A stretch of DNA of 56,634 bases, the filler included, from Basidiobolus meristosporus CBS 931.73 (Eukaryota; Fungi; Basidiobolomycota): the NCBI GenBank assembly GCA_002104905.1. It is 3 parts of 3 records of this genome, joined end to end, with 100 filler letters (N's around TTAATTAATTAA, not from the genome) between each part and the next. Parts side by side here need not be neighbours in the genome. Positions count along the whole stretch, not along the records: positions 1 to 17,732 come from MCFE01001084.1; 2 more parts are not named here. One strand, 5' to 3'. Position 1 is the stretch's first letter. Each line of letters begins with the position of its first letter. The notes under the pieces are model-generated. The model saw only the letters and a program-made list of their open reading frames with translations. It was not told where the DNA came from and made no database searches. A program made the position numbers and the translations under genes. Positions 1 to 56,634 of the stretch are shown here, one piece after another.

Positions 1-141
1 GTATGTTCATGTGCTCGCCCCCTCATTCGTCCACCCGCACTTCGGTACGCGGCGGGTTCGGCGGAAGGGATGAGTGGGCTGCGAGACGGAGGCTCCCAAG
101 AGTTAGACCAACTAACAAAGAGTTTTGCATTTGTGGCACAG
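1..141 (+). other. Spliceosomal intron of the sugar transporter gene
   Basis: GTATGT donor at 1, ACTAAC branch point at 110-115, CACAG acceptor at 137-141. The following G would complete a TGG (Trp) codon before GFAVAVF, as expected in this family; the upstream exon is outside the window. Confidence 0.7.
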
Positions 142-1354
142 GGGTTTTGCAGTGGCGGTGTTCGCATTGGGAGGCTTGGTCGGGGGATTCTTTGCCGGGC
201 CTAGTGCCGACAGAGTTGGCAGAAAGAAGGTTCTGTTCTGGAACAACTTGAACTTCGTCATTGGGGCTGTGCTCTTGGCAGCCTCGGTCAATGTTCCCAT
301 GTTCATTATCGGTCGTTTCTTCGTGGGTATTGGAAGTGGAGCTGGATCCGCGATTGTCCCGATGTACATTGCCGAGGTATCCACCACCAGATACCGTGGG
401 GCCATGGGGGCCCTTCTCCAAATCTTCCTTGCTTTGGGTATCTTGATCTCCCAAGCACTGGGACTGGCCATGAACACTGTCCCAACCTGGAGAGGAATCT
501 TCGCCATCACCGCCGCCCCAGGAATACTCCAGATGGTTCTTTTGCTGTTCTGCTGCGAAACACCTAGATTCTTGCTCACCCAGAACCAGGTCGAGGAGGC
601 CAAGAAGACCCTGCAGAAGCTCAGATCGGGGGCCCACATCGAGAATGAGTTCCACGAGATGTCCACTGGTGTTCAAGGTGTGAATCACGAGCATGATATG
701 TCTGCTGGGCACCAGGAGGCCAGCCTCACCCAACGAATCAAGGATGTCTTTGCCGACAAGTTCGTCAGAAGAATGCTCTTCATCGGCATGGGTATCCACG
801 CCTCCCAGCAGCTCTCAGGTATCAACGGAGTCAGTTTCTACTCGACAGCCATCCTCACTGAGGCTACTGGCGCCGACACTGCCTCGGGAATCACCGTGGG
901 TATCTCTGGACTCAACTTTGTCATCAACTGCATCATCTCCTTCATAGTGGACAGATTCGGCAGAAGACCATTGTTGATGACCAGCTCCACTGGTATGGGG
1001 GTTTTCGCATTGCTTCTAGTCATCGGTGATGCGACCCATGTCAACGCCCTCAAGGTGCTTTCAGTGATCTGCTTCGCGGCCTCGTTCAACATTGGCCTTG
1101 GGTGTGTCCCCTTCATGATCACCCCGGAGATGGTCCCAACCTGGGCGGCTGGTGTGGTCATCTCGACCGCAACCACGGTCAACTGGATCTGCAACTTCAT
1201 AGTCGGCTTCATATTCCCAACCTTGATCAATGCCATGGGCTCGAAGGTCTTCATCATCTTTGTTGTACTCAACTTCCTGTTCTTGATCTTTGACTACGTC
1301 TTTGTGCCCGAGACCAAGGGCAAGACTGTTGAGGAGATCTCCCAAGGACATTAA
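142..1354 (+). CDS. MFS sugar porter (GLUT/HXT-like), last exon; N-terminus upstream of the window
   Basis: ORF 125..1354 has sugar-porter motifs ADRVGRKK, PMYIAEVS, YRGAMG, CETPRFL, QQLSGIN, VDRFGRRPLL and VPETKGKTVEEI, with multiple hydrophobic helices. Confidence 0.95.
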
Positions 1355-1885
1355 CACATATACGATACGGTAAGCTAGCAAATATCATCGGTCGTTATTA
1401 CAATTTTTGCAATAAATATTGTATTTGCCAGAACCCAAAGCATTTTCTTTGATGTACTACGTTTCCTCTGTCCAGTTATTCAACCAGTAGTGTTCTATTC
1501 CCTGTGACGAATACTTATTGCAGTTACCTATTGCAGATTAAGAGTTCTGATAATGTTGTATCATAGAAATTAGTTTCTGATTAAATTTCGGGTCTCAAGA
1601 GTAATGGTCAACTCTTTGATATTGAATTGCATTCTATTAGTCCTAGCAAAGAAATCAAAATGATATTCAGCTTTGTAACCCGCTGGTAGGATGGACTGGC
1701 ATCACCAAAGGAATGTATGTCATCTTCTGCCCTGCTGTCAATAGGGCAATTAAAATTGTATCCTCAATTTTGGTATGTCAAAATCAAGTCATTTCCTCAG
1801 ATATTGGTTTGTAGAGTACACAAATTGAGGCTTCATGCTCTAGCCAATTTCAGTGCATCTCCATGATTGCAGACTTGCTAGATAA

Positions 1886-2228
1886 TGCTGTATACTTTGT
1901 AGTTACACCCAAATATTCACTTGACTTTTTCACTTCGATCATGATCTACAGTTCTTAGATTATTCTGGCCAAATTCCTTGCTAGGACTGACTTGAAATAT
2001 TTCACCAAAATATCAGGTATTCAGGACATGAAAGTGTAAAGTTGTCCAAAGAGCCCCAAGCTTTTTACACATGCTCTTGGCACTTTCCTAACCATCTTCT
2101 ATGTGTTTGTTTTTTCATGACCCTGCAAAAGTATAAACACCACTTTTACATTCAGTAACAGTAAATGAGAAACACATGGTTTATTTGTCCTCCCAATTAC
2201 TTCCTACATCCCCAAAACTCTTGCAACG
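1886..2228 (+). mobile_element. Degenerate LTR of the ~349 bp copia LTR family
   Basis: Aligns by eye along its length to LTR 22838-23186 (ccaaattccttg, aaagttgtccaaa, cttttacattca blocks). Confidence 0.75.
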
Positions 2229-4449
2229 GATAGTACCATCCATTGCCATACACTGAGGGATCTATAGAAGCTGATTCTGATAACTCTGTCAAGACTTGGA
2301 ATCTTGCTTACATTTGTTACCAACAAGGGCAAGTCATACTGTTTCTCTTTTGGCCTTTGAAATGCTATGTAAGAGTTGGCAGCATATTTGGCTATGTTCA
2401 TTTTGGTGGGACAATAACAAGGATCAACAGACTCTGAATCTCAGTGCTTGTGATTGAAGGGGTTAGCTATGTAGTTGAACCAATGTTGTGCGACATTCTG
2501 CTGAGAATACCCGTAGTCAATTAGTATTCTAACAGTAAGTGTCCTTAGTACTACCAGTGGTAAGCGTCCCACCTTGGTCTATTTACAAAAGAAGTCCACC
2601 ACTGCATTTAATCTTTGACTCCCTTGGACGCTAAAAGGCTACATCCGAAGGCAACCGGTTAAGTAGGTTATTGGGCCGGGGTGATTTCTATGATGACTGG
2701 CAATATATTAGCTTGAAGTTTTCTGAATACTAGGAAAATATAACTTTGTTTATTGAAACATTATCTCGCCGATTTTGATACAGATTTGTTAAGCTAGTAC
2801 TGAGCCACACTTTGAATGGTCTTTGGGCAGATGGTATATTGAAGTGTCTAGGCTAACTTTGGAATCGACTTCTCTTCCGAGTCTCCCCTAAAAAATGGAC
2901 AAAAACCATCGATTGAACTATTCCAAACCACCATTACAGGATATACTATAGATGTTCCATAGAATGATGGAATAACCTCAAGCTTTACGCATGTCCTTCA
3001 GCGGCACTCCACAGCTTACTCCTACATATGTTCTCACCCCATTTCTGTATTTAGAGGTCCAGAGTTTTACCACAGGTATGCATTACCACTCCATAGCAAA
3101 TCCGTAAGTAAACAAAAGCCTCGTGGCATATGCTCCAAACTACTTCGTAGTTTCCATATCCGCTTAGTTCAAAGTCATTTGAAAGCATGTGCTTTGTAAT
3201 TGGCGTCTGATGGATTCTAGACTGGTGCAAATTACATTCACACAATGTTCCCACAATGCTGAAGATTTAAAAAACTCATCTCAATAAATATCCCATAGGT
3301 TCAGCAAGAAGTGATGAATAATTAGGTGCACAGGCAGCATCCAGAATTGTGTTGGTACTATCATATAGTTCGTTGCATAGTTATTGAATTACTTGGCTTT
3401 ATATACATTTTTCTTGGGTCATAATAATGCAATCCCATGATTGCTGATCAAGCTTGATCATAATTCTGGCACACGAGTAATGTCGCACTTTTGTTAACTA
3501 CTATTCAAATCCTTGCCGTCAATTCCATACACAACTTGTAAATCGTCAGTAAATAACGGATCCATCTGGATTGATGGAACATACTTCCCAGGCACTTTGG
3601 GGGTGGGCGTAGTCAAAATCAACACTTCTAGCCTTACTGAAAGCCCTGCTCACAAGTATCATGAAACCCGCGAACTTCCATAGCAATGCGTCCAAAGTAC
3701 AGGGTTTCATCTAGAACACCGAACCAAAATCAAACTTCAATACCTTACAAACAATGGATGTCATGCCTATCTTATCTTAATGTGGCGCACAAGACTGTTG
3801 GAACAGTGAAAATTCCTATTACAGCGTATGGATGCAACAGATTGCGCCAAGACTGGACATCTCTGGCTTATCGTCCTGTTCGAGAAAAATCTACTGTGAT
3901 TGGGCGACTGTCAAACAAATAGGAATCAATTCTTCGGTACGGGCTATGGTTCCTAACTCTGATTGTTCTTGCTGCACTGTTCTGTCTTTAATTCAGTTCA
4001 AACCGAAAGTGGGCAAATGCAGGAATATTCCACAAACATCAGCCAATTTTACTGGTTCGTGGGGGTATTTACGAAGAGTTGGGGAGTGCGCTGTTGCTAT
4101 ATCGAAAATACTGCCAAACAGGCCGATTCCCTGATTGGGTGAATCTTCGCTTTTCAAAAACAAATCACGATTTTCGTTAGATAGTGTGCTATTCTGGAAC
4201 GTTATGGTCATATAAACATTGCATTAGTTACAATCCAGGGTAAAGCAATAAAAGGCTCAGTCTCTATTTGATATCAAGGAATCAGTGTCTATAAAGTTGA
4301 GCGTCTTTACTAATTGTCAGTAGTGTGCAGAACTCCTGGAAGGTGGGAGTTTGATGAAATGATGAAACAGAGGGCCTCACTAATCAGCCAATACTAGACC
4401 TCGTGCCAGATCTGGTGCTATCCTTGGGCAGCAATGGATGATCGAAAAC

Positions 4450-5394
4450 CTACTTTTTCTCCAATTCCATCACAGAGTAACTGGTATTTGGTTCCGTTAA
4501 TCCGAATGTCAGGTACCGGCCTGGTGGAATCAGAATATACGCAGATATGGCAATCAACATCATGAGGCAATCAAATACATAAAAGTACACCTCATGAGTA
4601 ATCAGGTATCCCTCAAAGCCTTGAGCAAATTCGGCAAGTCGATACGCAGATCGAATGACAAGTGTAACGATGTTAATCCATACAGGCCAGTATATGGTAC
4701 GCCAGCGCGCAGGGCTATGGGTATCATCAGTTGCAAATCTTGGGGAGTGTTGAACAAACCAAGTCAAGATGACAAATGTGGATAGAGATACAAATGCCAA
4801 GCTGAGCCCTGCTAGGGAGATGTTCGAGCCAAGGTTTGCCATTGACCTTATGGCCATCATACCACCACCGCCTGACTGAATCAGAAAGCAGATCACATCA
4901 ACAGATACGTAAGACTTCTCTACCAGTGATGGCCGAATGTATTTAGACTTGAAGTTAGAGGCAGTTATACTATAAGGTCAAAAAATTGTAAGCAAAGTGT
5001 TGCGCAAGTCATATATGGACGAATACGTACATCCTAGCCACTACTATGTAGCTACCCAGGGCAATCACAATGGGTGGGAGTAGAAGAAAAAGAGTCGAGG
5101 TCGCATAGGCTCCGATATTTCCGGTGTTTTCGGGTTGAGCTGACCATATGCGTGTAGCATAGCCCACTGCTTCGGCTGGCAAGATGCTGATTATCAGTAT
5201 AACAAGCCGTGTGCATTATTGTCACAAGAAGCTTTACCTGCTGCTCCGCATGCTACTGCGTACATGTAACCGGTTTTGTAACGGAAGGCTTGATAAGATA
5301 CGATCACAGCGAACAGAGAAAACAAGATCAAGGCAACCACCGCCAAAGGTATATTGGGGTCATAGTGGTACAGGTTGTAATGGGTACTAGGCAT
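4450..5394 (-). CDS. RTA1-family lipid-translocating exporter/resistance protein, 3 exons (5394-5238, 5175-5031, 4969-4450), 273 aa
   Basis: Splicing two GT-AG introns (62 and 61 nt) gives one open frame with RTA1 motifs YHYDPN, EAVGYATR, LLLPP, FLIQSGGGG, IRSAYRLAEF and HEVYFYVFD. Confidence 0.9.
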
Positions 5395-6471
5395 TGTAAA
5401 GTTCACTAAGTGTGCGGCCAGAGGCGTGGGTTTATATCTAGATTCGCATTTGTGATGAATAGGAAGCTGAACGGAATTCTATTAATAGAATCATCAAAAA
5501 CCTATCTTGGCTTCTTGGCAAATCCAAAAAATAAATGTGAAAAATCAAGTTAGGCTGTTCGCCACCGAAAATTGAATCTAACATTTCCAACATTTGATGG
5601 AAGCTAGCAGAAACCAAGTAAATGTACCCAAGACTAGCTGTAGAGCACTTGCGATTCAATCCCTAGATAGAGATAATCTACGATTCAATACACCGGCCGC
5701 CTTTTTCCGCATAGAATATCCCAGAAACATATAAAAGCAAGGTGCTACGAGCCAACTGGCATGATTCTTTTTATGTGAGTAAATGCGGACATACTTGCAT
5801 GTACTAATCGCCGAGAGGGCTCTTGGCATTATTGCCAGCCAATTTCAAGGTACACCAGCGCTTGCGATCCAATAGCTTGGCAATACTATCCCTTGGGAAA
5901 TTATTTCCAGGGCTCCGTGCAATAGCCCTACCCCACCTCCACTAACCATAAGCATCGCTTCATATCTCCTTTCTAAGCCTTGTAGGGAGGTGGATTAAGA
6001 ATTACTGGAAGACGATGATGGTTGTTATGCTTGGTATGAGTCCTGTAGGCGGATAGGTGGGGTATATCTTTTTGGCTGCTATTTCGCACCATAGTTCGGA
6101 GTGTATATTTCATTCAATGATTCCCAGATGATAACATGCACAAAAGATATGCATGCGTATCTACCTTTTACAGCAAAGGGTGCTTCTGGGTATGAATATC
6201 TTTATCCAAAGATCTCCCAAAATGAAGCAAGGAAAGAAATCGAGATACTCTAGATAACTTATTTGCTCTCTTAAGCCAATAGAGTGTTGCGCTTACTGTG
6301 ATACATTTCTATGGAAATATCAGCTATGGATTCCATATGAAATTGTGCTGGAGTTTTTCAGCCAAACTTCTATGTGTGCATATCTCTGGAGTGAGCCTTA
6401 ATGCAAAGTCCCAAAGTTGGAATCCATTAGATTTTTAGCTGGTACTCAGCTGGTATTCTGATAGTATTCAC

Positions 6472-6516
6472 TGTTGTAAAAGCTCATAATTGCACCTGAA
6501 TACTCACCTAACTTAG
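6472..6516 (+). mobile_element. First 45 bp of a copia LTR, cut off at its TTAG
   Basis: tgttgtaaaa...cacctaacttag matches the start of LTR 22838; the rest of the LTR does not follow. Confidence 0.7.
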
Positions 6517-6866
6517 GGGGGAGGGAAAGTCACCAAGTTGGTGAAATCTTTATTTGCTTTCAAGAACTAATCTAAGCACAAATAGAGAAGCCAATCAGGA
6601 GGTAGAGATTCTCTCTAATAAGCAATCTAATGTATGTCTTGATTCATGTCTAATGGCAGTCATAATCAAGTAAAGTTCACTCGGTGTTAATATGAAATTC
6701 AAGGGTTTTTTTTGGGGGGAGGGAGTACTAATTGTAAGTCTTTCTAATCAATCTAATCTAAGACTGGCATACAGCCTGGCATCAGGTGCAGTAGAAATGG
6801 TGTGTTAACTTGTAGGTAGCTCTCCCATATTGATCTTAGATGGTCTTGTGTCAATAGCCTAGGTTT
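6513..6866 (-). mobile_element. 3' end of a third, diverged telomeric retroelement family
   Basis: Begins TTAGGGGGG-AGGGAAAGTCACC-AAGTT-GGTGAAATCTTTATTT and carries the GAAGCCAA block, then diverges from both the LINE and the SINE. The distal boundary is set by an LTR insertion. Confidence 0.55.
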
Positions 6867-7015
6867 TGTTGCAAGAGTCTTGGAGATATTAGAAAAGACT
6901 GGGAGAACAGGCAGATTAGGTGGTTTTCACTAAATGATTTTCTGAATGTAAAAGTGGTATTCATATCTTTCATGTTCTGGGCATCTTATGCACTTAAGAA
7001 AATATTAAACAGAAA
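6867..7015 (-). mobile_element. Truncated, internally deleted copia LTR
   Basis: tgttgcaagagtcttggagatatt is the reverse complement of the LTR 3' end; similarity stops just before GGGTTTGGGGG at 7016. Confidence 0.7.
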
Positions 7016-7018
7016 GGG

Positions 7019-7166
7019 TTTGGGGGAGGAAAGTCACCAAGTTGTGAAATCTTTATTTATTTATGACAAATATTGAAGGAAGCCAAGTTAATCTGAAGGA
7101 CCTCCTAAAAGCAAGGTCTGAGAGATATTTTCCCGGTAAGCCAGTTTGGAGAGTAGAAAGGCTGAG
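7019..7166 (-). mobile_element. Decayed 3' part of the telomeric SINE
   Basis: Collinear with 10642-10790 (ggaaagtcacc, gaagccaagttaatctgaag, ggtctgagagatat) with many substitutions. Confidence 0.85.
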
Positions 7167-7308
7167 TGTTGTGCTCAGCATTGAAAACTTTGCCAATTTC
7201 ACTCCGTTAGAAGTTCTAGCATCCTAACTGATTTTTCCTAACCCCAACATAGTTAATAATGGTTATAGTTTAACTTATCACTTCTCAGAATCTATTTTTA
7301 GCTGTCAC
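7167..7308 (+). mobile_element. First 142 bp of a chromovirus LTR, ending abruptly at TTAGGG
   Basis: Starts TGTTGTGC and aligns to 25638-25780 (ccaatttcactc, tatcacttctcagaatctat); TTAGGGCTAGG follows at 7309. Confidence 0.8.
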
Positions 7309-7340
7309 TTAGGGCTAGGAGGATCATAATCACCAAAGGG

Positions 7341-7447
7341 TTAGGGGGAGACAGTCACCAATAGGTGAAATCATTATTTCTGTTGAAACAAAGAAGCCAG
7401 CGCTACTGTTGTAGCTTTGATACAAGAGTGTGTAGCTGAGGGGAATT
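7341..7447 (-). mobile_element. ~105 bp 3' stub of the telomeric LINE
   Basis: Near-identical to 7475-7582 (3' UTR plus last ORF2 codons); truncated at ...GGAATT, which runs into AGGG. Confidence 0.9.
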
Positions 7448-7474
7448 AGGGCTAGGGTTAGGGTTAGGGTAGGG
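7446..7474 (+). repeat. Interstitial degenerate telomere tract (5 units)
   Basis: TTAGGG CTAGGG TTAGGG TTAGGG TAGGG between two LINE copies. Confidence 0.9.
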
Positions 7475-10400
7475 TTAGGGGGGAGACAGTCACCAACAGG
7501 TGAAATCTTTATTTCAGTTGAAACAAAGAAGCCAGCGCTACTGTTGTAGCTTTGTTACAAGAGTGTGTAGCTGAGGGGAATTTGTAGGTAAGTTAATAAG
7601 AAGTGATGATAGTTCTTCAGTGCTCAAGACACTGTTCAGTGGGAAGGGGGGTAGCAAGAGAGGTAAGAATGACTTGTGAACAACATTAATGAGGGGAATG
7701 TGATAAGGATTGATATTCATCATATAGGGAGTGTGCTGCTGCAGATATTGCTGCCAAAGGTCTGTCAAGTACTTCAGGTAGGCCAGCTTGGGTTTTTCTG
7801 ACTGCAGAATATAGTGAGCAAACTTCTTGACTTCAGGATCTCCAAGTATAGTTCTCCAGCAGGAGTCAGGTGTTGTGTGGTGTGTTCTCTTCCAGGCCTT
7901 AATCAGTGGGTTGTTGCAGTTGTGAAGTCTGAGGTATAATCTGGTTCTAAGGTAGAGAAGTCTGATCTTATAGGGCATAAACCCAAAAGCACCAAGAATA
8001 GCATGTCTGTAGGGGCATTCAGGCAAATGAGGCACCAAGGAGGTAATGCACCATACTGCAAACTTGTCAAGCTTAGTGCAGTCTCTAGAAGTAAGAGAGA
8101 GAAGTGGTAAGCCAAATTCCAGGACAGGGAAGACAAACTGCTTGAGTAGAAGGAGGCAGCTGGGAGCTGAAGTTGTAGGAGGAGTAACAGCCAGTAGCTT
8201 GTGGAGTGCCTGTCTTGCCAGGATAATTCTCTTCTTCAGGTGTGCTCCAGAGTCTAGTCCAGTAGGAAGGAAAGGAAAGCCAAGATATGTAGCAGAAACC
8301 TGAGCAGGTAGAGTGGAGTTCTCCAAGTTGATGGGAGAGCCCAAAGGTACTGTCTTTGCAATGGAAAGCTGGAGATTATTCTTCTGCAGATACTGGTGGA
8401 TGGTCTGGGAGTCTTGTTGCACATTGGAGGAGGAAATTCTGATGTCATCAGCAAAGAGAGTAACCAGGCAGTCAGCTGAGAGTCTTGGGAAATCATTCAG
8501 GAAGATGGCAAACAGTATAGGACCAAGCACAGAGCCTTGAACCACTCCATTAGGAACTGAGAACACAGCTGATTGCTCACTTGGGTGCAGAATTCTTGCT
8601 TGTGGATCCAGAAACAGAGATCTGACAAGGAGGGTGAGAGAGGTACTGGAGAAGCATTGCAACTTGGACCAAAGCAGATTTCTGTCAACTGAATCAAAGG
8701 CCTTAGTAATATCAAACAGAACAGAGGGATACTTGCACTGGAGAGAGTGATCTTGGCTAAGTATGACTGCATATTCCAAGGAGAGGCCAGGAACAAAGCC
8801 AAACTGTGCAGGATGAAACTTGAGGGAGTCAGAGTAGAGCTCCTGAGCAAGCAGAAGCTCAAACACCTTTCTGCAGGTGGGCAGCAGAGATATTGGCCTG
8901 TAGGAGCTAGGATCCAGGTGCTTTCCTTTACCCTTGTACAGTGGCAGAACATTTGCAAAGGACCATTCCTCAGGAGTAGAAAGCTGGGCTGAGCATTGCT
9001 GAAACAGTGGAAGCAGAAGTGCAGACATGGCCTTGGTACTAGTCTTCAGAAGCTCATAGGAGATTGTGTCCACACCTGGAGCAGTAGAGTTGGGAAGCCT
9101 CTTGAGCACATTATGGATTCTCCTTTGATCAAGTGCAAGTGGGATGGGCAGAGTCTTGAAGTCAGGATGAAAGCCAGGAGTTGAGTACTGCTTTGTAGAG
9201 AAGAAGATGTTAGCCAGCTGTTCTGTTGAAGGTAACTTCCTGGAAGAGGGCCTCATTGCCCTGTAGAGTCTTGATATTGTTCTTGTTATAGAGTTGGAAG
9301 ATTGCAGAGGCAAAGAACTCATAATATGATCCCAGAGCTGAGTATGCAGAGTGTGGTGAATTGCCTTGGAGTGGTGTATTGCTTTCAGGAGGAGTTTCTC
9401 TGTTTTTGGGTTAGGGAAACTCAGGTAGCTTTGTTGCAGGGCTGAAACAATGGATTCCCATTTTCTTGAGGTAACAGCAGTAGTCTTGCATGGCAGTGAG
9501 AGGGAGGCAGACACCAGAATCAGATGCTTCACAAAGAGCCAGGCATAGTTGAGATCATCTGGCAGAGAAAGTAGCAAACTGGCAAGCTTCAAGTAGTTCC
9601 CAAAGTCTTTCTTCTGATTCTTGGTAGCTTTGTGGGTAAGCACAGTAAGTTTTGGCAGCTTCCTCTTCACAACTGGTTACATAGAAAGGGACCAGGCTGG
9701 GTGGTCAGAGGCTCTCAAGGATCCTAGCTCAGCTCCAGAGAATTGCTTAACTTCATTCACAAAGTAGAGGGCAGCAGCAGAAGGGCAGATCCAGTCAACA
9801 CATCTTTTCTCAGATTGAGCACCTAGTGCTAGCAGGTGGCTTTCTCTCAGGAAGTTCAGTAGGAATGTAGACCTTGGCTTCATTCTTGCAGTCAGAGTAG
9901 TCTTGTTCTCAGGATGGGGAATGTTGAGATCTCCAAGTAAGATAACAGGTGTTGATATAGATTGTTGGTATTGCTGAACCTTCTGGCATATAACTTGCAC
10001 TTCCTGAAGGGCAAGACTTGGAGGCAGATAGCAGAGCACCAGACTGATAGTTGGCAACTGGAGAGCAGCACAGTAAGGGGAGTAAAGAGGAACACAGAGC
10101 TGAGGAGTATTGATGGTAGAAGAGATGAAGCAGATAGAGGAGGTATTCTTTGTTCTAGGAGTAGAAAAGCAATATAGATCAGTCAAAAGTATAGAGGGTA
10201 GCTGAACATCAATCAAACACAGGAGGGAAAATCTTGAAAGAAGTCTCTCTAGAGTTGTTCTTGATGGCTGTATGCTGTTGCAGTTAAGCAACAGAACTTC
10301 AGGTAGTCAGGCAGAGGTTGTAGCTTCTTCAGAGGCAGCATTGATAATGTGACCTGCAGAGTCCCAGAGCTCTTCAAATGGTGCATCACTTAAGTCAGCA

Positions 10401-10643
10401 AGGAGGGAAATGGCATGATTCTTGAGGAATTATGGCACATCATAGGAGGGGGCTTGTCTCTTGATGGCAGCAAAGAAAGACAGAATGGCAACATGGGCTG
10501 GAGGCTTGTTGAACAGTAGAGAGTCAGAGGATTCAGATTCTTCAGGCACTATCTTGAAGTCAGTTTTCAGCCAGTTAAGGTTCTTCTCCACAAAGGCAAC
10601 AAATGGGTCAGCAATGTTTGGTCTAGGATAACTCCAGAATCTT
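7475..10643 (-). mobile_element. Telomeric LINE copy 1, 5'-truncated within ORF1
   Basis: About 99% identical to 12917-16087 (roughly 25-30 differences counted by eye). Contains all of ORF2 and the last ~110 codons of ORF1. No poly(A) tail and no TSD seen. Confidence 0.95.
7538..10306 (-). pseudogene. LINE ORF2 (APE endonuclease + reverse transcriptase) with one premature stop at 9674-9676
   Basis: APE motifs NCN, YLPP, GDLN, VDW, SDH; RT motifs APGVD, YRPISLL, QFGF, FDITKAFD, GVVQGSVLGP, LFADD, YLG. TAA here corresponds to CAA in copy 2. Confidence 0.93.
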
Positions 10644-11167
10644 AGGGGGAGGAAAGTCACCAAGTGGTGAAATCTTTATTTACTTATGACAAGTATCTAA
10701 AGAAGCCAAGTTAATCTGAAGTAATTCCTAGAAAGCTAGGTCTGAGAGATATCTTCCTGGTAAGCCAGGTCTGAGAGTTGAGAAGCTGAGTGGTACTATA
10801 TTTCCTAGTTAGCTAGGTCTGAGAGAGGTTTCCTGGAAAGCCAGGCCTGAGAAGTGAGAATCTGAGTATATCTGAGGTGAGTTGTACTGATTTGCGGTAG
10901 CTTGTTTGTGGCCAGAATGGCCAGTAGACTGGGGGAACTTAGGGTATTTCTGGGCGATCACTGGCCAAATTTACTAGGCAAATTTGACCAATTAGCATTT
11001 CAAGGATTTCAGCCAATCAGAGCCTTTACTTTGCCCAATGGTTGATCAAGCCATCTCCCAATGAGCACACATCAATTTATTGATCAAATTTTGTTGGATC
11101 CAGGATTTGAACCCACAACCATGGGTATGGAAGGGTTAGGGATAACCACAAGGCTAAGTGTTCTTGG
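10642..11167 (-). mobile_element. Telomeric SINE unit 1 (526 bp), the most diverged full unit
   Basis: tRNA-like A/B-box head at the distal end, LINE-like 3' terminus at the proximal end, no meaningful ORF. Confidence 0.85.
11103..11156 (-). promoter_or_regulatory. RNA polymerase III type-2 internal promoter (repeated in units 2-4)
   Basis: A box TAGCCTTGTGG (11156-11146; consensus TRGCNNAGYGG, 1 mismatch). B box GGTTCAAATCC (11113-11103; fits GTTCRANNC). The 32-nt spacer is as in an intronless tRNA. Confidence 0.8.
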
Positions 11168-11693
11168 TTAGGGGAGGAAAGTCACCAAGTGGTGAAATCT
11201 TTATTTACTTATGACAAGTATCTAAAGAAGCCAAGTTAATCTGAAGTAATTCCTAGAAAGCTAGGTCTGAGAGATATCTTCCTGGTAAGCCAGGTCTGAG
11301 AGTTGAGAGGCTGAGTGGTACTATATTTCCTAGTTAGCTAGGTCTGAGAGAGGTTTCCTGGAAAGCCAGGCCTGAGAAGTGAGAATCTGAATATATCTGA
11401 GTTAAGTTATACTGGTTTGCGGTAGCTGAATTGTGGCCAGAATGGCCAGTAGACTGGGGGAACTGAGATGAATTTCTGGGCGATCACTGGCCAAATTTAC
11501 TAGGCAAATCTGACCAATTAGCATTTCAAGGATTTCAGCCAATCAGAGCCTTTACTTTGCCCGATGGTTGATCAAGCCATCTCCCAATGAGCACACATCA
11601 ATTTATTGATCAAATTTTGCTGGATCCAGGATTTGAACCCACAACCATGGGTATGGAAGGGTTAGGGATAACCACAAGGCTAAGTGTTCTTGG
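11168..11693 (-). mobile_element. Telomeric SINE unit 2 (526 bp)
   Basis: Direct repeat of unit 1; starts TTAGGGG. Confidence 0.85.
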
Positions 11694-12221
11694 TTAGGGG
11701 GGAGGAAAGTCACCAAGTGGTGAAATCTTTATTTACTTATGACAAGTATCTAAAGAAGCCAAGTTAATCTGAAGTTATTCCTAGAAAGCTAGGTCTGAGA
11801 GATATCTTCCTGGTAAGCCAGGTCTGAGAGTTGAGAGTCTGAGTGGTACTATACTTCCTAGTTAGCTAGGTCTGAGAGAGGTTTCCTGGAAAGCCAGGCC
11901 TGAGAAGTGAGAATCTGAATATATCTGAGCTAAGTTATACTGGTTTGCGGTAGCTGAATTGTGGCCAGAATGGCCAGTAGACTGGGGGAACTGAGATGAA
12001 TTTCTGGGCGATCACTGGCCAAATTTACTAGGCAAATCTGGCCAATTAGCATTTCAAGGATTTCAGCCAATCAGAGCCTTTACTTTGCCCAATGGTTGAT
12101 CAAGCCATCTCCCAATGAGCACACATCAATTTATTGATCAAATTTTGCTGGATCCAGGATTTGAACCCACAACCATGGGTATGGAAGGGTTAGGGATAAA
12201 CACAAGGCTAAGTGTTCTTGG
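11694..12221 (-). mobile_element. Telomeric SINE unit 3 (528 bp)
   Basis: Direct repeat; starts TTAGGGGGG and is followed by an extra TTAGGG (12222-12227). Confidence 0.85.
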
Positions 12222-12227
12222 TTAGGG

Positions 12228-12757
12228 TTAGGGGGGAGGAAAGTCACCAAGTGGTGAAATCTTTATTTACTTATGACAAGTATCTAAAGAAGCCAAGTTA
12301 ATCTGAAGTAATTCCTACAAAGCTAGGTCTGAGAGATATCTTCCTGGTAAGCCAGGTCTGAGAGTTGAGAAGACTGAGTGGTACTATATTTCCTAGTTAG
12401 CTAGGTCTGAGAGAGGTTTCCTGGAAAGCCAGGCCTGAGAAGTGAGAATCTGAATATATCTGAGCTAAGTTATACTGGTTTGCGGTAGCTGAATTGTGGC
12501 CAGAATGGCCAGTAGACTGGGGGAACTGAGAGGAATTTCTGGGCGATCACTGGCCAAATTTACTAGGCAAATCTGGCCAATTAGCATTTCAAGGATCTCA
12601 GCCAATCAGAGCCTTTACTTTGCCCGATGGTTGATCAAGCCATCTCCCAATGAGCACACATCAATTTATTAATCAAATTTTGCTGAATCCAGGATTTGAA
12701 CCCACAACCATGGGTATGGAAGGGTTAGGGATAACCACAAGGCTAAGTGTTCTTAGG
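12228..12757 (-). mobile_element. Telomeric SINE unit 4 (530 bp)
   Basis: Direct repeat; starts TTAGGGGGG. Confidence 0.85.
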
Positions 12758-12916
12758 TTAGGGGGGGAGGAAAGTCACCAAGTGGTGAAATCTTTATTTA
12801 CTTATGACAAGTATCTAAAGAAGCCAAGTTAATCTGAAGTAATTCCTAGAAAGCTAGGACTGAGAGATATCTTCCTGGTTAACCAGGTCTGAGAGTCAAG
12901 AAGCTGAGTGGTACTG
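12758..12916 (-). mobile_element. Telomeric SINE unit 5, 5'-truncated (~158 bp)
   Basis: Only the 3' part is present; it stops at GGTACT and is followed by GTTAGGGGGG and the LINE. Confidence 0.85.
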
Positions 12917-12979
12917 TTAGGGGGGAGACAGTCACCAACAGGTGAAATCTTTATTTCAGTTGAAACAAAGAAGCCAGTG

Positions 12980-15749
12980 CTACTGTTGTAGCTTTGATAC
13001 AAGAGTGTGTAGCTGAGGGGAATTTGTAGGTAAGTTAATAAGAAGTGATGATAGTTCTTCAGTGCTCAAGACACTGTTCAGTGGGAAGGGGGGTAGCAAG
13101 AGAGGTAAGAGTGACTTGTGAACAACATTAATGAGGGGAATGTGAGAAGGATTGATATTCATCATAAAGGGAGTGTGCTGCTGCAGATATTGCTGCCAAA
13201 GGTCTGTCAAGTACTTCAGGTAGGCCAGCTTGGGTTTTTCTGACTGCAGAATATAGTGAGCAAACTTCTTGACTTCAGGATCTCCAAGTATAGTTCTCCA
13301 GCAGGAGTCAGGTGTTGTGTGGTGTGTTCTCTTCCAGGCCTTAATCAGTGGGTTGTTGCAGTTGTGAAGTCTGAGGTATAATCTGGTTCTAAGGTAGAGA
13401 AGTCTGATCTTATAGGGCATAAACCCAAAAGCACCAAGAATAGCATGTCTGTAGGGGCATTCAGGCAAATGAGGCACCAAGGAGGTAATGCACCATACTG
13501 CAAACTTGTCAAGCTTAGTGCAGTCTCTAGAAGTAAGAGAGAGAAGTGGTAAGCCAAATTCCAGGACAGGGAAGACAAACTGCTTGAGTAGAAGGAGGCA
13601 GCTGGGAGCTGAAGTTGTAGGAGGAGTAACAGCCAGTAGCTTGTGGAGTGCCTGTCTTGCCAGGATAATTCTCTTCTTCAGGTGTGCTCCAGAGTCTAGT
13701 CCAGTAGGAAGGAAAGGAAAGCCAAGATATGTAGCAGAAACCTGAGCAGGTAGAGTGGAGTTCTCCAAGTTGATGGGAGAGCCCAAAGGTACTGTCTTTG
13801 CAATGGAAAGCTGGAGATTATTCTTCTGCAGATACTGGTGGATGGTCTGGGAGTCTTGTTGCACATTGGAGGAGGATATTCTGATGTCATCAGCAAAGAG
13901 AGTAACCAGGCAGTCAGCTGAGAGTCTTGGGAAATCATTCAGGAAGATGGCAAACAGTATAGGACCAAGCACAGAGCCTTGAACCACTCCATTAGGAACT
14001 GAGAACACAGCTGATTGCTCACTTGGGTGCAGAATTCTTGCTTGTGGATCCAGAAACAGAGACCTGACAAGGAGGGTGAGAGAGGTACTGGAGAAGCATT
14101 GCAACTTGGACCAAAGCAGATTTCTGTCAACTGAATCAAAGGCCTTAGTAATATCAAACAGAACAGAGGGATACTTGCACTGCGAGAGAGTGATCTTGGC
14201 TAAGTATGACTGCATATTCCAAGGAGAGGCCAGGAACAAAGCCAAACTGTGCAGGATGAAACTTGAGGGAGTCAGAGTAGAGCTCCTGAGCAAGCAGAAG
14301 CTCAAACACCTTTCTGCAGGTGGGCAGCAGAGATATTGGCCTGTAGGAGCTAGGATCCAGGTGCTTTCCTTTACCCTTGTACAGTGGCAGAACATTTGCA
14401 AAGGACCATTCCTCAGGAGTAGAAAGCTGGGCTGAGCATTGCTGAAACAGTGGAAGCAGAAGTGCAGACATGGCCTTGGTACTAGTCTTCAGAAGCTCAT
14501 AGGAGATTGTGTCCACACCTGGAGCAGTAGAGTTGGGAAGCCTCTTGAGCACATTATGGATTCTCCTTTGATCAAGTGCAAGTGGGATGGGCAGAGTCTT
14601 GAAGTCAGGATGAAAGCCAGGAGTTGAGTACTGCTTTGTAGAGAAGAAGATGTTAGCCAGCTGTTCTGTTGAAGGTAACTTCCTGGAAGAGGGCCTCATT
14701 GCCCTGTAGAGTCTTGATACTGTTCTTGTTATAGAGTTGGAAGATTGCAGAGGCAAGGAACTCATAATATGATCCCAGAGCTGAGTATGCAGAGTGTGGT
14801 GAATTGCCTTGGAGTGGTGTATTGCTGTCAGGAGGAGTTTCTCTGTTTTTGGGTTAGGGAAGCTCAGGTAGCTTTGTTGCAGGGCTGAAACAATGGATTC
14901 CCATTTTCTTGAGGTAACAGCAGTAGTCTTGCATGGCAGTGAGAGGGAGGCAGACACCAGAATCAGATGCTTCACAAAGAGCCAGGCATAGTTGAGATCA
15001 TCTGGCAGAGAAAGTAGCAAACTGGCAAGCTTCAAGTAGTTCCCAAAGTCTTTCTTCTGATTCTTGGTAGCTTTGTGGGTGAGCACAGTAAGTTTTGGCA
15101 GCTTCTTCTTCACAACTGGTTGCATAGAAAGGGACCAGGCTGGGTGGTCAGAGGCTCTCAAGGATCCTAGCTCAGCTCCAGAGAATTGCTTAACTTCATT
15201 CACAAAGTAGAGGGCAGCAGCAGAAGGGCAGATCCAGTCAACACATCTTTTCTCAGATTGAGCACCTAGTGCTAGCAGGTGGCTTTCTCTCAGGAAGTTC
15301 AGTAGGAATGTAGACCTTGGCTTCATTCTTGCAGTCAGAGTAGTCTTGTTCTCAGGATGGGGAATGTTGAGATCTCCAAGCAAGATAACAGGTGTTGATA
15401 TAGATTGTTGGTATTGCTGAACCTTCTGGCATATAACTTGCACTTCCTGAAGGGCAAGACTTGGAGGCAGATAGCAGAGCACCAGACTGATAGTTGGCAA
15501 CTGGAGAGCAGCACAGTAAGGGGAGTAAAGAGGAACACAGAGCTGAGGAGTATTGATGGTAGAAGAGATGAAGCAGATAGAGGAGGTATTCTTTGTTCTA
15601 GGAGTAGAAAAGCAATATAGATTAGTCAAAAGTATAGAGGGTAGCTGGACATCAATCAAACACAGGAGGGAAAATCTTGAAAGAAGTCTCTCTAGAGTTG
15701 GTCTTGATGGCTGTATGCTGTTGCAGTTAAGCAACAGAACTTCAGGTAG
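12980..15749 (-). CDS. LINE ORF2 (APE + RT, ~920 aa when repaired) with a +1 frameshift at 14183
   Basis: ORFs 14154..15734 and 12980..14401 join if the extra C at 14183 (CTGCGAGA versus CTGGAGA in copy 1) is removed. The frame is open from the codon after the ORF1 stop. Confidence 0.9.
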
Positions 15750-17258
15750 TCAGGCAGAGGTTGTAGCTTCTTCAGAGGCAGCATTGACAATGTGACCTGC
15801 AGAGTCCCAGAGCTCTTCAAATGGTGCATCACTTAAGTCAGCAAGGAGGGAAATGGCATGGTTCTTGAGGAAGTATGCCACATCATAGGAGGGGGCTTGT
15901 CTCTTGATGGCAGCAAAGAAAGACAGAATGGCAACATGGGCTGGAGGCTTGTTGAACAGTAGAGAGTCAGAGGATTCAGATTCTTCAGGCACTATCTTGA
16001 AGTCAGTTTTCAGCCAGTTAAGGTTCTTCTCCACAAAGGCAACAAATGGGTCAGCAATGTTTTGGTCTAGGATAACCTCCAGAATCTTCCCTTTTCTCCA
16101 GGCCAGGTTGACAATTCTTGAGAGCTGAATATTGCATGCCTTGAGTGCTTTCCTGATGTTGGAAATGGGAGTCCAGGGAACTTGCTTCAAGTACACCACA
16201 GTCCAGGTAGAAGCTGGTGGTAGGTTTGCTGGGGGCTTGTAAGTCCTTCTGTGTTGCAATGGAGCTGCAGTAGTCAGATTGGAGTCCACATTCTCAGTAG
16301 AAGGTTTTCTTGATGTGTCTTGCTGAATAGTACTGGAGCTGGATGTGCTGATAATTCTTGCTAGAACCTTGCCTGCATAAGTCTGAGGTATAGCTGAGGT
16401 GACTGTAGAGGTGGTGGCAGCTGGTGCAGGTGGAGAGGCAGAGACTGAAGCAGGAACTGAGGTCACCTGGGAGAAGGCAGTAGAAGCAGGTTTTCTGGGA
16501 GGAACAGAGTTCACTATCCAGTTGTTCTGTAAAACACTGGAGTAGCTTTTCTGTGGAACAGGATCTTGCTCTTGAACAGGAACAGAAGCAGGAGGCTGGG
16601 GCTGAGCAGTAGTGGTAAGGCAGTGGCACTCCAAGGAAGCTTTTTGCAAGGCATCTCTGGCAGTTTTCAGGGCAGTATTGGCTTCATTCTTGAGCTTCTT
16701 GCATTGGGCATCCAGTCTCTTGTTTTCAATAGCCAGGGCAGTATTGGCAGCCTCTAAATCAGCAATTCTCTTCTCAATTGCAAGGAATCTCTGAAGAAAT
16801 GCATCAGTAGAAGTGCTGGCATCTGGGAGAGCAGTGGCAGGAATAGAGTCCATTGACAGTGGGCTTCTTGGAGGCAAGGAAAGTGGACTGGCAGATTCAG
16901 GCACAAAAGGAGATATCCTGGCAGGAGGAGAAGGAGTATCCAAGGCAGTAACAGAGGCAATTCTTGTTGGTGAAGCAGCAGCAGGGGAGGCAAGCCTGTT
17001 CAGAAACTGGGCAGGAGAGAGTGCTTGAGGAGAGGGAGTCTTCAGCTTGCCAAGCATGTCTTCCATCAGAGTGATACCAATATTCCTGGTGCATTTGCAG
17101 AGAAAAGTAAGCTTCCTGAGTCTGCCAGCTCTTCCATTCCTTCTGATAGTTCCTTTGTTTCCACAGTTGGGGCAAGAAATCTTCTTGACAGACTTGTCAA
17201 AGCAATCAAGAACCTTCCTTTCAGGTGTAGTGGGCTCCTGTTGAGGTTTTGGTGGCAT
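15750..17258 (-). CDS. LINE ORF1 (502 aa): Zn-ribbon, Pro/Ser-rich linkers, coiled coil, probable RRM-like C-terminal domain
   Basis: ATG at 17258 (MPPK; the track start at 17285 is TTG). CPNC...FLCKC motif; heptad stretch FLAIEKRIADLEAANTALAIENKRLDAQCKKLK; C-terminal alpha/beta segment WTVVYLKQVP...ILEVILD. Confidence 0.88.
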   Translation of the reverse strand: MPPKPQQEPTTPERKVLDCFDKSVKKISCPNCGNKGTIRRNGRAGRLRKLTFLCKCTRNIGITLMEDMLGKLKTPSPQALSPAQFLNRLASPAAASPTRIASVTALDTPSPPARISPFVPESASPLSLPPRSPLSMDSIPATALPDASTSTDAFLQRFLAIEKRIADLEAANTALAIENKRLDAQCKKLKNEANTALKTARDALQKASLECHCLTTTAQPQPPASVPVQEQDPVPQKSYSSVLQNNWIVNSVPPRKPASTAFSQVTSVPASVSASPPAPAATTSTVTSAIPQTYAGKVLARIISTSSSSTIQQDTSRKPSTENVDSNLTTAAPLQHRRTYKPPANLPPASTWTVVYLKQVPWTPISNIRKALKACNIQLSRIVNLAWRKGKILEVILDQNIADPFVAFVEKNLNWLKTDFKIVPEESESSDSLLFNKPPAHVAILSFFAAIKRQAPSYDVAYFLKNHAISLLADLSDAPFEELWDSAGHIVNAASEEATTSA

Positions 17259-17327
17259 ATCCAGAGTTTCAGCTTCAAATTTCAATTTTTGAGATTTTTG
17301 GGTGATTTTTGATGGGCGGGATCAAAA

Positions 17328-17341
17328 TTAGGGTTAGGGTT
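17328..17341 (+). repeat. Internal telomere repeat TTAGGGTTAGGGTT
   Basis: Directly visible 70 nt upstream of the ORF1 ATG. Confidence 0.9.
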
Positions 17342-17382
17342 GCGCGCTGTGACTGCTTTTTACGATCGCAAGGTCAGAACCT

Positions 17383-17573
17383 AGGAAAAAATAAAAATAG
17401 TTAGTAAAGGTGATTTAATGGATGGATGGATGGATTCGGAGTCAGATTCAATCAAAAAATCAAATCGTTGACTAATTTAAAGAGGAAAAAATAAAAATAG
17501 TTAGTAAAGGTGATTTAATGGATGGATGGATGGATTCGGAGTCAGATTCAATCAAAAAATCAAATCGTTGACT
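17383..17573. repeat. Exact 91-bp direct duplication (period 100) containing (GGAT)n
   Basis: 17383-17473 equals 17483-17573, with a 9-nt spacer AATTTAAAG. Confidence 0.95.
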
Positions 17574-17732
17574 TAGAGGTTAGGGTTAGGGTTAGGGTTA
17601 GGGTTAGGGTTAGGGTTAGGGTTAGGGTTAGGGTTAGGGTTAGGGTTAGGGTTAGGGTTAGGGTTAGGGTTAGGGTTAGGGTTAGGGTTAGGGTTAGGGT
17701 TAGGGTTAGGGTTAGGGTTAGGGTTAGGGGGT
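17574..17732 (+). repeat. Telomere (TTAGGG)25
   Basis: Perfect repeats 17580-17729, preceded by TAGAGG and ending GGT at the contig end; the G-rich strand runs toward the end as expected. Confidence 0.97.
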
Positions 17733-17832
17733 NNNNNNNNNNNNNNNNNNNNNNNNNNNNNNNNNNNNNNNNNNNNTTAATTAATTAANNNNNNNNNNNN
17801 NNNNNNNNNNNNNNNNNNNNNNNNNNNNNNNN
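17733..17832. other. Artificial contig linker (N44-TTAATTAATTAA-N44)
   Basis: Exactly 100 nt with a stop codon in all six frames; repeated identically at 39704. Confidence 0.98.
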
Positions 17833-17934
17833 CGCTTGCACCTGTTCCAACCTCACGCATAATTGGTAACTCTATCAAAATTCACCATGCAACCTGGGTT
17901 TCTTGTCTGGTCTCCTTTTTCCATGCCTCTGGCC

Positions 17935-18507
17935 TGTTGTAGGAGTTTTGGAGATACTGGAAGTGATTGCAAGACCAAGTGGATCATGTGGTTTTCACTT
18001 GATGATCTTTTGAATGTAAAAGTAGTATTTGTACTTTGACATGGCTTTGGCAAAATCAACCTGTGGAATATGCTCAGGAAGGTCCTGAGAGCATGTGTGC
18101 AGAGTTCAGGACTGTTTGGACAACCTTGAGATATATTGTGTTCTGGGTACCTGATGTTTTGGTGAGATTACTCCAACTAACTCCCAACAAGGAATCTGGT
18201 CAGAATTCTCTAAGATTTTTAGGTAATGAGTGTTTTGCTCAAATAATCAAAATTGATGTGTCTAAATCTCCTGAGCCAATGTAATGGTGTTTCCTAAATT
18301 AAGTTACTTATATTGGTACTCAGATATGGTGGAATACAAATCAACTTGTATATATTCCAGTCTCTGATACCTATAGTAATTGGAGAATTATTTTGACAAG
18401 TGATTCAGTATCCATAGTTGTCAAAACTCAAAGCAGGTCCTTCTGCTATGGCCTTGCATACAGATAGTTGGTTCTTGGCTATCTCTGGTACACAGAGTAC
18501 TTGTGTG
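17935..18507 (-). mobile_element. Degenerate copia LTR (~17935-18230) and copia internal fragment
   Basis: Reverse complement of the LTR family; 18290-18507 matches 19900-20100 in reverse orientation. Confidence 0.75.
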
Positions 18508-21500
18508 TGCTGTAAAAATTTGTAATTCCATCTAAATATTCACCTAACATAGTCACTTAGATCATTACCTTCAAATCCTAGAGAATACTGACCAAATTCC
18601 TTGTTGGGATTTACTTAAAATATTCTCACCAAAATACCAGGTACACAGAACATGAAAATTCTCAAAGTTGTCCAAACAGCCCCAAGCTTTGCACACATGC
18701 TCTTGGGACCTTCCTTAACCTATTCTACATGTTGGCTGCGCCAAGACTATGTAAAAGTATAAATACTACTTTTACATTCAATAAATCATCAAGTGAAAGC
18801 CACATAATCTACTTGTCCTCCCAATCACTTCCAATATCTCCAAGACTCTTATAACAGGTTATGAGCCCCAAGTTGTCACTCTCTGCAAAGTCTACAACTG
18901 CTATTATTGGAATTTTTTCCTCTGCTGAAAAGTTGGATGGATCTAACTACCAAGTGTGGAAGGTGAAGATGAAGATGCTGCTACAAGAAAGAGGCCTTTG
19001 GGATATTGTCATGGGAGAAGAATGCCCTCCTAAAAACATTGGAGAGGAAGCCTTAAAGTGCCAGAAGAAAGAACAAAGTGCCTTTAACTGCATTTGCCCT
19101 AATGTTAAAGACAAATTGCTAAGTCAATGCTCAAGAGCAAAAACAGCAAAAAATGCCTAGAAGGTATTAGAAGACACCTACTAGTCATGTTAAGCTACTA
19201 AAAAATGTATCTGGGACAAAAATTCTTTACTACAAAGATGCTGCCAGGAGTAGAAATGAAAGATCTATTTAACCAAATTACTCTGCTGGTAGATGGGATG
19301 GAATCTGTGGGTGTACCTACTACTATGAGGATGTGATAGTAACCATCTGGAATTGCCTGACAGATGAGTTTCTGGGCCTTGTATTAGCCTTAGAGTTTAG
19401 AACTGAATTTCTGACCTTAAATTACATATATGGAAGGCTCCTGGATGAAGAATTAAGAAAACCAAGTACCAATATGAAGGAAGAAAAAGATGCTTTAATA
19501 AGCAATGATAACCAGCAGAGAAGGTACCCAAGACCTTACAAATGCAACAGCTACCTGTTTTTCAACTATTGCAAAAGGAAAGGACACACATCAGACTGGT
19601 GTCTCAAAAGAAGAGATAATCAGCAAAAGAAGCCTGAATACTGAAGTCCTGCAAAAACTGAAGATAGACTATGCATATCTGCACTAAATATGACCACAAG
19701 CAAGGATTCTCAGATGTAGTCCATTGACTCTGGAGCATCTCAACACTTAACACACCAAAAAGAACTTTTTACCCAATATCAAGAAATTCCAATCAAGAAG
19801 GTTTTCATGGGTGAAAATAGAACACTTGATGCAGTGGGAGAAGGAACTGTCCAAATAAACCTTAGAAGCAGTGAAGGAAGCCATACACTGACCTTTAAAG
19901 AAGTACACCATGAACCAGAAATAGCCAAGCACCTACTCTCTGTAAGCAAGGCCACTCCAGAAGGACTCAGTTTCAGATTTGACAATTCTGGATGCAAGAT
20001 CTCTGATCAAAATGGTGCCTGTATTGCCTTGGGTATCAGAGATCAGAATCTATACAAGTTGACTTGTATATCAGCATATTTGGGAGCCAATATAAGTAAC
20101 TCAATGGAAGAAACACCAATGCTTTGGCACAGAAGATATGGGCACATCAATTGTGATTATTTGCGCAAAATGATCAAAGATCAGCTAATTTCAGGAGTAA
20201 GAATTGATCCCACAGCTAATTTGGAGCACAGTGAGGCCTGCATATATGGGAAACAAGCCAGACACTATTCAAGTGCTCTGGGCTGATCAACACTAAGAAA
20301 AAATTAGATCTATTCACTTAGATCTGTGTGGACCTATGCAGAATTTATCCTTAGGTGGGATGAAGTATTCAATCACTTTTATTGATGATTATACAAGATA
20401 CACATGGGTCTACTTCCTGGAGAGAAAGGAAGAAGCTCTGTCTAAGTTCAGGGAGCTTAAAGCCATGGTGGAGAGAGAAACTGGTGGAAAAATCAAGAAA
20501 ATACGCTCTGACAATGGTGGAGAATATACCTCAAAACTCTTCATCCACTTCTGCAAGATTCATGGGATAAAGCAAGAGACTACTGTACCATACTCCCCAC
20601 AGCAAAATGGAGTAGCAGAACCAGCTAACAGATCAATAATTGATATGGCAAGATTGATGATCCATGATCAAAAATTATCCTATGATTTTTGGGCGGAATC
20701 AGTTGCCACTGCTGTATACCTTAAAAATAGGAGTTATAACTGAATACTTGGTGATTCTACTCCACTTGAAGCATGGTATGGATACAGACCAAGTGCAGAA
20801 CATCTAAGGATATTTGGGTGTATAGCACATGCCAAAAAACTGGCCGGAAATCAGTCAAAATTTGAGCCAAAAAGTGTAAAATACATATTTTTGGGCTATT
20901 GCAATGAGAGTAAGGCATACAGACTCTACAATACCAAAGCAAAGAAGCTGATCAAGTCTAGGGATGTGTTGTTTGATGAAAATTCAAAATTTTCCCAAAA
21001 AATGACATCAGATGATGACAAAAATTTGATCTCAAGTCCACCAATTGTCAGGATTGAATCAGAGCAAAACAATGAAAATTTTTTCACTCCAAAGGATACT
21101 ACAACCATGGTTCAGCCAGAATCAGTGCCCAGGAATATCCCAGAAGTGATCATTCCAGTATCAAATGCCTGGAGATCCAATTGGACAAGAAATAGCCCAA
21201 ATTACTATATTAATGAGGGTACAAACTTAGCCTATGCCTATTCAGTCCATATTGATGAACCCCAGACTGTAAAAGAGGCCCTAAATAGCCTCAGACAAGG
21301 TTTTGGAAATCTGCAATGACTGAGGAATATCAGGCCCTGATGGAAAATCAAACTTGGGACTTATTCAAATTACCAATCAACCAAAAATCAATTGGATGCA
21401 GATGGGTCTTCAAGACAAAATACAAGGCTGATGGTACAACTGAAAGATACAATGCAAGACTTGTAGCCAAAGGATACTCTCAAACATAAGGACTTGACTA

Positions 21501-23186
21501 TACTGAGACCTTTGCACTGGTAGCCAAGTTTAATTCCATCAGATTAATATTGGCTATTGCAGCCAAATATAAGTTTTTTATTCATCAAATGGATGTAAAA
21601 ACTGCATTTTTAATGGAGAACTTGCTGAGGACGTGTATATGGACCAGCATGATGGGTTTGTTGACCAAGATAACCCCCATTTGGTCTGCAAGCTTAAAAA
21701 GTCACTATATGGTCTCAAACAATCACCAAGAGCCTGGAATTGCAAGATAGATTCTTATTTGGAATCTTTGAGTTTCAAAAGAAGTAATGCTGACTATAGT
21801 ATATACTATAAGCCAGATAGAGCAAACCCAGTTCTATTAGCTCTATATGTGGATGATTTTATTATAGGCACCAATAACCTAGAAACATTGGAAGAGAATA
21901 AATCCAGCCTATCTAAGGAGTTCAAGATGTCCAATCTAGGAGAACTTAGTTACTACTTAGGGATTAAGTTCTCCATAGACAGAAGTACCCAGACTATTAC
22001 CCTAAGCCAATCCAAGTATATTCAAGATATACTAAAGAAGTACAAAATGGAAGACTGTAAACCAGCAGCTACCCCAATGGAAACAAACCTTAACTTGGTC
22101 AAAACTCAACCAAATCAAGAGAGCTTGGTGCCATCTGAAAGCCCTGACTTTCCTTATCAATCTATGGTTGGCAGTCTGATGTATATCATGCTTGGAACAC
22201 GCCCAGATATCTCATATTCAGTGGGAGTTGTCAGCCAACATAATCAGAACTATGGATCTGATCATATTGCAACAGTTAAGCGGATTTTTAGATACCTAAA
22301 AGGAACTGCTGATATTTGCTTAAGATACACTTATAAGGACTCAGAACAAGATCTTGTGGGATACTCTGATGCAGATTGGGGACAAAATTTGGAAGACAGA
22401 AGATCCACCACAGGATACACCTTTCATTACTGTAAAGGAGCAATTTCATGGAATTCAAGAAAACAACCAACCGTAGCACTTTCCACCACAGAGGCAGAGT
22501 ATATGGCAGCCTGTGAAGCTACAAAAGAAGCAATGTGGTTAAGAAAGCTGTTTACAGATTTAGGCCTATGTCAAAAAACACCTATTACTTTATTTCAAGA
22601 TCATCAAGGATGTATACAATTAGGTAGAAATCCAACTTTTCATGCTAGAACCAAGCACATAGATATTAGACATCATTTCATACGTGAAGCTATAGAGAAT
22701 AACTTAGTTAGCTTAGTTTACTGTCCAACAGATGAAATGATTGCAGACATATTTACCAAGCCATTAGCTAGAGACAAGTTTGAATATCTTAGGTCAAAAT
22801 TAGGACTAGTCAGTATGAACATTTAGCTGAGTGGGAGTGTTGTAAAAATTTGTATTTCCACCTAAATAATCACCTAACTTAGTCACTTAGATCATTACCT
22901 TCAAATCCTAGAAAATACTGACCAAATTCCTTGTTGGGATTTATTTAGAATATTTTCACCAAAATGCCCGGTACCCAGAACATGAAAATTCTCAAAGTTG
23001 TCCAAACAGCCCCAAACTTTGCACACATGTTCTTGGGACCTTCCTTAACCTATTCTATGTGCTTGTAATGCCAAGACCAGGTAAAAGTATAAATACTACT
23101 TTTACATTCAATAAATCATTAAGTGAAAACCACATAATCTACTTGTTCTTCAAATCACTTCCAATATCTCCAAGACTCTTACAACA
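18508..23186 (+). mobile_element. Ty1/copia LTR retrotransposon, near complete but inactivated
   Basis: 349-bp LTRs 18508-18856 and 22838-23186 (TG...CA, ~90% identical); PBS GGTTATGAGCCC; PPT GAGTGGGAG. gag (KLDGSNYQVWKVKM, CNYCKRKGH knuckle), GAG-pre-integrase LWHRRYGH, integrase (IRSDNGGEY, PYSPQQNG), RT (QMDVKTAF, LYVDD), RNase H (YSDADW, TKHIDIRHHF), in copia order with many stops and frameshifts. Confidence 0.95.
18857..18868 (+). promoter_or_regulatory. Copia-type primer-binding site
   Basis: GGTTATGAGCCC directly after the 5' LTR; resembles the GGTTATGGGCCC PBS of Drosophila copia-like elements primed by a tRNA-iMet half molecule. Confidence 0.75.
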
Positions 23187-26100
23187 GTTTGGACCCTAGA
23201 CCTCTGAACAAGCTTCTCCAAGATGATAAATTTACAATATCAAGAATCAAAGATATCTTTTCCTCATTATCAGGCACAAAAGTATTCTCCAAATTGGACT
23301 TGAAGGATGCATATCACCAATTCCAGATCCAGCCTGATCATCAGCATAAGACTGCCTTTACTTGGAACAATATGCAATGGATGTTTCAGGGAGCTCCCTT
23401 TGGCCTAAAGACACTGACCAGCAAGTTCCAGAGAGGCATGACTATAATACTCAAGAATGCACCATATGCCTTAGTATTTGTTGATGATGTCATCATATTT
23501 TCCATAAACCATGATGGCCATGCAGCCCATGTCACTGATGTAATAAATAGACTGACAGCCGCTGGACTGATTCTTAATGCGGAAAAGTGCAGCTTTGCCT
23601 GCCTCAAAATCAATCTACTGGGATTCATTGTTACACTGGATGGCCACCAGCTTGATCCTTTCAAACTGGTCAATATTCCTGAATGGCCAAAACCCACTAG
23701 TGCTAAGCAACTCCAACATTATACTGGAGTATTCAACTATTTCAGGGAACACAATCCTCTCATGTCCTCATTGAGTGCCCCTTTGGATGCATTACACCAT
23801 AGTCCTGATCTTCCCTCAGCCTGGAACAATGTTCATGACCAAGCATTTGAGTCACTCTGCCAGTTGCTCCCACAGGCACCCACTCTATCCTACCCAGACT
23901 TTACTAAGACCTTTGTTGTTGCTACAGATGCATCTAATGTTGTGTTAGGGGCTGTCCTATACCAGGATGAAGACCAAAATCCACCTCACTGGATCTCTTT
24001 TCAAGCCGGATCTCTACAACCTGCTGAGAGAAACTACTCTGCCACCAAGAAGGAGCTACTTGCCATAGTCTTTGCCTTGAAGAAGTTTCATCAGTACTTA
24101 TGGGGTAACCCTTTTACCTTGTACACCAACCATTAAGTCCTTGTCTATATCCACACCCAAAAGTCTCTGACTCCAATGCTTACCAACTGGCTTGATACTC
24201 TACTTGATTATGAATATACAGTTATTCATTGCCCAGAATCCTCAGCATCCTGCCTGACCACCTTTCAAGACTTTTCCCAACTTCACCTTGGGAGGGACAT
24301 GTGATTACTGACATAATCAGTAAGCACACTACAACTTCCAAAATAATTCCTGAAATGGACTCAGCAACCTGGAAAATCCCACATACCAATGAAAGGAAAA
24401 TGTTGATACAGAGGAGTCATCTACTTGGACATTTTGGAGCTGACACACTTATGAAGAAGCTACACTCTGATGGATATCACTGGCCAAATATCAAAGCTGA
24501 CTGCCTAGAATTTGTCAAGTCTTGCAGAGAATGTCAACTTTACAATATCAGCCACCATGGATATCACCCTTTAAGTCCCATCCATGCAAGCCTTCCTATG
24601 GATCATATTGCAATTGATCTAGCTGAACCTTTCACCTCTAGTGATGATGGTAATCACTACCTCTTTGCAATTGTGGATGTCTGCACTCATTTTGTCTTCC
24701 TCAAAGCTATCCCAGACAAGTATGCTGCCACTATAGCACAAGAACTATTCAAGCCCTTCTGCCTTTTTGGATTCCCTAAGGTCATTCAATCAGATAATGG
24801 AACAGAATTTGTAAATCATGTGATCAAAGCCCTCTGCCAGAATAGTGCCATTGATCACCATCTGATCACTCCATATCATCCAAAAGCTAATGGACTTGCT
24901 GAAAAGACATGTTTAGACCTCAGTGAACATCATCAGGAAATCTATCAAAGGTATCAAGAAGAATTGGGACAAGTACATTCCCACTGTACAGTATGCTATC
25001 AACACCAAAATTGTTGCTCTACAAGGATCAACACCATTTTCTTTGATGTTTGGAAGAAGATACAACCACTTTGGGGACTACCAGAATGCAGAGCTAGCAA
25101 GTTTGAATACAGACAAGCTAAAGAACCAGCTTGAGTATCTTACAAACATTGTCTACCCTGCTATCAATGCCAGAAGTAAGGCCACACAGCAAAAGATGAC
25201 TTCAACATATGCCTCAAGACACAGGAACAGTAGCTTTCCAGTTAGGTCATATGTCATGACACTAGATCCAATCCAACAATCTAAACTTGACCCCAAATAT
25301 GAAGGCCCTTTTAAAGTTGTTAGATGTACCACTGGAGGATCTTATGTACTTCAGGACAATACTGGAGCCCTACTTCCCAAAAACTTCCCACCTTCTTCAC
25401 ACAAACTGATATCTCATGACCCAGTTACTTCTGAATCCTATGAAGTTGAAGCTATTGTTGACCATGATGGAGAAGAACCAAATTGTCTTTTATTTAGTCA
25501 AGTGGAAAGGTTATGATGCCAAACAGAACACCTGGGAACCTTACACCAACTTAGATGATGTTGCCATCATTGATCAGTATTGGAGCCGCAGGGGAACCCA
25601 GAAGGTATCAGAAAACTGCTCTCCCAGGAGGAGGCAATGTTGTGCATCAACATTTAAAAATTGGCCAATTTCACTCTGTTAGAAAATCTAGTACTCTAAC
25701 TGATTCTCCCTAACCCTAACATAACTAATCCCTGTTATGGTTTATTTTATCACTTCTCAGAATCTATATTTAGCAGTCACACCTGATCAATTCTCATGTG
25801 GTCATTATGTCCTCAACTGATCTGCTAAGCCTTTCCAAGTGATTAGTCATCTGAGATTTATCTAACCACTTAGCAGTTGCCAAGACACCAGCTGATTAAT
25901 GATGCAATTTTTCATTTATTTTATGCACCTATCAACAACCCAACAGATTTCAATTAGGCCAGTCTTTTGGTGCTTACTAATGCAACTCAATCAGAAAAGT
26001 ATAAATAAAGTTTACTGAACATTTTGGTTTGGTGTGTGTCTCAACAAAATTAAGAATTCAACAAATCCATTCTAGTTTCTACCCAAGCTTAGCATATCCA

Positions 26101-26314
26101 GCACTCTCAAGAACACCAAGCCTAGCCTGCATAGCAAATCTACTCTTTTACCTTTATAGCCTAACTCAGCTATATATAAGACCATTATTGAACCAGAACC
26201 CCTCTGCTAATATTTCTGACACTCTTGACAATTCTAAGATTCTGCACTTAGTTGTCACTTGGGTTTAGTTAACTCATTCAAGAGTTTTATTACACTTTTC
26301 TCTTGGATACAACA
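23187..26314 (+). mobile_element. Chromodomain Ty3/gypsy element (chromovirus), 3' half from RT to 3' LTR
   Basis: RT (FSKLDLKDAYHQ, FVDD), RNase H (TDAS, NYSATKKELLA), integrase (HCC, IQSDNGTEF), chromodomain (YEVEAIVDH...YLVKWKGY...NTWEP), PPT AGGAGGAGGCAA. LTR 25638-26314 has TGTTGT...ACAACA termini. Confidence 0.92.
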
Positions 26315-29200
26315 GTATCCCACTGATTCATATCATCAATGAGAGCAAGGTGCATAGCAACAGTGTGACAATTGAAGAGGTGAAACCGTTGCAGTCTCCA
26401 ATCATCACACATAAGGTGATAAAAATACCACCAGCCAGTGAGACAGTGATCTCATTAGAGACACCAATAGCTTATTTGACAAGCAGAAGAATGATAACTG
26501 CAGCAAAGGCATCTAAGCAACTGGAAGGAATCTTAATCCCTAAAGTATGGATACTGCCAAAATATGAAGCACAAAGTCTGAAGTGCTTAGTGGCTAACAA
26601 CGGGCAACACATGGTGACATTGCCTAGAGGAGTGCCATTGTTAAATCTAGAGGAAGTTGACGGAAACAACCAAGGACCATCTACAAACAAGGAACCAGAA
26701 GAAGAACTCCCCAAACTAGATGTGGACCCCAGTCTACTGCCTGCATTACAAGACAAGTTCCTAGAAGGAATACGCCTGCTTGCCCAAGTATTCTCTAAGA
26801 ACCAAGTAATTGGTCATATACCTGGGTATATCACCAAATCCACCTTGCCAACAAATACCCCATCAAGCAAAAAGCCTATAGGAACTCAGAAATTGACATG
26901 GACCATATCAAAGAGACAATTGAGACCTTATTAAAAGACAATATCATTACAGAGAGCCAGTCTTTGTGGGCCTCCCCTGTAGTGATAGTCCTAAAGAAAG
27001 ACAGAAAGCAACGCTTTTGCATTGACTACCAAAAATTGAACACCCTCACCTGGAAGGACATGTATCTGCTACTGTAAGTAGACAACCTCTTGGACAGATT
27101 AATCAGAGCTAAATATTTTTGCTCAGTAGACTTAATCTCCAGGTATTGGAAAGTAGAAGTAGCCCTGGAAGATCAACCCAAAACCACTTTTACAACATTG
27201 TTTGGATTATACAAATGGAACCAACTACCCTTTGGCTTGTGCAATGCCCCCACTGCATTCCAAAGAATGATTGACAAGGTGCTAGGAAATTTGCAGTGGG
27301 TATATGCTCTTGTGTATCTGGACAATATCACAATATATTCCACCAATGTAGAAGAACAAATACATGAGGCGCAATGTATCCTGACAGCCCTCCTTGAGAA
27401 CCAACTCAAACTACATCCCAAGATGTGCCATTTCCTGTATACAAAGTTGTTGTTCCTGGGCCACAAGATCTTGGAAGATAGGATATACCCATCTATTTCA
27501 CTCCTAAAAGCCATTCAAGATACACCCATACAAAAGGATATTTATGCAGTGTTGGAATTCCTAGGATTTGCCGGCTACTATTGCCAATTTGTCAAAAACT
27601 TTGCAACAATAGCAGCCCCCCTGTACAAATTGACACAAAAAGGCCAGTGTTTTGTATGGTTGGAGCCTCAAAAGAGAGCATTTGATCAGCTGAAACATTC
27701 TCTAATGTCACCACCAGTGTTACATTTTCTCAATTGGGATGCAAGATCATTTATTTACTGTAATAGAAGTCTCACTGGTATAGGTGCCATACTGGGACAA
27801 TACCACCAACCTGGCAAATTCTACTCAACTGGTTACATGAGCCATGTACTAAACAAACACAAACATCACTACCCCATTACCAAGATAGAATGTCTGGCTG
27901 TTGTGTATTGAATTAAACAATTCCATACATACATAAATGGTGGCTGATTCACAATAGTAATGGACCACAGCACATTGGTCTGGCTGATGAAAACTAATAA
28001 CTTTACAGGTGTGGTGGTTTATAAGTCCAAGGGAGAGATACGTCCAACACTTCTCCAGTGTTTTGTGTGTGGGGTGCTCACTGGTGCAATAACCTCTGGC
28101 AAAAGCTTGCTAGGAATACTTGGGCTCTGTCTCTAATCTAATGTGATGGGAAATTAAGCCACAAGATTGTCAAGGGAAAACTATTGAGCTACAATCCCCA
28201 ACTTAGTTGGCGTCTTAACAAAAGTATGTGCTGGGTTCAGCATCCTCTGAGATGACAATGTACTAAAGCTTCTAAAGTCAAAGCAGCTGTAAACTCCACC
28301 AGCAGGGACTTGATAAGAATGCAGCTGTGGTCAGTAGTTACAAAGACAGAAAGGTATCTTTGTCTGTACAAGAACAAGCTTGGGAAAGAACCAAATAAAA
28401 TAAAAGATACCTACTCAGAGTAATCCTCACTAGTAATGCCTCCAAGGTCAGTTGGCTGTCAGCACGGTTTCCTGGGAGTGTCCTGTGGTCTGGGATTGGA
28501 AGCTCAGGTAGCAGCAGGTAGCAGTGATCACGCTAATCAACAGGTTGGTATATTGATAAAAGGGATGATAATTTGTTGTTGAGGGATAGCCTACCTTGTA
28601 TACTTTTCTCACTGGCTGAGTGATCACTAATCATGGTGTTCCAGAATGTTCCGGAGATCAATAGAAATCTTAATGACATCAGAATGAGCTAAGAGTATTC
28701 TAAGTAGGTGCCAGAAGGTTTTAAGGGCACAGCACATCCAACCAATCAGGAGTCAGTATTATGATACCTGTGAAATGTAGGGATACCATACATGGAATGA
28801 AAATGGTAGGGATAGTGACATGGGTTGATCATGTGTCATGGGCACTGGCGCGGGTACTTGCCTAATATAGAAGCACTTACAGCTTGTAATCTTACATAAA
28901 GTGAGGGATAACTTATGCAATAAAGTAAGCAGGTGTGATAGTTAGCCGGCCTATGGGATAATTCTGATTATGTAAGACAAATGGGATAAAACTAAAATAA
29001 GTGTAGTAGAGATATAGAGAAGTAGAAAATATGAGAATGAGAACATCTGTCAGTGGGTGTCACTGTGACCTCACTATACCGGTTGACTAGCACATTGGGC
29101 CCTCCAACTACAAGAATACAACCTCAAAATAATTCATCACACTGGCAAGATACACCAGGATGCAGACTTCTTCAGTTGCTGTCCTGTTTGCCAAGTACAC
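26315..29200 (+). mobile_element. Second Ty3/gypsy family, pol fragment interrupted by a solo LTR at 28010-29078
   Basis: RT (SVDLISRYW, LPFGLCNAP, VYLDN) and RNase H (YPITKIECLAVVY); the frame resumes after 29078 (LQEYNLKIIH). Confidence 0.85.
28010..29078. mobile_element. Solo LTR (1069 bp) with 4-bp TSD CAGG/CCGG
   Basis: TGTGGTG...CACTATA termini; the first ~520 bp match 39181-39703; removing it restores the host gypsy frame. Confidence 0.8.
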
Positions 29201-29631
29201 GTCAGCAATGGCTACAAGGATGTAATCTGCTTTAAATGAAGAGGGTAGTACCCTGTGGGACTTGCACCATGTGTGACAATCTTGCACACTATGGCACAAC
29301 CTGACACAATGAGGTTGGCACAAATGATTGCACCCACTTGTCATGTTTGCATCACGTGCACAATTGGATACCACTATGATGGTAGGTAAAATCTGGTATT
29401 TGGATATGTTTCTTTAATGTAAATGGAAATAAATGCGTATCACACAATAGACTTGTTCTGTTGGATAGTGCCACATAGTGCCAGCCTGTTTATGGTGCCA
29501 GATTGATCTGGCACTCTACGGCACTATCTGGCACTATAATTTCTACCATGATGCCAGTGGTATGGTACAGTTACTGGTAATTTTACTCAATCTTACTTAT
29601 GTTGCTCAGAATAGTGCTTTCCTTGCTTTAT

Positions 29632-30452
29632 TTACTCTTCATAATGCTCCAGACACATTTCTCTCAGTGGATGTCTTCTTGTATGAACATACTGTGCATT
29701 AATAAGTATCTTAACTATTTTACCTATTCTGCTGTTTTCTCCTGTATATGACTTTCCTCTGTTTTTACCTGCCAATATGCTGAATCTCTTCAGATATCCA
29801 AATGTGTGCTCTACCCTCACTCTGAAATGATTAAATATCTCATTTTAGAGCTTCTGCTTCCTGCTAAGCACACCATTCCTTGGCTTCCTATAAGCTGTAA
29901 TACATCCTAATCTCTGACAATCCTCTCCTATATAGGCTAAGTCTGCCATATATTTCTCCCCTCTACTGAATTCAGGATGATTCTCTACCCAGAGTGCTTT
30001 GTCATGCCTACTTCTAGCAAATAGCCCACTAAACCAGATGATGTTACCCTCAATGTCAGACAGTGCTTGAAACTTCACACAGTGTGCCTGGTACTTGCCA
30101 GAATAAAAGTGCCTCTGCCCTCTAGAAGGTCTGTTAATCCTCACTGGGAAGGTATCCAAAATACTCCTGATATGGAACCTGTTGCTGAACACTCTGGGAT
30201 ATGGAAGTCTATTGGAGCTTCTGAACCTAGTATTCCAAGCTTGCTTAAGTCATTCATACCCTCTGCAAGGTGGTTCTCCATTGCTGTCAGCTGGGAATGA
30301 AAGCTTCTATGACTTTTGTTGCCATGGATGGTGGGATGAAACCTTGTAGGGCAATAGTTCTTGTAATAGCAGAGAAGCTTAACAAGGGATCTCCTTGAGT
30401 AGATTGGGGTTGATGGACCGCAGTACTTGGAATAGATCACCTCTAGTGTCAA
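29632..30452 (-). pseudogene. PIF/Harbinger/IS5-type (DDE_Tnp_4-like) transposase, disrupted
   Basis: Fragments 30141-30452, 29845-30192 and 29632-29820 carry LDTFP, YSGKYQAHCVKFQ, SRHD, MADLAY and RVEHTFG. Confidence 0.85.
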
Positions 30453-30872
30453 AAGGAAATCCAGTGGTAGCGATGGGATTGATGAGAAAAGACCATTCAG
30501 ATGAGTAAGTCATATTAAAATTGGTGGATGATTGTATGGAGGCGGTTTGAATTGATTTGGCCCAATCTGCGTTATTTATCCAATTTTTAATACATTATGG
30601 TTAAATCTCCATCAATTGCCATGTATCCCATCATTACATTGCAAAAATCATCCACAAACAATGCCTTGGTACTTTTATTGATGCTTTAATCATAGGTCTA
30701 TAATCAAATAGGAAATCAGCAATTGATGTGATCTGATCCGTGTCAACACAATCCAAGATGCATCATGCATAATATATGGAAAATTCAACAATCACATTAG
30801 TTTTCATATATGTTTCATATAAGACCATGTTGATGCCAATATACTGCTGTATAAGTATCCAAATCCATTGCT

Positions 30873-31747
30873 ATGGTCCCCATACCAAGCCTCAACTCAT
30901 CTTTAGTACAACCCAGACAAAACCTATCCCCCAGCTCACAAGCGCAGTCTGGACCGGAAAATTCAATGTTGGATCTGTTTGAGTGCTTGCCAAATGATTT
31001 TAGTATGGCCCAAGTGTCTATGATGAGCCCTCATACAGATATTTGGGCACTACTGATTAATCAAGCAGAACTAGATACCTCAGAGAGTCAACAAAGATGG
31101 AAGAATATGAGTAGAAAGCTGTGGCATGAGTTCTACATCAAGATGCCAGCCAATATATGTAAGAAGATATATAACAAGACAAGTATTGAAGTCAAGAATG
31201 AGCTGAGAGTGAGAGGATTTGACAAAGAAGCCATGCGGGAACAATTTTTTGCGCAATTTGCACAGTACAGGCTGGACGCATCCATTTGTGCCTCAACTAT
31301 GGGAACCAAAGAGATTTTGAATGAGTTTTGCCTCAAATGACTAATGTACTACATGATATATCAGTAGAGCTAAGTGGCTTCAGAGAGCAATATACACAGG
31401 ACTCATCCAGGCAACAGCTCCAAAGTATCAGACAGAGGGTAAGTGAATACCTTGAGGGATCAGATGGTGAGCTTCAGGAGGAAGAATACAGACCGCAAGC
31501 AACATTGTCCAGATTGCGCCAGCACACCCTGCTGGATTCCCTACCATTTCTTGCAACCACATCATGCCAGCGCACGTCAGTCCAGACCACGCCAACACCC
31601 TTTACCAGAATGCCACACATCAAGTCAACTTGCATTGAGTCAACGCGTGCGCTTCAGAGCAAAACTACAAGAACTTGCCAAACTGCTCATTTAGACACAA
31701 GTCCATTGGAGCGGACCAAGTTGCGTCAACATGCAGCATCACATTGA
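30873..31747 (+). pseudogene. Probable Myb/SANT-like partner gene of the Harbinger element, frameshifted
   Basis: IWALLINQAELDTSESQQRWKNMSRKLW has trihelix/MADF-like Trp spacing; lies divergent to the transposase. Confidence 0.5.
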
Positions 31748-32676
31748 ACTCAGCCAAGGGCCATCTCAACGTGTCAAGGCGCGCCTGCGCATGCCATTTT
31801 GCCTGACCATCAGCAAGTTACTTCTGGTGAACTGACTGATGATGACCAACATGAAGTGCCTCAACCACCAGAGCCCTTGGCAAGTAAAAGAACGTGTCAG
31901 CACATGGCACTACAGGTAATATCAAGGTAATCTCACATTTGAGACAGAACCCCTATAAATAAACACCCTGCATATATATATGTCTTCTGTAATACCAGTG
32001 CAGCTATTGGATCTGTTTTGCACCTACACAATTGCTTGCGTGCTAGCTACAACACCTTGTCCAATCACTAGGATCAAGGATATATTTGCTCAATGGGCAA
32101 AATGGGATATTTGATGGCAAATCAGGTAGCTTTTTTAGTAGTCAATGAGCCAATTGGGGGCTGCCAGCTTCAGGATACTTTTGGAACAATTAACCACTGA
32201 GATACTGTCCAATTGGAGTGAGGGTAACCAAAATGGTAAGTATCAGTGTAGTTTATAGTGTGATACACATTTATTTCCATTTACATTAAAGAAACATATC
32301 CAAATACCAGATTTTACCTGCCATAAGAGCGGTATCCAATCATGCACGTGATGCAAACATTGCAAGTTGGCACAATCATCCATGCCAACCTCATTGTGTC
32401 AGATTGTGCCATAGTGTGCAAGATCGTCCCGCATAGTGCAAAATTGTCCAAGAACAATCCTGCCTTCTGGTAGCTATAATATTGCGCCCAATTGTTCTTT
32501 ACAGCCACGGATTGCACCGCGTGCCCTGGCATGGTACAATGGAACAAGTCTAATAAACTTTACTGATACTTACTATTCTGGTTGCTATCACTGCAATTGG
32601 AGGGTATCTCAGTGGTGAATTGGTCCAAAAGTATCCAGAAGCTGTCAGCCCCCGATTGGCTCTTTGACCAATACTC

Positions 32677-35409
32677 TGTTGTAAGAGTATTGGAGAAATT
32701 GGAAGTGATTGGGAGAATAAGTAGATTATGTGGTTTTCACTTAATGATTTATTGAATGTAAAAGTAGTATTTATACTTTTACCTGGTCTTGGCATTACAA
32801 ACACGTAGAATAGGTTAAGGAAGGTCCCAAGAACATGTGTGTAAAGTTTGGGGCTGTTTGGACAACTTTGAGAATTTTCATGTTCTGGGTACCTGGTATT
32901 TTGGTGAAAATATTCTAAGTAAATCCCAACAAGGAATTTGGTCAGCATTCTCTGGGATTTGAAGGTAATGATCTCAGTGACTAAGTTAGGTGAATATTTA
33001 GGTGGAAATACAAATTTTTACAACACTCCCACTCAGCTAAATGCTCATACTGACTAGTCCTAATTTTGACCTAAGATATTCAAACTTGTCTCTAGCTAAT
33101 GGTTTGGTAAACATGTGTGCAATCATTTCATCTGTAGGAGAGTAAACTAAGCTAACTAAGTTATTCTCTATAGCTTCACATATGAAATGATGTCTAATAT
33201 CTATGTGCTTAATTCTAGCATGAAAAGTTGGATTTCTACCTAATTGTATACATCCTTGATGATCTTGAAATAAAGTAATAGACGTTTTTTGATATAGGCC
33301 TAAATCTGTAAACAGCTTTCTTAACTACATTGCTTCTTTTGTAGCTTCACAGGCTGCAATATACTCTGCCTCTGTGGTGGAAAGTGCTACGGTAGGTTGC
33401 TTTCTTGAATTCCATGATATTGCTCCTTTACAGTAAAGAAATGTGTATCCTGTGGTGGATCTTCTGTCTTCTAAATTTTGTCCCCAATCTGCATCAGAGT
33501 ATCCCACAAGATCCTGTTCTGAATCCTTATAAGTATATCTTAAGCAGTTATCAGCAGTTCCTTTTAGGTATCTAAAAATCCACTTAACTGCTGCAATATG
33601 ATCAGATCCATAGTTCTGATTATGTTGGCTGACAACACCCACTGAATATGAGATATCTGGACATGTTCCAAGCATGATATACATCAGACTGCCAACCATA
33701 GATTGATAAGGAAAGTCTGGGCTTTCAGATGGCACCAAGCTCTCTTGATTTGGTTGAGTTTTGACCAAGTTAAGGTTTGTCTCCATTGGGGTAGCTGCCG
33801 GTTTACAGTCTTCCATTTTGTACTTCCTTAGTATATCTTGAATATACTTGGATTGACTTAGGGTGATAGTCTGGGTACTTCTGTCTATGGAGAACTTAAT
33901 CCCTAAGTAGTAACTAAGTTCTCCTAGATCGGACATCTTGAACTCCTTAGATAGGCTGGATTTAGTCTCTTCCAATGTTTCTAGGTTATTGGCAGCTATA
34001 GTAAGATCATCCACATATAGAGCTAATAGAACTGGATTTGCTCTATCTGGCTTATAGTATATACTATAGTCAGCATTACTTCTTTTGAAACTCAAAGATT
34101 CCAAATAAGAATCTATCTTGCAATTCCAGGCTCTTGGTGATTGTTTGAGACAATATAGTGACTTTTTAAGCTTGCAGACCAAATGGGGGTTATCTTGGTC
34201 AACAAACCCATCAGGCTGGTCCATATACATGTGCTCATCAAGTTCTTCATTCAAGAATGCAGTTTTTACATCCATTTGATAAATAAAAAACTTATATTTT
34301 GCTGCAATAGCCAAAATTAATCTGATGGAATTAAACTTGGCTACCGGTGCAAAGGTCTCAGTATAGTCAAGTCCTTTGGTTTGAGAGTATCCTTTGGCTA
34401 CAAGTCTTGCTTTGTATCTCTCAATTGTACTATCAGCCTTGTATTTTGTCTTGAAGACCCATCTGCATCCAATTGATTTTTGGTTGATTGGTAATTTGAC
34501 TAAGTCCCAAGTTTGATTTTCCATCAGGGCCTGATATTCCTCAGTCATTGCAGATTTCCAAAATCTTGTCTGAGGCTATTTAGGGCCTCTTTTACAGTCT
34601 GGGGTTCATCAATATGGACTGAATAGGCATAGGCTAAGTTTGTACCCTCATTGATATAGAAATTTGGGCTATTTCTTGTCCAATTGGATCTCCAGGCATT
34701 TGATATTGGAATGATCATCACTTCTGGGATATTCCTGGGCACTGATTCTGGCTGAACCACAGTTGTAGAGTCCTCTGGAGTGAAAAATTTTCATTGTTTT
34801 GCTCTGATTCAATCCTGACAATTGGTGGATTTGAGATCAAATTTTTGTCATCATCTGATGTCATTTTTTGTGAAAATTTTGAATTTTCATCAAACAACAT
34901 ATCCCTGGACTTGATCAGCTTCTTTGCTCCAGTATTGTAGAGTCTGTATGCCTTACTCTCATTGCAGTAGCCAAAAATACGCATTTTACACTTTTTGGTT
35001 CAAATTTTGACTGATTTCCGGCCAGTTTTTTGGCATATGCTGTACACCCAACTATTCTAAGATGTTCTGCACTTGGTCTGTATCCATACCATGCTTCAAA
35101 TGGAGTAGAATCACAAAGTATTCTGTTATAACTTCTATTTTTAAGGTACACAGCAGTGGCAACTGATTCCGCCCAAAAATCATAGGATAATTTTTGATCA
35201 TGGATCATAGATCTTGCCATATCAATTATTGATCTGTTAGCTTGTTCTGCTACACTATTTTGCTGTGGGGAGTAGGGTACAGCAGTCTCTTGTTTTATCC
35301 CATGAATTTTGCAGAAGTGGATGAAGAGTTTTGAGGTATATTCTCCACCACTGTCAGAGCGTATTTTCTTGATTTTTTCACCAGTTTCTCTCTCCACCAT
35401 GGCTTTAAA
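32677..35409 (-). mobile_element. Second copy of the copia element (3' LTR 32677-33025, RT/RNase H, integrase), truncated at 35409
   Basis: Reverse-orientation match to 20455-23186; ORF 33325..34548 is copia RT. Confidence 0.93.
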
Positions 35410-36035
35410 TGTTATGATCTGCCGCTTGAATGTTTAAGTTAGATCAGTTTTTAGTCAAATCAATTAGTATATGTTTAGGTTATCAGTATATTAGTATTAT
35501 CTATGAAATCAGTAGCATTAGTCAGCAAATGAATCAGCAGATCCTTATCAGACAGAAATAGATATATTAAGTAGGATCTTATTGGGTGATGATGATGCAA
35601 TCAAATGAGTCATCAGCCACAACCTACATTAGGAAATACAATTAGTCAGCAATTGATCTGGCAAAATGTATATAAGGAGCTGCTGGATCAGGTAGTGGTA
35701 ATATGAAACCCCTGTGTCATGTGGTTGCCTCTTATGGTAGTAGGATAGGAGGGTTATGAAACCAAAATGGTCACATGACATGGGCACCGTTGGGGTACTT
35801 GCCTTATATGGTAACTATCTTATCTTGGCATCTCGGCAAGGAATAGGAATAGCTTGTGCAATGGGTTAATAGTGACAAATAGTTTGTCAGGTTGCATAGT
35901 AATAATCACATAGACAGAATAGAAAATATTGCAATTTGGGATGATACTACTTTGGGGGGGGTAATCCTTTTTTAGGGAAGTGAACATATGAGAATGAGCA
36001 CATCTGCCTGTGGGTGTCACTGTGACCCCACTACA
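35410..36035. mobile_element. LTR-like segment (626 bp) sharing a ~50-bp terminus with the 28010 LTR
   Basis: TG...CA ends; atatgagaatgag.acatctg...gggtgtcactgtgacc.cacta.a shared with 29030-29078. Confidence 0.6.
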
Positions 36036-39000
36036 CCGGTACCATGGCAGAGTCAATGAAAACCTGGGAACTTGGCTCTTTCAGATTGAAGAAGCTTTTA
36101 AAGCAAAAGGGATTGCTCCAGAGAGCAAGTTGCATTATGCAGCTTCTTACCTGGCAGATGCAGCTTTACAGTGGTACCACAACAAGATAAGGTCAGCTAC
36201 TATAATGGGATGCACTACAATCTCTACCTGGGATGAGTTTGTGTTGGAAATTCAGGATGCTTTTGAACCTCCACACCAGCAGACACTACTAAGAAGGAAG
36301 TTAAAGACACTCAGACAGGAAGGAATGGTGCAAGAATACATCTATGAGTACAGATGTCTACTTGGACAAATTGAATGAATGGACCCCTTGGATCAAGTTG
36401 AATACTTTATTGATGGGTTGAAAGAAAGAACTTGCAAGGAAGTCAATTACCAAAGACCTCAGACTATTGAAGAAGCCATCAAGATTGCCATTGACTATGA
36501 CTCAGCTATGTTTGGAGTTGGGAAGCCTACAGTGACTAATCAGAAAGGCTATAATGATTATGAAGGAAGACAATCAGAAGCGGTACCAATGGAAATAGAT
36601 GCTATGCAGAAGAATCCCTCCTCAGAAGAATGCAAGAAGAGATGACTTTGCTTCAATTGCCACCAGCAGGGACATATTGCAAAGTACTGCCCTCAGAGAA
36701 GAAATGGACACCAGCCAACAAGAACCTTCAACAATATTGAGTCCCATGAACACAGTAATGGGGAAGATGAGCTTGAAGAAGACTTGGAACTCACCTTCCA
36801 TATGACAGAAGAGTACTTGTCCCAAATGACTTCAAACTCAGGGAAGTTATTGTACTTGAATGGAGTAATCAATGGAGTACCTGCCAAGATCATGATTGAC
36901 TCAGGAGCATTGCATGAGTACATGTCAGAGCAATTTGCTTTGAAAGCAGGAATCAACTTGGAAACTACTAAATCAACTTCAGTCTCCACAGCTGACGGGA
37001 ACTCCCACATAATCAACCGTATTACCCAGCCAGTAAGAATGAAGATCAAAGACTATGAAGAAGACCTACAGGCTTATATATTTGGGAACTGCAAGTTTGA
37101 CCTTGTACTTGGAAAAACCTGGCTATTTTGTTGTAATCCATCAATCAACTGGAGAACCCATGCTACTCAGATCCAAAAAGACAACAAGACCTATGAGCTA
37201 TTACCTGCCAGGCTGGATTTCAACTTGGTCAATTCCAGTGTGTGTGAGACAAGTGAACTTAGCAAGACACAGTTCTGTAGAGCACTTAGAAAAGGTACCA
37301 AGATGTTCCTCATGGCGGTATTACAGGAGGATTCCTCTACCCCAGCACCCCAGCAGATCCAGACTCTCTTGAAGAAATATTTAGATGTGTTTCCAGATGA
37401 GCTTGTAAGCCCACCACCAGTCAGAGGCGTGGATCATGCCGTTGACACAGGAGATAGCCCTCCAGTGAGCAAGACACCTTACAGAATGAGTCCATTGGAA
37501 TTGGAGGAAATGAAGAGACAAATTGATCAGCTATTGGAGCAAGGATACATCAGGCCCAGCAAGTCACCCTGGGGAGCACCAGTGCTTTTTGTGAAAAAGA
37601 AGGATGGAACACTTAGGATGTGCATTGACTACAGAGCCCTGAACTCAGTTACCGTCAGGAATAAGTACCCCATACCTCGGATTGATGAGCTTTTGGACCA
37701 ACTTAATGGAGCCACTATTTTCAGCAAGATTGACCTCATGTCAGGATACAACCAAATTAGGGTGAAACCAGAAGATATTCCTAAGACAGCATTTAGGACC
37801 AGATATGGACATTACAAGTACTTAGTCATGAGTTTTGGCCTCACTAATGCCCCTGCAACATTCATGACGCTGATGCAGACTATCTTTCAGGAGTACTTAG
37901 ACAAGTTTGTGATAATCTACCTGGATGACATATTGATATATAGCAAGACAGAAGAGGATCACGTAGCGCACATTGAAAAGGTCTTGAAGAAACTAAGAGA
38001 TAACAAGCTATATGACAAGCTAGCCAATTGTGAATTCTTCATGGAACACGTTGAATACCTGGGACACATGGTGACTAGCACAGGAGTGACCTTAGACCCT
38101 AAGAAGGTTGAAGTTATTAAGAATTTGAAGCAGCCCCATGGCATATTAGAACTCAGAACCTTCCTTGGAATGGTTTCCTATTATCAGAGATTTGTCAAGT
38201 CATTTGCAAGTATTGCAGCCCCTTTAACTGATATCCTCAAGAAAGACAATACCTACAAGTGGGACATAGCTTGTGAGACTGCCTTCCAGATGCTCAAGAA
38301 TGAACTTGCTAAGCTGCCAAGCCTAAGAATACCAGACTTCAGAAAAGAGTTCACTCTGTGCACAGATGCTTCAGATTATGCAATTGGTGGAGTGCTGAGC
38401 CAAGAACACAAGGGAAAGGACTACCCTGTTGCCTTTGAATCCAAGAAACTGAACTCAGCAGAACAAAACTATCCAGTCCATGAGAAGGAGATGCTTGCTA
38501 TAATACACTGTTTGAAGACATGGAGATGCTATATTGAAGGAGTCAAATGCACTGTGAAGACTGATCATGCCTCCCTCAAGTATATATTTACTCAGAAGGT
38601 ACTCTCTAGAAGAATGACAAGATGGAGTGAATACATTCAGCAATTTGACCTGGAGATTGTCTACTGCCCCGGAAAAACCAACACGGTTGCAGATGCCTTA
38701 TCAAGATTAGATCAAGCTGCACAACTCAACTTAGTGCATGAATCAGATTGGCCTAGCCTATTACCATAGTACTTGGAGGACCAAGCCATTCCTAATGAGG
38801 TGGATGAAGATATCAAGAAGATAATCCGTGATGAAGCCAGCAAATTTGTTGTACAGGATGAAACACTCTACCAAATTGTTGATGGAAGCTCTATTGCCTA
38901 TTGTCCTTATGTTGCTTGCCTGGATTTAATACATAAGCTACACAATGGATATGGACATCTTGGGATTGAAGGAACCTATAGCCTTGTGAAAGCCAGAGCA

Positions 39001-39180
39001 TGGTGGCCCAGAATGAAACAAGACATTGAGAAGCTAGTAAAAACATGCCCAAACTGCCAAATCAATCAAGGCCAGCCGCAAAGAATTGCCAAATTCTTCC
39101 CTTTGGAGCCTGTAAGACCATTTGAGAGATGGGGAATTGACTTTATTGGAAGACTGCCAACTACCAGGAAATGCAACTGT
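36036..39180 (+). mobile_element. Third Ty3/gypsy family, gag-pol with several stops
   Basis: gag ([29 protein letters not shown]), protease IMIDSGA, RT ([14 protein letters not shown]), RNase H ([17 protein letters not shown]), integrase HHCC and WGIDFIG. Confidence 0.93.
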
Positions 39181-39703
39181 TGTGGTGGTGTATAGGTCCA
39201 AGGGAGAGATACGTCCAACACTTCTCAAGTGTTTTGTGTGGGGTGTTCACTGGGTGCAATAACCTCTGGCAAAAGCTTGCTAGGAATACTTGGGTTCTGT
39301 CTCTAATCTAATGTGAAGGGGAATAAAGCCACAAGCTTGTCAAGGGAAAACTATTGAGCTACAATCCCCAATTTAGTTGGCATCTTAACAAAAGTATGTG
39401 CTGGGTTCAGCGTCCTTTGAGATGACAATGTACTAAAGCTTCCAAAGTCAAAACAACTGTAAACTCCACCAGCAGGGACTTGATAAGAATGCAGCTGTGG
39501 TCAATAGTTACAAAGACGGAAAAGTATCTTTGCCTGTACAAGAACAAACTTGGGAAAGAATCAAATAAAATAAAAGATACCTACTCTGAGTATTCCTCAC
39601 AAGTAGTGCCTCCAAGGTCAGTTGGCTGTTGGCGTGGTTTCCTGGGAGTGTCCTGTGGTCTGGGGTTGGAAGTTCAGGTAGCAGCAGGTAGCAGTGATCA
39701 CAC
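39181..39703. mobile_element. LTR of the 28010 family, cut by the contig end
   Basis: Roughly 90% identical to 28010-28530; inserted in the gypsy integrase. Confidence 0.85.
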
Positions 39704-39803
39704 NNNNNNNNNNNNNNNNNNNNNNNNNNNNNNNNNNNNNNNNNNNNTTAATTAATTAANNNNNNNNNNNNNNNNNNNNNNNNNNNNNNNNNNNNNNNNN
39801 NNN
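39704..39803. other. Artificial contig linker
   Basis: Same N44-TTAATTAATTAA-N44 as at 17733. Confidence 0.98.
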
Positions 39804-42700
39804 TGCACCCACCTTCAATAGTTACACCTCAGACCTGCCATTGAGTAGGTTTTCAGGGTAGTGCACAAGAAGCACAGATGCCTTTGGAGACACTTGGAGC
39901 ATCTAGAAAGCTAGAGATGCAGGAGCTTTTACCATAGTGACGTATTGGCCAAGACACTAGCAGTTTAGGCCCAGAGGTTATTGCACTCATCAGACACCTC
40001 ACACATCTTGAGTTGTGTAGCTTCTTAGGAGTCAGAGTCTTTTGAGCTTGGATATATACAAGGGCTTGGTAGGCAGTGTACAATGTAAAAAGGCTATGGC
40101 ATAGGTACTGATGAAACTTCTTCAAGGCAAAGACTATGGCAAGTAGCTCCTTCTTGGTGGCAGAGTGGTTTCTCTTAGCAAGTTGTAGAGACCTGGCTTG
40201 AAAATAAGTCCAATGAGGCAGACTTTGGTCTTTATCCTGATAGTGGACCGCTCCTAATACAACATTAGATGTATCTGTAGCAACAACAAAGGGCTTGGTA
40301 AAGTCTGTGTGGGATAAGATGGGTGCTTGTGGGAGTAGTTTGCAGAGCAACTCAAAGGCTTGGTCATGAGTCTTGTTCCAGGCTGAGGGGAGATCAGGGC
40401 TATGGTGTAATGCATCCAAAGGGGCACTCAATGAGGACATGAATGGTATGTGCTCAGTGAAATAGTTGAAAACCTCATGAAAATGATGAGGCTGCTGTTG
40501 TAAAAATTTGTAATTCCACCTAAACATTCACCTGACTTAGTCACTTAGATCATTATCTTCAAATCCTAGGGAATACTGACCAAATTCCTTGTTGGGATTT
40601 ACTTAGAATATTTTTACCAAAATACCAGGTATCCAGAACATGAAAATTCTCAAAGTTGTCCAAACAGCCCCACACTGTGCACACATGTTCTTGGGACCTT
40701 CCTTAACCTATTCTACGTGTTTGTAATGCCAAGACCATGTAAATGTATAAATACTACTTTTACATTCACTAAATCAGTAAGTGAAAGCCACATAATCCAC
40801 TTGTCCTCCCAATCACTTCCAATATCTCCAAGACTCCTACAACAGCTGCATGGTGCTAGTGGATTTTGACCATTCACAATGTTAACCAGTTTGGAAGGGT
40901 CTAGTTGGTGGCCAGCTGTTCTGACTATAAATCCAAGTAGATTGATTTAAAGACAAGCAAAACTGCACTTTTCAGCATTGAGAATCAGTCCAATGGCAGT
41001 CAGTCTGTTGATTACATCAGTGACATGAGTTGCATGATCATCATGGTTTGTGGAAAATATGATGACATCATTTAAAGACACTAATGTGTATGGAGCATTC
41101 TTGAGTGCTTCATTCATGACTCTCTGGGACTTGCTGGTCAGTGTCATTAGGCCATATGGAGCCCCCTGAAACATTCATTGCATATTATATCAAGTAAAGG
41201 CTGTCTTATGCAGATGATTAGGGTGGATCTGGAATTGGTGGTATGCATCCTTTAAGTCCAACTTGGAGAATACTTTTGCTCCTGATAGTGAGGAAAAGAT
41301 ATCCTGGATTCTTGATGCTGGAAATTTGTCATCTTGGAGAAGTTTGTTCATAGGTCTGGGGACCAAGCAGGGTCTCCTCAAAGTTGGATTCCCAGTAACA
41401 TCCTTCTTAGGTGCAAGCATCAAGGAACTGTTGAATGTTGTGTAGACAGGGACATGGGTGAAAATCCTATTTTCAGCCCATTTTTGGACTATTTCATCCA
41501 CCAAGTGTTGACAGGAATGCAGAATTGAGTATTTATCCCTCCATGTTGACCCTCTTGGTGGTGATCTAAGTGTAACAATTGATTCCAGAATAGTGCAGAT
41601 ACTCTTCCTTGTAATGGATCAGATTCTTTCTATGGCTGGCTGAGTATCCAATTTGACTGATTGAGAATATGCTTAGAAATCTGGGGTTGACTCTTCTTCT
41701 TCTGGTTGAGATGAGATAATTTCTGGAATCTGATTCATTATGTGTGGTCAAGATTTAGTGATTCTTGGATAGGACACTGGTAGTCTACCATTGTGAAAGC
41801 CAAGCATGATGAAGGTGTCTAGACCAATGACTCCCTGAGGTCCATCTGGAATGTCAATAACTTCTATCTGAAGGATTATAGTTATTGAGACACAATGTAT
41901 GTTGACTAGGTTGGTGATACCAGTTCTTGGTGCTGAGAGGTCTTTGGCTGCAAGTATGATTTTTGCTGGCTGTTTTCCATATCCAAGTTGAGTCCTTTGA
42001 GTTTGATGATCCAGTATCCAGTAGTACTCTCATATGATTGGCTTTGAGGGTAAGTTGCACCTCTATGGCTTTTAGCTGTGTGGCTGGTTGCTGCTTTTCT
42101 TTGACAGTTGCAATTTTAGCAGGAAACTCAGAGGTTATGATAATCCTGAGCTATAAGCTCTTAATATGCATCCTCATATCTTTTCATATCATTAGTTGAA
42201 TTATCATTTGGAATATAAGTAATTTTTGCTAATGGTGTAGAATTCTTCTCAGGACAGGCAGGTCATCTATATTCCATCTTTCCACATTTAAAGCAGTTGT
42301 CTTCAACATATAAGTTATCAACTCTGGTTTTTTGCTGCAACTCTTAGGCTTTATTTAAGCTTTCCATGAGTTGCAGTTTAGTCCTGCTTTCTTGAGGGGA
42401 TCTTCAAAATGGCTGCAAAAGAGTTCTGGGGCAGTTTTTCATGTACTATTGGACGGAATGTTCACTTGAACCCAGTTGGAATCATTTATGGTAAGACAGA
42501 TAGTCAGAGCTCTAGCCCAATGGGTGTCAAGGTCTAGCTGGTGTGCAGCTATCAATTACTATGGCAACATTCCCCAGAGCTTCTTTGATTATTATTATTT
42601 ATGGGTTTTGAGTGTTGTGATCATTCTGCAGTCACTAAATATTCATGCTAACTTAGTTGCACAGATCTTATTCTGTAATTAGCCCTCTGTCCTGACTAAG
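39804..42700 (-). mobile_element. Decayed copy of the chromovirus family (gag/PR/RT/RNase H)
   Basis: ORFs 41190..41504, 40947..41174 and 39853..40527 match 23189..24136. Confidence 0.88.
40496..40844 (+). mobile_element. Copia solo LTR with perfect 5-bp TSD GCTGC
   Basis: 349 bp TG...CA; GCTGC at 40491-40495 and 40845-40849. Confidence 0.95.
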
Positions 42701-45700
42701 CTTCTTGTCAGAAATTACTTTGAATATTTGCATCAAATTATCAGGCACCCAGATTATGATCTTTCTCACAGTTGTCCAAAAGACCCAAACTTTGCTCAAA
42801 TATTCTTAGGACCTTTCTTAGCAAACTCTACAAATTTGTTTGCCTTACTTATTCAAGGCATAAATAACCTACCAATGATCAATAAATGCAAGTGAGTAAC
42901 ATGTGAATCCTCTACTTCTCCCTGTCATATCCAATACTTCTCAGAGTATTGCAACATTAAGTACCTCCTTAGATGATTTTCAGTGCTGACTTAGGCTTCT
43001 TTCTTCCTTCTCCATATCACTTCATCTTATTAATTCCTCATCTAGGAGCCTGAGATATACTCAATATAAGATTAAATCCACAGTTCAAGACTCTAGCAGG
43101 GGTACCAAGCCCTAAAGTCTGTCTTTCAGGCTAGTTAAGAAGGTTTATTACCTCATTTGCATCAGGAGTGTGTATGCCCACAGATTTTATCTAACAACTA
43201 ACAGGACAATTGTGTTGATTAGATTTTTCATCTCTCCTCCTGGGAGCATCTTTGTAGTAGAGAGTTTTGTCTAACAGACAATTTCTTAGTAGCTGAACAT
43301 GCATGGTTGGTGACTTTGCTCCTGAGCATGGAACTAGCAACTTGACCCCAATATTAAAGCAAATGCACCAAAAGGTACTTTGTTCATTCTTTAGGTATAT
43401 TAGGGATTCTTCTTATAAAGCTTTAAGTGGGCTTTCTTCTCCCTTATCACTATCCTGAAGGCCTTTTTCTGTAGCAGCAGCTTGGGATTCCCCTTGCAGA
43501 ATTAGCATTTAGCTCCATCAAGCCTTTAAGATACCATTAATGGCAGTAGTAGACATACCATAGAGTGACAACATGGGGCTCATAGACTGTTGCATTTGTA
43601 TTGAAGTTATTGAAGGTAATTGGGAGAATAAGTAGAACTGGTGGCTTCACTTAATGGTTCATCATTTATAAATGTTGCACCATATATTTACATGCACTTA
43701 GCAGAACAAGCAAGTAGCATATGCTCAGGAGGGTCTCAAGAGCATGTGTGCAAAGTATGTGACTGTTTGGACAACTATGAGAAAATTCATATTTTGAGTA
43801 CCTGATGATTTGGCCAAAGTAATCCAAGTAAATCCCAACAAATACTCTGATCAAAGTTCTGTAATATCTGTAGGTAATGATCAAAGTGGCTAAGTAAGGC
43901 AACTATGTAGGTGCTACCAAATACTTTTACAACCAAGTCCATACACTCATGATACATAAAAATCTTAAAGCTGTTCCAACAGCCCCAAATGTTGAACACA
44001 TGTTGATGGGACTTTGCTCATAATACTCTATCCAGTTTTTTTGCCATGACTATCTACAAGTATAGATATTACTTTTGCAATCAGAAGTCAATAAGTAGTA
44101 ATCACATAACATACATGTTCTCCCAACCACTTACAATCTATACAGCTCTGACAGCAGCTGTTGAGTGCTAAGCTTTCATTTCATGGAATGTCTACCACTG
44201 CCATTAGTTGATTTCTCCCCTCTGCTGGAAAGCTTGATGGATCTAACAACAAAGTCTGAAAGGCAAAGGCAGCAATGATTCTATGCAACAGAGGCCTGTG
44301 GAGTAATGTGATGTAAATAGAATGTACTTGCTATGGTGTAAGAGAAGCAGCCCTAAGGTATCACAAGAAAGAACAAGGTATATGTAACTGCATTTACCTT
44401 AATGTCAAAGACATCCTGCTAGCTCAGTGCTCAAGAGACAAAACAGCCAGGAATGGCTATAAGTGATTAGAAGACACCTATAAGTCATGTTCAGCTGCAG
44501 AGAGAATGAATCAATTATAGAAAGGCTCCATAAAATGATGCTCCCAGGAAGTAAAATGAAGACCTACTTATCAGAAACAGCCCATTAGGTTGAAGAGATT
44601 GAATCAGTGAGAGTGCTAACTACCAATGAAGGAGTTACCCTCCTGAAAAGCCTGACTGGTAGGCTTCAGGGCCTTGTGTCATCCCAAAATTTATGAACTG
44701 TGGATCTGACTGTAGAAATAAGTATGGTGTTGTAAAAATTTGTGAGTGCACCTAAATACTCACCTAATTTAGTCACTTAGATTGTTACCTGCATATCTTA
44801 CAGAACTCCAACCAAATCCCTTGTTGGGATCTACTTGAAATATTTTCACCAATTTATCAGGTTCCTGGAACATCAAATTTTGTCAAGTTGTTCAAATGGC
44901 CCCAAACTGTGTATGCATATTCTTGGGACCTTCCTACACATATTTTATGTATTTGTTATGCCAAGACCATGTAGAAGTATAAATACTACTTTTACATTCA
45001 AAAAATCATCAAGTGAAAGCCACATAATCTACCTGTTCTCCCAATCACTTACAATATCTCCAAAACTCCTACAACATATGGAGGGCACCTGGATGAGGAG
45101 CTATGAGTATCAAGCCTTAATAAGAAGGAAGAAGATAACGCTTTGATAGCCAGCAATAACCAGCAATGAAGGCACTCAAGACCCTTGAAAAGAAATAAGA
45201 GTCTAGCTTGCAGCCAGCACAAAGGTAGGAACCCATAACATATTGGTGCTGCCAAAACAGAGATGATCAATCAAAAAAGCATGAATGTGAGAATGCTGTG
45301 ACCACTGAAGATAGACCAATTGTATCTGCACTACGTATGACAACAAGCAAGGATTCTCAGATATGGTATTTGAACTCTGAAGCATCCCAGCACTTTACAC
45401 ACCAAAAGGACTTCATACCCAGTATCAAGAGGTTCCAATCAAGAAGGTTTTCATGGGAGACAACAGACCACATCATGCAATTGGATAGGTAACTGTGTAA
45501 GTAAGCCTTAGAGGTAATGAAGGGAACCATTCACTTGCCTTCAGAGAGATACTCTGTGTATCAGAAATTACCAAGAACCTATTATCTCTGACCAAGGCCA
45601 CATCAGAAGGACTCGGTTTCAGTTTTGACAATTCCAGATACCAGATCACTGATCAAAGGCAATACTCTCAGAAATGCTGCAACAAAAACCACGTAACCTA

Positions 45701-45770
45701 CTTGTTCTCCCAATTGGTGCCAATCACTCCAAAACACTTATGACTGATCCAAAGTATCCATTAGCCAAAT
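42700..45770. mobile_element. Nest of degenerate copia LTRs and gag/pol fragments in both orientations
   Basis: Similarity by eye to 18508-20100 (for example 44200-44700 and 45080-45700 on plus, 42950-43560 on minus). Confidence 0.75.
44728..45076 (+). mobile_element. Copia solo LTR with perfect 5-bp TSD TATGG, inserted in gag of its own family
   Basis: 349 bp; TATGG at 44723-44727 and 45077-45081. Confidence 0.93.
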
Positions 45771-45946
45771 AGTGGGACTTTACCTCTCTCTCTCCCCCCC
45801 CCCTTCACTTGAGCATTTACGATCAGTCAGAATATGCCGGTTCATGACTGGTTTGCTTAGGATAGAAGACACCCAATGAAACAGCCATCAGATGTTTATT
45901 AGCCGGTCGCCAATTGAGTGGGGTAAGGTGGTGTGGCCAACGACCA

Positions 45947-48279
45947 TCAGGGTTTTAGGGAAGTCAACATTTCCAACAGGTTTTCGTGGTTCTGCTGGAC
46001 CTTCTGGATCAGATCGGCCAGCTCCAGGCCGGAGATCTCCTTCCCCTTGAGGGAGTTGATGGGGTGATGGAGGGTGGAGAATCGGGAGAGGTTCTGACGC
46101 TTCTGGTACTCCAGGTAGGTCTCCAGCTTCGTCTCCCCGTTCTCGAGTTCCACGTTCAAGGGGAGGAAACCGCGGGTGATTTGATGGGCCATGACGTCGT
46201 TCGCATCCGATTTCAGCTGCTCGTGGAGTATGGTGTCCAGCGCCTCGAAGGAGGGGCCGACCAGGTGTCGGGATTCGTGCCAGGCTATCAACATCAGGGG
46301 GGCCCACAGTAGCACACTGAGCACCGCGTGGTTCAGCCTCGCGTAGCCCTTCTCAGACATCACGAGCGAGGTGGGGATGATGAAGAGCACCTCGATAAGG
46401 TTCAGCGGGGCAGGGAAGGGGAACTGGTCCGGAGACTTCAGGTAGGAAAACACCTTGAACGTGAATAGGGCTAGGTACTCGCTCTCCGACTGCTCGGTGA
46501 TCCGAGAGTAGGACGAGTTGAAGAGCGCCACCAAGATGTTCAGAAGCAGCACCACGGTGAAAAACAGGTAGAGGCCGAACAGGAACGCCCCGTACACGTT
46601 GTGATACTCTTCGGCCTGGGTGAAATTCGCATCCCTAGAGAAGGGTGGTCATGGTTAGTACGAGCGGTTGGTGGGGACGTATCTCGGAACGGGGATCGCT
46701 TACGCAAGAAACGCCCTGCTCAATAGGCTGAACGTCGACAACAGCCCCAGCTCGTCGTCCTTGTCGTTGCCCCCGCCGAGCGCGTAGAAGCTTTGAAGAA
46801 ACCCGATAAATCCCCAAGGCAGGAGGGAGAAGAACATGAAACTGTCCTTGATCATGGCTTGCAGTATGATGATCATGTTCCCGATGAACTTGAACCCGTC
46901 CAGCAGCGAGACCGTCTTCACCCACAGAAAGATCGCCATGATGGAGAGCAAATCGTAGGCTATGTCGTTGTACGCGTCTTTCTTGTGGGCGTGATGGACG
47001 GTCAGGGCGAGGATCCTAAACGCGAACGAGACGAAAAACACCAGGTACATCCCGATGTTGATCCAATGCCAGATGCTGTAAAGATAGAACACCCCACCCT
47101 CGTAGATCTGCGAAGAGGGAATTGGTTGGTGAGCAGCTGGCCACACAAGGGGTTCCCACACATCCTCTTACCAGTCGAATCTCCTCGAAGATGTATCCCA
47201 TGACGAAAGTGTACATCATCCACTCTAGAGGCTCGGGCCGGGTCGTTCGGTTGTTCACCACGTACGTGTACAATGCCAGGAAGCCCAAAAAGTAGACGAT
47301 TCGAAGGGCATCTTGATACCTAGAAGGTCCGGTTAGTGTCCCACGCAACCCACCCGAAATTGACCGAACGGATTACTTGGGCACTTGAAGTCTCTCGGGG
47401 TTGAAGTACTGCCAAATGGATCCGGATGTGCTTTGCTCGTATGCGACAAAGTAGGTGTTTCCGTTGGAATCTTCGTTCTGTAGGATCCCTCCTTCCCATA
47501 TCGTCTGGAGATGGAATAGGCTTGGTTAGTGTTCCTTCGGGGATGCCAACCGGATGCCCTTACATTGATGCATTTCTGGACTTCATAGTCGCTTAAGAAC
47601 ATGGTGGCATGGATTTCGATGGCGATTTCGATGACTATGTGAGCGTAGCATCTTCAGTCACAAGGGTTGTGCCAGCAACAAGAGAAACACTTACCACAGC
47701 TAGCACTGGAAACCTCCTCTCCTTCCGCATGGTATTTTTGAAGGAGAACATTGAAATTCAAGGTGAGTCGGTTTTGGAAGGAATGCAACCTATATTCATG
47801 GGGAGTCATGTTTGAACAAAAGGGGCGATTTTGTCCGATCGAAACCACGTCTAAACCACTTACAAATTCTTCGCCAACACCTGGGCGGCCAGAGCTCTCT
47901 GTTGCATCAGAGAAGTCCAGGAGGCGTCTTTTTCCGCCTCGTGCTGGTATGCAGCAACACAGCGGAGAGCGCAGTAGATAACGTGGTAAGGTTCGACTAC
48001 TTCTCCGTTCTGGCCGCCAGCTAGACGGGCCAGCTGGAGGGCATATTGGACGGTGTCTTTGGTGATGATGGTGGAGTCACATCGGGTGATATCCTCCGGT
48101 TCGACCAGAGACGGTAGAACGCAGTTGATGAGGGAGAACAGGCCGGTGATGGTTTTACGAACTCTCTTGGCCTGACCTTGCGCGTCGTTCTCCGACAGGA
48201 ACGCTGTGGTGGACTTTGCTGGCAAAAGGGGCTGTTGCTCGTCCGTCACCGAACCGGTACGGCTGTGAACATTAGACAT
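45947..48279 (-). CDS. YVC1: Fungal TRP cation channel, Yvc1/TRPY1-like, multi-exon
   Basis: Exon translations: YCALRC...RALAAQVLA; IEIAIEIHATMFLS...VQKCIN; IWEGRI; RLQVPKYQ; IYEGGVFYLYSIWHWIN; FLWVK...IGNMIIILQAM; LLNILVALFNSSYSRI...FPAPLNLIE. GT-AG introns were seen between them; not all boundaries were fixed. Confidence 0.88.
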
Positions 48280-48643
48280 GTTGCTTGATTTCTTCCTCCC
48301 TTGTCTTTGCTGGAAGTGGTGGAAAATGGAAGACCGCTTAAAAGTGCAGTTGACTACAAGCTTGGTTTGGGTTCAGGCCCATAACATCCTAATCGTCCTA
48401 GTCATCCAAACTTCACCCTCGACCTTGATTTCTCACCCTGCTTCACCCCACCCAGGTCTCAAAGTACGAATGTCATGGAACCTGTTTGGATGGAGTGTTG
48501 GTCGAACATGTGTTACCTCAGTTAATTTCTGGCTTACATCACGGGCACATCACGGGCGGATATCGCGAATCAGAAGAAATCCAAATTTATTCACAAATCA
48601 ACACTATATTACAAGGAGGTAGTTGAGGCGGTGATGGCGAGCA

Positions 48644-49782
48644 CTAGGCCCAGATCCCGATCACTGCCATCACCGCCGCACCGCACCACAGCGCCAGGAA
48701 GCAAGCGCCCTTGAGTGTCACCGAGGATCGCATGAATACCGGGTTGTTGTGATAGTCGGTGCTCATCAGCTCCACAAACGCCATGTAGAAGAGGATCCCG
48801 GCCGACACCGAGTCGAACACTCCGTTCACCAGCAAGGCGGTGGCACCGTGTGGGTTGTAGGTGCTGTGAATCCCAACCCCGATGGCCACTCCGGTGGGAG
48901 TGATAAGGGTGTACAACAGGGAGGACGCATACGCGAACGCACGGCTCTTTATATTCAAGTCCTCCACGCGAGCACCCAGGGCGAGCCCTTCGAAGAATTG
49001 ATGGAACACGACGGCGATGAGGAGGGAGGAGAACTCGCTTCCCGAAGCCACTCCCACTGCGACCCCGATCAGCACCGAATGAAGGGCTATTCCAAACTCC
49101 AACAGGCAGGTGGAGATCGTACGATCGATCGTTTCTCCCTCCAGCAACCCACCGTGGTGGTGATGACAACCGGACATCTCGGGGGACTTGTTCTTCTCCA
49201 GATCGGCCGAAGACTCGTCCGAGAAGTGAAACTCGGCTGAATCAGCGCCCCTCCTGGCTTGATACTTCTCGTAAATCACGCTTGCACCGTACTCGATCAT
49301 CAGCAATGCCAGCGCAGACAGCATGGCAAACAATCCAGCCCACGCCTCGTAAACCTCACCGAACTCGCCGATACATGGGTTCGAGAGACTCTCCATAGCC
49401 CCAGGGAACATATGGATGAACCCGGTGGCCAGGATGACTCCGGTGCCGAAATGTTTACCCACGGCGATGATATCCTTGCCAAGCTTGAAGTTTGGAAACG
49501 ATCTGATCAGCATCGAGAAGAACGAGCCCAAAGCGCTCGTGCCCATGATGATGAAAATTGCGCCGATGTGCAGGCCTTGCTTGTAGTCGGTAAGAGGCCC
49601 GCTCAAACAGGAGTCCTCCTCTGCGTCGAGCTCTACACAAGAGATTCAGGTAAGTTCGAGTCGGAGGGAAATAGTTGTCACTGGTGCATACCTTGCTTCA
49701 GCAAACGCTCGGCTCTAACGGATGGGATGGTGCACCCCAGGAAGACAATAACAACAAGAGACGATAGAAAAAAATCACGCAT
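48644..49782 (-). CDS. ZIP-family zinc/iron transporter (Zrt1/Zrt2-like), 2 exons (49782-49692, 49632-48644), 359 aa
   Basis: KHFGTGVILATGFIHM, His-rich loop CHHHH, LEFGIALHSVLIG and HQFFEGLALG. A 59-nt GT-AG intron joins a signal-peptide-like exon MRDFFLSSLVVIVFLGCTIPSVRA in frame. Confidence 0.95.
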
Positions 49783-50481
49783 CGTTTCCGCAAGGTGGAT
49801 ATCAGCAGGGCGAGGGTCTCTTTATATCGGAGCTGATTTGATGGACTTCCATATTAGGCGGTGACCACTCCTCTTGATTGGAAGCCAACCTGATTGCTCA
49901 CTTGGGACGCATGTCATGAGTGGAAAGGACCAAAATGACAGGCGTTCATGGCATTGCACGGCTGGCTTTACATGGTCATCCACACATTGACTCTGGCACT
50001 TGTGCGAATCAGGATCTAGAGCTCAGGGTACCCCATCGGTCATGACCGGCCAATCGCCTACAAGATGGAAACAATCCCCATGTGCCATTTTAAGCCAACA
50101 TTGGCTTGGATTGTAATGGGATTTTTCGCGTGCTCGCCATTTCAGGCGGTCCAGAGAAAATTCCGCACTCGAATGGAAGAATGAATGCTTAGTTAGGATT
50201 GAGTTAATCCCTATTAGCGACCCAATGGTACGAGGCCGAGACCGGGTTCATCTTGGGAATGGTACCTTATCGGCCCCATCCACCACCACCACATCCTTGT
50301 TCTCTATATGCGCACTCGATCTCTTAACCCAAGCGACTATAGCCAATCGCAATTTACCCTGCATCCCGACGATTATACTGGCGGGCAATCCGTAGAATGT
50401 CGGCAGCCTTGGCCATTGTGTGCATTGACTCACTGTAGCGAGATGAATTCTCCGTAATGGAGCCAACCTTGTACCGCGCTC

Positions 50482-50489
50482 TATAAATA
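50482..50489 (+). promoter_or_regulatory. TATA box
   Basis: TATAAATA 55 nt upstream of ATG 50537. Confidence 0.6.
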
Positions 50490-50536
50490 CCCCAATCCAC
50501 TCATCATGCAGAGCATCAACCCCAAGTTCTATCAAC

Positions 50537-51076
50537 ATGCGCTTCATTTCTCCTGCCATCCTTCTTTCCCTGGTCGCTGTAGCCTGGGTGGCTGCTCTTC
50601 CAACACCACAGGCACCCGATTACGACGACGAAGTGGTATACCGGCCAGGCAAAACGATCCCTTCCGAGCCATATCAGAACCTGAAGGGGTATGTTCCACC
50701 CTATGCACCAGTGAATGAACCGTCGGAAACTGAGCACACCTCAGGAGATGCAGGCATTTCTCCAAATCCGGTGCCGACCTCCGGCCAAAGTTCTGGCAGG
50801 TGCTCAGACATTAAGGCGAATCTGATTGCCGAAGGACTGCGCGCTAAAGCCATTGTTTGTATTGAAGAACTCCTGGTGATTTATCCATTCAAGGCCATCG
50901 ATGAGACCAAGCAACAGGGACCTTTCCCTGGCTTACTATCCACCCTTGGTGGTGCTGGCTCCAATAATGTGCAAGCCCATATGACCTGTGGGGCCATCCG
51001 AACTCGTCTCGAGGCCCTGGGAATCCAGTTGGAAGCGGAGATTTGTCTATCTGGATTGATCCAGATCAGGCTCTGA
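50537..51076 (+). CDS. Secreted protein, 179 aa, unknown function, two C-X18-C repeats
   Basis: Signal-peptide-like MRFISPAILLSLVAVAWVAA, Pro-rich linker, upstream TATA box. Confidence 0.8.
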   Translation: MRFISPAILLSLVAVAWVAALPTPQAPDYDDEVVYRPGKTIPSEPYQNLKGYVPPYAPVNEPSETEHTSGDAGISPNPVPTSGQSSGRCSDIKANLIAEGLRAKAIVCIEELLVIYPFKAIDETKQQGPFPGLLSTLGGAGSNNVQAHMTCGAIRTRLEALGIQLEAEICLSGLIQIRL

Positions 51077-51605
51077 CGTGACTATTCCGGATCCACCGCT
51101 GACTCAGATTAATCGTTGATCGATTGATATACCCCTGAATTCTTTATCTATGCTTCACTATTTGAGTATGTATACCGGAACCTCATCCCAGATCAATCAA
51201 CTCACGATGGTCTAATAAAATCGCTTGTTTGAGCCATTGAGCATAAAATCCAAACAACCAAGATGCGTAACATCGCTAATCCTTGTGGAAAAAAGTCTAC
51301 TGGCTGACTAACCAAGCGCATCATCATTAGATGTCTTTTCGATAGACTTCTAGTATTTGTTGATACACTGGATTGTATTTGAAGCAGCTTTTTGGCACCT
51401 AGCTACTCGTATTTCTTAGCTATGTCATTAATGACCATTTACTAGGAAGTTATCTAGCCAGAGATTTGCTAATGCTGACATCAGATCTTTCAAAGTTACC
51501 CAAAAGACCACTGATATAGCACAAGGCTTTCAGGGGCTGTTCCCAAAACGTCACCATCAATATTCTTACAGACACACTCAATGTCAATTCAAAATGGTAA
51601 AATGG

Positions 51606-51778
51606 GTTGTAAGAGTTTTGGAGATATTAGAAGTGATTGGGAGGACAAGTAGATTAAGTAGTTCTCACTCAATGATTTACTGGATGTAAAACTAGTATTT
51701 ATACTTTGACATGGTCATGGCAAAACAAACACGTAGAATATGTTTAGGAAGGTCCCAAGAACACGTGTGCAAAGCTCT
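51606..51778 (-). mobile_element. Copia LTR fragment
   Basis: gttgtaagagttttggagatattagaagtgattggg matches the LTR 3' end in reverse. Confidence 0.8.
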
Positions 51779-53317
51779 GGTAGGGAAACTTGGTATATAT
51801 ATACAGAGCTCCATTTCAGCCCAGCACCATAGGTGAATAGCATTCAATTCGTGGAGTTCCCCAAACCACTTCCAGTATTCTGTAAAGCCATGCTAAAAAT
51901 AGTGGAAACTGGTGCAAATAGCGACCAAATAATGCGTGCTTCCCGTGTCCTTTTAACCGGCCAGAGAGCCATCCTTAGTAAGCTTTCCACCAGTTTACAG
52001 GAAAGGGGGGAGGTTCAAGATGACATTTCACCCTACTTACAACCACGAGTATTTATTTGTCAATTACTGTGGATAATGCACGTAGCTAGACTTCACAATT
52101 GAAAATGAAGGGCGTTTTATATTTTGCTTAGTTCCTGACAGAAATTTCGCCAAAATCCAAGGCCGGTTCAACAAGCCAGAGTTAGGGGTCATATTAGAGT
52201 CCAATACCGCATGAAATTCATTGACACAGGTATGGAAAAGCCAAGCCTGGCCCGCAAGTTATGAGAAGATTCGTGTTCATGACTCATGACTCATACTCGT
52301 GGATGGGATGGAGGTCTCCAGATGAGGAAGGTAGGAGGAGTACCAGCAAAAAAATCCAAGTCAGACAATTTTACTAGCTCCAATAATGTCTCGAAGCCAA
52401 AGTGGACCAATCAGGGAGCTGACTGAAAGCATTTCTTGGGCCGCTCTTGGGTGAAGAGTTGCCAACCAAAGCTAACGCGACTGCTCAAGGTCGATCCATT
52501 GGACAGCACCATCCGGAATACACCATAGTCTCTATCGAGGCAATGGGGCTACAGTGGGAACGAATGATGCTCCAAAGTGAACCCGTCAATTGGCCAATCG
52601 ACGGTGCCTTGTGGTACGGCAAGTAGTGGAGAGGATGGGTCTCTTCTTCCTTGTCGGTTGGTTACTTTACCCATTTAGCAGCAAATCAGCGATCTTATTT
52701 GGCGTTGGAGAACGTTAGAATCGAGCCAAATATGGATGAAAATAGCATTCAGAAAACGCATCTGGCACAATGACGCATAATACTGCTGGCCCATGCAACA
52801 AACCTGGCTGCCAACAGTCTCATGAACGCCGGTTGTTATATATGGCCATCATGCAAGTCGCGTGCACCCGGGAATCTCCACCAATGCCACGCAGGGTCTC
52901 GACGAGGTCCACATCTGTAATTCAAGATCGCAATGGACGGTGCCATCGAGCCATACATCGAGGATTCGATGTGACTCATGCACGCGATCCTTCCAACGAT
53001 CGTTGTGAATCAAAAAGAGGAAATCTTTCACGCCACCGAAAACAACATTCTAAACGGAATGCTCTGGTATTAGGCCATGCAGCGGTAATCCTTCGACTGG
53101 GAATAGTTACCCATATTCAGAGACAAGTGGCCAATGGTTGACATATTAACAACAACAGGCGCTTTTGGATGACGCTGATACGACTCATGTAGATCTTGCC
53201 TAAAGTCATTGGCACATCGAGATGCCAGATGACCAGAACCGCGCTGGGTCGGTGCTATTACGAAGTGAGCACTCGTCCCGGGATATGGTATAGGTCAGTC
53301 TTTGCTCTCCACACAGA

Positions 53318-53325
53318 TATAAATA
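53318..53325 (+). promoter_or_regulatory. TATA box
   Basis: TATAAATA 61 nt upstream of ATG 53379. Confidence 0.6.
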
Positions 53326-53378
53326 CCTGCCATCGAGCTTCAACGAGGTCTATCAAGTGCAAGCTTCTTGCAAACGAG

Positions 53379-54062
53379 ATGAAGTTTCCATCTATTGTCG
53401 CCGCATTGACCGCCCTGGTACCCTTGAGTACTCACGCGGTCTCCATATATAATTCGCCCTTTCTTGGGGACCTTCCCCTTCCGTTCATGAGTTTCGAGAG
53501 TAATATCGAGGTCTCTGTCGGCCATGACCCAGTGAACACTTACTGGTGTACCAATGGGTTCAACCGTGGCTACATGGGTATTCAAGTTAACTCACCAACC
53601 GAGCGTCGTGTATTGTTCTCCCTATGGAACAAGGATGCCGAGAATCTGGCCACCATTGTTGAGGTCGGAAAGAATGTGCAAACAAGTAAGTTTGGCCACG
53701 AGGGCACCGGAAGCCATGCTTGGCTGGTGCATGACTGGAAGGCTGGAGAGACGCAACGCCTCAAGGTAACCGCCGAATTCAAGGGAAATGACACCATTTA
53801 TGGTGGGTACTACTGGCTTGACAACGAGTGGTACTTGATCGCCAAGATCCTGGGCCCCAATTACGGCAATGAAGGATTAGGCTATTTCTACCAGTTCTTG
53901 GAGAACTTTGGAAAAGACACTAGTCAAACCCGTAGAGCGGTTTACAGCGGACAATGTTACCGCTTGTTGGACAATGACTTCTGTTTCCCAGCCCTCGGAA
54001 CCACCATTACTCACACATGGCCCATTGACACCAGCTACGGGCAGGACTTAATCCAAAAATGA
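53379..54062 (+). CDS. Secreted DUF3472/DUF5077-like protein (227 aa; may extend to 54175)
   Basis: Signal peptide MKFPSIVAALTALVPLSTHA; motifs GYMGIQVNSPTERRVLFSLW, FGHEGTG, WKAG and FLENF recalled from DUF3472 proteins; intronless. Confidence 0.75.
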   Translation: MKFPSIVAALTALVPLSTHAVSIYNSPFLGDLPLPFMSFESNIEVSVGHDPVNTYWCTNGFNRGYMGIQVNSPTERRVLFSLWNKDAENLATIVEVGKNVQTSKFGHEGTGSHAWLVHDWKAGETQRLKVTAEFKGNDTIYGGYYWLDNEWYLIAKILGPNYGNEGLGYFYQFLENFGKDTSQTRRAVYSGQCYRLLDNDFCFPALGTTITHTWPIDTSYGQDLIQK

Positions 54063-55020
54063 ACGGGGTCTACATGGCCATTGATGGAGAAGGAGATGGA
54101 CCCGACTACAATCGTCCACCAGCATACACCAAGTTGCAATACGACAACTGGAATCTCATCTGGCAGCCAAACTAGATCTATGACATGAGTAGAAGCCGAG
54201 CTGAAGTTTTGTAGAATAAAAAGAAGTACTTTAACGTTTACTGAAATCACTCCTATCGATGAAGTCAATGGTTGGTAGTTTAGCAACACATGAATGAGGG
54301 CTTAGGCAACCACCGACATCTGGAACAACTTCTTGGCATAGAAGTGGGTCGAGAGATACAGCTTCTGCTCAGCTCTAGTGAGCTGAATGCTAATTAATGG
54401 AGTAACTATTGAACCGATTTCAGGTATGAAAGTTTGCCTTTAGCGAAACATAATGCGTTTTGTATATGGGCCGGGGGATGCTCATACTACCCCATGTAAC
54501 GCTGTGTGACTACCAACCAACCATGGCTCATTCTTGCATGGCTAAAAATGGCCCGCTACCAAGGTTAGGCTTAGGCTGGTTAGACCCAATCCAATCATTC
54601 TCATTTCCCAAATTCTGAGGAATTGACCCACCTCAAGCGCCGGTACCGACGGGTAACCAACCTCAACTTGATTTGCGTCTATTTAACCACTTTAGCTTAT
54701 CAGTTGGACCCACACGGATCGCTGATTGTGGGCTCAGGTCAGACGAAAGTGAAAAAAATCCTTAAAATGGAAGCAGAGTTGGTATATCACATCACCCTTG
54801 TCCAACCAATTTCAATTCCGAGATTCTTCGTCTCATGGATCCTGGTTATACTACTGAATAGCAACCTTCAATCACTCAGGGCAAAATTGTAAATCGTCAA
54901 TGCAATTGGGCTTCAGGTTCAAGCTTCTTTCGATCGGGAAGCAATCCAAATCCGTTGTCGCCTCAATAACCGCTTTTCTGTCTTGAGCACTCGTGCGGTT
55001 TCCGAGTTGGATTATCACCT

Positions 55021-55103
55021 CTCACAGACATTCCTATTCCTCACAGACATTCCTAATTCTCCTCACAGACATTCCTAATTCTCCTCACAGACATTCCTAA
55101 TTC
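55021..55103. repeat. Minisatellite, ~4 x 22 bp CTCACAGACATTCCTAATTCTC
   Basis: Directly visible; the first unit is 3 nt shorter. Confidence 0.95.
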
Positions 55104-55598
55104 ACTTCAAGGTCACTCTCAACTCTGAGCCATGATATGGTATCATTTCGGGAAATTCAGCCATGTGCCTTACGTGTGCAACCAATAAAGCAATTTCCAT
55201 TGATTTGCGATTCCGGGATTATGCAGCACGTGACTCATGCTCGTCCCAACCAAATATGGGTTGAGGAGTGTGTTGACTGATGCTGGCAGATCTTGGCCGG
55301 AAGTGGTGAGCATTGCTGACTTGGATGGAATGCTTCGTGAAAGGACAATTAGCGCCATAATCATTGCCAAGACAGTATTCTAGATACACCGTTCATCAAG
55401 TATAAACTAATTCGTCGACAATTGATCACGTTTTCTTGGCTATAAGGCTAGATCTCTTTTATTACCAACTCGCTATTCTGCCGGTCTCTAGTAACAGTGG
55501 AGCCTTCAGCAATTTCTTGGTTTAATCTGGAGACATGAAACTCAGAAAACTAAGGCATTATGAATACAGATCACCTTGTCGCCGCAGCTTAATAACGC

Positions 55599-55606
55599 TA
55601 TAAATA
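55599..55606 (+). promoter_or_regulatory. TATA box
   Basis: TATAAATA 53 nt upstream of ATG 55652. Confidence 0.6.
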
Positions 55607-55651
55607 TAGACTATTGCTCACCTCAGTTCCACTATCTAAACTCGCAACGCA

Positions 55652-56016
55652 ATGAAGTATCTCGCCGCCAAATCTCTCGCTGGTCTTGCCATCGTCTTAG
55701 CCGTCTCCGCCTCTGAGTACTTCCCCTTCAAGTATCCCACTCCGTGCATCACCGAGTGCTCCGTAAAGGCTGGTCAGGAGCTCATGGCCCACTACACCCA
55801 GGACTTCTAGCAGCCCATACTTCATGGAGTCTCTCGGATTGCTTTGTGACTCGGAGAACCCGACCAGGTCTCGTTTCATGGTGAAAGAAGTGCCGAGTGT
55901 ATCTTTGGTCAGTGCAAATGGCTTTTCCAGACATCTCAAAGTTGACGGCCCTTGAGGGGCAGATTTTTGTCAATGGTATGCCGAACATCAAGAGCGTTGA
56001 GGCTACCCACACCTAA
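55652..56016 (+). pseudogene. Small secreted Cys-containing protein gene broken by single-base indels (missed by the ORF track)
   Basis: MKYLAAKSLAGLAIVLAVSASEYFPFKYPTPCITECSVKAGQELMAHYTQD is followed by TAG at 55808. Other frames continue SSPYFMESLGLLCD, AECIFGQC and end at TAA 56014-56016. Confidence 0.65.
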
Positions 56017-56634
56017 TTCAATGAAATAAATGCAGAAAAAGTGAACTATTGTTAATATCCGTGGTCATTTGTTGCTGCCCCACAGTTAGTGTAATATTCT
56101 ACCTGCTTATCTGACTGAATACTCGTTCCACGTTTTATCAATGTTTGGGTGATCTTCCAGAAAAGAAGCAGACCTTCGACTTTGCACTCCTTGAAGTTAA
56201 AGAGCTTTAGGACCATCTAAATTAATTCAAACCTGCAAATACCTGGGCGACAAGCGCGGCATGTGTCATTGAAAAAAGTTGGGTCAGCTTTGGAAAAATT
56301 GGGGTAATGATTCGATTTTATCAATAAATGTCAGGATGCCAATGCAAGTGGACATCCTGGAATGTTTTGTACATATGAAGTAGCCACTGTTCTACGAAAT
56401 AGCATTAGTGATGAAGATCGCCATTTTCCAGACTATGGCTAGTTAACAAGCAACTATGCAAATCGCCTTGAAGGGACCGGCAGCACTTAACCCATTCGTG
56501 AACACTAGCCATACCGAGTCTCCAAGTCGATCAAAATTTGTATTCACTGACCATTTCATTTCAAATACATATAGTAGGCGAGCCATGAGTCAGAGTGCTC
56601 AGAAGAACTTGTGGCTTGGATAATAGGACCACTG

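Follow-up and report, generated by a model that had tools for sequence, protein, structure and literature searches.

Near one chromosome end of Basidiobolus meristosporus CBS 931.73, we found a tandem array of short non-coding units that very likely represent a telomere-targeted, LINE-dependent non-autonomous retroposon. Judged from their sequence, these units are probably a SINE-like element with a 5' head descended from tRNA-Gly(UCC), a body and a LINE-type tail, which would move in the way proposed below. SINEs and telomere-specific LINEs are each already well known. As the preliminary description of this DNA had suggested, no telomere-specific SINE, and no account of these Basidiobolus elements, was found in the literature searched. 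The DNA analyzed here, referred to as the window, is a stretch of 56,634 nucleotides, filler included, and all positions refer to it.

Organization of the array at the chromosome end

Between positions 10642 and 12916 of the window, four full units of ~524 bp were found together with a 3' fragment of 152 bp, all on the minus strand (Table 1). The array is flanked by two copies of a LINE that encodes an endonuclease and a reverse transcriptase (LINE-A), and it lies ~4.7 kb from the terminal (TTAGGG)26 tract. Each unit is attached by its 3' end to TTAGGG plus extra G, and the start-to-start spacings given by a repeat finder were 525, 528, 535, and 530 bp. The full units (U1-U4) are 521-527 bp long, which is under ~700 bp, and the longest ORF in the array has 60 aa. 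Alignment and the ORF check confirmed the earlier claim of four full and one 5'-truncated non-coding units. Its claim of telomere targeting in tandem was borne out by the TTAGGG-type 3' junctions, the single orientation, and the head-to-tail arrangement at the chromosome end.

Each full unit is composed of a 73-nt 5' head, a body of ~410 nt, and a tail of ~40 nt. The body is unique sequence with an internal 76-nt duplication, and no target-site duplication, poly(A), or simple-repeat tail was found on the units. The sense strand of every unit lacks TTTT, as did ~4% of shuffled units, and the first TTTT was met at 10231, inside the downstream LINE. Rfam scans with E up to 1 for the whole window and up to 10 for the head returned no tRNA, HDV-like or hammerhead ribozyme, or other RNA family, so that a 5' self-cleaving ribozyme in place of a promoter is without support. 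The older 322-bp element on the proximal side of the array was 87% identical to the 3' module of the units over its 3' 150 nt (7019-7168), while its 5' half was unrelated to them and contained TTTT.

Table 1. Positions of the units, the flanking LINE copies, and their junctions in the window.
Feature	Position	Strand	Remarks
Innermost array junction	6513..6559	-	TTAGGGGGG, then LINE-B-type tail; unique subtelomeric DNA ends here
Older 322-bp non-coding element	7019..7340	-	Telomere-like junctions on both sides
LINE-A 3' fragment, 104 nt	7344-7447	-	Within 7341..7480
Interstitial (TTAGGG)6 tract	7446-7480		After the 104-nt LINE-A fragment
LINE-A copy 1, 5'-truncated within endonuclease domain	7475..10641	-	99.2% identity to copy 2 over 3172 nt
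In-frame stop in LINE-A copy 1	9677-9679		
Junction truncated LINE/U1	10642-10649		TTAGGGGG (direct reading); U1 3' end joins it on the 5'-truncated end of LINE-A copy 1
U1, full, innermost, minor subfamily	10645..11167	-	Alignment; 96.9% identity to U2, 12 private differences
Junction U1/U2			TTAGGGG (direct reading)
U2, full, reference unit	11171..11693	-	Head 11618-11689, A box 11672-11682, B box 11629-11639
Tail hairpin region of U2	11175-11212	-	
Junction U2/U3			TTAGGGGGG (direct reading)
U3, full	11697..12221	-	A box change GTGG to GTGT; B box 12157-12167
Junction U3/U4 (proximal to U4)	12222-12236		TTAGGGTTAGGGGGG (direct reading); one additional TTAGGG
U4, full	12231..12757	-	B box 12692-12702; 5' end CCTAAGAAC in place of CCAAGAAC
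Junction U4/U5			TTAGGGGGGG (direct reading)
U5, 3' 152 nt only	12761..12915	-	96% over unit positions 373-524
Junction U5/LINE, distal to U5			GTTAGGGGGG (direct reading), then 3' end of LINE-A copy 2
LINE-A copy 2, full, ~4.66 kb	12917..17573	-	Telomere caps the LINE directly
Frameshift in endonuclease/RT ORF2 of LINE-A copy 2	between ~14154 and 14401		Splits the frame
ORF1 of LINE-A copy 2	15750-17285	-	
100-bp duplication in 5' UTR of LINE-A copy 2	17383-17573		
Terminal telomere tract (TTAGGG)26	17574..17729	+	

The tRNA-like head and the LINE-type tail

On the minus strand, each full unit carries an A box (TAGCCTTGTGG, 10/11 matches to TRGCNNAGTGG) and, 32 nt further on, a B box (GGTTCAAATCC, 11/11). 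The exact B-box pattern occurred in the window at the four heads alone, compared with 0.17 expected, and it was absent from ~80 kb of related loci (L001-L010). The chance of both boxes at tRNA spacing was estimated analytically as ~5e-6 per unit. To relate the head to tRNA genes, a 23-nt gapped pattern derived from it was searched against 241 million metagenome records. All 11 loci retrieved were identified as tRNA-Gly(UCC) by ARAGORN, and these genes have the same 32-nt spacing between the A and B boxes as the heads. The U2 head was identical at 43 of 73 positions to metagenome tRNA-Gly(UCC), a comparison tRNA that is not the host's own, and none of 3000 dinucleotide shuffles equalled the score (p ~1e-3). 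Ala, Asn, and Thr tRNAs gave noise-level scores. Three parts of tRNA-Gly(UCC) are retained in the head at their native spacing, namely the A box, the block of the anticodon loop, and the B box.

The heads were then compared with tRNA models. With an Infernal sequence-only model built from six real tRNAs, the four heads were the sole matches in the whole window, at E 5e-4 to 0.018 (U2, 14.7 bits, E 5e-4 over 11627-11684; U3, 9.7 bits, E 0.018) with the next at E 3.3, scores that are inflated since the Gly sequences of the model had been fetched with the head-derived pattern. An HMM of non-Gly tRNAs also ranked the four heads first, and the E-values obtained with nhmmer were 0.3-0.8. A structural tRNA model gave 5-8 bits and E 0.8 or worse. 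ARAGORN reported no tRNA in the heads, even at 60% thresholds, and lowering the thresholds gave spurious calls on the opposite strand. These results, together with the Rfam scans, indicated that the cloverleaf fold is lost. Mapping of a yeast-type tRNA-Gly(UCC) to four Basidiobolus runs placed no contig, and ARAGORN found no tRNA genes in ten Basidiobolus-type loci. Depending on the method, the statistical support for a tRNA ancestry of the head is good to marginal, and a derivation from tRNA-Gly appears likely. The two boxes 32 nt apart, the resemblance to tRNA-Gly(UCC), and the loss of stem pairing had all been pointed out beforehand, and all three held in the present analysis.

The tail of ~40 nt consists of AAATAAAGATTTCACC, a loop, and GGTGACTTTCCTCCCC. 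This hairpin tail recurs in telomeric LINEs of at least four Basidiobolus families, and the hairpin was kept in nine tails from these families and from small elements, in which the loop varies and one compensatory pair was seen. The tail of the units was 95% identical to that of LINE-B, a second co-resident family, and 87% identical to that of the neighboring LINE-A. The units had been described as ending in the 3' terminus of the LINE and as apparently mobilized by the neighboring LINE. The former statement stands in that the tail is common to LINEs, but the match covers only ~40 nt and is closest to LINE-B, and the latter needs revision because LINE-A is not the best candidate. Going by the tail, the LINE-B family is the most likely partner.

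The ORF2 of the LINEs gave Pfam matches to Exo_endo_phos_2 and Exo_endo_phos and kept the GDLN and SDH motifs, and it did not qualify as a restriction-enzyme-like endonuclease of the MoTeR or SLACS/CRE type. The LINE proteins matched proteins of B. meristosporus CBS 931.73 at 96 and 64%, and the nearest proteins from outside Basidiobolus were at most 36% identical.

Junctions, genomic copies, and growth of the array

The junctions agreed with the earlier reading of G4 to G7 and one extra TTAGGG, with G-run lengths that may include long-read homopolymer error. The order tail, C-run, TAACCC was found at all six SINE-related 3' junctions and likewise at all LINE junctions (window, L001, L002, and Logan contigs). 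The following mechanism is proposed. Pol III, whose use is predicted from the head, would start 2-4 nt upstream of the tRNA +1 equivalent and would encounter no T4 run within the unit. The reverse transcriptase of a LINE, most likely of the LINE-B family, would recognize the tail hairpin in trans, and reverse transcription would be primed from the 3'-OH of the G-strand TTAGGG, either at a natural chromosome end or at an endonuclease nick. The terminal C-run of the RNA would pair with 0-3 telomeric G residues, which fits the G4 to G7 junctions as the element's own C4 plus 0-3. The cDNA would become the new chromosome end with the 5' end of the element distal, and its extension by telomere repeats or by the next element would generate head-to-tail arrays.

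A search of RNA runs for the element returned two runs of unknown kind with low shares, and no RNA run that contains the element was identified. The unit was contained in more than 2000 contig pieces of the short-read run X1 from the same strain, a count that is not normalized. These pieces show subfamily variants that recur across copies, and some copies are cut 35-172 nt from the 3' end and linked through TTAGGG-type letters to the next tail. As claimed before, the innermost unit was the most diverged (96.2-96.9% for U1 vs. 97.9-98.5% among U2-U4). Several private differences of U1 recur in other X1 contigs, and the differences of this unit are largely subfamily variants found in other genomic copies rather than simply a matter of age. 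Head-to-tail LINE arrays with CCCTAA junctions like those of the window were present in L001 and L002, where no SINE-like units were found. The contigs reached via homologues of LINE ORF1 and ORF2 contained LINE arrays and new LINE families instead of a further full unit, and among the loci examined, full units in assembled form were seen in this window only.

The 5' truncation of U5 had been regarded as a hallmark of reverse transcription. This is not the case because the 5' ends face the chromosome tip, where terminal erosion would trim them and subsequent healing would yield the same picture. Once one or a few units had been inserted, most of the growth of the array might even have taken place in the DNA itself, through break-induced replication or through unequal exchange at interstitial telomere tracts, with U5 as a product of erosion and healing. 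MoTeR2 arrays gain and lose whole units in this way, and MoTeRs become 5'-truncated when the terminus is truncated and a telomere is added de novo (PMC7367193). However, all junctions in the present array differ, including the extra TTAGGG and the distinct 5' terminus of U4. The units themselves differ by 1.5-3.8%, and their differences match variants in many other genomic copies, which points to different source copies. We consider DNA-level growth very improbable as the main process, while part of the tandem structure could have arisen so because MoTeR arrays expand by break-induced replication (PMC7367193). This question concerns the growth of the array alone and leaves the retroposon nature of the unit unaffected. 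The tandem arrangement with a period near 527 bp would also be expected of an ordinary subtelomeric satellite, in which promoter-like and LINE-like motifs occurred by chance, or of an assembly artefact, as the number of tandem repeats can come out too low or too high in long-read assemblies. Such a reading is hardly credible and was rejected, given the telomere repeats at every junction, the 40-nt tail common to several LINE families, and the truncated copies joined through TTAGGG in independent short-read contigs. The chance estimate for the paired boxes and the four B boxes in the window also contradict it.

A more serious alternative, which we still regard as unlikely, is that the units are telomere-targeted non-autonomous retroposons without being a Pol III SINE. 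Their transcripts would then stem from Pol II or from read-through of the upstream element, as with HeT-A and MoTeR2, and the head would be vestigial or partly a 5' tag. The AATAAA found ~30 nt from the 3' end in every tail could be a Pol II cleavage signal, no T4 Pol III terminator follows any of the units, no cloverleaf is left, and partners without a tRNA head exist (the 322-bp element at 7019-7340 and a gag-only element in L002). The head also holds CCCTAACCCT, and its part GTGGTTATC then CCCTAACCC resembles the tail-plus-telomere junction of a small element in L003. That alignment scored 12.5, below the 15.5 of the tRNA alignment, and a head copied as a 5' tag from an upstream tail was rejected on this account and kept only as a component of the Pol II or read-through explanation. 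In favor of Pol III, the tRNA alignment outscores every tail alignment and continues collinearly as far as the perfect B box, with the native 32-nt interval retained. In addition, the four full units begin at the expected Pol III start, and TTTT is avoided over 524 nt of the sense strand.

Beyond LINE parasitism, the SINE-like element might also extend chromosome ends as a Pol III-driven module and in this way help to maintain the telomeres, which we think improbable. In that case, the D-stem and anticodon-stem segment of the tRNA-Gly head would have been remodeled into CCCTAACCCT. The RNA would start with CC, and the finished cDNA would show GGGTTAGGG near its GG 3' end and could directly seed telomerase or the next element. 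Without a terminator, Pol III would read through units and junctions and give multi-unit blocks in one event. An unusually high chromosome number has been reported for B. meristosporus.

Relation to known telomeric elements

The units resemble tRNA SINEs with a LINE tail, such as eel UnaSINE1/UnaL2 and fungal AfuSINE2 (PMC4176376, PMC5063351). Both are short and non-coding and begin at their very 5' end with an A/B-box head of tRNA origin, likely so in Basidiobolus, followed by a unique body and a short 3' stem-loop tail that also occurs in an autonomous LINE. Both have subfamilies, and truncated copies of both exist. Unlike those SINEs, the Basidiobolus copies seen are not interspersed but attached to telomere repeats in one orientation, head to tail, and they have no poly(A) or simple-repeat tail, target-site duplication, or terminator. 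With 524 bp, the unit would be among the longer SINEs.

Among fungal elements, MoTeR1/MoTeR2 of Magnaporthe oryzae and the FoTeRs of Fusarium oxysporum (PMC7367193, PMC12857005) likewise lie in a fixed orientation in (TTAGGG)n. They form head-to-tail arrays with very short telomere tracts between the elements, include 5'-truncated copies, and have non-autonomous partners with termini in common with the autonomous element. The MoTeR1 reverse transcriptase is accompanied by a restriction-enzyme-like endonuclease related to SLACS/CRE, whereas the Basidiobolus LINEs have an apurinic-type endonuclease. MoTeR2 lacks a tRNA-like head and matches MoTeR1 over 860 bp at the 5' end and 77 bp at the 3' end (PMC7367193, PMC12857005), while the Basidiobolus unit has such a head and only the ~40-nt tail in common with the LINEs.

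TRAS and SART of Bombyx mori (named in PMC10088271) are LINEs that are specific for telomeric repeats and have an apurinic-type endonuclease. Like the Basidiobolus LINEs, they are autonomous endonuclease and RT elements with this specificity that coexist with telomerase repeats; unlike the Basidiobolus elements, they end in poly(A). In SART1, reverse transcription starts at a point determined by a stem-loop of the 3' UTR together with telomere-like sequence downstream. TRAS and SART are not known to have a SINE partner, and none was found in the literature searched. HeT-A/TART/TAHRE of Drosophila (PMC5537684) also form arrays in which each element is attached through its 3' end and has its 5' end on the distal side, and they combine autonomous elements with a non-autonomous gag-only one, comparable to the gag-only partner in L002. 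In contrast to Basidiobolus, Drosophila lacks telomerase repeats, and HeT-A is a 6-kb Pol II element rather than a Pol III-type SINE. Catalogues of telomeric retroelements list TRAS/SART, MoTeR, Zepp, GilM/T, Athena, Tx1-1_ACar, HeT-A/TART, and FoTeR, and no Pol III-type SINE partner was found for any of them within the papers searched.

If the element is confirmed, the telomere niche would be seen to support a full hierarchy of LINE and SINE parasites. Basidiobolus, an early-diverging fungus, would gain a community, so far undescribed, of telomeric LINEs that carry an endonuclease and are accompanied by at least three types of non-autonomous partner. The 40-nt hairpin tail with its C-run would be a compact natural substrate for studying how a LINE reverse transcriptase selects RNA and is primed at a telomeric 3' end. 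This question is of wider interest because the pair of SINE and LINE is analogous to telomerase RNA and TERT. As a minor observation, the related LINE of L004 shows motifs of the 5' UTR of LINE-A copy 2 immediately behind its own tail and telomere repeat.

Retroelement stack at the chromosome end

The plus strand of the window closes with (TTAGGG)26 (17574-17729), so the window represents a chromosome end read tipward. Between ~6513 and 17573 lies a unidirectional stack of minus-strand retroelements, whose 3' ends stand on TTAGGG-type sequence and whose 5' ends face the tip.

Features of the chromosome end, from the proximal side to the tip
Feature	Coordinates	Strand	Position
Sugar transporter	125-1354		Proximal 5 kb, ordinary genes
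RTA1-like protein	4450-4896		Proximal 5 kb, ordinary genes
LINE-B-type tail relic	6513-6559	minus	Innermost of the stack
322-bp non-coding element	7019-7340	minus	Second from the proximal side
LINE-A 3' fragment (104 nt), then (TTAGGG)6		minus	Between 322-bp element and LINE-A copy 1
LINE-A copy 1, truncated within the endonuclease domain	7475-10641	minus	
Five SINE-like units	10642-12916	minus	Between the two LINE-A copies
Full-length LINE-A (copy 2)	12917-17573	minus	Telomere-capped directly

Innermost in the array stand TTAGGGGGG with the LINE-B-type tail (6513-6559) and, around 6703-6720, a degenerate junction GGGTTTTTTTTGGGGGG. The junctions within 6513-6740 are fossils of older additions and mark the end of unique subtelomeric DNA.

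ORF2 of LINE-A, the family flanking the SINE-like array, matched the Pfam endonuclease models Exo_endo_phos_2 and Exo_endo_phos with the GDLN and SDH motifs kept, and its RT could be aligned to human L1 ORF2p structures. Among the NCBI proteins of B. meristosporus CBS 931.73 the window LINE RT had two matches (96 and 64%), and its identity outside Basidiobolus-type sequences was at most 36%. Each LINE-A copy carries a different defect, since an in-frame stop (9677-9679) separates the endonuclease part from the RT part in the 5'-truncated copy 1, and ORF2 of the full-length copy is frameshifted between ~14154 and 14401. Within the 5' UTR of the full-length copy, 100 bp are duplicated exactly (17383-17573), and an internal AACCCTAACCCTAA occurs at 17329-17342; this internal repeat is missing in the related 5' UTRs of loci L004 and L022. 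Immediately internal to another chromosome end of Basidiobolus (L002:10790-18266) is a tandem row of five genes for proteins with a CHAP domain (PF05257), a domain typical of cell-wall hydrolases from bacteria and phage; four of the proteins have 181 aa and one has 231 aa.

SINE-like units and their tRNA-like head

A repeat finder and multiple alignment yielded four full units (U1-U4; 521-527 bp each) and a fragment (U5) made up of 152 nt from the 3' end, bearing out the count in the preliminary description. The longest ORF of the array was at most 60 aa. The innermost unit, U1, was indeed the most diverged (96.2-96.9% to U2-U4, compared with 97.9-98.5% among the latter). Several of its private differences, such as those at the positions corresponding to 11391 and 11402, were found in at least 20 other contigs of a short-read run of the same strain and are thus not random decay; their recurrence makes U1 a member of a minor subfamily. 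In the same run, the raw word depth summed across the SINE (window 11140-11720) reached hundreds of thousands and that of single variant contigs 50-170, which hints at hundreds to thousands of copies.

All full units open with CCAAGAACACT on the minus strand, followed by an A box TAGCCTTGTGG (10/11), exactly 32 nt and a B box GGTTCAAATCC (11/11), the arrangement described earlier. The B-box pattern occurred in the window only in the four heads (expected 0.17) and was not found across ~80 kb of related loci.

The preliminary description had likened the head to tRNA-Gly(UCC) with stems that no longer pair. The loss of pairing agreed with our results: ARAGORN at default or lowered thresholds detected no tRNA in the head, Rfam gave no match for it, and a cloverleaf model built for this analysis reached 5-8 bits (E 0.8 or worse); the failure of all structure-based detectors indicates that the tRNA stems have been lost. 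Infernal, an earlier proposed check, did pick out the four heads alone in the window when a sequence-only model of six real tRNAs was used (14.7 bits, E 5e-4 to 0.018). A search of 241 million metagenome records with a gapped pattern of head letters only (GTGGTTATC, ACCCTTCCA, GGTTC) yielded 11 stretches, all of them tRNA-Gly(UCC) genes by ARAGORN. In end-to-end alignment, 43 of 73 positions were identical between the head and such a tRNA, which is yeast-type and not the host's; the D-loop/A box, anticodon loop and T-arm/B box were conserved, with 32 nt from A to B in both. Of 3000 dinucleotide-shuffled versions of the unit, none attained the alignment score, and Ala, Asn and Thr tRNAs taken from the retrieved loci scored at noise level. 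With nhmmer the heads ranked top, even with a model lacking any Gly sequence, at E 0.3-0.8. Since these E-values are weak, the comparison tRNA is yeast-type, and models built on Gly sequences are biased by their retrieval with a head-derived pattern, we regard tRNA-Gly ancestry as likely, not proven.

The fifth base of the unit is the tRNA +1 equivalent, so all four full copies start 2-4 nt upstream of it, and the 5' ends fall at the position that would be expected of a Pol III start. The sense strand of each unit contains eight TTT and zero TTTT, which only ~4% of shuffles equal, in contrast to 14 T4+ runs in the LINE. No terminator lies downstream of any unit, and the first T4 past the array is at 10231, within the truncated LINE. 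Pol III may transcribe the units, which is the key functional claim for the SINE; transcripts would then either continue across junctions into further units or acquire their 3' ends in another way.

Common tail and candidate partner LINEs

The units had been described as carrying the LINE 3' terminus and as apparently mobilized by the neighboring LINE. A common tail is present, but it is confined to the last ~40 nt: AAATAAAGATT(T/A)CACC, a loop of 4-6 nt, GGTG, 6-8 nt, a C-run and then TAACCC. This motif occurs in LINE-A, in LINE-B (a second telomeric family in contig ends L001 and L002, ~66% nucleotide identity to LINE-A), in the LINEs of L003-L009, in the L022/L023 family, in two small elements and in a gag-only element in L002. 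Its stem of 5 bp is conserved and includes one compensatory pair; the loops vary. The SINE tail was 95% identical to LINE-B and 87% to the neighboring LINE-A, which points to a likeliest mobilizer other than LINE-A, although a comparison spanning 40 nt is a thin basis.

Functionally, the unit is best read as a tRNA-SINE of the stringent type that is coupled to telomere-repeat-specific LINEs. The unit falls outside the MoTeR family, because MoTeR elements have a restriction-like endonuclease whereas the Basidiobolus partner LINEs have an apurinic-type one. Full-text searches of incomplete coverage turned up no telomere-specific SINE and no work on retroelements of Basidiobolus, and they revealed a SINE partner for none of the catalogued telomeric retrotransposons; an earlier description may nonetheless exist. 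The finding is solid and new for specialists in transposons and telomeres, and a natural extension of known principles.

The L002 gag-only element, present as two 5'-truncated copies (L002:1-638 and L002:1624-2147), has no ORF2 but has an ORF1-like frame, which is 35% identical to LINE-A ORF1 residues 371-496 (E 3e-14) and ends ~130 nt ahead of a LINE-type tail; as a gag-only partner it recalls HeT-A.

Probable telomere targeting and growth of the array

Every SINE and LINE 3' end observed follows TTAGGG, the joints examined being those of the window, of two other contig ends from B. meristosporus and of relatives' Logan and ENA contigs. In the short-read run, copies cut 35, 37, 77, 116 or 172 nt from the 3' end were joined to TTAGGG-type letters and a new tail. 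No two SINE junctions were alike (G4, G5, G6, G6 with an extra TTAGGG, and G7; G6 at the LINE transition), in line with the earlier reading. Their range of 4-7 G corresponds to the C4 of the element itself with 0-3 G of the telomeric GGG added, as would be expected if the 3' end of the RNA shared microhomology of variable length with the DNA end that primes; homopolymer error may also play a part.

In Magnaporthe, break-induced replication at interstitial telomere tracts both adds units to MoTeR arrays and removes them, and the 5' truncations of MoTeR elements result from terminal loss with de novo telomere addition (PMC7367193). U5 is 5'-truncated as described, but because 5' ends face the tip, its truncation alone is no proof of incomplete reverse transcription, of which it had been called a hallmark. 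The differing junctions, the divergence of 1.5-3.8% and the subfamily-type differences nevertheless lead us to favor growth of the array by separate additions from different source copies.

The 322-bp element has a 3' 150-nt module in common with the SINE (87%), and its 5' half is unrelated, without A/B boxes and with a TTTT; a related sequence lies at L001:15838-15978. Both this element and U5 start near unit position 373-378, and the element may be a second non-autonomous family on the SINE 3' module. LINE ORF2 also contains an internal CCCTAACCC coding for FPNP (L003 3' end; L024:1867-1874; L022:2491 and 7601). After a telomere junction, the truncated L003 copy starts exactly at this CCCTAACCC, a start point suggestive of 5' joining guided by microhomology or of healing at telomere-like seeds inside the element.
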